Shown: positions 1 through 64,000 of the stretch, in pieces
Position numbering within the stretch: position 1 is the stretch's first letter
Layout: every line of letters starts with the position of its first letter
NCBI RefSeq assembly: GCF_000150275.1
Contig: NW_002060943.1
Span: 6,502,299 to 6,566,298 of the forward strand
Direction of reading: 5' to 3'
DNA length: 64,000 nt
Origin: Trichoplax adhaerens
Taxonomy: Eukaryota; Animalia; Placozoa
Position numbers and translations under genes: made by a program
Notes under the pieces: model-generated
Told to the model about the DNA's origin: nothing
Databases searched by the model: none
The model's input: the letters and a program-made list of their open reading frames with translations, nothing else

Positions 1-425
1 TTCAGTCGTAGAATGGACATAGTATAGTCGATGGTCGACAAACGTTCCTTGGTTACGGTGGTGAAGGAGCAAAGCAATTTGCTGCTAGGCTAGCAGGAAA
101 GAAGAATTTTGTCATCAAGTTGAAATTAGCTTGGCATCCAACGTTTTTAATCGCTTGCAACCCTTGCAATTGTCCCCTAATAGACTACTGTAGCTGCCAG
201 TCGTTCTCAAGACGATAGCAACCCACTTACACTAGTACTATCACTTTATGAACAAGGTGAGAGCAGTCATTTTACAGTCTGGTGCTCATCGACACGTTGT
301 TGCACACTTGCACATATTTTGTAGCAGCAAAATCATTTTACTAGGCAGACTAAAAGCGTGTTGCAATTGGTAACATTCATTCAAGCTCAAAATTGATTGA
401 TTATTAAGCTTCGATCAAGCACATC

Positions 426-3400
426 ATGTCTTCACCGGATAAAAATCAAGGTAAAAATGCCAATCGAAACTTGGTCGATAGTGACCAACTCAATCCGATG
501 AAAGAAGATCGATCGAAACAAAAAGTGGATAAAAATACCAAGATGGCTACTGAAGACAGTAAAAATAAGGCTATGGACAGGCATTCGCGTATGGGTAAAG
601 GGCGTGGAGAGCCGAAGAAAGGTCAGTTATTACCTATATCCATGATGATAGATAATGAGCAATGATATTGTTGTTAAAATAGAGGATGGATAACATTGCA
701 ATCGTGTTCCTATCTGTAAAGCCAGAATCTACATCTCTATACGGTAGAAATAGATGCCTAACTAGCATACAATGTAACATCTTGACGATCGGTTGTTTTA
801 ATCTTGGTCTACAACTATTTCGAATAGACCTACTCAAATCATTTTCCATCGATCAATGACCACTACTGCCTTAATCCATCCAAAATGGCAGAGACATACT
901 TCAACTCGTAAGGAAATGATCTCTAGACTGCTTAACTGCCATATTTTATCTTCTATACTACCTAATAATAACAGTATAAAATCGACGGCTATTACAGTCT
1001 ATGCCACAGCACAACCATCGCGAATTTGTCCCAGAAAGAGACTGTTTCAAATAGATTCTTAATTCATCCAAATCCCTATCCAATATTGCAAAGAAAATGA
1101 TCAATGCGTCTCAATCACAATTGTTCATTACATCGAATCAATAATACTAATCGAGCGATTTCGCTCGTTCCTATATGCCATAACAACAGTGTTATTGACA
1201 CAAGCTCTGCCAGTAAGAAAGGCCAGAACAAAATAATCAATGGCGTTCCTACGCTAGGAATGGAAAGCTCATTCCCTTTAAAAGAGGCTCCGACTTAATT
1301 AGTGGTGATTGTGATTACACCCCAATAATTGACTGTAGTTGTCCATTACACCTAATCGACAATACTAAGCTAACGATATCGTTAGTTCTGACAACAGCAC
1401 AGCCAGTAAGAAAGGCTAAGAACAAAAAAATCAACGGTATTCCCTGTGTTAGGAAAGGAAAGCTCATTCCCTATAAAAGGCTCCAACTTGAATGGTGATG
1501 GTTGTAAATACATCCCAATAATTGACTGTAGTTGTCCATTACACCTAATCAACCATTACTATGCTAACGATATCGCTAGTTCCCCATAGGCCATGACAAC
1601 AGCATTATGGACAAGAGCCAGGCCAGTAAGAAAGACCAAAAACAAAAAAAAATCAACGGTATACCTGTGGTAGGAAAGGAAAGCTCATTCCCTATAAAAG
1701 AGTCTCCAACTTGAATGGTGATGGTTGTTAATACATCCCAATAATTATATATAATTGACTGTAGTTGTCCATTACACCTAATCAACAATACTAAGCTAAC
1801 GATATCGCTAGTTCCCCCTAGGCCATGACAACATCATTATTAACACGAGCAAAGTCGGTAAGAAAGGCCAAAAACAAAAAAAATCAACGGTGAAGAGCAA
1901 GATAGATATCCTGCTAGCTTCCCAATTCGCACTTGATTGCAGTATAAAGCTGACCGATTTTTACGTTTGCAGCACTGTTCAAAGGCCCATATTTTACTGG
2001 TCAGTTTTTATTTACAATTTGTACTAGTCAATATCCACCGCTGCTTGACAAGTAGTAATAATAAATAAATTGAAATACCTAAACTGAGAACATCGATCAA
2101 GTCAATCTATCTTTTTTAACGCCAATATCAAACACCTTGTCCCATTTTCCTATATGTCAAGCTTAAAAGTAAGAAATGCAATCGAATCAACGAATGCATG
2201 GCTTATCAAGGAGCCGAATTGATCCGGCTCCAATTATGACTATAGCATGTTAAGTCTACATCTCACTGTGCTCTTGCTGCACTTCATTTTTGACCGCATT
2301 GCATCGTAGTAAATAATCCATAATTGTATATCGTGCGTTTAAAACGAATATTCTACACCCTTTAGTAGAATAACGACGGTGCTGCAATCTGCAAGCGTTG
2401 CATTGTAATATAGCTCATCGATTTTAACGTCTTGTACAATCGATGATCATATCACACAAAATGAGCAGTTAACGAAGGAGTCAATCTTACCTGTTTTACA
2501 CGCCAACCTAACATGTACTGTAAGCACTCATGCAGCCTCTTATAAAACCCAAATCGTGGCACAAATTAATTAATTATATATTGTACAAGTGTATGTATGC
2601 AATGGATTTTGTTATAAATTAGAGTCTATACAGTTACAGTGTACAAGCATAGCGACGATATGACTCTGATACTAATGTAGATGAGAGATACGGATTGTGT
2701 AGGCCAGCTAGATGAAATGAAATACATCAACGTTTTTATAATAGTTCTAGTTATAAATAAAGAGAACTCATCTCGTACACGTTGAAATTAACCTATGAAA
2801 TAGGGCTAATCTGCCTTCCAGTTTACCTTTACTTTATTCGATATGAATCTTATAATGTAACACTATTATGGGTAGTCTTAGAACTAATGTACGCATATTT
2901 ATGCAGTCTATGCAGTTAAAGGTAATTTTGTGGTAATCTGTTGCTATACCTATACACTATGGCACTAGAACATGCGTTTGTACTATTTTACGATATTATG
3001 ATAGGTGGTGGTGGTGGTAAAGGGACCTGGGGCAAAGCTGGTGAAGTTTACGAAGATGGCGATGGAGCGTTAGATGAAAATGATGTAAGTTATCCTTCTG
3101 GTGATGAAGTAAAATTATTCCAAAATGTTACGTATCTATTTAGTACCAGTTTTATTATTACAGTATGCATTGACAGCGTAAACTTTGAAAGGCTCTTTGG
3201 AATTTTGCCTTGCTATAGAAAAAGAATTTTTAACATAACGCATTAATTATTAATTTTAAGGATTAGAAGTAGGCTAGCCGTAACTTATTCCATTTTTTGT
3301 CTAGGAATAAGTCTCATGACTTTCAACGTGCGTACTTAGGCCAGATATTATTAAGAAAATAAAAGAATATACGGAATATCTGTTTACAACAGCAAATAGT

Positions 3401-4213
3401 TATTCTTAAAGTATCCTTGATTTTATTTTTGGAGTGTTATTGCTACCATGAATGGTGGTATCATAAAGATTCAGTACCTAGAGAGATCTTAAATCATAGA
3501 ATACCGATCGTGATTTAAAATGGTATTCAACAAATGGAAGTAAAATTATATTCATGATGTGCTTATCTTGACCATATTAATTAGTTGACTGCTAGCTACC
3601 TGTTATGTCTTGTCTTGTTAAAAGGAATGATTATAACGTATATTAGATTAATATATTAATACCCGTATATACTATAATGACCCAAGATGAAATATTATAA
3701 AGGATCTGGCGTATGATACAATTCAATGAACTTGTGCTGTATTGACTATGTCAACTGTGATGGTGATAGCAATTAAAATTTATAATTCTGATTTAGTGCA
3801 GTGCTGAATTGATTGATAATTAAAGTTGTGAAATCATAAACCAACAACGCTATAACAATTTATTATGCTTTACGGATCAATTATACCCAAATCCATTGAT
3901 CTTATCAATATTTTTCATTCGCCCATTTAAACTGTTTAGGTTTGTATCGCCATACCATTATTATTAGCAAGACTATCAGTAAATTTACTGTAGGCAAGCT
4001 ATAGGCGCAAGAAAGATCATCGTATTCTTATACTGTTGTATTTACACATAAATGTCAGCATCAAACCATCCATAACCTACTGAATGACTTTTCTAAGAAT
4101 AAAACTAGCGGAGGGCGTTATTTTATTGTATGCCTTATGAAATGTCCACTTTTCCTCCAATCAATTAATAGGAAGAAAATGAAAGGTGTATATCTGCAAC
4201 GATTAAACTATAA
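426..4213 (+). CDS. PDCD4: PDCD4-like protein, N-terminal region only (predicted ~113 aa, 3 coding exons: 426-621, 3005-3108, 4172-4213); no MA3 domains found
   Basis: Exon 1 ends ...DRHSRMGKGRGEPKKG with a phase-1 GTCAGT donor at 622. It splices to the ATAG acceptor at 3004, giving GGGKGTWGKAGEVYEDGDGALDENDVSYPSGDE. The joined motif matches the PDCD4 signature DRRSRSGKGRGLPKKGGAGGKGVWG. A pyrimidine-preceded acceptor at 4171 gives EENERCISATIKL*, resembling PDCD4 ENCVYETVVL. An alternative in-frame donor (GTAAGT) lies at 3085. Exon 3 is the least certain part. Confidence 0.72.
1180..1890. repeat. Tandem repeat of ~195-235 bp units (3 full + 1 partial) in the first coding intron of the PDCD4-like gene
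   Basis: gccagtaagaaag..aacaaaa..atcaa..ggaaagctcattccc..ataattgactgtagttgtccattacacctaatc..gctaacgatatcg recurs at about 1209, 1402, 1622 and partially at 1855. Confidence 0.9.
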
Positions 4214-6642
4214 TTATATACTATTAACTAAGCAGATTCATGTGGAAAATTTTATTAATTTCGATCATCATCTCTAAACCAGCAAGAATTTTACCTGTAT
4301 ACCTAGAGGGTAAGATCTGTCAATTCTGCATCTAGTTTTGTAATTGTAAGTACTAGACTTGTCAGTAAAAATACGATCGATATTTATCGCTAAGCAGTTA
4401 AGGTGTCTCGTTGAACATTTTATTGCACGCCAATATACTGTAGTAACAGTTAAAAAATAATTACATATCGCCTCGACTAAATGGAGAATCCATTATTAAC
4501 GCTTTATTCAATGCAAAGTTGGATAATTTAGTTTATTGTTACCTTCGTGTTACTTAAGTAAAATTTAATATTACACCTGCTCTCATCCCTAAAACCATGT
4601 GATTACCATGATTATATTATATTTAGCCTTTAAAGCGTGTCAGCTAGATGCTTTAGAAAGAAATTGGGCGTCAAAATCAAATTAATTTTAACAAGTAGAG
4701 AGAACAAATAACGTGACTCAGTAGAAAAATTTCATATTTATGCCAAAATCATTTAATGAATAGTGATATCATTTATCACTTTATTATATAATTTGTATCT
4801 ATCTACGATTTCATTAATACTCCTAAAACAATAAAAAGCAATAATATCAAGATAAGTATAGATTGATTTACAGGAGTAATTTTATACGTTTAAATATATT
4901 GTACAATTAATTAATCAGTCACGTACAAATATCACTTTGAGATAAGATTGAAGAAATAAATTCTCTTTGCTTGTGTGTCTTCATTTGAGTAATTCTACAC
5001 AATCATTTGTTTTTATCATTTTACACAGCTCAGCTATTATTTTATATATTAACATAGAAAGATATTTATATACTTTAAATACAGTTGATGAGTAAACGCA
5101 AAATAGAATTAAGAGAAAACAATATAACGTCAATAAAAGAAAATCTGAATCATCGCTGTCACAAATTTATCATTGCTCATGTCTCCTGCGCCTATAAATT
5201 ACCTTGTTGATCGCAATTGATTTTATTAATAATTAAATCCATGGATAATCATCCCCAAAACAGTTTATTAAATCATGAAAATTTTCCAATTTATTTCAGA
5301 GAGTAAGTTTTAACGACTTTGTATAATTTTATATAGTAACTGACAGTAATTAATCGATGATAAACAGTCAAATGATTCAGTTAATTTCTATTTAATGTAT
5401 ATTTCATAATATTGTCTCTATACGCTAGTACTTACAATAAAACAACTACACTATCACCTTGAACAACTACAGCTAATAAAATATCTTAACTGCTTTGTTA
5501 TAATATAAACTTTAAACTGTATGCGTGTATCTCGTCAGAAAGATTGATTATAAGCTACATTTAAGTTTGTAGTTAATGATATGCCTGTATGAAGTAATAA
5601 ATCGCTTGCTTGATTAGTGAATAAATTGCATTCACATCTATGAAAGTAGAGGAAGTAGCAATACGTAATTTCAAGGCTTAAGTAAGATTTTAATGAGAAA
5701 TTTTATAACAATATCATTATATTTCAGTATATAACATAATCAACATCAACAAAGGACTGCTATTACGTATTTAATAGTTGATAGAAGTAGCTATAAATCA
5801 GAATTGATAGTCTTTGCCTAGTGATTTACTAATTAATGAATTTATTGATTTGATACATTATCTGATTTTGTATCTATTCTGAAATGGATTATAACTTTAG
5901 TTTTATAATCGATACAATTTACGTTTTAAACAGTACGCACCACTTTAAATATGTCTGAAAATATTCTAATTGCCTTCTCTTGATATATTCAATCCTAGCT
6001 TAATGTTCAACATAACATTAAAATTCATCTATGTTCATCAGATCAGGAAGGGTAGCAAAATATCAGGTCCAATATATTCAATAGTACGATATCATTTAGC
6101 CACTTTCTTATTAACTTTCAAATTAAGAGTGATTCGTCATTTAACAATAACGCGCACTTTAATATCGTGACAAAAAAAATTTTAAAATAATAAATTGACA
6201 TATCTTATTGTTACTAAACCAGGAGCGTAATAAATTGATGTACATCTCTTAATCATACTATATTCTTTTATTTTAATAAATAATAATTGCTATCAATGAT
6301 GCTTAAAGCTCCATTCCCATTGCTTTGATGGCCTGTGTTCGTTTAAAAAGACTATAGATAGAAAAAATAACTAAAAACAAATAAACTGGAACGTAATGCA
6401 CGAATTAAATATACTGCATCTGTGTTATTAATATGACAATGAAAAACTAAACTTTTCACAGTTAAAATAAAAGATTTGCATCTTGTTAGCTGAAAGTTAA
6501 AAATTGCTTCACTATTAAATGTGTTTTATTTCCTGATTTGAAGAAGAGTTTAATTTTAAATTACGCAATAACACATGCATAATTATTATTTTGGGATAAT
6601 ATTATTATAAATGATTAGAAGTTATCGATTAATTATAAGCTC

Positions 6643-6682
6643 TCAGGCCAAAAGTATTTATACTTTTATACTTTTGGCCTGA
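6643..6682. repeat. Perfect 15-bp inverted repeat with 10-nt spacer
   Basis: tcaggccaaaagtat (6643-6657) and atacttttggcctga (6668-6682). Confidence 0.85.
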
Positions 6683-8814
6683 ATAATTCATTTACACTGA
6701 CAAGGCCTGCTTTTAGTTTTTGTGGAGTTGATTGATGCTAATATTTATTGCTAATTAGCTACGTTCAATTTAATTTGAAATTGATAACAGAAGATACTAA
6801 TCTTTCAATTATTAATATATAAATACCTTTAGATGATTAAATTCAAGTCAAGATTGCTACTTGTGAACATACTAAATAATATTAACGCTAATAGTTACTG
6901 CTACATAAGCAAACTAATAATGACAATTGTAAAGAGACACTGTATAGCTAGTGATTATCATTCATAGAAGCCAATCACATCTGGTTATTAATTATAAATT
7001 ATCAAATCTCAGCTCGTCCTATCCAACTTAACATTTATTTCACATTGTGGAAATTAAAAGTAAAGGGTAGTAATTAGTTCCATCATCGTTCATCATATAA
7101 AAAAAAACAATAACCGTATATAACTAGTGATTATAGTTGGCACTAGAATCCAATCATATTCAATTATGAGACCTCAGTTGGTCATGTTAAAATTGAGATT
7201 CATTTCATTTAGTAAATCATACATTTAATAATAAGCTAAGTTCATTACCGCTATCTACGAATATATTACTAACCGCTAATCATCAATCTAAAATAAAAGA
7301 ATAACCATGCACTATAGTATTCAGTACAGTTAGTCATTATTATCCAATAGCACCTAATAATGTTCAGTTGGGCGATCTGAATTATAAAGTTATTGTGTGA
7401 GACCTTTAGGTGATTTACCTGCTATCCTAGAGTTAGTATAACTGTTGCAATAATAAGTACATGGCAATAAATCCAATTAGCTAGACAAAAAGTCATTTTC
7501 AATCTTTTACCATTCCAAACATATAAAAAATTACAGTTCTAATCTAGTAAGGTATTCCGTATAAAAATAATAATCATCAATATAGAACATTCCCCAGCGT
7601 ATAGAAATGTCAATACTTTACAATTAAAGGTAATAACAAATAATTAATATCATAGCCATCATACGTAAAAGGATTTACCAATTTAATGACAGCTGACAAG
7701 CACGAAATATTTTCACAAATAACAAGATAAGATGTCAATATCTGTTGGCTAATTTTGTGTATCGTTATGTTTACAACTTAAAAACAGTGGTTACTAACTA
7801 TTTGCTTAACATAGCCCAATTAATTATTATCCGACATCATAATAATTAGTGTGAATGGAAGCAGTAGATTCATTTTAAGTAGAATTACAGTAAAATTGCC
7901 ACGGTTACCGAACATCAATACAAATATTTTTTCAGATTAACAAATTTTACAAACACGCTAATTAGAGTAATGCAAACTTTGTTTACGACCTTAATAAAGG
8001 TGGGTTTAGGATAATTTTACTACCAAAAAACTCACTTAAAATGATTTTTCAAAATTTTCGTCTACGTAGACACTATTCGTTGCGATATGTTAAGGTACAT
8101 ATTCGTCTATATGTCGATCGAATATTGCCAAAATTGCTTATAATTTATAAATGTTTCTTTCTGACGTTTATTCTATTGAAAATGGTAATAAACTAGCGAT
8201 GCATATTTCAGCTATACACACACTAACAGATATATATTAATTCATACCAGAAGCCGTACCCTCAATCAAAGTAATTTTTCAATTGTAAATATATAAAGCA
8301 AAATTATTGATTATAGATAATAAATTCAAACAAAGCCAATGCAAATAAGGACCATTACTTTTAAATTTTTGGATGCAATATATAAAAATTCATAGGCATT
8401 CTTATTTTCTTTACATTATCTTACTACTATAAACATAGTTTTTTAAGTAAATTAAGTACTGCATATACGCCTATAAATCAAAATTGTAGTATAGATTACA
8501 CAGTACAGGACTTACTTCTGTTAGGTACTTTATTATATAATTAATAAAGGGATAAAAGTAATATAGCTTAAGGCAGCTACTTTTACATTATGTTGATAAA
8601 GCTGACTCTATGATTGAATATCTTTAACCATTTTAAGAATAATGAAAAAATAGTTAATAATAATTTCTCAAATATAGGCAAGTTAGTTTACTAAAGACAA
8701 ATAAAATACCGGCTTGCTTTACAATTTCTCTATTCAATACTTCGACATGATTACATGAAAGGTGCAGATTAGTCTGCATTTCCTTTTAATAAATTTTTAT
8801 AATTATTTTATGTG

Positions 8815-9125
8815 ATTCAATGCTTTAATCACTCTCACAATAATGGAAGATGTTACACTTCATTATAAACATTTTTATTAACTGCCATACACAATAATTC
8901 ATCGCAGCTATTTACTTTTGCATAATTTCCATCCATATTCTCTATAATTCAAAATTCTAATTATTTTCGCTATAATGAAGGATGTTACACTTTATTTTAA
9001 TCATTCCTAGTTATTATATTCAATGTTTTAATCATTTCGAAAATAGTAGAGGAAGTAGACTTTATTTTAAACATTTCTATTTTACAATGGTACAATAATG
9101 ACTCATCATAGCAGTTTACTCTTAG
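8815..9125. repeat. Degenerate local duplication
   Basis: attcaatg.tttaatca and gatgttacacttt.att.taaacatt motifs recur at ~8815-8880, ~8975-9000 and ~9018-9080. Confidence 0.55.
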
Positions 9126-12100
9126 CCTTTATCCGGTTAAAATTAAATTCATTAACAATAAATATTTAATTGACATCTTTGAGAGTCTATTAAGCTGATT
9201 AGTTAGCTTAATCATGAAGCGATTCATGCTTTTGAGCAATTTTAATTACATAAGACTATCAAATTTGGAAAGAGCGATAAAATGTCAAAAAATATTTGCA
9301 TACCTGTATGGTAATGAAAAATAGAAAGTGTAATAAACAAATCGATTGGTTATTCAATGTTAATTATGGTATTAATACAATACTGCATTGATTTATAGCA
9401 AGAAAATCATCATATAATTTATCATGTATGGTAAGCTTCTTCGATAGAGCTACCTTACTTTCATCTTCGTTGTAATTGCTGGTAGGAAAAATAGAAAAGA
9501 CTGAACATGCTTTAACTTTGCTGCACTTAATATTGCACTAGGCGCAATTATACGGTAGTATAATATTCAGTAGATCTGCTGACTATTGAGGAATATCATA
9601 TGTTGGAGAATATGATTATCTTTTCCATAAAGATCATTTTAATCAAATAAGTAGTAGCTCCTTTCCTTTTATACACGTATAATGCTCTAATTTAAGCCAG
9701 TCAGTGTAGCTACAGCTATCAAATCAATAGCTAAACTTGATCACAAATAATCTAGTGACCGTCGTAACTTACAATAGGTGCCAGCTATTTCTTAGCTTGT
9801 TTTTGCTAGTAACTTTAGGAGAACTCATTGTAGAAATAGCATTGATGATTTTAATTTTCTTCATTGAATATCAATCATCATAATTCACTTTCATACTTAG
9901 AGAGGATATTTATATTTATTTATGGCTATCTTAGCCTTTATATTGCTGCAAATAGCAGTATGGCCATTTATTTTACAGATATAGACGAAGAATACGTATT
10001 TCTACGAAGTTAAGATGTTTAACCCTTTTATAAATTAGACAGGATGATTAATCTAAATTTCTCGGATCACAGTAATATACTGTAATAAGCTAATTTCACG
10101 ATGATGATATGAATAATCAGTCTATTATTTTCCTAAGCTTTCTTATACATTAGACTCCTTTGATAAATTTCTTTTTGCTTAAGTAGAGTCCTGGTGACAT
10201 TTTGATCATAAGAACGATGTTAGTCAGCCTAATAGTAATTTATTTTCGTAGATAAAGTATTAATATTCAGTAATTAGCCTTGATCATAATGTTAATACAA
10301 CTACATTTCAGAACATTAGAGAGATGATCCGAATTAAACATTCTTAGAGGAGACTCTAAGGGGAATTAAAAATTTTTCCTGATTCACTTTGTTTCGAGAA
10401 CCTTCTGAAGTTAATGATAATTATACTACCACTTTATTCGTAATTATTTGCGAAATCGCAAAGAATTAAGTATCTAGACCTTAACAACAAACTATCCAGT
10501 TTTATGATTATTTTGTCTAGGAAAATATTAACTTTTTCATACTGTTGACGATAATTCTAACAAAGTATATACTAATTGACATCATGTGGGATTGCGTAAT
10601 CTAATTGCACCAATAGTTTTGAAAATTGTTTATTTACGAAGATTTACAGGGTTGTGATTCTTTATTTATATTACATTAACCAATAATAATTCCTTCCCGT
10701 GGCTATTCATGATGAATTCTCGGCGACCACATAGTGATTAATTCATTAATTCAAGCTAATACGATTTATCATACAATATACTCATTTTATTCAAGTATAG
10801 TAGAGTTTTTTAAGCTTATCATCCAATCCATCTTCTACGCCTTTTAATTAGACGTCACGACGTAAAAATTTAATCGACTGTATGAGATGCCGATGAGGTA
10901 GGAAATAGGTGTAGCTTAGCTCATTAAGACATAAATAGATGTAAAAAATATTGTTGAATTGTTAATCATCTTCTCATTAATGAATTACTGACCATTCATG
11001 ATGCTATAAGACAGCCATTTTAATTAAAAACTGCCTCATTATCCATATATAGTGGCTTGATTAAACATTCAATCGGATATGATTATTAGAAAAGGCAGCA
11101 TTCAAGATTTTATGTTCATTTAAGGGCCTTTTTACAACTGTTAGGCAGATAAGCAAGACTGAAATCATTTCCATTATATTTGAATTATACCAGTCTCCAA
11201 GGATCATTATTTAAAAATTGCACTTGTATTAGCATGAAGAAAGTACTATAATTATTTGCTAAATTGTAAGTACAGCACTATAGAACGTTGGATGAGTCAG
11301 CAATGAAACTTTGCATATTTACCTTTAGATATATGTAGTAGATGTTAAGACAAATTCTAATTCGATTCTCATCTTAATTTCCTCACTCTCTATATCTCCA
11401 CAGTACAGTATTCAAACGAACCTACGAGCATATATTATATTTTCGCTTTGCTCACTTTTTTTATTATACGTAATTTAATGATGGACCATCAAGATGAAAT
11501 TCATTTACTATTATCTGTTGTAGGCGTTGAACATTTCGGGCACCATATCAAGGCTTCAAGACTCCCATTAAGTAAGTTTTACTGAGATTGTAAAGTATCT
11601 TTTGAAATGAGCTATTTAGCAAATATGACAATTATAGAATAAATGACTATCGCTAGGCACCAAGAAAACTCAAAAATTCAACTTAGCAATAAGAATCACG
11701 TTAGAATTTGAACAGAATACTTAATTCAGAAGGAGCATTACTGCGACAGTTCCAAAAAAGGTAAGTCAAAGATAAATCTTTAGCCTTAATTTAGAACAAT
11801 TTTTTGGTATCCATTTTCATTTTATAAGTACCCAATAGCCGTCTAGCTAAAGATGACTAATAATGAAAAATGCTTAATCTTTAATTCGAAAGAAATCATA
11901 GCTGCATTTCTTAGTATTAATATAGTTTTCATTCAGTAGACAGCCTCAAAATTTTGGCTGTTTCCTCTTTATAATTATCCTAGTCATCTGCTTATGCTCA
12001 AACCTCTTAAATCGCTTACATTAAATCTGCACTGTACTCGATATGAGTAATTAAACTATTTAGACCGATTGAATCTTCATAAGAGATAGAGTAGTGCATC

Positions 12101-13269
12101 AAATTGAAATACTTTCTTCACAAACTAATCACGATTATTTCTATTTATTTTTTGAGTCTGATTTAATTTGAAGTATATGAGGATGGTAAATTACAATAAG
12201 AAATTTCTTCGAGTCTATTCGATCTCGTCTTCGACTAATAGCTTAAATCAAAATTTGTATTCCATTCAAATTTATTCCTTACTCGACCTGGATAGTATGA
12301 GTCTCCAGTGTTTTGTGACTGCTTTAATTTATTGCAACAATACTAATGAAGGGATCTTTCTACTCTAATTGAAGAATAAATGAAAATAATTTTCAGCAAC
12401 CAGCTTTGACTATACTGTAGCAACCTACGATGTTCACTAGCAAACTAAAATTTTATGCTGAAATTTATATAAATGATATTCGTTTTTAATCGTGCTTTAT
12501 TTACTATAGCTAGTACTTCTATGAATCTTATTCCCAATCAAAATGGTGTGGTAGTTCATTACTTTGTAGCTATCGTCAACAGTATTAATTAAGGCTTTTT
12601 AGCATCCAATTTTCCTTAAAATCCGTTGTAAAGTAGTAGAACAGAATAAATTAAATACTCTTAATATAGAAGCAGGACAAGATACTTCAGACGTATTCTT
12701 TCGAAATTATTTCAATGATGCGAACAATTGAAATTAATTCGTCAAATTTTGTCATTCTCACAGCTGATTACTATTCATAGTAGTATCTATTACTTTCGGA
12801 TATAATTAATAAAAAAATAACTCAATGCTCTCTGGTATTAAAGGAAACATTATTCTAAACTTACATTTACTCTGACGTGGCTCCTACTGCTACAAATGAG
12901 GAAATAAACTGACTAGAGACTCTATAGTTGCGCAAGAAAGTAATCATAAGGCTAGGGATTGACATCACAACAACATATAATGTACACTGGTACCCGATAT
13001 ATTTGGTACTTTATTCACTTTTCCACAAATGCTCTTCACTATCTATACCTAGAACGTGTGTATTCTTTGCTATTATAACGATAGGATGACAAGATAGACT
13101 GATTCGACACGCTATAATTGCTTGTATTGATGGTAACAGCAATATAACGAGTAGATTGATATCATAACCTATCTTTTATCTTGATATTGAATACTTTCTT
13201 TATGGCATATACTGGCAGTGCATACATTTTTTTCACTTTTATAGCGATAAGAGGAAGAAGAACATAGAA

Positions 13270-13995
13270 AGAAGCACTCATAATGCAGAGATATCACATT
13301 AACGATTACTACGTATATGCTTTTTAACTGCTTTCGACTTTTCGTCATAAATGCGGATATATACCACGATAACACTTCTCAATCTACCTTTATTATTAAC
13401 ATGAAGGAATGTAATCAGTGAAAAAAACACCAATTTACTGCAAATAAATTTAAATCTAATTTGAAGTATGGAAAGCAATATTTATGCTTAATCTCAAAGC
13501 TATAACACCACACTATCTACTTAAATTTTTCAACTTCTGGATCCATATCGATTGCTACGTAGATACTTTTTAACTCCTTCATGAAGCTTTTCATCATAAG
13601 TGGGATATATGCCACGATAATACTTCTCTATTTGCTATTATTATTAAAATAATGCGATGAAGTGAATGAAATAGATATTAATTTACTATAAGTAAATTAT
13701 AATTGTCTATTTTGACATATGCGAAGCAATACTTACGCTCAATCTTAGAGCCATAGCACCACATTAGTTACTTAAATCTTTAAACTTCTCTTTTAATAAT
13801 TGCTACATACGCGTATATATACCCTTTAAACTTCTTCATATGGCTCTTCATCTTAAGCGCGGATATATACTACGATAATATTTCTCCATGCTGTTATTAT
13901 TAAATAAGGGAATGGATTCAATGAAATAGATATTAATTTACAGCTAATAAATTATGATTGCTTACTTTGACATATAGATAACAATAGTTGCGATC
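13270..13995. repeat. Degenerate tandem repeat, three ~250 bp units
   Basis: g(c)ggatatat..cacgataa..cttctc at ~13353, 13601, 13859; gcaata.ttacgctcaatc variants at ~13476, 13726, 13981. Confidence 0.8.
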
Positions 13996-16900
13996 AATCA
14001 AAGAGTTATAGGGCCAAATTAGCTTCTGGCCTTTTTTTAAGTACTCGGTCATTAAGTCATTAAGATAAGCGCTTCGTACAAATATCTTCCTCAGTTTTTG
14101 TACCTACTGAATAAAAGAATCAATATCGATAAATTTTACTGCAACTGTATTGTCTGATCTTGTAGGCAATATCACCAAAATTGTACGTATGCATTAGAAC
14201 ATTAAATCTTGGGCTTGCTTCATAACTTCCTTATACTTGTCTTAAAATACTTAAGTTCTAGGAAAGGGTTGCTAGAATAAAGTAAACATCAAGCATTTAT
14301 CATGATGCTACAATATTATATTTTTTTATCGATGAGAAACTGATTATTAAATTATCTTCCCTATTTCTTCGCTCGTAAAAACAAATGGATGCATCATGAT
14401 GCTTAATGTATTACATAAACATCATTGATCGGGCTATATCAGAACCACCTCTTTTGCTTTTCAGATGATTAAACAGAATAATCTCCACTTATATACACAA
14501 TTAATTTACCTGATTTCAACGTAATGAAACTAATAAAACAGATATTACTGAACCATCTCAATTGCATCTTCATCAACAAACATTCAATTAGCAGGAATCG
14601 ATTTAATGGCTATTATGATACTTGTAAAATCGAAAGAGATTATTCTCCCGCAGTATACTATTGTGCTGATATTTAAAGTAAGATTACGCTATTAGGCAAA
14701 CGTTAGCCTATTTTGGATGATCATACCAAGCCATTTTGCTATGATTTACAATTTTTAAATAAATATCTTGAAGTTAACCACTTTCTATTTCTGCTTTTGT
14801 TAGCAACAAGAGAATAAATATCTTTCAGACTGATATTGGTGATACTTATTTACTTCTTTTGGGTATATAATAAGAAAATGATACAGCTCTGGAGATAATA
14901 TTGACATATATGTCATGCTTCAAGATACCATTGATCTGTAGAATAGTGTTGAGAGAGTTAAACTACAGAACTTTGTCTTTTATTACCTTTAAACCTATAT
15001 TTCTATCTTACTAGCTGAAAATAAAAGTGAAATTCAGTGCAATATCACGACTAGAGTTCTTTTAGGCCTTCTCTATAGGTCAGTGATTTATATATGTTTT
15101 ATATAAATATCTTGCTTCTTTTTACCTTAAAATCCAAAAAATTTTATTCTATTGTAAATTAGAAGCCTTTGTAGTCCCATGGGACATAGACAGATTGTAA
15201 ATCATTTTTCGTACGATAATTTCGATATTTTTCAATGCATAGTATAGAATTGACTAAAAGAGAGAAAAGAGAGTCGATGACTACAGCCGCATTAAAATAA
15301 TATCATTCTAAGCCGTTAAGTTGTGTAAGAAAGGAAAAAGCAGATAAATGCCATTTTTAATTTCCGCGAATTAATATCTAGACATGGTCTGGAAGCAACA
15401 CAATTGGATAGTAATCGACAGTTTAATAAACTATAGTTTAATTTATGTACAATACTAGATTGACTTTAATTAACGAACATTATTGGAATTATGTAAGGAG
15501 GAAATAGTATTCGGAAATAACTATTACTTTTGTTTCAATTATTATAATAAGTCCACTAAATATTGCCATTGGTACTCCACTATACATTTGAATCAATGAA
15601 AGAGTATTGAAGATAATAATTAATAAAGTTAATATTTTACTGAATTCTACATAATTTGGTTAAGGAGGAAGCGATAAATTTAAAATTTGAATTCCCTTTC
15701 TTCCATGAATAGTCACTTTTGATTACTTATTTATAATCGCCATCAATAAGTAATTTAGACAAACCTAAAGACTTCCCTTTTTGACTATTCTAATAATGTA
15801 ATCTTAATTCTAACTTTGAATAGTTAACAATAGCCAATTTTACAGTTATATTTATCTATCGATATGTATATATATATGATACATATTTATAGCATCGATA
15901 TTTGATTGGATAAAACTAAGATTCCAACATTTGAAATCAATTGTGCCATATATAGAATTTATATTGAATTAACTGAAATTAGTGAATAAAGCTAGCCTTA
16001 CCGTTAATTTTGATAGCGTTATATTTTAGTCAAAATTTAAACATTTCAAATTAAAGCATTCCAGTGTCAGGAATGAAATGGAGCTGCAAGCTTAAAATAA
16101 CTTACAAGCAAGAACTATCAACATAAACTATAGCCAGTTCTTACGATTTCCATTATTCATTTCTTTTATTCATTAACATCTCAATTTACGTTGGAAATTT
16201 CAAATCACAAGTATTTATTTAGCGTATATTGGTTTTGATGCACTTATCACCTCTACTGTGTACTGTGTATGATGTTAGCTTAAGATTTACTACACTTTTT
16301 GAACACTCTAAGCATCATCATTCTACAATTTTTACACTTTAAGCTATCAAAGATTGATTGAGGAGGTACCGTAGTTTATGACTCAGCTTAATTCAATTGA
16401 AAAATTATGCAAGTAGATATCGATTGACCATATACTTCAATGGAAAAATGCGTTTAATATTTATATAAATCTATACAGTAGAGTTTACTTGGATGATTAT
16501 AGACCTAAATATAGTTAATTTCTTAAAAGGTTCAAGATGGTTCATCAGTTTGTTGAGATGTATATCTGCGCCTCTATAGCTTTTATCTATACTATTTATT
16601 AAAATGGCAAATCACCAGGCTTGTCTATGCATAAATTACTAATAACAATATTTTGTGTATGGCCAATTTCTCTAATAATCACTTATTATTGAATATTAAT
16701 AATCACATACGATCAGCATTATACTTAATCTGGAACATAACGATAAACTTAAGTATTGTTAGCCGTAGCAATTGTAGTACTTAAGAAAACTGCACGTGAA
16801 GTTGTCAGTATTTTGCCAAGATTTTTTTAAAATAAACTAAACACCTCAAGAATGGGAGATATGTATATTTATTTCAGAAGTATCTTTAAATTAGGCAAAA

Positions 16901-17324
16901 TCAGTTTTTTAAACTAAAAAGGAATTTATTAAAGTCCTATTCGTAATAAAGGATATTGGTTTGTTTCAAGGATATATTCGAGTAACAACAGTGTGTCCTG
17001 GTAACATTCTACACTTTATTCCTAATCACTTAAATAGTTTTAAGATTAGTAACAAAGCTATACTTTTTCTTTTATTTCAAATTGATTAATAAATTTGAAA
17101 GATGCATTTAATTATGTTAAAGTAGGTGGCTATTGAAATACGTATATGTTATTATTTATAGTGCCATTTGTCAAGACACACTCAATATCATCGTACTTGA
17201 TTTATTAACCCAGTTATAATATCAGGCAATACCTTGCATTTTCTGCCAAATTTCTACTGTAGACAATAAGCTATATCAGCAAATAAAATGCATTTTATCG
17301 TATGATAATTTATGTTATCTACAA

Positions 17325-17695
17325 CGTTAGTCCATATGCAGTCCTACTAATACCTATCAGCATAGTGTGCCCCCGACAACAACAGTAACATTGGCACTAT
17401 ATGGAAGTATTACCCGTCAATAATAACTAAACTTGAAATACAATAATCTAGTTGTAGAAATACACAAGATATAGATTAACTTATTTATGAGATATGCTTA
17501 ACTACAACATGAGTCCGTACGTAGGCATACTAATGCCTATTAGCATAGTGTGCCAGCGATTAATAGTAATTGGAGTTCCGTAGAAGTATCATCCGTCAAT
17601 CATTATTGATCTAACGCTTGCTATCAAGCTTGAAATATAATTATGGAGTAGCAAGAACAGGCAGTGTGCAGACTAACTTATTGATATGCTTATTA
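17325..17695. repeat. Direct duplication, two ~180 bp units
   Basis: tactaat.cctat.agcatagtgtgcc, gaagtat.a.ccgtcaat and cttgaaata each occur twice. Confidence 0.8.
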
Positions 17696-17984
17696 TTATA
17701 CATTATTCCACAATTTAAAACGACCGTAAATTTAGGTTGTTAGTCATGGTAGAATAGCAGAACTAATTCATTATAGGGTAAAGGCAAGTGAATTAGTTAG
17801 ATCCCTGACATATAAGAGAACTGTAGGATCAGATCTTGTTCTATGCGTGCTCTAACTTAATTTTAAAATAGAGCACAAAGCGATACAAATTTAGACGTAA
17901 GAATATATGACAGCCAATTTTGTTTACTAGCATTCAATTTCAAGGAAATACTCTGTAATTGCTCACGAATATAGATATAAGACA

Positions 17985-18420
17985 ATGGTAATTTATCAAT
18001 TACGTGTAAGAAGACGGTCTCGATTGTTTCTGCCGTGATACCGGAGGTAAAAGTTTCGAGTTATTAACGAGAACCGATGCTGATAAATAGTTCGAGATAT
18101 CAGAAGATCACAGAAATATCGAAGTTACTTTTGACACTAAAGAGAGCTTGATAATTGATCGTTTACACGTAAGCAGACAGTCTCGGTAGTTTCTGGCGTG
18201 ATGCTGGAGGTAGAAGTTTCGAGTTATCACGGAGAACTAATCTTAATACACAGTACAAGATGCAGAAATAGCGAAGTTTTTTAATACTAAAGAGAGCTTG
18301 ATAATTTATCATTTACGCGTAAGCCGACAGTCTCGATTATCTCTACCGTGATATTGAAGGAAAAAAGGAGAATTGATGCTGATTACTAATTCAAGAAATA
18401 GAAGATCACAAAACGATCGA
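17985..18420. repeat. Tandem repeat, three ~150-165 bp units
   Basis: gtaag..gac.gtctcg...cgtgat...g.agg at ~18007, 18169, 18319; actaaagagagcttgataatt occurs twice. Confidence 0.85.
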
Positions 18421-20999
18421 AAACTCTCTTCGGTGTTATTTGATCACAAAAATGGATTTGTATCCTTTATGGCGACATTAATTTATTAAAATTCTCCGAA
18501 GTGATCCCTAAAACCGATACCCTATACAGCTTTAATCCATTATCACTTGACAGCTAGCTTACAAGGGCATTCTTTCTTCCAGTTTTATCAGAATTGAACC
18601 TTGCATTTTTTGCCCATTTTATGTATAGTCTATGTCCACATTGTATTGGAATAAGTTGAAGAAAAGTGGATAAAATTGTCAAGATATTCTATTTTTAAAT
18701 CGTTACCACCTTATGTCATTGGTTGTCGATTAAAATAACTTTGCTGAGTGGATCTATTCTTAGTTTTACTTGACAACCAAAGTTTTCAAGTTTATTCACT
18801 TTCTATCTTTATCCTCCACGATACAAATAAACATTGAATAATTGATAGAATGATTCTTGTTCAAGTTAGTCTTTCTTAGTTACCATTGAAGAAAGGCATA
18901 ACGTCCATTAATTTCAATTTATTCTTTTGCTTTCATTTTCATTGAAATATCATGATTATTCTTATCTTATGATTGGAAGATCAATAACAATATTAAATTG
19001 AAATGTATTGTTGAAATGATTTGATCTATTATCAAGTGTAGTAATAATAAGACGTTGAGAACAAGCAAGTCATTTGTCAATTGATAATTTTATTTGACAA
19101 TGATTGTATCGTCCACCCCCCTCCTCTCAAAAATCACATCAGTTTTATTCTAAAATCAATCAAGAATAAAATAGGAGTTATCCATGGATGACTTATATTG
19201 GTGAACATTAAATATTGAATAGTGGCAATAGGTTGGATCTATTTCAACTTTCAATACAGCACACCCTAAAATTGATCCATTCAATCAAGGTTAATTATGT
19301 AGGCATCAACAATCGAATTAAGGAAATTCAATTCAATGCACCAATAAAATAGTAACATCTATAAAAAGAATAGGTTGAAAAGGTAGCTGGTGATAGAGTT
19401 GCTTGTCATTCTTTTATTTAGCCTAGAATAGGGGATTGGGAGTTGATATTTAAATACCTTGATGTTGCCTTTAAACTAAATTGTTGACTAAACTGATCGA
19501 GGGTACAAAGACCTCGCTCATCATCCTATTGATATTACTCTACCAGCCAAAATAAAACTTGTGCAGCGTCGATGCTCTTAGATTCCCTACTGATCATCAT
19601 TTAATCCATTTCAACTATCTCTCCTTCATCCTCAACTTAATTACTAAATAGCCAAACTTACGGAATAGCTTAGGCTAACTCAAATTTGATCTTTTTGAAA
19701 TAATTAAACATAAAATAGCGCTGTACATTATTCCTGGATTGGATTACAATCGAGACAAGAACGCTGAACAATCCACCAGTCATTGATTTAGCTTATCAGA
19801 TTAGCTTGGCCAAGACGACGTCAAAACGATCCATTTTTCTTCAAATTTTAGTTGAATATTATCGCCGACAGCTGATTCTTGCACTGAACTACTTACCAGG
19901 ATAGTATTCTAAGTTTCTTTCGTCGAGCGAGTTAATAGTGCTATTTAGACGATTAAAAATACCTTCGTCGTTTCATCTAAAAATAACTTTACACTAAAAA
20001 CTTTTAGCTTTTTCTGTAACCTACACCTTCATTCATTATACCTGATATTACGTGGTTGGCAGATTATATGACACAAGTATAGGTCCAAAGAGGAAATTAC
20101 ACTATAATACTGTAATATTCTATTAACTCCTACCATTTAGCTCTATATCATTTTATGATTATTACCATTGGCTTCGTAGTACGGGTTACATCGATTTCAT
20201 TCATTGATCTTTCAACTTTTCTTCGCCATCACGATCCGTTAACATTTATTCAAATTGATCAACATAAACTGAACTTGTTCAAGGAGAATGGTAAGTTTTA
20301 AATAGAGATCATAACAATTTTAAACGATCAAAATAAAACCTGTCCATATCAGAATAAGTCAAGATCAATCAAACCTGCTATTTTTTTTTATCGCTGTCAA
20401 GTGAATAATATCTCTTACCTCGTTCAATGACTATAATTTTCTGAAGAAAAGCATTCGACTAAATAATAATGAAACAAAAAGCACTAGAACGATTGATTTT
20501 AGATCTCTATATTTGAAATTAACTTATCAACTATGATCAAATAAGCGTCGAAGTAATCGTTTTCCAGGGTACCATTTCAATTTCAAATGACTACATACGC
20601 ATATGCATGATATTTTACAGCCTTTATAGAGATCTAGGTTACGATTAATAAATTTCTAATTTATTTAGTAATGTAGAATAAAAGATCGCTTCTAACAATA
20701 TTGATGATCAATAAATTTTTGACAAATTGACCACATCAATATAATGCCAATTTTAGTAAGAATTATGACAGCATTATATCGCAAATACCGATGAAGAAAT
20801 ACAATATAATTTAATTTCAAATGGCTAACGATAAGGCAAATGGAGTTTAATTTAATTTTCTAATAAGGCCCTTGATTACTAAATGGTAATCTTTTCCTAC
20901 TTACGATACTTCTTACGAAGGTTACACACCAACGCCGAGCCCTATAACTTCTGATCTATACCTGTTAACCAAGGATTGTAATATGATGTAAATGCTACC

Positions 21000-21200
21000 T
21001 TATCTTACTAATTTAGCAAACACTTCGGTCTCCTATAAAATATCCTATTTAATAATTATCTACTAGTCTATTCTAATTCAGCAAAACATTAAGTCCCCTA
21101 TAAAGTACTTTAGTGAATATTCGTCTACTAATCTATACTAATTTAGCAAACAATTTAGTTCTCTAGAAAGTATTTTAGTAAATATTCATCTACTAATCTA
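21000..21200. repeat. Short degenerate tandem repeats (~65 bp)
   Basis: tctacta.tctat.ctaatt.agcaaa recurs 3-4 times. Confidence 0.7.
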
Positions 21201-24200
21201 TACGTGTGTGAACTATAAATTATTGGGCATTATTCAATTCGATAGTAATCTATTGCTAAGTTTTTAAACATATACTTTAGTATTAATTTATTGATTATCA
21301 AATGATACCGCCACAAACTGCGCGTTAAGCAGTTATTTTAACATTAAAGTTGTTTCATTTTGGTCTTTAAGTTATAGCAGCCTAAAAAGATAGTCTATTT
21401 CAACTTATGAATTCGTAGCAAAGAATCGAAACCTACTAATGATTATATTGCCGTCGATAGTATCAGAAAGGATATAACGGTAGACTATCAACCTAAATTG
21501 TAACTACCATATTAATAAGGATGCAAATTTTGAAGTCTACACAAATCTCTCCACGATATCGTCAACTCTATTCGATATTTACTCCCAGCTCAATTTTCTC
21601 TTCATGACTTCATCATTTCTGAGTTAGAATAGCGTAAGAATAAGAAAAATAAAATCGTTTACTTATAAATTACCGGTATGCACTATTTGTACATCATTTT
21701 CATTAATTAATACCGAGGTCGTAAAAGCTTATCGGTAGTTCTAATAGAATCGCTTAGACTTTTAAGCAATGGCGTTAGACTACTCATTTTAATATAGGGC
21801 TATCTGTATAGGATCTACACCAAATTTAAGCCATCGTAAGAGTTAGAAAAAAATTTAAAACCAAGTACCATGCTTTGCGATGGGGCTATTCACTTATTTC
21901 TTGATAGAAATTGGAGTAGATATGAAATTTAAGCATCTTATGGCTTTAATAAGATCATATAAATTCATATTGCTCGTTTCTTTTCGTCTACTTTTATAAA
22001 TAATAATAACAATCCTATCTGTTGCAACAACTAGAAATTAAAATAGATATAAGGGTACATTTTATTTTTCTTTCTTGTTATTTCATCTACGGAGCCTATT
22101 GAAAGCTTCGACTTCATATGTTGTTAACAAGATCAAGTAAATTTTATAATACTTTCTATTTTCGCCTATTTTTTTACTCGTAATTAAAATTCTAAATCTT
22201 CTTCGTGATAACTTAGATAAGTATAAATGGTTTATCTTTCATAAAACTGAATGTATCCAGCTCTCTTCACATTGATTTCATATCAAGGGTACAGAAATAG
22301 TTAGCTATAAAGGTGTCATTAGTTAACGGACATTAGCAAAACTACTAATTATATCGGGTGAAATTATTGCCATGTCCTATTGTTGATGTGAATCAAGTTT
22401 ATTACTTGTTAATCAAATAGAATAGCAAGGTTACTTTACTACCAAAGCACTATTTTAGGGCAAATGTTACTTCTTGCTTTCGATTGCAATCGTACTAACG
22501 ACTGAAACTTGGTTATGCTGATTTGACTGATAATGATACGATATTATACCTTTTGCAAGTTGACAATTATTGCCAAAGGTTTTACCGAACAATACTAACA
22601 TTTGAACTGGACAAATGATCAATTTAAACAAGAAACTACGACAGGATGAGGTATTTTACTATCTATGATGCTATTGACATGATCATGGTATACTGGAAAT
22701 ACTTGAAAATTTAATATAATATATAAGTGTAATGCTGATATAGCAGTTTTGTGTTAATGTAATCGGAGGGTGAATCAGATTTTGGGTATAAAAATTAGCA
22801 GACAAGATGACAAAATAACAATAAGATGGAAAGCTAGTTATAATCCTAGTAGGAAGATTTTTTCCTGTTCTATGTATAGTTAGCCAATACAGCAATAGTA
22901 CCCATAGTTACAATCAACGACAACGGTTTATCCAAAGTCAACAGTTATAAGAAAAGGAGTCATGTATCTTTCCTGAAACATCATTTTTACGTCATATTGC
23001 AGTCATTTTAAGCATTTAGAACAGGTGATGTAGAGAACTTTTGATCAATAGCTAAAACTGAGGATATTATTCTTCATTTCTCTTTGAAAAATAGCCTACG
23101 TATGTCATTCTATTTATTTAAAGTTGTTATTAAAATTAAGACTGTGACATCGATAAATCCATAAGAATTGCTATAGTTCCTTAAGTATACCGGTCTAATT
23201 ACGTCATTATGATCGTTCTTTCTTGCAAGAACTTGGATAAATTGTCATTATTATATACTTTTCAGCTTTCCTTTTATAAGTATAATTATTAGATAACAAT
23301 ATTTAGTTTCTTCCGGGTCACAAAAATTCATTATCTTAAATTTACCCGTACGTATCCATACAATGGGATTGGAAAAGGATCATCATTTTTTTTTAACTGA
23401 TTATGCCTTTCATTATTTTATTCTTAAACTACGGATCTATATTCAGCTACGGTAGAAGTAACATTAGGATATTCGATCATCATAATTTACGCTATCTATT
23501 ATGTATGCTTAGTGACTACCTTTCCTGTGCTAATATCTATTCATTTTAGCTATCTTGGTAGCTATGAAATATGTTTATACTAATGGCAGAGAGTAATTTT
23601 AGTCTAGAGGGATTGAAATATTGCTTCATGCCTAATAAAATTATCTGCCAATGATATCCAATAAAGTTCAAAGAAATAAGCAGTACTGTTGCTATCAATA
23701 TCATTAGTCTCAGTTATTTTGCGATACCGCAAAATCTGCAGTTTTAGCTAAGCTGAATATCAAAGCATGAGCTATATCTAGGGCAGCTCAATTTTCATAT
23801 TATTATTGTAAAATTAAAGTTATCCTTTGTATGTATTTACGCAGTATTATGGCATAAAATCTATAACGGACTTAAACTGTAAGCAACCAAGAAACGAATT
23901 TGACTATTTGCACGGATAAAATTAAGAATGATTGTTAGCAGACAAGAATGATATAATTTTAGCATCTTGGAGACTGAAATTCGTTTCTAATTTGATATTA
24001 TAATCATGGTTATTTCTTAATGACTAGGATATCAGCTATGAATAGGTGTAATAGCAATGTATTTCGTATACATACGGTTAAATTGGTCTTTTACTTTGCG
24101 TCTTTAAAAGATGCATAACGATTATATAATTTTAAATTAGAATTTCTCACGAATAGAAAAGTTTATAAAACATATATAATTTATAAGTATTACCACTACT

Positions 24201-27200
24201 ATCACCGTGCGGCAACAATAACTTCAAATACTCTATTTTTAAAGATTCTCAATGATAAATAGTATCGGCTAATGAAAGAGTTATAACATATTACAGCGGT
24301 CTACACTACAACTATTAGCTCTTTTTCACAAAAACTTTTTTTCAAGTACAGTAATTAATTCCTATCATCCGTAATTCATTATAAAGGACTCGTTTTATTA
24401 TTCAAATTATTCTAGAATGTTTCAATAACTAAAAATGTTATGAGTATAAAGATAGTAAGAAAGCAAATGCCATTCCTAGTTGTTGAAATCGATCTATTTT
24501 ATCCCTTTTGGAATCTTTTATTTCTATAGCAATAGCAGTAAGAATAGGTAAAGTAGCCATGATTAATATTGGTGAATACAGGTATTAATGATTGACGATT
24601 TATACGATTCTGAATTGAAGATACATCTATAGGAAGTGATAAAGGCACATTACCTTCATTTTCATGTAGTAAAGTAGCAGGATAGAAAAATAAATTATCG
24701 GGATCAAGCAAAATAAGAAATATTTTGTGTTTAACTATAGAAATCACATATCAATACTGAAGGAATTTTGAAAAGAAATGATTAAGAGCAATAAACTTCA
24801 ATATTTTACACGGTACAGTGACTATATAAATAAATATCTGAAATCACACCGAGAATAGTATAAAAATTGTATACGAGTATTATTATCATTTATAGCGTAT
24901 AGTAATGCAGGAGGAACTTAATTAAAATTGTGGACGGATAATGAATATGAGACAATAGATGGAAAGTAATCTAGAGATATAACCTAGTCATGCGAAGATA
25001 ACATAATTTTCTATATTATTGATAACGGAATCCCCATTAAAAGTAGAGAATACGTTACTAAATGGAGTTGGCCAACTAGTCTACTATTGTTAAACAGTAG
25101 ATTTTAATGTCTACTTAAATCTTGACTATTACTAGTAAAATTAGAGAGATCGAACTAAAAAATAATTTCAGTTTCAAATTTTTTGCAATATCGAATATCT
25201 CGTCGTGCCATTTTTTAACATAAGCTTCTGTTACGAAGCTATTTAACATCAATTCTTACACATAGTAATAGAATATCAATGTGCATGAACACACTTCGAT
25301 AATCTACACAGTATCTATGATTGTAATATACAAATTTGATGTATAATATTTTAAAAGTAGTCATAATGCCGTTATTATGTAGATAACGTCCGCTTCTTAT
25401 GTTCCTACTTTGTTATGATGACAATGAACATTATTTTAAAGCTACTAAATCGTAGAAAATAATTATACGAGTGTTATGTATTGATAACAGAAAGCTCAAT
25501 TTACACATCAAGCTAGCTTGCTAATCATATCAAATCAATTATAGAGATAGCACATGTATTAGCAATCTTATCAAATAGATTGATTGTATAATTGAATTGT
25601 TTCTTGTCTCCATCATGTTGTTTATTTCAATCTACTTACTAATTACTCTGGCAGACTAGATAAAAAATTTTCTATTATTCATTTCCATTTTAAATTCAGA
25701 CTGCCTGTCTCGTCATTATCATAAATTGATTCTTCCTTGTTTATTTGCTAACTAGTGCCTGATATTTTGAACTTGTCAATAGCTCTCTAAATCAATTTTT
25801 TCAAAGCGTATATAGTATTAATGATCGATGACAATCCTAGCTATGAATATATTTCTCCATGATTGATATAAATTATTACAAATAATCAAAATGCAAATTG
25901 AATAGCCCGTTATAAATAATTTTTAATTTGTTTTCATTACAATTCAATGATCCATTAGAAAGGAATTACGTAGATCAAGGTATTCTTCACAAACTAATGA
26001 TGGTATAGGCGAAATATTATAAAACTCAACTTTAATAGTATTGATATCATATAAATCTATAAGGTCAATCAGATCTATCATACTCAAGCATAACCTAATC
26101 TAAATTCATATATTGTTAGCCGTTCATAGCCAATCCTTTGTCAACTGTTTAAATTGACATCATTTTTTATGAAATGGATATAAAAAATGAGAAAGATGAT
26201 GTTGATGATGAAATAATTTTCGTAATAATAATTTGATGTTGTCAACATGTTGAAGTGGGAACTAATAATATTTTATTACTGTTTTTAATTTCTATTCAAT
26301 AATAAATAACAATGCAATAATACTTAGGTATCTAGAATGACATCAGACAATTATTATTTTCTTATTTTAATGATAATTGTTTTCAAATTATTGACAAAAC
26401 TTACAGATAGATCATGTTTTAGTCACCTTAAGGCATGATTTGCCTGTCTAATAATTATTTTTAATCACATTCTCAATCAATAAGTAACTTTAACCCTATT
26501 AATCAACGATCGATTCTCTTGTCATATCAAGCCCAAGGTAGCAATGCTTATCGTTATATTTTATCCTGTTTCATTATTCTTAATATATAGATATAAAATA
26601 ATAATAATAATCCATTTGGATTTTATATCAACTGCATACAAGACTTTTATCCAATCGTGTTCATATACTTAAAATATTACGGTGTACGGAGTATGATCTT
26701 TGCTATTCCTTATTATTTCTATCCTATCAATACATTTCCTATTAAACCTCGAATAACAACCCGATTATAAGCTCTAAAGCCAGTTTATGCCTTCGGTAAA
26801 AGATTAATCTTATAAAATTATAGAATTTACATTGTACATCTTTAAACTGATGCAAGATTCGATCCTTATGTTATTACTTAATTTGTTTGCTTCTAAAGCA
26901 GCAAAAATTTAGAATTCCAATTATCCGTATTTCTATCTTTTATCATCTCGCTGTCTTTAATCGACTTCAAGTTATTAGTGCGACAAAGTAATCCTTAAAC
27001 TATCTTAGTATTGATATTAGTATTAGTTTTCAAACTATAAACCAATTCCAATAAGCTTGGAATCGTTTCATTAAGGTATCTCCAAATTGGCAATTATTAA
27101 AAGTTTATTTCAGATTAGTGTACATTATTCCATTTTCTTTATAATGTGAAGAATTGAAACGTAATAACACAGGCACAGTATCAATGACAGTAAACTTTAA

Positions 27201-27683
27201 GATCCTTCGCCATTTGGGAATAAATCCATGGCTATTATTTCTGATGATCATAATCATTTATTCTTGACTCTTCTATACAATCTAGTATTAAACTTTGGCT
27301 TTTCGATGATTAATGACAATATAAGTTTACTCAAGTTAGAATTATCCTTGTTTCCTTTTGTCAGAATCAAAACTACCAATCTATTTCTACTTCTGTACTC
27401 GTTATCGTTCATTACCAACCATAATGAAATCTTTTCGCAATGCCTTGAAATGTTAAATGATAGTTTTATTCCTATATTAGGTCTTTCTCATACTGCAACT
27501 ATAGTTAGACATTTTACGTGTACCATTTGCGTAAAGGTTTCTTTCACTTTTTATGCCTAATTGTTTCCTTCTGGAATGATTGATCATCATGAACTTTTGA
27601 TCGACAGATCGTTGAATTTAAAGTATAATATTTGCTCGTATCTACGGCCCATATTAACTCTTTTCATGAATTGCTTCCTTTTC

Positions 27684-27890
27684 ATGGGAGAATTTACGAT
27701 CCTTGTCTATTGCAATTGAAAGTTAGGAGTAGAAAGGAAAATAAATGATCATTTACAGTATAGTATTTACTCACATCCATATCCTATATTTAGCCTTTTC
27801 GTAAATTACTCCATCCTGACGGGAGATTTTACGATCAGTTTCTATTGGAGTTGAAAGTCAGGAATAGTAACGAAATTAAATGATCATTTA
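27684..27890. repeat. Direct duplication (~135 bp period)
   Basis: gggaga.tttacgatc...ctattg...ttgaaagt.agga.tag...taaatgatcattta occurs twice. Confidence 0.8.
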
Positions 27891-28574
27891 TCATTAAATA
27901 TTCTCAAACTAAGTCAACACTTATTGATTACTCCAAAAATGGCAATGGGAGGAAATTGCCTCTACCGTAGTATAGGAAATAGATTCTATCAGTACACCAC
28001 CCAGGAAGTTGCAGTATTGACATGACTACCATAAGTATAGATCAAGATCGTACTAGCACATGTAAACAACATTTAGCAAATATCAACAACATCATACTTG
28101 ACATACCTCATTTTGAATTCTACATTAGCAAAATTATCGCTTAGGATACTATTAATTTCAATCTTCAGCCCGTGTCAAGATTGACTATTTTTTCATATCA
28201 GTTCACTAAGCTACCAAAGTATTTTATCGTGTAAGTACAGATGTTGAACAAGGTTAAAAAGGTAACGACTATTGCCGTGTAGATTAAGAACCATGGCATT
28301 CCCTAACAGTGATCGTCATAGCTAAAGAGCAGCATTTGGCCGTAATTTTATTATAGACTGAAATTGCATATAACAGAAATAGCTCTAGAAATTATACTAG
28401 ATTCTCCATCCTATAGAAATACTGTATACAAGTATTTCGGGCTTTTTTTAATGATTGGCATGACTAGTATAATATTGATTTTAATACTGTTGTTTAATTT
28501 TAACTATGATTCTATAAATATATGCATTTATATTCAATTTTATATCATTTTCTTCCATTTTAAATAGTGTAAAA

Positions 28575-31500
28575 ATGTCTGTTGGCCAGCGTAAAGACAG
28601 CAAAGTACATGTCTATATTAGCAATGTGGATAAGCAAGACGCTACATTGGAGGAATTGCTAGCAATGTGCTTAAATTCATTCGGTATGTAAGCATGATGG
28701 ATATTTGTTATAGTCGTAGTAAACTTTAATAACCGATCGACAGGTTGATTACTTGAACTGACGTATACAGAATATTTCTATCTCCCTGGAGAATGAAAAC
28801 CACCCTTAGATAAATACCAAATTTTCATCTTTGATACCTTAATGAGGATATTTAGTAACAGTTAAGGGAGATATTGTGAAGAGCTTACTGACAGATATTT
28901 CTTGGCAATAATCGAATTATTCCGTTGGAAATGTCAATTTATGAGTGTTACAAATCTTCTTTGTAACAAGAAACCGGGTCTTAAACACTATCTTCACTAG
29001 TACTTGTGTCCCCAACTAACTTAGGGACCTATCGTAGTTGAACTAACTCTCAGCTACACATAAAAAACTACTATTGAGTAATAGGTTTAAATACTTTACT
29101 TTATTTTCGTTAACCTTAGTCGCAAAATGTACTAAAGAAAAACGAAAGAATATTCTTAGCAATAATAGTCAAAAAATCCTGCAAATGACTAACTGGAACT
29201 GAGAAGCTAAGCTAGTGCTCCGCTTTTTATAGTCTCGCCGATGGTACACTTGTGAATATTTTTGAAATAGCGGCTTACGCAGTACAGTATACATATCCTA
29301 GTATAGCAATTAAAGCCTCAAGGCTCTGCAAAGCAATTGATCTTATACTTAAATAGCAAATATCTATCACAAGCGTCTATTGCTTGTAAAATCAGTTTAG
29401 TGTAGCATAGTCATGTATTATAGTCCATCTGTAGATTCTTCAACAAGAAAACTCAAATCAATTGATCAAGAGGTTTACAAAAAGTGAAATAGTTTAAATT
29501 ATTCGGGTGTTGTTCATTTCTTCTTTGTCCTAGATGTGGGTATGATTAATCTAAACGGCTGTATGGAATAATGGATATAATGTTATAGTTCATTTGGAGG
29601 TTGTTGAAGAAGGTAACTAAAATCGATTGATCGAGAGGTATACAAATGGGTAAAGTGGAAGGATTTATATTATTTTAACGGTATTCGTTTCTTCTTTCTC
29701 CTTGATATGGGCATGATTAATTTCAAAGGGGCGCATAATAACAGATTTCTAGAATAATATAGTCCATCTGTAGGCTGTTAAAGAAGGTAAGTAGAATTGA
29801 TCGATCGAGAGCTATGCAAAAAGTTGAAGTAGAAGAGTTTGGATTATTTGGACGATATTCATTTCTTCATTTTCTTATTAGTAGTTGGTACTACTCATAG
29901 GAAAACAAGTTAACTATACGAAATAGTAGTGACTCTACTTTAGGTCAGATCAATCTGTAATATCGATTTATTACTTAGAATTCGTAAATTCCTACTTTCA
30001 ATAACCATCTTATAATCTCTATTGGTTAAATAGACCAAGAAAGAGTTTCTAATTTAGACAACATCAGTTTTGGATGATAATTACTATGTACGAGTATATA
30101 ATAGAAAAAGTAATATCGTATTTATTTCTAAATCGAGGCAGTATTTACTACATATTCGATAGAAACTTAACAGGAGAGAATACCCAGAACTAGCTACTAT
30201 TTTTCACATTAATAAAGCTAGCTTTGTGTAGAAAGACGTTATCGTCAAGGTTTACCCTGAAATCTAATTTCCGATATTCCATTTCAATACAAATAGGACG
30301 CCATGATTCAATTATATTTCATACGTATGTTTATTTATGTAGCCACATTCATCTCCATCGATGTGTCTTGATGGAAATGATGATGGATAATTAACAGTTC
30401 ACTGTTAGCATTGAAACTTAACCTTATAAACGACAAAAATTCATCTTATTTTTAAGCTAGATTAATCAATTGCCTGTTATATTAGTATTATCGTCATAGC
30501 TAGCAAGCACTCGATGACGGCTACATCCTACATGATCGATAATTGTACGTTTTATGATTTTAAGGCGTTGAATAAGATGAAGATATTAATTGTTTCAAAG
30601 TTGCTGTTTTATTTTCTTTTTGGTCACCTAGTGATAAGATTACCTATAGATCATAACCACCTACTGTAGTACAACAATTAAAATATTGTAGAATAGATCT
30701 CATCAACCAATATAACCCTATGAACCCTAAACGTAATTTGCGTCTAATAATATGACTTCCTCTTCGTTATGTCATGCCTATTCTATGCAAATTGGCTATT
30801 GATCAATCCTTTCACTTTTTCCATTTTATAATTTTTCTCTGAATGGATATAAAAAGGTAAATAGACAAAAATAAAGGCTAATGCAAACATTATGTTCTTT
30901 AAATTTTTAATTTTCAACCTTTATTTTGACATTAACTTGTCGCTATTAATTGCTGCCAGTAATGATAGATACCAACGGAAAGATATTAGTACAGTAGCAT
31001 CATAACACGAAATATATTATGTCAAATGAACATAAATTCTTTTGTCCATTAATATATTTTTCTAACTTAAATACCAATGATGCCAAAATAGCTTGTCTCA
31101 TGATATTAGGTTCGAGATTGATGAGTGCGTTTTAATAGTCCATTCTTTCACTTTGGAACTTTCAGAGCAAAATCATTGAATACAAAGCAGAATTTGGGCT
31201 GCTAATAACGTGGTGGGATCACCTATTTTAAGAATAATTAAGCTAAAAGTTGAATTTTTATTGCTGGGCTAATATTTCTCATTACTTATACATTTAAAAC
31301 TTTATTTTTTATTGTTGTACTTGAAGAGGACGTGCTATCTTTTCATATCACATTACCGTTTAACTTGCGCCAGAGGGATAAAACTTTGATCATTTCCGCT
31401 CAGCCAAGTGTTATTATGAACGCATATATAGCCAGTTATCTCTTATTGCACTTACCCATTACCGTATAATTTCTTACACTATTTTCCATTTTGGGAGCTA

Positions 31501-34500
31501 GATAACCGATTATATACTATGTCTGAACCGCTAATTATGACAAAGATTGAAGCTATAACATTTATTACTATTAAATTTAAAATTTTTAAATCACTTCACT
31601 GTTAATTCGAACATGTATCGTAACTCACAAGTTATGAACATTCTATTTCATGATACGGTTTTATCGTGATTCATTATCCATATCCTACCGCTAATTCATC
31701 ATATAGACTAACCTATATTAATCAACTGAATATCTACACTACCTTAGATTATTTCCTTTGTTAGATTGAATATTTACGATAACTCTTGAGCTATGAGTAT
31801 TGTATTCTACTGCCTTGCAATGATTAATCATCCATTTATCGTAACTCAGAAGTTGTGGATAATAGATTTCATTCTTCCACTTTCTAACAGTCAATTATTC
31901 AACATATACCGATAATCATGTTGTCTATAGACTGTAAATAGGGTGAATTCTATTTTATAACACGGCGCTATCCTTAATTCATTATCCATATCCTGCTACT
32001 AATTCACTATGCAGACTAACCTATATTAAAATAAACTAAATTTCTAGACTGCCTTAGATTATTTCTCTTCGTCAGATTGAATATTTATGATCACTCATGA
32101 GCTATGAGTATTGTATTCCACTACCTTGTCACAATTAATCATCTATTCATCGTAGCTCACAAGTTGTAGGTAATACATTCCATTCTACTGCTTTCTAATA
32201 ACCAACTATCCAGCACATATCGATAGTCAAGATATCTAAAGGCTATAGATAAGATGAATTCTATTTCATAAGACGGCTTTGTCTTGATCTATCATTTATA
32301 TCATGCTGCTAATTAATCACGTAGACTAATTTGTAATATAATATAATAAAATGAAATGAATATTTGGACTAGCTTAAATTATTACCTTTTTCTTATTGAT
32401 TAAGCACAATTATTTATGAGCTATGAGTATTGTATTCCACTACCGTACCTTGTAATGATTAATCATCTATTCATGGTAACTCACAAATTATGAGTAATAG
32501 GTTCCATTTAACTTCTTTCTAACAAGCAATTATCTAGCACACATCGGTAATCATGTCTAAAGACTATGAATAAGATGAATTATGTTTTATAACACGGTTT
32601 TGTCTTGATTTTTTATTTACATCAAGCTACTAATTAATCATGTAGACTAATCTTTAACGTCTGTTATACAAAAATGAACTGAATATCTAGACTATCTTAG
32701 ATTAATTTCTTTGCTTAATTGGTTATGCATAATAACTCATGAGCTATAAGTATTTTATTCCACTAACGATTAATCATCTATTCATGACAACTCACAAATT
32801 ATGGGTACTAGATTCCATTCTACTGCTTTCTAACTACCAATTATCCGGCAATTATCGATAAATATAATCATGTTGTCTAAAGTAGTGTAAGTAAGATGGA
32901 CCAGGCAGTTAGACAGCTTTAGATCATTTCCATTGTTTGATTAAATATTTACTGAAACTCATGAACTGAAGATAATCATGTGGACTTATCTACCGTATAT
33001 AAAGTCAACTGAATACATATTAATTCTAACTCTTGAGCCATGAGTACTTGGATTGCTCAGCAATCGGTAGCACTCTGATTTCACTAGCCATCTCAAGTTA
33101 TTAATCACGCAGTTTTCCGAAATAAAGTTGAATAGATAACTACAGCGCGTAATTTCAGTTTCGTAGGCAATAAGCATTAATACTCAGGATTAGAATTAGG
33201 ATTAAAGTTAGGGCTAGGGTTAAGCTGAGCTTCTACACTTTCAAAATACCCGATTGGCCATCCTTGTTTTCCTGCAATTCAATTTGTTTAATATTATAAA
33301 GTCAATTTTTGATAGTAAAAGAGTCTATTAGAACTGCATAAGAAGGTTGCAGTTAGGCCATTTCCATTGATTGCTTGAAGACTTATGAATGACGAAATTG
33401 CTGCTTGAAAATGATTAGTTATATTCCTACTTTACGGAATAGCCATATCGGAAGTTTCATTTGTCAAGTTTGGACGCAATTTAGAAACATCATTCAATCT
33501 ACTTAAGGATATCCTTTCTCTCGATCATATCTGCCTAAGTGATTTTTGTTGTTAGAGGTTTTCTGTTAAGGGGACTCAATGAAGGGTAGACTGGATAGTA
33601 TATTAACAAAAGAGGATACTTTTCATACTTGATACAGTGATACTATATCGTTTAAATTTATCCTAATGATTTCTTACAAATACATTTGAGATTATCAATA
33701 TCAGCTTCAATATAGATATTACATTCTTATTGAAGACAATTCATTTTAATTCTTTTCCGCCTTATTCTACTTTTATAACATTGTTTGGATTTGAACTTCA
33801 AGATGAAAATGGTATTAGGAATGAAAATGACCATTTCTTGCAAGCCTTTTTCGTTTGCCATCCCTGGTTTATTAATTCTCAAGATTTATGCGACAATCTG
33901 TTAGAAATGTAAGTGATAATAACTTGTTAAAATTCATGAAGACTGATAATATATGCTTTACAGTATATACCAACTTATCTCGTATATCTATCGAAACAAA
34001 TAAAACTAAAAAGGAAAAAATCATGTCCTGTAATGGAATGCAAATAGTTTCATGAGGATAAACTAACATAATTCTCATTTCCAACAACTTCGCCCCACTT
34101 CAATTATAACAGATTCCACAGCGATATTTTACCTGACGATATTTCAAGAGCATTTCAAAATATTTCGACTCAAGATTGTCTAGCTACAGACTGGAAAATA
34201 GTGGTGGCACAAGTTTTCAGGTAACTCCATTTAATTTTAAATTGCTTTAATTTCCATTAGCACACTCATATGCTCATTTCTTTTCCTTTAAACAATTTAC
34301 TATTGGATTCAATTGACAATTATAGATATTGGATTGAAAATTTCCCTCACCAATTCCGCCATGACGACATTCTTGAAGCGGCAATTATTAACATCCATAA
34401 CGATTTAATGACGGCTGGCGATAAAATTCTGGCTCAATTATTCGATCCAAGTCCAATGTTAGCGACAAATTGATACTTTATATGTTAAAGTCTTTATAAT

Positions 34501-37500
34501 ATCAGAAAAAATTAAGTTCTCAAAGTTCTGTCATTAGACTAATGAATACTAATCTGAATAAACTATAATGAATATCTTATTTTCTGCTTTTCCTAATCTC
34601 CTAATCACCACAACTCCTCTAGTTCTGCCTATCAATCTATCGCCAGCGGAGCAGTTTATACGACTGATGATTTTTTTCAATGTAATGGTGAAATGGGCAA
34701 TTTTTCATTGGATTTTGCTACCATGACTGCTGAATCCATTGCTAACCATCTAACTTATATCGAATCCACCACTTTCGCTGATGTACAGGTAATTGAAAAG
34801 AATCAACTATCGTCGGTAGTCTTTGGCGATCATGAGATAGCAAATATTAAGTCAACGCACATCAGAAAGGATGGATGTTACTTCCATCAGAATATCATTA
34901 CCTAGTGATTCTATGATAGATTATACTCATCTTCTTGTTGTCTATAGATTCAAGAGATTCGACAATTTGCCAAAAAAGGAAAGGTGACAGAAACAACTCC
35001 ACAATTAGGTTCATCAATCGGAATCTTTAATGGTGTTGTGGCATGGATACAAGGCATGGTGTTAAGTGGTATTACAGCAGAAGATAGAGCTAAGATCGTG
35101 ACTAAATTCATCGAAGTAGGCAAGGTAAATCTATGGAAGCCAATTAGAAATCTGCTGCCTGATGAATTTTTAAATGTGATACTTTATGGGCTAAATATTT
35201 ATAGTTTTCTGCTGATTTGAGTTGGATTCGTGTATCTAAAATGACTATTATTAGAATTTTGGGGATACTAAAGAATTCGATTCTAAATTCTAAGTAGATA
35301 CCGATGAAACAAATATCAGATTGCTCTTATATAAGAAGCTAAATGTATTTTCCCCTTACTAACGCCTTTTCATCCATTTTTTTATAAACTGCTTGCCTCG
35401 CTACTATGGATAATAGTATCTAAAAGCTATCAATAACTTCGAAACACTAATGGCTGTTGTTACCGGTTTAAGTCATACATCTTTAGCAAGACTCAATCAA
35501 ACGTTTGCATTACTTTCCAATGAATCTAAAATGGTAAAATATTATTTCATGAAATGTTTTACCTCTATTTCAGAATGTTTATGTTTTAAGTATAAATGGA
35601 AAAATATTATTTCTATTTCTTACCCAATGTAGGCTCTTGCAGGAATGATTGATTTGCTAACCGTTACCGATAACGCTAGTCGATATCGTAAAGCTGTAGC
35701 TGAATGCAATTGCTACAAGATGCCAATGTTGTAAGTACTCATGTACTACCTTTTTTAATTTGGAGTTAGATAGATATCCCGATCTTTCATCATTACTATA
35801 TTATGGAGTGCTCAATTTTATAAGTTGCAATGCAGTTCTATTCATTGATTTTATACCGATGTAATATGCATATTTTGTGGAATCAATGTTATAGTAGTGC
35901 TAATTTAGATAATTTATATCTCTTCTTGATTTCTATCAATAATGCCTCGTCTATACTTTTATAACTCAATTCATCCTTAATCCAACATCATCCACTAGAG
36001 GTAATCATCATACATATATAGCGATGATTAGATTGTTAAGTTCATTTTCGATTTAAAAATAGCCAATAGCTAACATAAATCCTCTCTTTTAAAATGTAAT
36101 TTTTCTAGCAATCCACTTGAAAGATTTAGTCTCATTAGATGCTGTTATGCCTGACTATACTCGCGATCAAAAGATTAATTATCAAAAGCTCTTACAATTA
36201 TCATGTATTTTGTCTGAATTAACGAATGGGCAAAAATATTTTCCTGATATCAAAGTCAATGCTGAAACAATTGATATGATGAAGGTATGAAGAAATACGT
36301 AATTTAATTTGATATCAATATTAAGCATAAAATGTTGAGCTACAGGTAATTCATAGGAGTTTGAAAGAATATGTGAATTCAATAAAAGTATTTACCGTAA
36401 ATTCAATAGAAATGTTCGAAGTTAAATACTTTCTCATGAAAGTTTACAGGATATATGAATTTAACAAAAATATTCAACGTAAACACTAAACAGTTGTATT
36501 AATACGGTATTCCTAATCAGGGTAAAGCTAATATGTGGTCATCCTGTCTCTATCTTGTCCTTTTCTCATTTAGTTATCGCTGGAACCTCGATTTTCTGAA
36601 AATGAAATTTATGAATTATCATTAGCCAGAGAACCTCGAGCTCCAAAAGCAGCCGGATCTATAGTAAGTCCACTTATTAACAGGAATAAAATGGGCACAA
36701 TTTATAATTTATTTTATAAATCAGAGCAAAGTTGATTCATATTTATCATAGAAGTTAGCCATATTTTGACCGAATTTGTTTAATTTGTATACGCTATCCT
36801 CTTACACTTTAAAAACGTTATTCCAGAAAAAAACCAATGAGAATGTTTTTGGAGCATGGGCTTCCACTATTACAAGTAATATTAGCCCAGATATTGTCAA
36901 AAAGCACATCCAAGCTATGGTTAAGGTACGTATTGTACATGTTATCCATACTAATATAAATCAGATAATAAGTTAAAACTAGGAATACCCGCAATTTTAA
37001 TTAGACAGTGAAACAGAGTAGATTACAACTTATCATAGACATTTAATAAAAGTATTTACACCAAAATATTTCCTTAAGGCTGTTTTCAAGTGTTATGATC
37101 GTAATAAAGATGGAGTGCTCTCTATGGAAGAATTTGCTGCTATTGCTAGTAATTTTCCATTTCTTGATGCGTTTGGGGTCATTGATACTGATGAGTAAGT
37201 CTTTTTTTAATTTCTCAGCTGCTACGCTAACTGATGATTTATCAAAAGAGAGAAATAAAGTCAAGTAAACTTAACTAAATCTTGCAATTATATCCTGCAA
37301 CTGTAATAGCGATGGCCATATTACTAAAGAAGAATTATTGACCTACTTCGAACGGGCAAATTTTCAAGCTTTACGTCAAGGATTTGTCCATGAATTTCAA
37401 GAAACAACCTATTTATCTCTAACTACTTGTTATCATTGTGCACGCCTTGTAAGTTACAACCTAACGATAAACAAAATATAAAAAACTATCGCAAATAATT

Positions 37501-38494
37501 GACTGATGAACTATTTTGATTGCTTGCTTAAGCTTTGGGGCGTTATTAAACAAGGATACAAGTGCAAAGGTTTGTAAAGTAAAACGATTATGCTTCTACC
37601 AGAAACAACACAGAACTGACTTGATGATAGCATTACTAATGACTAATTGATCTATCTAGGCTGTGGAATAAATTGCCATAAACAGTGCAAAGATCTAGTG
37701 GTAGCAGAATGTCGGCCACGAAATAATCGGGATAACAGTAAGTTCAAGGCCAATTTCTAGAGCCTCCTGCAATATTTGGCATTTTCCATTTTATTTCTGG
37801 CTTTTTCATTGATAATAACAGCAAAAGAAATAGATGACTGTATCTTAACTTAATGCTATTTTCGAAATATTTAGATGATCAGATGCCTACCAGAACACAT
37901 TCTCTGATTAAGAAAAAAGTGAAAAAAGATCAAAAGCGCCATACTATGGCCGCTTTACCCGGTGTTCGCGATTGCGAACAATTTCGAAAAAGTGCCAGTA
38001 TGACTATTCAAAATCCCGACGATGATGAGAGGCACCGATCAAGAACGATGCCGGGTAGATTCATTAATGATCTTGTACAGAGAAAAAACAGCAGCGAAAA
38101 GCTATTACCAGCTCAAGAGAAATTTGGTAGTAATACATCAATTAGTAGTCGTAATGGTCGCGCATCTATTGCTGTAACGGAAGAGGTGCAAAAATATCTA
38201 CGTATCAGATTTCAAGATAAATTCGACAAGATTCTACGCCAACGCTAGTTTAACATCGATCAAATTTTTGCTTTGTTTTTTGCTTTTCTCTTCAATTTTT
38301 TTATATTTTTATACATAATTCAGATGTATAACCAATTATGGGAAGAGAAAACACAGTTAGAGGAGGAATGCCTAGAGGCCAAAGCTACAATAAAAGCGTT
38401 ACATGAACAACTTGACAATGTTCGTCGGATTACTTGTATGTATCTGTTAGAACAAATGAATCAAATCAACTTGCAAAGGGATTCGTCTATTTGA
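28575..38494 (+). CDS. RASGRP: Ras guanyl-releasing protein (RasGRP/CalDAG-GEF family), ~17 coding exons
   Basis: First coding exon 28575-28683 (MSVGQ...ATLEELLAMCLNSF) splices in phase 1 to 33803 (DENG...FLQAFFVCHPWFINSQDL). Downstream exons give RYWIENFP (REM), FNGVVAWIQGMVLS/DRAKIVTKFIEV, NNFETLMAVVTGLSHTSLARL and HLKDLV (CDC25 RasGEF), SLEPRFSENEIYELSLAREPR, EF-hands DRNKDGVLSMEE and DTDDDGHITKEE, C1 [39 protein letters not shown], and a C-terminal coiled coil ending QRDSSI* at 38494. The introns checked are GT-AG. Confidence 0.93.
29410..29870. repeat. Degenerate tandem repeat (~170 bp, ~3 units) in RasGRP intron
   Basis: atagt.cat.tg.ag at ~29420, 29585, 29759; gaaggtaa, gatcgaga and tc.tttcttc repeated. 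Confidence 0.7.
31615..33050. repeat. Tandem repeat, four ~310-325 bp units plus a partial copy, in RasGRP intron
   Basis: gagctat.agtatt.tattc at ~31788, 32099, 32418, 32741 (partial at 33034); ttaatcatc.att.at and tagactaa occur in each unit. Confidence 0.9.
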
Positions 38495-39266
38495 TGTGTT
38501 TATTGTAAGACGATCATTTACTGTTAGATGAAATTTTTTCTACATGTAGCTTTTTCTATATCAAAAATTTAAACAAATTTGATAGTCGATTTTCAACTTT
38601 GCTTGTTATTCATTTTCTTACACAAGTATAGTATTTTTGAATTAACTGCCTACTACAATTAATTGATGCAACAAAGTAAGTTAAAGGTTATTGTAATAGT
38701 ATTATCATCTGAAGATAATTGGATCATACTGTAGTGTACTTGACTATCGTTCGTCTTTTAGGAAATACTATCAGCTAATCAATTTTTAGATTTATTTTGT
38801 TATGATACAAAATCAATCTAATGTGTTTACGATTATTGATAGAAATATGGCTACTAGCTCATGATGATCTAATTTTGAAAATTTAAATCAATAAGTGCTA
38901 TATTGCATGTTCTATAACATAATAACTAACTAACCCTCTAGTGCGCATAACGGCTCTTTAACCTATGAATAATTTTTTAACATATTTTATTGCAATTTGG
39001 GTTTAAACGCGTTATAGCTTCACATCAATAACTTATTAATACAATAAAAGTTTCGATGAAGTTTTCGCAAAAGTTTAACCAACTAACAATTTTTTAACCA
39101 CAATTCTTATTCTTCAACGTTAGCTAACAACCAATAAAAGTAATTAAGAAATGAAAGAATGTAGATATATCAGTTTACAAATAATTAAAAATTGGACGAC
39201 CATCCATTCGTCTTTACATAGAGTTTATTAGAGTCTGATTCTCTATTGCTCGCAAAGGGTGTCAAA

Positions 39267-43755
<4,489 letters not shown>

Positions 43756-43860
43756 AGCTACGCTCGGTGATTCTGTTTCTCCACTGCAATGAAAGAGTCC
43801 TAGGCTACCAAGGTGGCCAACGATCGTTTCGATGGACAATGACCAAGCAATCTAATGAGT

Positions 43861-44102
43861 ATCAATCTACAGCACAGAACGGATTCACCGGAATGTCGCA
43901 GTGTCCGAGCGTCGGTGTCAAGCCAGTGATTTGAACCGTTTGAGTGTTTGACCATAGTTAGGGAGTTCTACAGTACTGTACTGTAGAGCTCCCTAACTGT
44001 GGTCAAACGACTCTAATCACTGGCTTGACACCGACGCTCGGATACTGCGACGTTCAGGTGATTCCGTTCAGTGCTGTACAGTGTACTGTACTGTAGATTG
44101 AT
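43861..44102. repeat. Long foldback/palindrome with ~115-125 bp arms and essentially no spacer, centre at 43977
   Basis: Left arm ..cgagcgtcggtgtcaagccagtgatt..tttgacca.agttagggag.tctacagtac is the reverse complement of the right arm gtactgtaga.ctccctaact.tggtcaaac..aatcactggcttgacaccgacgctcgg. Confidence 0.95.
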
Positions 44103-45520
44103 TTCTTAGTACACTACAGTACTGTACATTGTACTGTAGATTGCTTGACGGAATTTTACTCTCATCAGTCTCATGTACTGTACTGTAATACACAGTGAAT
44201 TTAAGACATGTACAGTACTGTACTGTAGAACTCCCTACCTATGGTCAAACGACTCAAATCACTGGCTTGACACCGACGCTCGGACACTGTGACATTCCGG
44301 TGAATCCGTACAGTGCTGTAGACCTGAGAAAGGTTCGGTTCAATACCTTTATGATCTACTGTACAGTACATCTACACTGTATGAGTGAAGTACCGTACTG
44401 TACTGTACTGTACAGTACAGATTGCTTGACAGAATTTTACTCTCGTGTACTGTACTGTACACTGTACACTGTACGGTACAGTGCAGAACAGTGCGCAGGT
44501 GTCTGTACGCCAGTACTGTACTGTACTGTACGTCAGCACTCGGCCACTTGTCACTGATAATGTACTGTACACAGTACTGTAGTACTGTGCAGAAGGTCAG
44601 GGACTTGGAAGACAAATACTGTACAGTACGTAAATTTTGTGCACGAATTCTCGTAATTTAACTCTTCCTCTATCGATTGACTCGTATTTTATTAAAAATC
44701 GACAGAAATTTCATTGTTTTATTTTCAAAGTTTATCGGGAAAATGGACTGGGATAAACTGTACAGTGTACACTCACTCACTCGCATTCACTACAGTGATA
44801 TAGTGCAATAGAATGAGAAAATCAAGAACGTCAAAATGCCGTATAAGAGTCGTATATCCATGTTGATCCTGCTGTTTTTCCTCCATTTTTATACAACTGC
44901 AGTACAAGTGGATTTTAACTAGGGTTCAACTGCAGTGCTAATTTCAATGATAAAGTAGGATAAGAGGAAAGAATTTCACTGTCATAATCCTCACAGTACG
45001 TCAGTACGTCAGGCTGTCGTCAGCACTCGGTCATGGCGGCACTGGTACTAATAAGTGTACAGTATACTGTACAGTACTGTAGTGTGCTAATCAACATTAA
45101 TCAAATATAGCCATTTTACTGTATATCCAATCCTACAGTAAATCATACTATCTGTTATTCGGGCAAATCTGTCAGTCGGACGCATCGGATGCCCTCAGTG
45201 TAAGGCGGACTAATTAATTTCCTCTAGTGTCAATGTGAAAGTGCTGATACAAAATGAAGATCTCTTCGGCGGTGTACTAGTACTACACGTACAGTACCGT
45301 CCATTTAGTCATGGACAACTCAATTAGATTAAGTAGTTCATCATTTCAGTGTACAACTACACTGTACTGTACACTTCCTTCCTCGACAATTAAGCACATA
45401 AGAGAAACGTCGTGGAGGTAAAAAGAAAAAAAAAAAGCCATATTAAAACGAAGCCTTTTCTTTTACAGTACAATAGTACAGTATACAGTACTGTACAGCA
45501 TATACTGTACACTGTACTAG
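43965..45520. repeat. TACAG/CTGTA (TACTG)n low-complexity field in the PSMC6-AP2S1 divergent interval
   Basis: Dozens of tactgtac, tacagtac and cagtactg units, densest at 44070-44630 and again at 45055-45085, 45350-45375 and 45465-45520. These explain the spurious YCTV/TVQY ORFs. Confidence 0.9.
44220..44322. repeat. Third copy of the foldback arm (direct repeat of the right arm)
   Basis: gtactgtagaactccctacctatggtcaaacgactcaaatcactggcttgacaccgacgctcggacactgtgacattccggtgaatccgt. Confidence 0.92.
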
Positions 45521-45602
45521 AAGTGCGATTTACATCTGCGCAGTAGACAAACTGCAATCGTGTAATCGGGCGTTCAAGGCAAGAAAGGCAGAGCAAGGCA
45601 GC

Positions 45603-47435
45603 ATGGTATGATTAAATTAAAAAGTTGTTCATCTTTTTTGATTCATTTTTTCCCTTCCTTTGCAACAAATTGATACCAGTTATAATGATAATACTCTTGA
45701 GTTTAGTGATTACCTATTTAGAGAAATGATACGACTCTATAAAGTGGTCAAATAAATCATGTTGTTCATGTCGGAGCGTTTGTCGATCCGATCACGCCTT
45801 GTTGAAGGTGCGCGGTACTGCATACTGTACGGTACTTCAAACTGGCAGTAAAGTATTCGAGTTAGTCCAGTGGACGAATATCGACTATCTACGTTATCGA
45901 CTACCAGCAGCCATCTTTATCGTATTACTATAATCCTACAAGGATTATGGAATCACAGCGATTAGCTACTTTTGCAAGAAGATCATTGCTTTCGATCTCT
46001 GTACTTATTAAAAAGAGTGCAATGACTTAAAATGATATCCAAGTTCATGGCGCTCGCTGTTAGAACTGTATAGCGTGATATTTGAGTCCTTTCTTGGCTA
46101 GCACGCCAAGCTCAGGCTATTATTGGGAAATGTTACTTGTTTCCTCTATGTTTACAACGATCTTCCGAAATACTATCTGGACTTGATGTTTAAATAACGT
46201 TCACTTAGTGTTTTTAACAACCTTTAATATGTTCTTAAACTCTATTTTCGATGGAAGAAAGTCGACAACGACTGTACAGTATATTCCAACATCAAAGTCC
46301 TACATGATTTGTTCCATAAACGTTATCCTAACCTTTGACTATTGGTCTTGTAGATTCGTTTCATCTTTATCCAGAATCGTGCTGGTAAAACACGTTTAGC
46401 AAAATGGTATATGCATTTCGAAGATGAAGAAAAGCAAAAGTTAATAGAAGAAGTACATGCTCTTGTAACTGTCCGAGATGCTAAACATACCAACTTTGTT
46501 GAGGTAATTCAATACGATCTCAGAGATGAAATTACTTGAATTACCTACATGTAGAATGTTGTATAAGATACCGGAAAATCACAACCTATCTCAAATTGGT
46601 TTAAAATTCCTCTAATGATATATGGATATCGATTGTATGTTTACAGTTTCGTAATTACAAGATCGTATACCGACGCTATGCTGGGCTCTACTTTTGCTTA
46701 TGCGTGGACATCGCGGATAATAGCTTAGCATACTTAGAAGCTATACATAACTTTGTTGAGGTAAGGATAGCACTTAGACACAATGTTACAATTTAAATTA
46801 TCAGATCTTACCTATGCAGTAGATACATATTACTCGTTTTTCGAATCTGTTTGTATTTCTAACTTCTAATGTTGTCATACAGTCCTAAGATAGTTAAATC
46901 GAAATCCATAGTGACTCTTTTATGCTTTTGGCCTATTCAATAGCTATGTTTCTTCAATCCTGTTAGGTATTAAACGAATATTTCCACAATGTTTGCGAAT
47001 TGGATTTAGTGTTCAACTTCTATAAGGTAAGATAAAGTTTTCTACTAGCTATTGTCAGTGTATAGAGAATAATCTTCATTGTATCTCCTATTGTAACTAA
47101 TTACTGTAGATGTTGTTGTGAGCCTACAAAATTTGGTGTAATCAACATGCCTCTAGTATTGATAATGATACACTTTATTATACTTACAAGGGCTTTTTAT
47201 ACCAACTATTGATTAGGTCGAATAGCAAAGTTGTTATTGACCTAATTTTGTAGATATCAGCTGATAGTATTCAGTTATAATCTTGTTTGTCTGCTTAATT
47301 TAAAGATTTTTTAAATTGTTTATTTTCATTCAGGTCTACACAGTTGTTGATGAAATGTTTTTAGCTGGCGAAATTCGTGAAACTAGTCAAAGCAAAGTAT
47401 TAAAACAGTTGCTGACGTTACAAACATACGACTAA
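45603..47435 (+). CDS. AP2S1: AP-2 complex subunit sigma, 142 aa; exons 45603-45605, 46354-46503, 46647-46760, 46967-47026, 47334-47435
   Basis: M|[50 protein letters not shown]|[33 protein letters not shown]|[20 protein letters not shown]|[33 protein letters not shown]. All introns are phase-0 GT-AG. The ATG-only first coding exon (ATG|gtatga) is inferred. Confidence 0.96.
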
Positions 47436-49167
47436 ATTTAAAAGCCACACCAAACTCATTACATTAAAGATCTTGTAATAGTTATGTGACAAGTAAATTG
47501 GAAATAGAATTGCCTAAATTATGGATTACCGTCATTTACACACGTAGTTTGATATAATCCTTAGAGTTATAAGAGACACTTGTAAGTTACCAAGTTCATG
47601 GTAAATTTCCTATATGAATGTATTTTAATCCTAAGTAATAAGTATAAATAAGAATGGTTCGGCCATGGACTTCTCACTAACTACAACTCTATGTACCATA
47701 GTCTGTAATACTGTAGTAGTATGACCCAATAATTAATTAAAAATGTAATTATAAAGTTAGCTAGTTTAGTTTTGTACTTATTCATATAAACGATTACCTA
47801 TCAACTTTTATGATAAAATTTGCTCTTCTGATGTATTTGATGATTATGATATTGTATTGATTGTTAGTAAATGAAATTTTAGAGACTAGCGTCGATGTTG
47901 TAGTTCTGTATTATCGCTAAAAATAAAAGTTTATATAAAATTTTATCAAATTTTATCCAAAGTGGTAGCCTGCAATTCATACTGTATACAGATGTAGTAA
48001 TACAACTTTGCAAGATCAATGATAGCTACAATAATACTGCAATTGCTCTATAAACGAGGTGTAACTTGATTTTCAAGGCGTACTTTTCAGCAATCTTAAG
48101 AGGCTGACTATGTTTGAGCCTTCTAGTCAGGTTTCGTTATCTTATAGATTCAGTTAATTCATCCTGCACTCGTGCGACTACTAATAAGATTAAGCTTAAC
48201 AGTTAGTTAGGTGAAGAACAACCTTTCTGTGCAGTTTCTGACTGCACTGTACATTCACTGTACGTAAAACATTTGATGATCAAAATTGTGAATTCTGATA
48301 GCTAGTATTTGTTATAAACATAGTATAATGTTGGTGCCACTTAGCGTAGACTTTTTTAGATTTATGTCAGTCTTAGGCAGCCATCCCCCGATTGGATATA
48401 ATTCAATGACTCGTTTGTCAAATTCCAACTTTAATCTTTTTGAGAGCAATCTGAAGAGTAGTAAAGTCACATGATGTAGTAAGCTCAAGGAATAGTGAAA
48501 CTACAATTCTATAAATAGTTTTCAAACCTGATGGCCAGCTCTCAAGGAAATCGATGAGCAATGAATGGACTTCAGCCCTTTAGAGCACAATATGGTAACT
48601 CAAAGCTCGAGTTGTTAAAATAAAGCAAATCTACAATATAAGGAATAGTCCAAGAATACCATTTCATTATACCAGCCGCAACCTACAAATATTCTCTTAG
48701 GTTAAACAGACTGTTCGACGTCACATAGCCTTTACAACAAACTGTTACCATACCTTCAAAATCCACAAGTACTGTAATCAGCTGAAATCACTACGTCATG
48801 TCTTCAAACATATATAAATAACTATATTAATATCGATACCAACACCACCCTTGCTACAACCCCCTTCAAAAAAATTATATTCCGTTAAAAACTATCGCCA
48901 CGGAGTTTTCGTTCATAAATCTCTGATATAACAAAGTTATAAAAGGCTTACGAAGGATAACAGATAATTTTATTTCATATCTTAAAATTGTGTCAGAAAC
49001 TTACAAGCTCGCTTACAATTCTTTCTCTGCTAATGCTATTAATTTAGAGTTAGATGATATGTAGCATTTTTTGATTTTAATTTTTAGTAAATACTGATCA
49101 TAAGCGTAATACCTGATAACGAAAAAGAGTAAAACTTTATTATTTGTAGACATTAAAGTAAATTAGT

Positions 49168-51998
49168 TTAAATTACATTCGTTTCATTCAATGGTGAATT
49201 CTTTAGAATTCTATCAAATCCGAGTCTCGTTAGGTCTATGGAAGTAAATTTTCCATCTATAATTAATTCGCTAATGGCACGTCCAGCGGCAGGGCTTTGT
49301 TGAATACCATGGCCACTAAATCCGTTGATAAAGTAGAAATTTTGCAATACAGGATGAGCACCAATAATAGCGTTCTGGTCTACAGTGTTGTAATCGTAGA
49401 AACCACCCCAACCACCAACAATCTAAGCATGAATTTGGAAAGTGAACAAACGAAAATAGCTTTTCAAACTTCTTAAAGAATTACTCTAATTTTCGTACAA
49501 TTTATTAAATCATATAGTTATCTACGGTATTTACGTATGCAAGAGTCGAACCTTAAGAGATTCAAATGCTGGTACGCGTTGAGCAAGGAATTCCCACAGT
49601 TCATCGTAGAAATACTCGAAATCGCAGTCCAAATTATCGCATTTCGGCTCTTGCTCCTAACATCAAAGTAAAAAGTAAGTATTACAGAAATACTATTTGA
49701 GTTTAAGCTGCCCATTTATACTGTACAAAATTATTTATAATTTAGTGTAAAAACTATTATCTGGAATTCAATGCCGAGCACACGCTCATTAAAATTAGAA
49801 TGCCGTATGTAAGTAAAGTTCTGTGCCGGCACATTACAGCTAGTCAACGTGATAGATTAAAATACTGTCGATAACTTACAGCGCTTGGACTACGTCCACA
49901 TATATAGTAGCCAGAACATTCACGCCGGAAATATGTGCCAGATGAATCAACAGTAACTGCGGGCGTTGACTTTGGTCCAGTAGGACAATCATAAACGTAC
50001 ACGTACCTTTTGGCTGGCTGAACTGGCAAAGATACAGACATTAATCCATCTTTCTCACTTCCGATACCAGCCATTGAAGCAATGTGGCCAGCCCATGGGC
50101 CACAAGCATTAACTAAGTAACGACATTTTATTGATTCTTTGTGATTGTCTTCGTTCATTTTCACCTATCATGTTCATGTGAATATTTAAAATTTTAAGAT
50201 TAGAAAAAGCAGATATATTTTTCTCAAATCAAAGCTCAATAAAAAGTATGCAACACCAGTACATAAAGCAGTGGATAAATAAATTTAAATATACGAGCAT
50301 ATCAATTATGCGTACTACAGTTTGAAAACAGCAAAGGATGTCACGTAAACATTCAATCACCTCGATTCCTGCAATTTCCTTCTGGTTTCGCATGATATCA
50401 ACAACTTCTCCATTCAAATATCGAACTGACATTGCCACAACTTTTTTTCTCATGCATTGTAAAAATGAATAGGGATCAAAAGAACCTTCATTTTCGAGAC
50501 CTAGATACGAAACAAAAGGGCAAATTTAATTCTATTATGCTTATAGATATTTGACTATTTATTCGACAAGTTTACTCCGTAGTGGCAATCGATTATATAT
50601 TTTCATAGTTAGTTTTGCATGCAGGATTAACAACTTAAAGGAAGGCTCGTAAATGAAAGTTTATTACCTAGAGAAGCAATAGCAATACCATCCGTATTTA
50701 TCCATGGAAATATTTGCGATAATTCCTTTTTGGATAATAGTTTGACTGCAGCTCCCATGGAACTGTTGATACCGAAATATGAATAGTAGATCATCGTTAA
50801 GTTATAATTAAAAGAAACACAATTGTAATTATACGTACATAAGAAAATTGTGAACAATTAAAAGTGTTGAAAAATTTCAATAATTATATTGGCTTAGTAT
50901 CTAATATGACTCGCTTGGAGTATTCTACAAATTGGATAATAAAATTTCTAAATAAGAAACTGATTCGAATGTTTCTCTTAATTGTAATTTCGTTCAATAA
51001 AACATATAGTTGGACATGAACTAACTGCTCAACAATTAAAATGAAAGTTGATTTGACTAATCTTGTATACTACATGGCCAATTTCACGTATAAGCCTATT
51101 ATGGAATTATGATAGAAAATCACTTTACCGTTGAACATCATAGTTTTCACGCAATAATTTCTCTCGATTCTCATCAACGAGATAGACGTAAGGGGCGTTA
51201 CGAAATTGGATATCAAGATCATCATCGTCTTCCACTTTCAGATATTGATTACATTTCGAAATAAAATCGTAACCAAATTTGGACATCATTATATTTTCAG
51301 GAACGGAAAATTGCTGGCGTATCGAGCCACAAGAAAGTGGTGTAGAGGCCTTTTCATACTATTACAAGATAGCATTTAAAATTGGAGAGTCAGACTTGTC
51401 AATACAACATTTGGATCGCGTGACGATTGCACTTACATAAATCATGCACTAAATGAACTGATTATAATAGTTCGTGTTCATCGATCATAAAGTACTTGCA
51501 TGCAGTAAGAAATTGAGAAACCGTATTGGTTAAGAGAAACTTCTCAATTCACTTTGCCTCACGTTAAACTTGGTAACTTCAATCCCTGTACTCGTATAAG
51601 TCTAGTAGCACAGTTATAAAAAAATGCTATCAATTGCTAACTACTTAGTGTAAGCCATGAACGGTTATCGATACTTTACGAACATTGGGAGTAATTAAGT
51701 TACGGTCCATCCCGGGAATCGATCATACCCCGGAACATTTAGACATGTCTAATCTACAGTAGATGATGATTCATCGATACTATCATATATGTACCTTATT
51801 ATCTCTCTCGATAACACATATCTTGGTTGGATCGATACGCTTGGCTAAAAAGTATGCTGTTGTCAAGCCCATAATACCACCACCAGCGATGACAACATCG
51901 AATTGGTCAGAAGGTAAAGATGACAGATGCTTTCCCCATCTTGCCAACATCGACTTGTTTAAGGATTTTATGGATGAATGTAGCAGACGACTAGCCAT
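49168..51998 (-). CDS. FOXRED1: FAD-dependent oxidoreductase domain-containing protein 1 (complex I assembly factor), 7 exons
   Basis: Basic/Ser-rich mitochondrial presequence-like N-terminus; DVVIAGGGIMG dinucleotide-binding motif; ASTPLSCGSIRQQFSVPENI; FPWINTDGI; GLENEGSFDP; VNACGPWA; LPVQPAKRYVY; YDYNTVDQNAIIGAHP; GFSGHGIQQSPAAGRAISELI; ends NETNVI*. Confidence 0.94.
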
Positions 51999-54900
51999 TT
52001 TGCAGGATGATTTGGATAGCTAATGGATTTTGGACGATATCATTTCACAAAGAAATGACAAGTAGAATGCAGAATACGGTAGATCAGTTCGAATTTATCT
52101 TAGCAATTAATGAACCAATTAATTAATCAGCCCAGCAACAGTTGCAATTAGCAATTTCCGAGCTAAAAAGCAGCTGGGTGTTATGACTTTTGCGATGGAT
52201 TGCCCTTGCCACCCACCACTTAATCGTCCAATGTCTAGTGTCCAACCTCTAATACAAATTGATATAATTTCCAGTTCCCGTTGAGCTAGGTTATAATTCA
52301 TTAACAGTTGGCAACGATATCGTATGGCAACAGTAGAGATGTTTACACTATTACGATTATATAAATAGACTATAATAAATATACTGTATCATGTAGGCAA
52401 CGCTAATGCTGAAGTGTGAGGAGGTCCAAAATCCAAATCGTACTCACTCGTATGTTACATCGTAAACATGACTTTTGTCCCATACAAAATCATTGCAAAA
52501 GAATACAAGCGCCATATTCGACCTACTTGTACTGATGGTTTTGCAATATGACGAAATTATACTTGTAATGGCATCTAATAAAATGCCCATAATTATTACA
52601 AATGGAGACATAAAATTGCTTTTAGGACATAAGTACATATTGAAATTATGCTTGGATGATAAAATGAAGTTGGAGAGAATCAGCGTTGGAGGGTTAACCG
52701 GCCATTAGCCAGTAGAGACGTGCGATTGAAGTTGGAAAGTGCTGTTGTAGAAGAAAAATATTTTCAATCACAAGAGGGTAGAATATATCAAATTCCTCTC
52801 ATTGTAGATTTATACTATGCAAAGTTTAAGTCTAGAACCTGCGAAAAATTACTTTATAGTAGTCTCTACCATTCGTATACTAACGGCTTTTCACCTTAAA
52901 CGACTATTTGGAACTTTCTTAATTATAATTAGCGATCCAGCCGTAGGCGGTAGTTGCCTTATTTGACGGCCCAACCATATTCTATCTACACTGGTAACAT
53001 TAACAGCGACTGCGGCAATTCTCAATAGAAAATGGCGGGCCCTATTACCATCTAAAGAAATAGGAAAATAAATTAATTAATGCTATACAGTCAATAAATT
53101 AAGTTAAGTTAATCTTATTACAAGTAATAAATAGCACGACCCGGTAAATATGGCATACAGACAACAAAATATACCGTAAGTAAGAGATACAAACGGTTAA
53201 ATTTAATTTATGGCAGGTCTGGCGCAAAATTCTAGTCTTCAAGTGATTGTTTAGCCTGGATAAGAGTAGAAAATCCTGACGAAAAGAAAAGGCTAGAAAT
53301 TTTGCCACTGCGATTAATTTTAATTTTAATTCCTTTACCCTTTATAACAAATTGTAGCTTTGCATCATGACTATTTGATGCCTGTAACTACCCGTTCACT
53401 TTCTTAGTATTAAACAGCATTGGGCAATGAAACTTAATTAAAAAGTATAAAGTTGAACTTGTGGACTATTTCCTTTTTTTTGCTTAAAGAATGGAATTTA
53501 GGTAGTTACATATTAATTAGAATTAAAATTATTAAATTAAAAATGATTAATTCTGAGGACAACAAACATGCTGTACGACGCATCTATCAATAATTAATAT
53601 AATTAATTTACATTTCCTATTTTAATCATATTTAGCGATCCTTGATTAAAATAGCTGTTTTTCGTATTGCCTTAGCTATGTTTAAGGTATAATTGTATGC
53701 AATTAAAAGTATGTTATAGTTCTTACCCTAGCAGTCAAAATTGATTGTCGTCGAAGTAATTGTGTATGAAGGAAAATTTTTCTTCACTTTAGCAATATTA
53801 TGAATAATCGTTTACTTATAATATTAAGACACAACTCTTCTGGATATTGACGTAATACAGCAAGCTGAGCAGTAATTATGAATGAGCAGACGTAATCAAA
53901 TCAGCTAAAAATATCGCCTAAAACAGATCCAGTTACTAGTCTAGGTAACCTGATCGTTACTCACTAACGCACTCTTCCAGGCTTTTAACAGAAATGCCAA
54001 ATATTTCTTGATAGGCTATAGAGTCAACGTATATAATATACACGTAGCGCTAAAGAATCATTTTACGACCCCATTAAATCGCATTTACGCATTCACGTTA
54101 TCTGCATAGCAAGGGTGCAACTCGTTAAACTTGGAATCAATTTTAACTCTCCTTGCGGCCTTCCTATGCTTTTAAGTTGTATAAAGCAATTATATAATTA
54201 TTGGTGAGTTCCATCTTTACAAATTTACAAATTGCTAACAGCAAAGCTAGCTTTAATTAATAAACGTTTTGCTAGGAAATATCTCATAAAATACTGAATA
54301 GATCTACTCGCTTCAAGACTTTTCTGAGTTATAAGTTATATCATTCAAATACCTACATTAACCATACAAAACCAATTTAAACTATTATTATTAATACCTT
54401 CAACAACGCCAGCTTTGATTTATAAGTGTTTTTATCACATGACAGTCTTTTATAGGTACTTATGCTGTAATATACGGTATTAAGCATAGTTATTGATAGG
54501 ACCTTCTTTAGTAGCATATTAATCAGTTATTATACTGTAACGACAGTAACTATCATCTAATGGCTAGATTAGTAAGGATTGTTTAAAATGATAATATACA
54601 ACGAGTAACTGGAATAATGGCCACAATATAGCAGAGAAAGTAACACGCACAGAAGCATTGTCATAACATCAAAGCCTTGGAAAGTCCATAGGATTAGCTC
54701 TTACATTAACGGTCATAAGTGATTGGCTTCTTTATTTTTACATAGAAATGAATTTTATAATCTCTTGTTCTGCGACAATAATGCTGAATTTGACAACCGG
54801 TCAGGCACATCCAATTTACTACCATTGTTACTAACGATAACGAAAGAGATTTTAACCTAAACAAATCTTTACCTTCAACAATTCATTGCACACATTTGCT

Positions 54901-55457
54901 TCACTCAATATCGTACAAATTTATTGCTAACAACAAAATGGCCAACATGAGATGGTTGCAAGCAAGTAGGGAAGATAAATTATCATTATTACAAGTCAGC
55001 ATTAAATTAGATTTCCATTTTATTCCATAATCATTTTATGTACTTGAATAATAATATAATTTATGGCTAAAATTTCAATTAGCAGGTATATGGTTAATAC
55101 TGGAATTACCAATACTTCATGATTTCTTCTTATTTCATTAGTTCATAATACGCTTGTAAATAAAATACATCAGCTAGCTATAACCTGACATAGTTTATAG
55201 CAATAATATTACAACCTATGGAAGATACCTGCTTTTTATATCAAATCTACAATGTTTACTTACTGTTATAAAAATATGTTCTAGCATGTTTATTAATCTT
55301 GGAAAGGGATTATTGAGATTAAAAATATCATAAACTTAAAAATGACATAGTGATTTTAAATTGTTTCTCACTCTTTATTACTGGTAAGTACCCAAATGAA
55401 TTGTATTTCTTTACTAGCATCACTTTGACTATATAGTGCATTTATTATAGCACCTTC

Positions 55458-58400
55458 TTATATGAAATTGGCAGATGTAGCTGTTTGGCCTAAATCTTTT
55501 TTAGCACTTGATATCTCAGGGCTACAGTCATGCTCGTAAGGTTTGGAATGATCTTTCTTATAAAATATCCAACTAGCAAAGAAGCAAATAGTAGAAGCTA
55601 TCTTGATAAATAAACTAATGCCACTGATATAGTACATTATAGCTTTGTTATCATAGACTAAACATACAGATACTTTATTACTACAGTTACTATCCCAAAA
55701 TACACATGCTTGATCAATAAATGCTCCTACTAGTATCGGAGCCGGTAGGCTGGCAACTAATCTTAAGAATACCCACGAGAAACCAACAGCAAAGGACCGC
55801 TGACTTTCCGAGACACTTCTAAAATTATTAATAAAATAGTAAAATTAATGGTTTGCTCAAGCTATCATTATCTCGTCTTTTATATCATATCTACGTTAAT
55901 ATACGAGTAAATTAAATTGATAGATTCTATGTATTGAGAGTAACTTTTAAATCTTGAAAATTAACGTATTAATAAGCCTGCGACAATGTCTAAAGTAAAA
56001 TTGTAAAGATTAATAGCTCTGTAGCCACGGAGAACTTGTAGCGTATTTCAATATTAGCAACTGAAAAGGCAAGTCTCAACTTCTTTCAGGAATAATACAT
56101 GAAAAGAAATTCTTGCCTCATCATTGCTTCTGTTATTGGAACTATTTTAGCACTCATGATGGTTAAGGAAATTGTTAAACCAACGAGAAATGGAATCAAT
56201 TCTTGGCATGATTTACGGCATAATCCTCCTAGAGCATCATATGGCCGTAGTGGAATTGTTGTTTTATTGACGCAACTGCAGTCTAGGTACATCTGAAATT
56301 AAGTTAAATATCATTAGCAAAATTCAGAGTAAAGAAATTAATTTTGATTTGATACTCACATTAGTATATTATTCTGAATAAGTAACTGTGATAATTAAAA
56401 TCTGCTTATAGGTGTTATAAATTTTTTATCGAAGGTAGCGATGAAACTACATATTGATTTCTTCTTAAGATATGCAAGTATTCTAGCATTATAAAACACC
56501 AATACAAAATCTGATCATGTTATCTTCGGATAGCAATACAGGAATATAAAATACTATGATGAAGGTCTTTGAATCTACGAAATAAATTTCTTGCGTAGAA
56601 TACTGCTGTAATAATATTGTCTATTAAACTTCATATTAATTTTGATAGAATACTCACATTAGTATAATATTCTGGATTAAAGGCACTGCTTGAGCAGCCA
56701 GCATGGCATGGAGAATAAAAACTAACTCCATCTATACCACATATAGGATTATATTTAACGCCATTACACATGCAGTTTGAATTGCAAGAGGACATCAAAT
56801 TAGGACTAGGGAGCCTAGTGATGTTATAAATTTGAAACTTTTAATCATTTGAGTGTGCTATCAATCAGAAAATAACATTATATCTTTTAGGCTAGATTAT
56901 GCCTTGTGAATGACAATCGCAATTTCATGAGAGTAAAATTTTGCAATTCAAAAATTGTAGATTCCTTTAGATAATTATACAATAATTGTAGTGCAAGTAT
57001 ATTTTATACTCAATATAGAAACATGAGACGATATTAATGCGGCAATGTAATTGTAGTTTCTCAAAAATTTTGCATGGGCATTATCAAAATTAATTGTAAT
57101 TAGACATCATTTCGTAATTCTTGATTTGTAAAATCTTTCCTGTTAACATCATCTTAACTATCCAATGCTTGATATTAAATGAAGTAGTGTAGTTTGATTC
57201 AAACTTACGTTGTTGGTGTGGATAGAGGATTATCAGGATAATTACGGTTAACTCCAGCAAATGGAAGATCACCGCAGTAGACAAAATAAGTTAAAACAAC
57301 TATGGCATCAGCTATACTAATGATCCAAGTCAATTTGATGGCGGCGACGCCATTCATCTTGAGAAACTTCATGATTATTCCACTCTAGTCCAATCAGAAA
57401 TATACCTTCGGTTATTAATGGTAATAATGCTGTATAAAATATATCTTAAATAAGCTACAAGGTACTAAAAAGTTTTTGCAAATATGATCGTATCGAACTA
57501 TCATCAATAAAACTAGCCTATCAGATTACCAATATAATGCCAGCTGTACCGCTAGCTAAAGCAATATAACCAGTAGTGAGGCTTGCTTGATAAGCCGGCA
57601 TATAAAATCGTGTTTCAATAATTTTGACTAAAAAGTAGCCAAATCCAGATACTAATATATACTCGAATGAATTGCCTGCTACTATAAGCATGTATGGGAC
57701 GTTGGTGACTAATGCTTTAATTGCTTTGAAGATATTTTTAGTCTTGATCCCATATTCATGATCGATCCGAGCATTTTTACCGGCCATATCTTTACGTAAT
57801 GCTTTATATTTTTCAAATCCTGGTAAATACTTCGGAAATGCAAATAGTGGTATAGAAATCAGCACTAAGATAATTCCCATCGATAAGAAACAAATCCACC
57901 AAGCACCAATCCACCTAGGATCAAAAGGTGTCATACCTTGCACAGTAGATAAATAGAGATTTTAATTTCAGACATCGAATAATACTTTATTGGAGAGAAA
58001 TAAAAGTACTAGAGATAAAATTGAAGGATTTTAAAAGGAGTAAAAGTATTTTAATTATTTGATACCTATAGGAGCTGACTTAGGAGTATCAACATAAATT
58101 TGTAATATCGTAGCAGCAATAATAAAGCCCAATGAAGGACCTATAGCAGTTACGCTCGACATAATCGCAAGATACATGGCTGATGACAGCGGATGGACAT
58201 TTTCATCAATGTAAGCATAGCCAATATTCCACAATAAGTTATAGCCAGCACCCATGATCAATTGACTGATGATAAAGATTGGATAAAACCGACGCGAAGA
58301 AGTAGGAACACCTGCATTAATATTGCAAACTTGATCGGCAAAGGAGTCGGGTTTATCGATACATAAATCAGTATAATTACTGGTAGTAATAATAGGTTGA

Positions 58401-58840
58401 TATGGTCCGACAAAGAAATGGGGTAATGCAAAAATGATCGAGCCGATACCAACTACCAATGCTCCAATGCTTAGAAATCTTCCTTTATGCCTTAAGCCTG
58501 CGTAATAACTAGCAATAAAACCGATAATTGCTGCAGAAACCTCTGAACATGCAGGCAATGCTCCAACTTCGGCACTTGTTAGTATAAATCTCTTTTCCAG
58601 CGAGCTCACTACAGAGGCAGTAAATCCAGATACTAATACTTCAGCAAAAAATCCATAAAGAAAGATGAATAAAAGTAACCACCATCGATGGTTACAACAT
58701 TGAAGCCATGTTGGATGGAATGAGCCCCATCCAAAGTATCCATGTTTTATAACTTTAATTGATTCCTCGAAATGTAATATATCATCATTATCATCATCTG
58801 CTTGTTGGTGGTCATTTTGGGCGCCATTACTATTAGACAT
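55458..58840 (-). CDS. SLCO4A1: Organic anion transporting polypeptide (SLCO/OATP, most like the SLCO4 group), 6 coding exons
   Basis: GWGSFHPTWLQ, SSLEKRF, FALPHF, AYIDENV, OATP signature DPRWIGAWW, Kazal-like CNSNCMC..YNPICGIDGVSFYSPCHAGC, QRSFAVG, LPAPILVGAFIDQACVFW; ends ANFI*. Family is secure; one-to-one orthology to SLCO4A1 is not. Confidence 0.9.
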
Positions 58841-61532
58841 GATGACTTGCAGGTGGTAGAATAATAGGGGATACTTTAAATTATCTCTTAATCGCTATGT
58901 CTAATGGCAAATTAGATACAATTTGGTTAAAGAGAGCAACTAGATGACGACTAAATAGCGTCTTAAGTATCCACCCGTCTATAATTATAGTGAATCAAGA
59001 AAAGAATTTCATTAGGAACCATATAACAAATAAGAGCCATTGAAAGCTTATTATATCAATTAAGAATTCATTTGTTACTTTAGAAAAAAAAAATGTGATT
59101 TACAGTAGCGGGTTAAGTGTAATTTCTAATTTACTGTCCAAAAGTACGTTTATATAGTAATCATTAACGGTCTCAGAAAATTTCTGAATTGTAATATATC
59201 TAATTTGTCGCTAAAAATTCTATTACTAGCATAACGGCATACTCTAATTTATACGTGGAAAGTTTATTCATTCATCAAATAAATCATGACTTGATTTAAA
59301 CTGAATAATTTACTTTTATCACGATATGTACGGTATTAAGTGGCATCTCCAAGATTATGAATTTATTTTGAAACTAACTACAAGCCCAACGAGAAGTTCA
59401 TGGACAGTTTTACTTTGGATAAATTGACCAATTTCTAAAGGTGATAATATGAACAAATATGCGAAGAGTAAACTTGCTTTTTAATTAAAAACTTATTAAA
59501 TGCAAAACCAAGCAACCACCTGGGCACTTCTATTACCGCTAATTATCAATTTGTTGGTCTCAGGAAGTAATTGCAATAAAAAAACGGGATAATTAAGCAG
59601 TTACGCATACGCATTTCACACTCATTAATTATTTTTGAGAGCGACGCCATATACGTAAGGCGTCTTCTTAAAATTTCAATAAACTTGAATGAAAGTGCGG
59701 CTTTATAGCTACAATTAAATGTGTTAACTAATTTCAAACGATTCAATGAAGAATATATAGCATTATTACGGGAAGAAACATCGATTTATTAAAAGTAATA
59801 ATCGATGAAGTACTATCAATTTGTAACAAAATTAGAGTTGTAAGCGTTTGTTAGGGTACGCCCTTATTTTTTTACCTAAGTTTATGCTGTCTAGCTTTAT
59901 TATAAAGTAGTACCATATAAACACTAATCATGTTCAGTAAGGCAAGTTTAGTATGTTAAAAGATCAGTTATAAAAATTAAAAATGGTTGAAAAAAGCCAT
60001 AAACACTTTCAGGCTTCAATATTATAGGATTTCCTAACGCTAGATGTAATTTTCTGTACCGGTACTCTAGCACGAAGTTAATCAAAATGGATAGCAGCTA
60101 TAAAAGGATAGCTATGTTTCAATGCACGCCACACTTAAATGGGAGCCCCACTGGCGGTAAAAGATATATACACTTATAGAATGCGAAAGGAATGATTAAA
60201 TTAAAAATTTTACCCCTTCACATTTCCTATGAAAGCTATAAAAATAATAACAGATCGCGTCAAAAAGAACTAATTGAATAAATAAAAAATCCGGTTATCT
60301 TGCAAACATTTTCAAAGATGGACTAACTTACCTGCTGAAGAATAGCAATCAATGTTAAGTTGAATAGGCACCGTTGTTAGACTGAACTTGTATATAAAGG
60401 CACTTCTAAGCAAGCAGTGGGGTTAAATGCTCTATTTTATGGCTACTAATCTTGCTATAACTGCTAAAAAGGTGATCGATTTTGAATATAACGAAGACTT
60501 AGCCTTGGTTTTAGTATCTACTTTATGAAAGATGGCAATTAGAATGAAACAATTAAGGAAAAGAATTGGTTAAAAAATAAAGATGCAATTATTTTCTTTG
60601 TGGGATTGCCTTATTGAAAGCACAGCGGTAGGTTATTCAATAAACGTATTGAATATTAGTTCGTATGGATTTAATTTGTATGCAGGCTAATGGTTGTTCT
60701 ACGTTGTATCACTATAATAAAAAAAATTCCAAGTAGCGTTAAAGATGGATTATACGTATTAGTTCAATTCATTATTAGAATTTTGTTTTCCTGTTTATTC
60801 AATTTCAATAGAACATCATGTCTACAGAACTTGGTGTTCCACATATCGACTGTATAATAGAATTAGTTAATCAATCACCTTATAGCATTAGAACTATTGC
60901 ATTATTTGATTAGGCAATCGTGTTTTGACATACTACAGCTTGTTATTTGTACTAGTTGAATGGAAAGTAAATAGATTGAATCTTTAGCCTGGAAATAGAA
61001 ATTGGGTATGTCGTCATTTAGACTACCGCGTGTAGAAATAGATCTAGATGTATTTCATGTCTAATAAAAAATAGTACAACGCAATTAGTTAATCGATTTG
61101 TTCTTATAGTCGACTTGAACGCTATGAAGTAATCACATATATCTTAATTCGAAAAGAAACAAAGAATAATAAAAGGATTTCAATAACATTATTAATAGTG
61201 TAGGAGTGAAATTTGTATAATGGATTTTGATATTGAATTAAGAAGGCATACCAGTAGTTTCATTCATTTATTACTTGCTACCTCAACTTGGACGTAAAGG
61301 AACCGTGCGATGGACAAGTAAAATCCATAAATGCGCTTATAATATCTGATTAAAAAGATATCATTCCATTTATCGATAGATTGGTTACTATATCCATTTC
61401 GAAGTAATAGGTTTTATTCAAAATTAAAAGCCATTAGTGATTATGTTATAACGACTAAAAGGGTTGGAATCCCATTCAAAAATGATACTACAGTAAGAAT
61501 ATAAACCGGGTCATCCCTACTTCAGGACAAAT

Positions 61533-62777
61533 TTACTCTTGTGTTTCGATATCATCCGATACACCTAATAGGATACACCTAATGGGAAAGGTGAATAGTA
61601 TAATAATATAGCCATGGATAATAATAAGTTTTGATATATACGAACTAATAAGTAATTGATCATCACATTTTATGTATAGGAAATTGTTTGAAGTTCGATG
61701 AGTAGTCATGATTGAATAAGAATACATACAGTAATTATAATCAATCATTTCAAATCATTTAAAAAAATTCAACGTTGTAGTCCTTCTTCTATGCCACAAT
61801 TTTAGCAACTACCAATGTTATTATTGCACTAATTGAAGCGTTGAATAATAAAAATTTTTCGATTAGTGAAGAATTGGAATAACATGTTGCTTTGTATCAA
61901 TGCAACAATAGCATGTTTCCGCTTTGAAGTCCTCAAAACCAGCCAACTTGTATGAAATAATTGGCCTGTGGTGATAATAGCTGACTTAGAGCCAATTTGC
62001 AATGGCACTAATTGAACCTTTAAAGATCCATTACAGTTGTAATAATGCGTAATGAAAATGAATAAAACCAATTTTTGAAGAATATCGCTAGTAAAGAGTA
62101 GAAAACCCAAGAAAAATTTATTAATACAACATATCAAAGTGTGATTCTCAATGTAAACATCAACGCCAGATGCAAATAGTCTTAAAATGATTAACGAGCT
62201 AGCAAAATACTACCTCTAGACACAAATAAAATCTAATCTGCGAAATATGAAATGTACAGTATGCTTAATGGGATTACAGTGAACCAGCAACCGTCAGAAT
62301 GAAGTTACTTTAAATTAATGCGATAGGTAAAGGTGTGACTATAAGAGCGAGATTCAAATACTGTAGTTTTAAAATGATATGCGATGTAACCAATTCTATA
62401 CATAAAACTAATCCGTGAAATATGAAATGTATGTTAAAACGGGATTACTGTGAGCTAACAATGATTAGAATGAATTCACTTGAAGGCATGGAGGAAACAG
62501 ACTAAAGCCATTCACGAAGAACATCACGTAGGAGAAGCAAAGAAGCTCTGGTAATACAACAGGTAAAGTTATAGCTATCCATGCGAAGATCAAAACCAGA
62601 TTGAAATATTCTTGAAATGATAAGTGGCCTAATAAATGGAATATTCATCGCACTATACGTATGCCATACTAAAATCGATACGAGTATGCTAGGCACTAAA
62701 TGTACGGAGATTAAAACGAGGTTATCGTTAGCTAGAAGTTGCTACTGTGAATAACTTGAAGTGATGGATGAGTTCAT
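61533..62777 (-). pseudogene. Probable decayed multi-pass membrane protein / 7TM GPCR pseudogene
   Basis: Ordered hydrophobic segments across shifting frames with stops: MNSS..*..VLISVHLVPSILVSILVW, FNLVLIFAWIAITLPVV, ICCINKFFLGFLLFTSDIL, loop ETCYCCID, FLLFNASISAIITLVVAKIV*, IIITVCILIQS*LL, IIILFTFPIRCILL. Confidence 0.4.
62235..62480. repeat. Direct duplication (~175 bp period)
   Basis: taatc.g.gaaatatgaaatgta..gggattac.gtga..agaatgaa at ~62235 and ~62409. Confidence 0.75.
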
Positions 62778-63469
62778 CCAAAGGTCTATCCGTAAATTAA
62801 TGTGCAAGGAAATGAAAGATTACTTAAACATCTAAACACACTCTACTAACGTTATAGGCATCGTTTTCCCTAGGATATGGATGATAGTGTAGTTTGTTGG
62901 TATAAATCTACTGTACAGTTGTCTGGAGTTTTTAAATGCCGTTTTAACCTGTGATACATCGAAGTCGAAAATTGCAGATAGCAAGAGCTAGAAATAAAAT
63001 TTAAAGGCAGCACAACTAAATACTGAACACATCGACTACTAAGATTGCCCATAGCTTGTAATTCCACGGCTTAGGCAATAGTTATATATGGTGGTCATGA
63101 TTTCAGCTAATTAAAGTGGCAATGTGTTAATAAAGTAAATGTTGGTTATGGCTACTATGATGAAACGGCTCATATCTACCATGTGTTCTATAAGTCTATA
63201 GTCGATAGCCTTTTAAGTGTTGTTATTAGGCAATGTACTAACGTGATTGATGACTCTTATGTAGAGTAGTATTTGATTGTGATTAAGTTATGTATATAGA
63301 ATTGATATCGTAGAGGCTATAAATCGATTATCCGGTGTATTTTAGCCACTTTCAACAGTTGAAGAACTTGAAATTCTTCTCCGGCAGTATTATAGGCTAG
63401 TAAACCATGCATTACATATCCCCACTCGACAAGGATTGACTACGAAATGATAGCATATTCAATCGATTT

Positions 63470-64000
63470 CAACACTGCTTACGACTACAGGTGTAAAAAA
63501 CATTTATAAATTTAGTAACCAGATGAAGGAATGAGTCATTTCTCTAGCTTTTCCGCTACGTATACAGTCCTATAGATTGATTATAGCTAATAGATGCTTT
63601 ATTCTTGAACACTTCACTGATCGAACTACTATACACGAGTAAACCATATAGTATTATTCCTACTTTATGTGGATTTTAAAAAAGATATAATAGTATTTTC
63701 CATCGATTTCAACAAAATATACTATTGAAGCTGTAGAACTCTTTCATAGATTTAATTTATGAATGAAGGCAGAAGTCATTTCTCAAGCTTATCCGTCGCG
63801 TTCTTCAGATTGATTGTAGCTATTCGATACTTTATTCTTGAACGCTTGATAGCTCGAACTGCTATACACGAGTAAATCGTGTACTATAGTTCCTACTTTC
63901 TAGCGATTAAAAAGACTTGATAGCATTTTTCTTCCATTTCAAAAAAGTGTGCTATAGCTGTAGAAGTTTTTATAAATTTAATTGACAAACGAAGGAAGGA
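63470..64000. repeat. Tandem repeat (~240 bp units) running off the window end
   Basis: gaagg...agtcatttctc.agctt.tccg, ctttattcttgaac, ctatacacgagtaaa, ttcctacttt and agctgtagaa each occur twice about 240 bp apart. Confidence 0.85.

Follow-up and report, generated by a model that had tools for sequence, protein, structure and literature searches.

A truncated PDCD4 paralogue of placozoans, conserved beside the full-length gene and probably encoding a small ribosome-binding protein

Since the cryo-EM structures of 2024, the question has been whether the segment of PDCD4 that enters the mRNA channel has a role of its own, in ribosome dormancy as for SERBP1, or is a mere anchor for the MA3 domains that inhibit eIF4A; according to a review, firm evidence for an own dormancy role of the segment is lacking (PMC12785861). 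In the human protein, residues 99-145 sit in the mRNA entry channel and decoding site of the 40S subunit, with R102 and R110 reaching the decoding bases, K114/K115 contacting helix 18 and W124 contacting uS3 (PMC11310195). A 64-kb stretch of the Trichoplax adhaerens genome (the whole of the DNA analysed here, hereafter the window) contains a short gene, mini-PDCD4, that keeps most of this segment and little else of PDCD4, and the question that it raises is whether it is a real gene and what its product would do. The literature search turned up no account of a PDCD4 paralogue in placozoans, and in current placozoan annotations the gene is absent or mis-modelled. On the sequence comparisons set out below we lean towards a genuine, placozoan-specific protein-coding gene, a PDCD4 duplicate truncated early, whose three exons would encode a stand-alone channel plug of ~93 residues.

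An initial annotation of this DNA had proposed three exons joined in frame, the first two of which, at 426-621 and from 3005, were said to hold the intact 40S-channel motif of PDCD4. This part of the model stands and both exons are real; they are given here together with the intron between them, the slash marking the splice boundary and L008 being a divergent orthologous contig of 5 kb that also contains exon 2.

426..621, + strand: exon 1 with the start of the coding sequence, 65 codons plus 1 base, its translation ending ...DRHSRMGKGRGEPKK
622..3004, + strand: intron 1, phase 1, 2383 nt (2374 nt in L008), donor G/GTCAGT, acceptor atgatag/GT
3005..3084, + strand: exon 2, translating to GGGGGKGTWGKAGEVYEDGDGALDEND, with the equivalent of the uS3-docking Trp and an acidic tail after it

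In the genome scanned (105.6 Mb in 1414 contigs, G+C ~30%), both exons form local peaks of G+C, at 43-45%, amid AT-rich surroundings. The start ATG of exon 1 is kept in three lineages and has an in-frame stop upstream, and the sequence before it is not kept. The N-terminus encoded by exon 1 is lineage-specific and contains an invariant block, LNPMKEDRSKQ.VDKNTKM, identical across the three lineages and without an assigned function, followed by DRHSRMGKGRGEPKK; residues 44-65 of the exon align to human PDCD4 94-115. Taken as a whole, the mini protein starts with 50 N-terminal residues peculiar to it, continues with a stretch that corresponds to human PDCD4 ~101-140 and is predicted to end in one Glu before the stop. 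Intron 1 contains a tandem repeat at 1209-1891. A search of window positions 1-6000 against Rfam gave no match.

The separate full-length PDCD4 that the initial annotation had proposed to look for is present in the genome. A genome-wide MA3 scan located it on another contig, at C1407:2704346-2708757 (= L006:4347-8758), as a compact gene with its own start and its own copy of the motif (KHSRIGKGRGLPKK, then GGAGGKGTWGKPG), exons matching two separate MA3 domains and a typical PDCD4 C-terminus; its exon 2 corresponds to human PDCD4 116-146 (alignment at E 9e-5). Exons 1 and 2 each occur exactly twice in the genome, in the window and in this gene, and match between the two copies at E ~3e-8 each in tblastn (exon 1 at E 3e-9 in BLASTP). 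Both intron positions and phases are common to the two genes, one in phase 1 inside the Gly codon after PKK, the other in phase 0 after the acidic stretch. When the full gene was compared by tblastn, in all its plus-strand frames, with the 64-kb window, only exons 1 and 2 were recovered and the rest remained at noise; all its frames searched against the orthologous contigs likewise gave only these two exons. The six-frame genome-wide scan detected no MA3 domain (PF02847) in the window, so that the absence of a downstream MA3-coding exon, first noted for a shorter stretch, extends to all 64 kb and to the orthologous contigs. Because the full gene lies on its own contig, the introns are shared and the window holds no further PDCD4 exons, we identify the window copy, by sequence comparison, as a truncated paralogue and not a misassembled piece of the full gene. 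With the MA3 domains missing, binding of eIF4A in the manner of PDCD4 is expected to be absent from the mini protein.

The mini protein and full-length PDCD4 (human and Trichoplax) have in common the 40S-channel motif followed by an acidic stretch, encoded by homologous first two exons. They differ in that the mini protein is without MA3, ends at about human residue 140, has its own conserved N-terminal 50 residues and carries a Glu before PKK. A basic-Ser site, KTKRIS, is present in the full Trichoplax gene and absent from the mini gene, where a regular-expression scan detected neither a DSGxxS degron nor an S6K site. The missing DSGxxS had been remarked upon from the outset, and the observation holds but tells us little: the full Trichoplax PDCD4, which has only KTKRIS, is also without it, and the degron may therefore not define the PDCD4 family outside vertebrates.

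With the reading frame of exon 1 as query, a word search recovered three proteins, TrispH2_009813 from Trichoplax sp. H2, in which the exon is identical, P0002 (77% identity) and P0003 (66%). The source of P0002 is Logan assemblies of SRR30664516/7, that of P0003 metagenome assemblies in ENA, among them one of a marine-biofilm sample; both proteins are genomic read-throughs into intron 1, and from the level of identity, the common exon-intron structure and the habitat we infer that their sources are other placozoan lineages. At the start of the window, 2.6 kb match the Trichoplax sp. H2 contig NOWV01000191.1 with 99.1% identity. An exhaustive phmmer search with exon 1 gave two placozoan clusters and no longer isoform, the motif being too short to judge stumps in other phyla, and no relatives of the mini gene were detected in JGI metagenomes. 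Between Trichoplax and L008, exon 2 differs mostly at third positions and by one in-frame 6-nt indel, and GKGTWG is unchanged. A dN/dS check had been suggested at the start: by the Nei-Gojobori method, exon 1 gives ratios of 0.080 and 0.084 and exon 2 one of 0.066, with dS at 1.1-1.4 and silent changes in excess over replacement changes (Fisher test p = 1e-14). Purifying selection on the gene is thus strong, in three lineages at the least. Across lineages the ATG, the splice junctions and the Glu-stop end are conserved and indels stay in frame, which bears out the early reading of the intact motif and splice sites as signs of retention. This MA3-less derivative of PDCD4 is thus, by sequence comparison, conserved and retained beside the full-length gene.

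Comparison of the window with L008 also gives the probable 3' end of the gene:

3085..3304, + strand: intron 2, phase 0, 220 nt (223 nt in L008), its body 38% identical to L008
3305..3310, + strand: predicted start of exon 3, GAA TAA (Glu, stop), with GAG TAA at the equivalent position of L008
3311..3400, + strand: probable 3' UTR, 57% identical to L008, with AATAAA at 3358-3363 (poly(A) signal scan) and an inferred end

The ten bases directly after ...DEND, GTAAGTTATC, with the donor GTAAGT at 3085, are identical at 10/10 positions in L008, and the L008 frame read through past exon 2 ends in a stop after 8 codons; we therefore place the donor at 3084/3085. The acceptor ttttttgtctag/G at 3304/3305 is a good one and is kept as acttttatag/G in L008, and identity between the two rises from 38% in intron 2 to 57-70% past it. 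The placement of exon 3 at 3305, drawn from the comparison of these two lineages, would give a product of ~93 aa in Trichoplax and 90 aa in the L008 lineage. Over its opening 9 nt this exon agrees at 7/9 positions with exon 3 of the full gene, which begins GAA TAT GTT, a level reached by 0.46% of the AG sites between 3.1 and 28 kb, and the stop of the mini gene occupies the position of the Tyr codon in the full gene, which suggests that it arose from the ancestral exon 3 Tyr codon before the lineages split. Beyond these 9 nt, the similarity between the sequence past the stop and exon 3 of the full gene is no better than for shuffled sequence, and comparison of the downstream DNA in L008 with the genome gave no match.

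Two alternative donors in intron 2 exist in Trichoplax only, 3108/3109 (GTAAAA, phase 0, 101 aa) and 3131/3132 (GTATCT, phase 2, 125 aa). The 113 aa first proposed thus give way to ~93 aa, or 101 or 125 aa with these donors, and all splice variants are without MA3. The third exon of the original model, 4172..4213 on the + strand (EENERCISATIKL), was dropped: it has no conserved counterpart in L008, no local rise in G+C and a weak acceptor, caattaatag. Another candidate exon, 3703-3729 (DLAYDTIQ-stop, with a 39-codon frame in L008), lost that status when the acceptor at 3305 came to light and now counts as a conserved block downstream. A model of Trichoplax sp. H2, TrispH2_006424 (P0004, MAKER), uses the same acceptor at 3304/3305 with the donor at 3131/3132; a conserved frame for the tail of this model was ruled out, since in L008 the frame requires a shift of 2 nt and meets a stop ahead of the donor.

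Word searches for the spliced product (43-138 and 46-145 aa, covering 93-125 aa) did not recover it, nor did an exhaustive phmmer search; their only matches were ORFs read through from genomic DNA and two partial H2 models. These two models are mutually inconsistent because the H2 assembly breaks within intron 1. The H2 annotation is evidence-based, built with MAKER from transcripts and proteins (PMC6057997), and its models on both halves of the gene are a hint, an indirect pointer, that it is expressed.

Exon 2 alone gave no match in a PDB search, and its residues were mapped onto human PDCD4 via the full Trichoplax paralogue. Sequence comparison finds equivalents of R102, R110, K114/K115 and W124 in the mini protein of all lineages; in the human protein, altering K114/K115 or V123/W124 abolishes binding (PMC11310195). 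The mini protein has Thr-Trp at the place of the human Val-Trp, as does the full Trichoplax gene, and in 3/3 lineages it reads EPKK, with Glu for the Leu of LPKK in human and full Trichoplax PDCD4. The closest object studied in the laboratory is Pdcd4-NTD, human residues 1-156, which like the mini protein consists of a disordered N-terminus and the channel segment, without MA3 (PMC11310195); it is an artificial construct, whereas the mini gene is a natural one under selection. This fragment binds the 40S subunit with a Ki of 21 nM (23 nM for the full protein), has a more than 100-fold weaker affinity for the 43S complex, reduces mRNA affinity 4-fold, displaces full PDCD4 from the 40S subunit by competition and alone gives no inhibition of translation at 250 nM (PMC11310195). 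That the human fragment binds 40S without inhibiting translation speaks against a simple initiation blocker and for a protein that sits on idle ribosomes or competes with PDCD4. We infer that the mini protein would be found in the channel of 40S or 80S ribosomes free of initiation factors, or would compete there with full PDCD4, and the gene probably encodes a functional small ribosome-binding protein.

SERBP1, HABP4 and Stm1 are ribosome preservation (hibernation) factors that associate with vacant 80S ribosomes in starvation. Disordered in themselves, they run through the mRNA channel of idle ribosomes and place a conserved Trp on uS3; the PDCD4 segment is similar to theirs in sequence and structure (PMC11310195, PMC13419753). 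The mini protein resembles them in sequence by a Trp within a basic, Gly-rich channel segment; it differs in being much shorter and in having none of the regions that reach across to the 60S subunit and eEF2, and a Pfam scan gave no match to the HABP4_PAI-RBP1 domain (PF04774) in either exon. On 40S or 80S ribosomes free of initiation factors, its Arg/Lys-Gly motif and Trp would engage the mRNA channel and uS3. The protein may then plug the channel on its own, as SERBP1/Stm1 do, and not serve as an inhibitor of initiation. Trichoplax has a SERBP1/HABP4 homologue, a separate gene on C1405 to which the genome's true match to that domain belongs, and a counterpoint to the plug role is that this homologue already provides a channel plug.

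How far this reading holds depends on the explanations set against it, two of which concern the gene itself. One takes the locus for a decaying pseudogene, a partial duplication still open by chance, in keeping with the loss of most of the parent gene, the missing model in the reference annotation and the fact that no transcript was seen. Against it, both exons are open in three lineages with a dN/dS of 0.07-0.08 at dS >1, no indel breaks the frame, and conservation extends to the ATG, two donors, two acceptors and the stop, next to intron sequence that has fallen to only 38% identity; on these grounds we reject this alternative, which the initial annotation had left standing and which is now close to refuted. 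The other makes exons 1 and 2 the 5' end of a longer gene with non-PDCD4 exons downstream, for instance beyond 3.3 kb or in the next plus-strand gene near 28.5-38 kb. The 3' end was inferred from sequence comparison, the donor GTAAGT proves splicing only, and two weakly conserved blocks lie downstream (3426-3485 and 3682-3719), all of which leave some room for such a gene. It is nevertheless improbable, given a conserved acceptor 220/223 nt further on with Glu and stop at once in both lineages, the lack of any window of at least 40% G+C (the exon mark here) between 3.1 and 17.5 kb, and an exhaustive search in which no longer protein containing exon 1 was detected; the candidate at 3703, moreover, ends after 8 codons in Trichoplax and after 39 in L008.

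The remaining explanations accept the small protein and differ over what it does. It could compete with full PDCD4 for the channel and so relieve eIF4A-dependent repression as a natural dominant negative, a role for which the binding motif common to the two paralogues speaks, as does the human N-terminal fragment, which ousts the full protein from 40S without itself inhibiting translation (PMC11310195). The site overlaps that of the SERBP1 homologue too, however, so that competition would not be specific to PDCD4, and we regard this role as unlikely. Still less probable than either the competitor or the longer gene, in our estimate, is a main role off the ribosome, in general RNA binding or in the nucleus, through the basic conserved N-terminal block: the invariance of that block in three lineages and the Glu for Leu in the motif, which may weaken channel binding, fit such a role, but conservation is strictest at exactly the residues whose counterparts in human PDCD4 touch 18S rRNA and uS3 (PMC11310195). 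For the product itself we tentatively keep, at somewhat short of even confidence, the proposal that placozoans evolved a microprotein of ~90 aa from a truncated PDCD4 duplicate, with plugging the mRNA channel of idle ribosomes as its only structured role.

The gene keeps only the channel segment and does so under strong purifying selection, with silent sites saturated, which argues that the segment alone is useful. The mini protein offers a small, tractable object on which the role of the channel segment can be tested. If the plug reading is true, placozoans would have carried out a natural experiment in which the N-terminal segment of PDCD4 proves selectable independently of eIF4A, for ribosome dormancy or protection.

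The first intron of the MA3-less PDCD4 paralogue (mini-PDCD4) is 2383 nt long in Trichoplax (window 622-3004) versus 2374 nt in L008 (349-2722), the 5-kb orthologous contig of a divergent lineage that we take to be placozoan. Its length is thus near-equal between two deeply diverged lineages; the sequences themselves are no longer alignable. For the compact genome of Trichoplax, an intron of this size is unusual. It carries a tandem repeat at window 1209-1891 (unit of ∼193-232 bp, ∼3.5 copies, 84-86% match), which is also found in Trichoplax sp. H2, and a search of the intron against Rfam matched no family.

The assembly of Trichoplax sp. H2 is broken within this same intron, between the end of contig NOWV01000191.1 (L012) and the start of NOWV01000060.1 (L013), and its annotation therefore splits mini-PDCD4 into two partial models, TrispH2_009813 and TrispH2_006424, that are treated as unrelated proteins. 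The model of TrispH2_009813 implies a non-canonical GG-AG intron, equivalent to window 621-827.

On the 3' side of the proposed mini-PDCD4 stop, two blocks are conserved between the window and L008:

window 3426-3485 (L008:3146-3205), conserved block, 70-75% identity
window 3682-3719 (L008:3409-3446), conserved block, 70-75% identity

No single frame is consistently open across these blocks, which may represent regulatory elements or part of the 3' UTR. Further downstream, window 4000-28000, ∼24 kb with a G+C content of 27-30%, has no convincing exons; such a stretch is atypical of this gene-dense genome. Similar short frames (e.g., ...FYLRYHGRNNRD...) recur on its minus strand at ∼17.8-18.5 kb, suggesting a local tandem repeat. 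Beyond it, open frames and their translations (plus strand) and an ORF list (minus strand), both judged by eye, gave:

28518-28688 and 34693-38494, plus strand, look-alike of the start and catalytic part of a Ras-GEF-type gene
49844-52023 and 57521-58840, minus strand, exons that start with a GxGxxG motif for FAD binding (VVIAGGGIMG...), and a gene resembling a multi-pass membrane transporter

The Trichoplax genome that holds mini-PDCD4 also encodes a canonical channel-plug factor of the SERBP1/HABP4 type:

G000:C1405:2322410-2323306 (L014, L015), SERBP1/HABP4-type gene, PF04774 match at 25.7 bits

Placozoan-looking sequence (L008 and L009) is present in the marine-biofilm metagenome assemblies ENA ERZ23499115 and ERZ27263980 (marine-biofilm sample SAMN08714533; PMC6355793). 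Such assemblies are a possible source for mining uncultured placozoan lineages.
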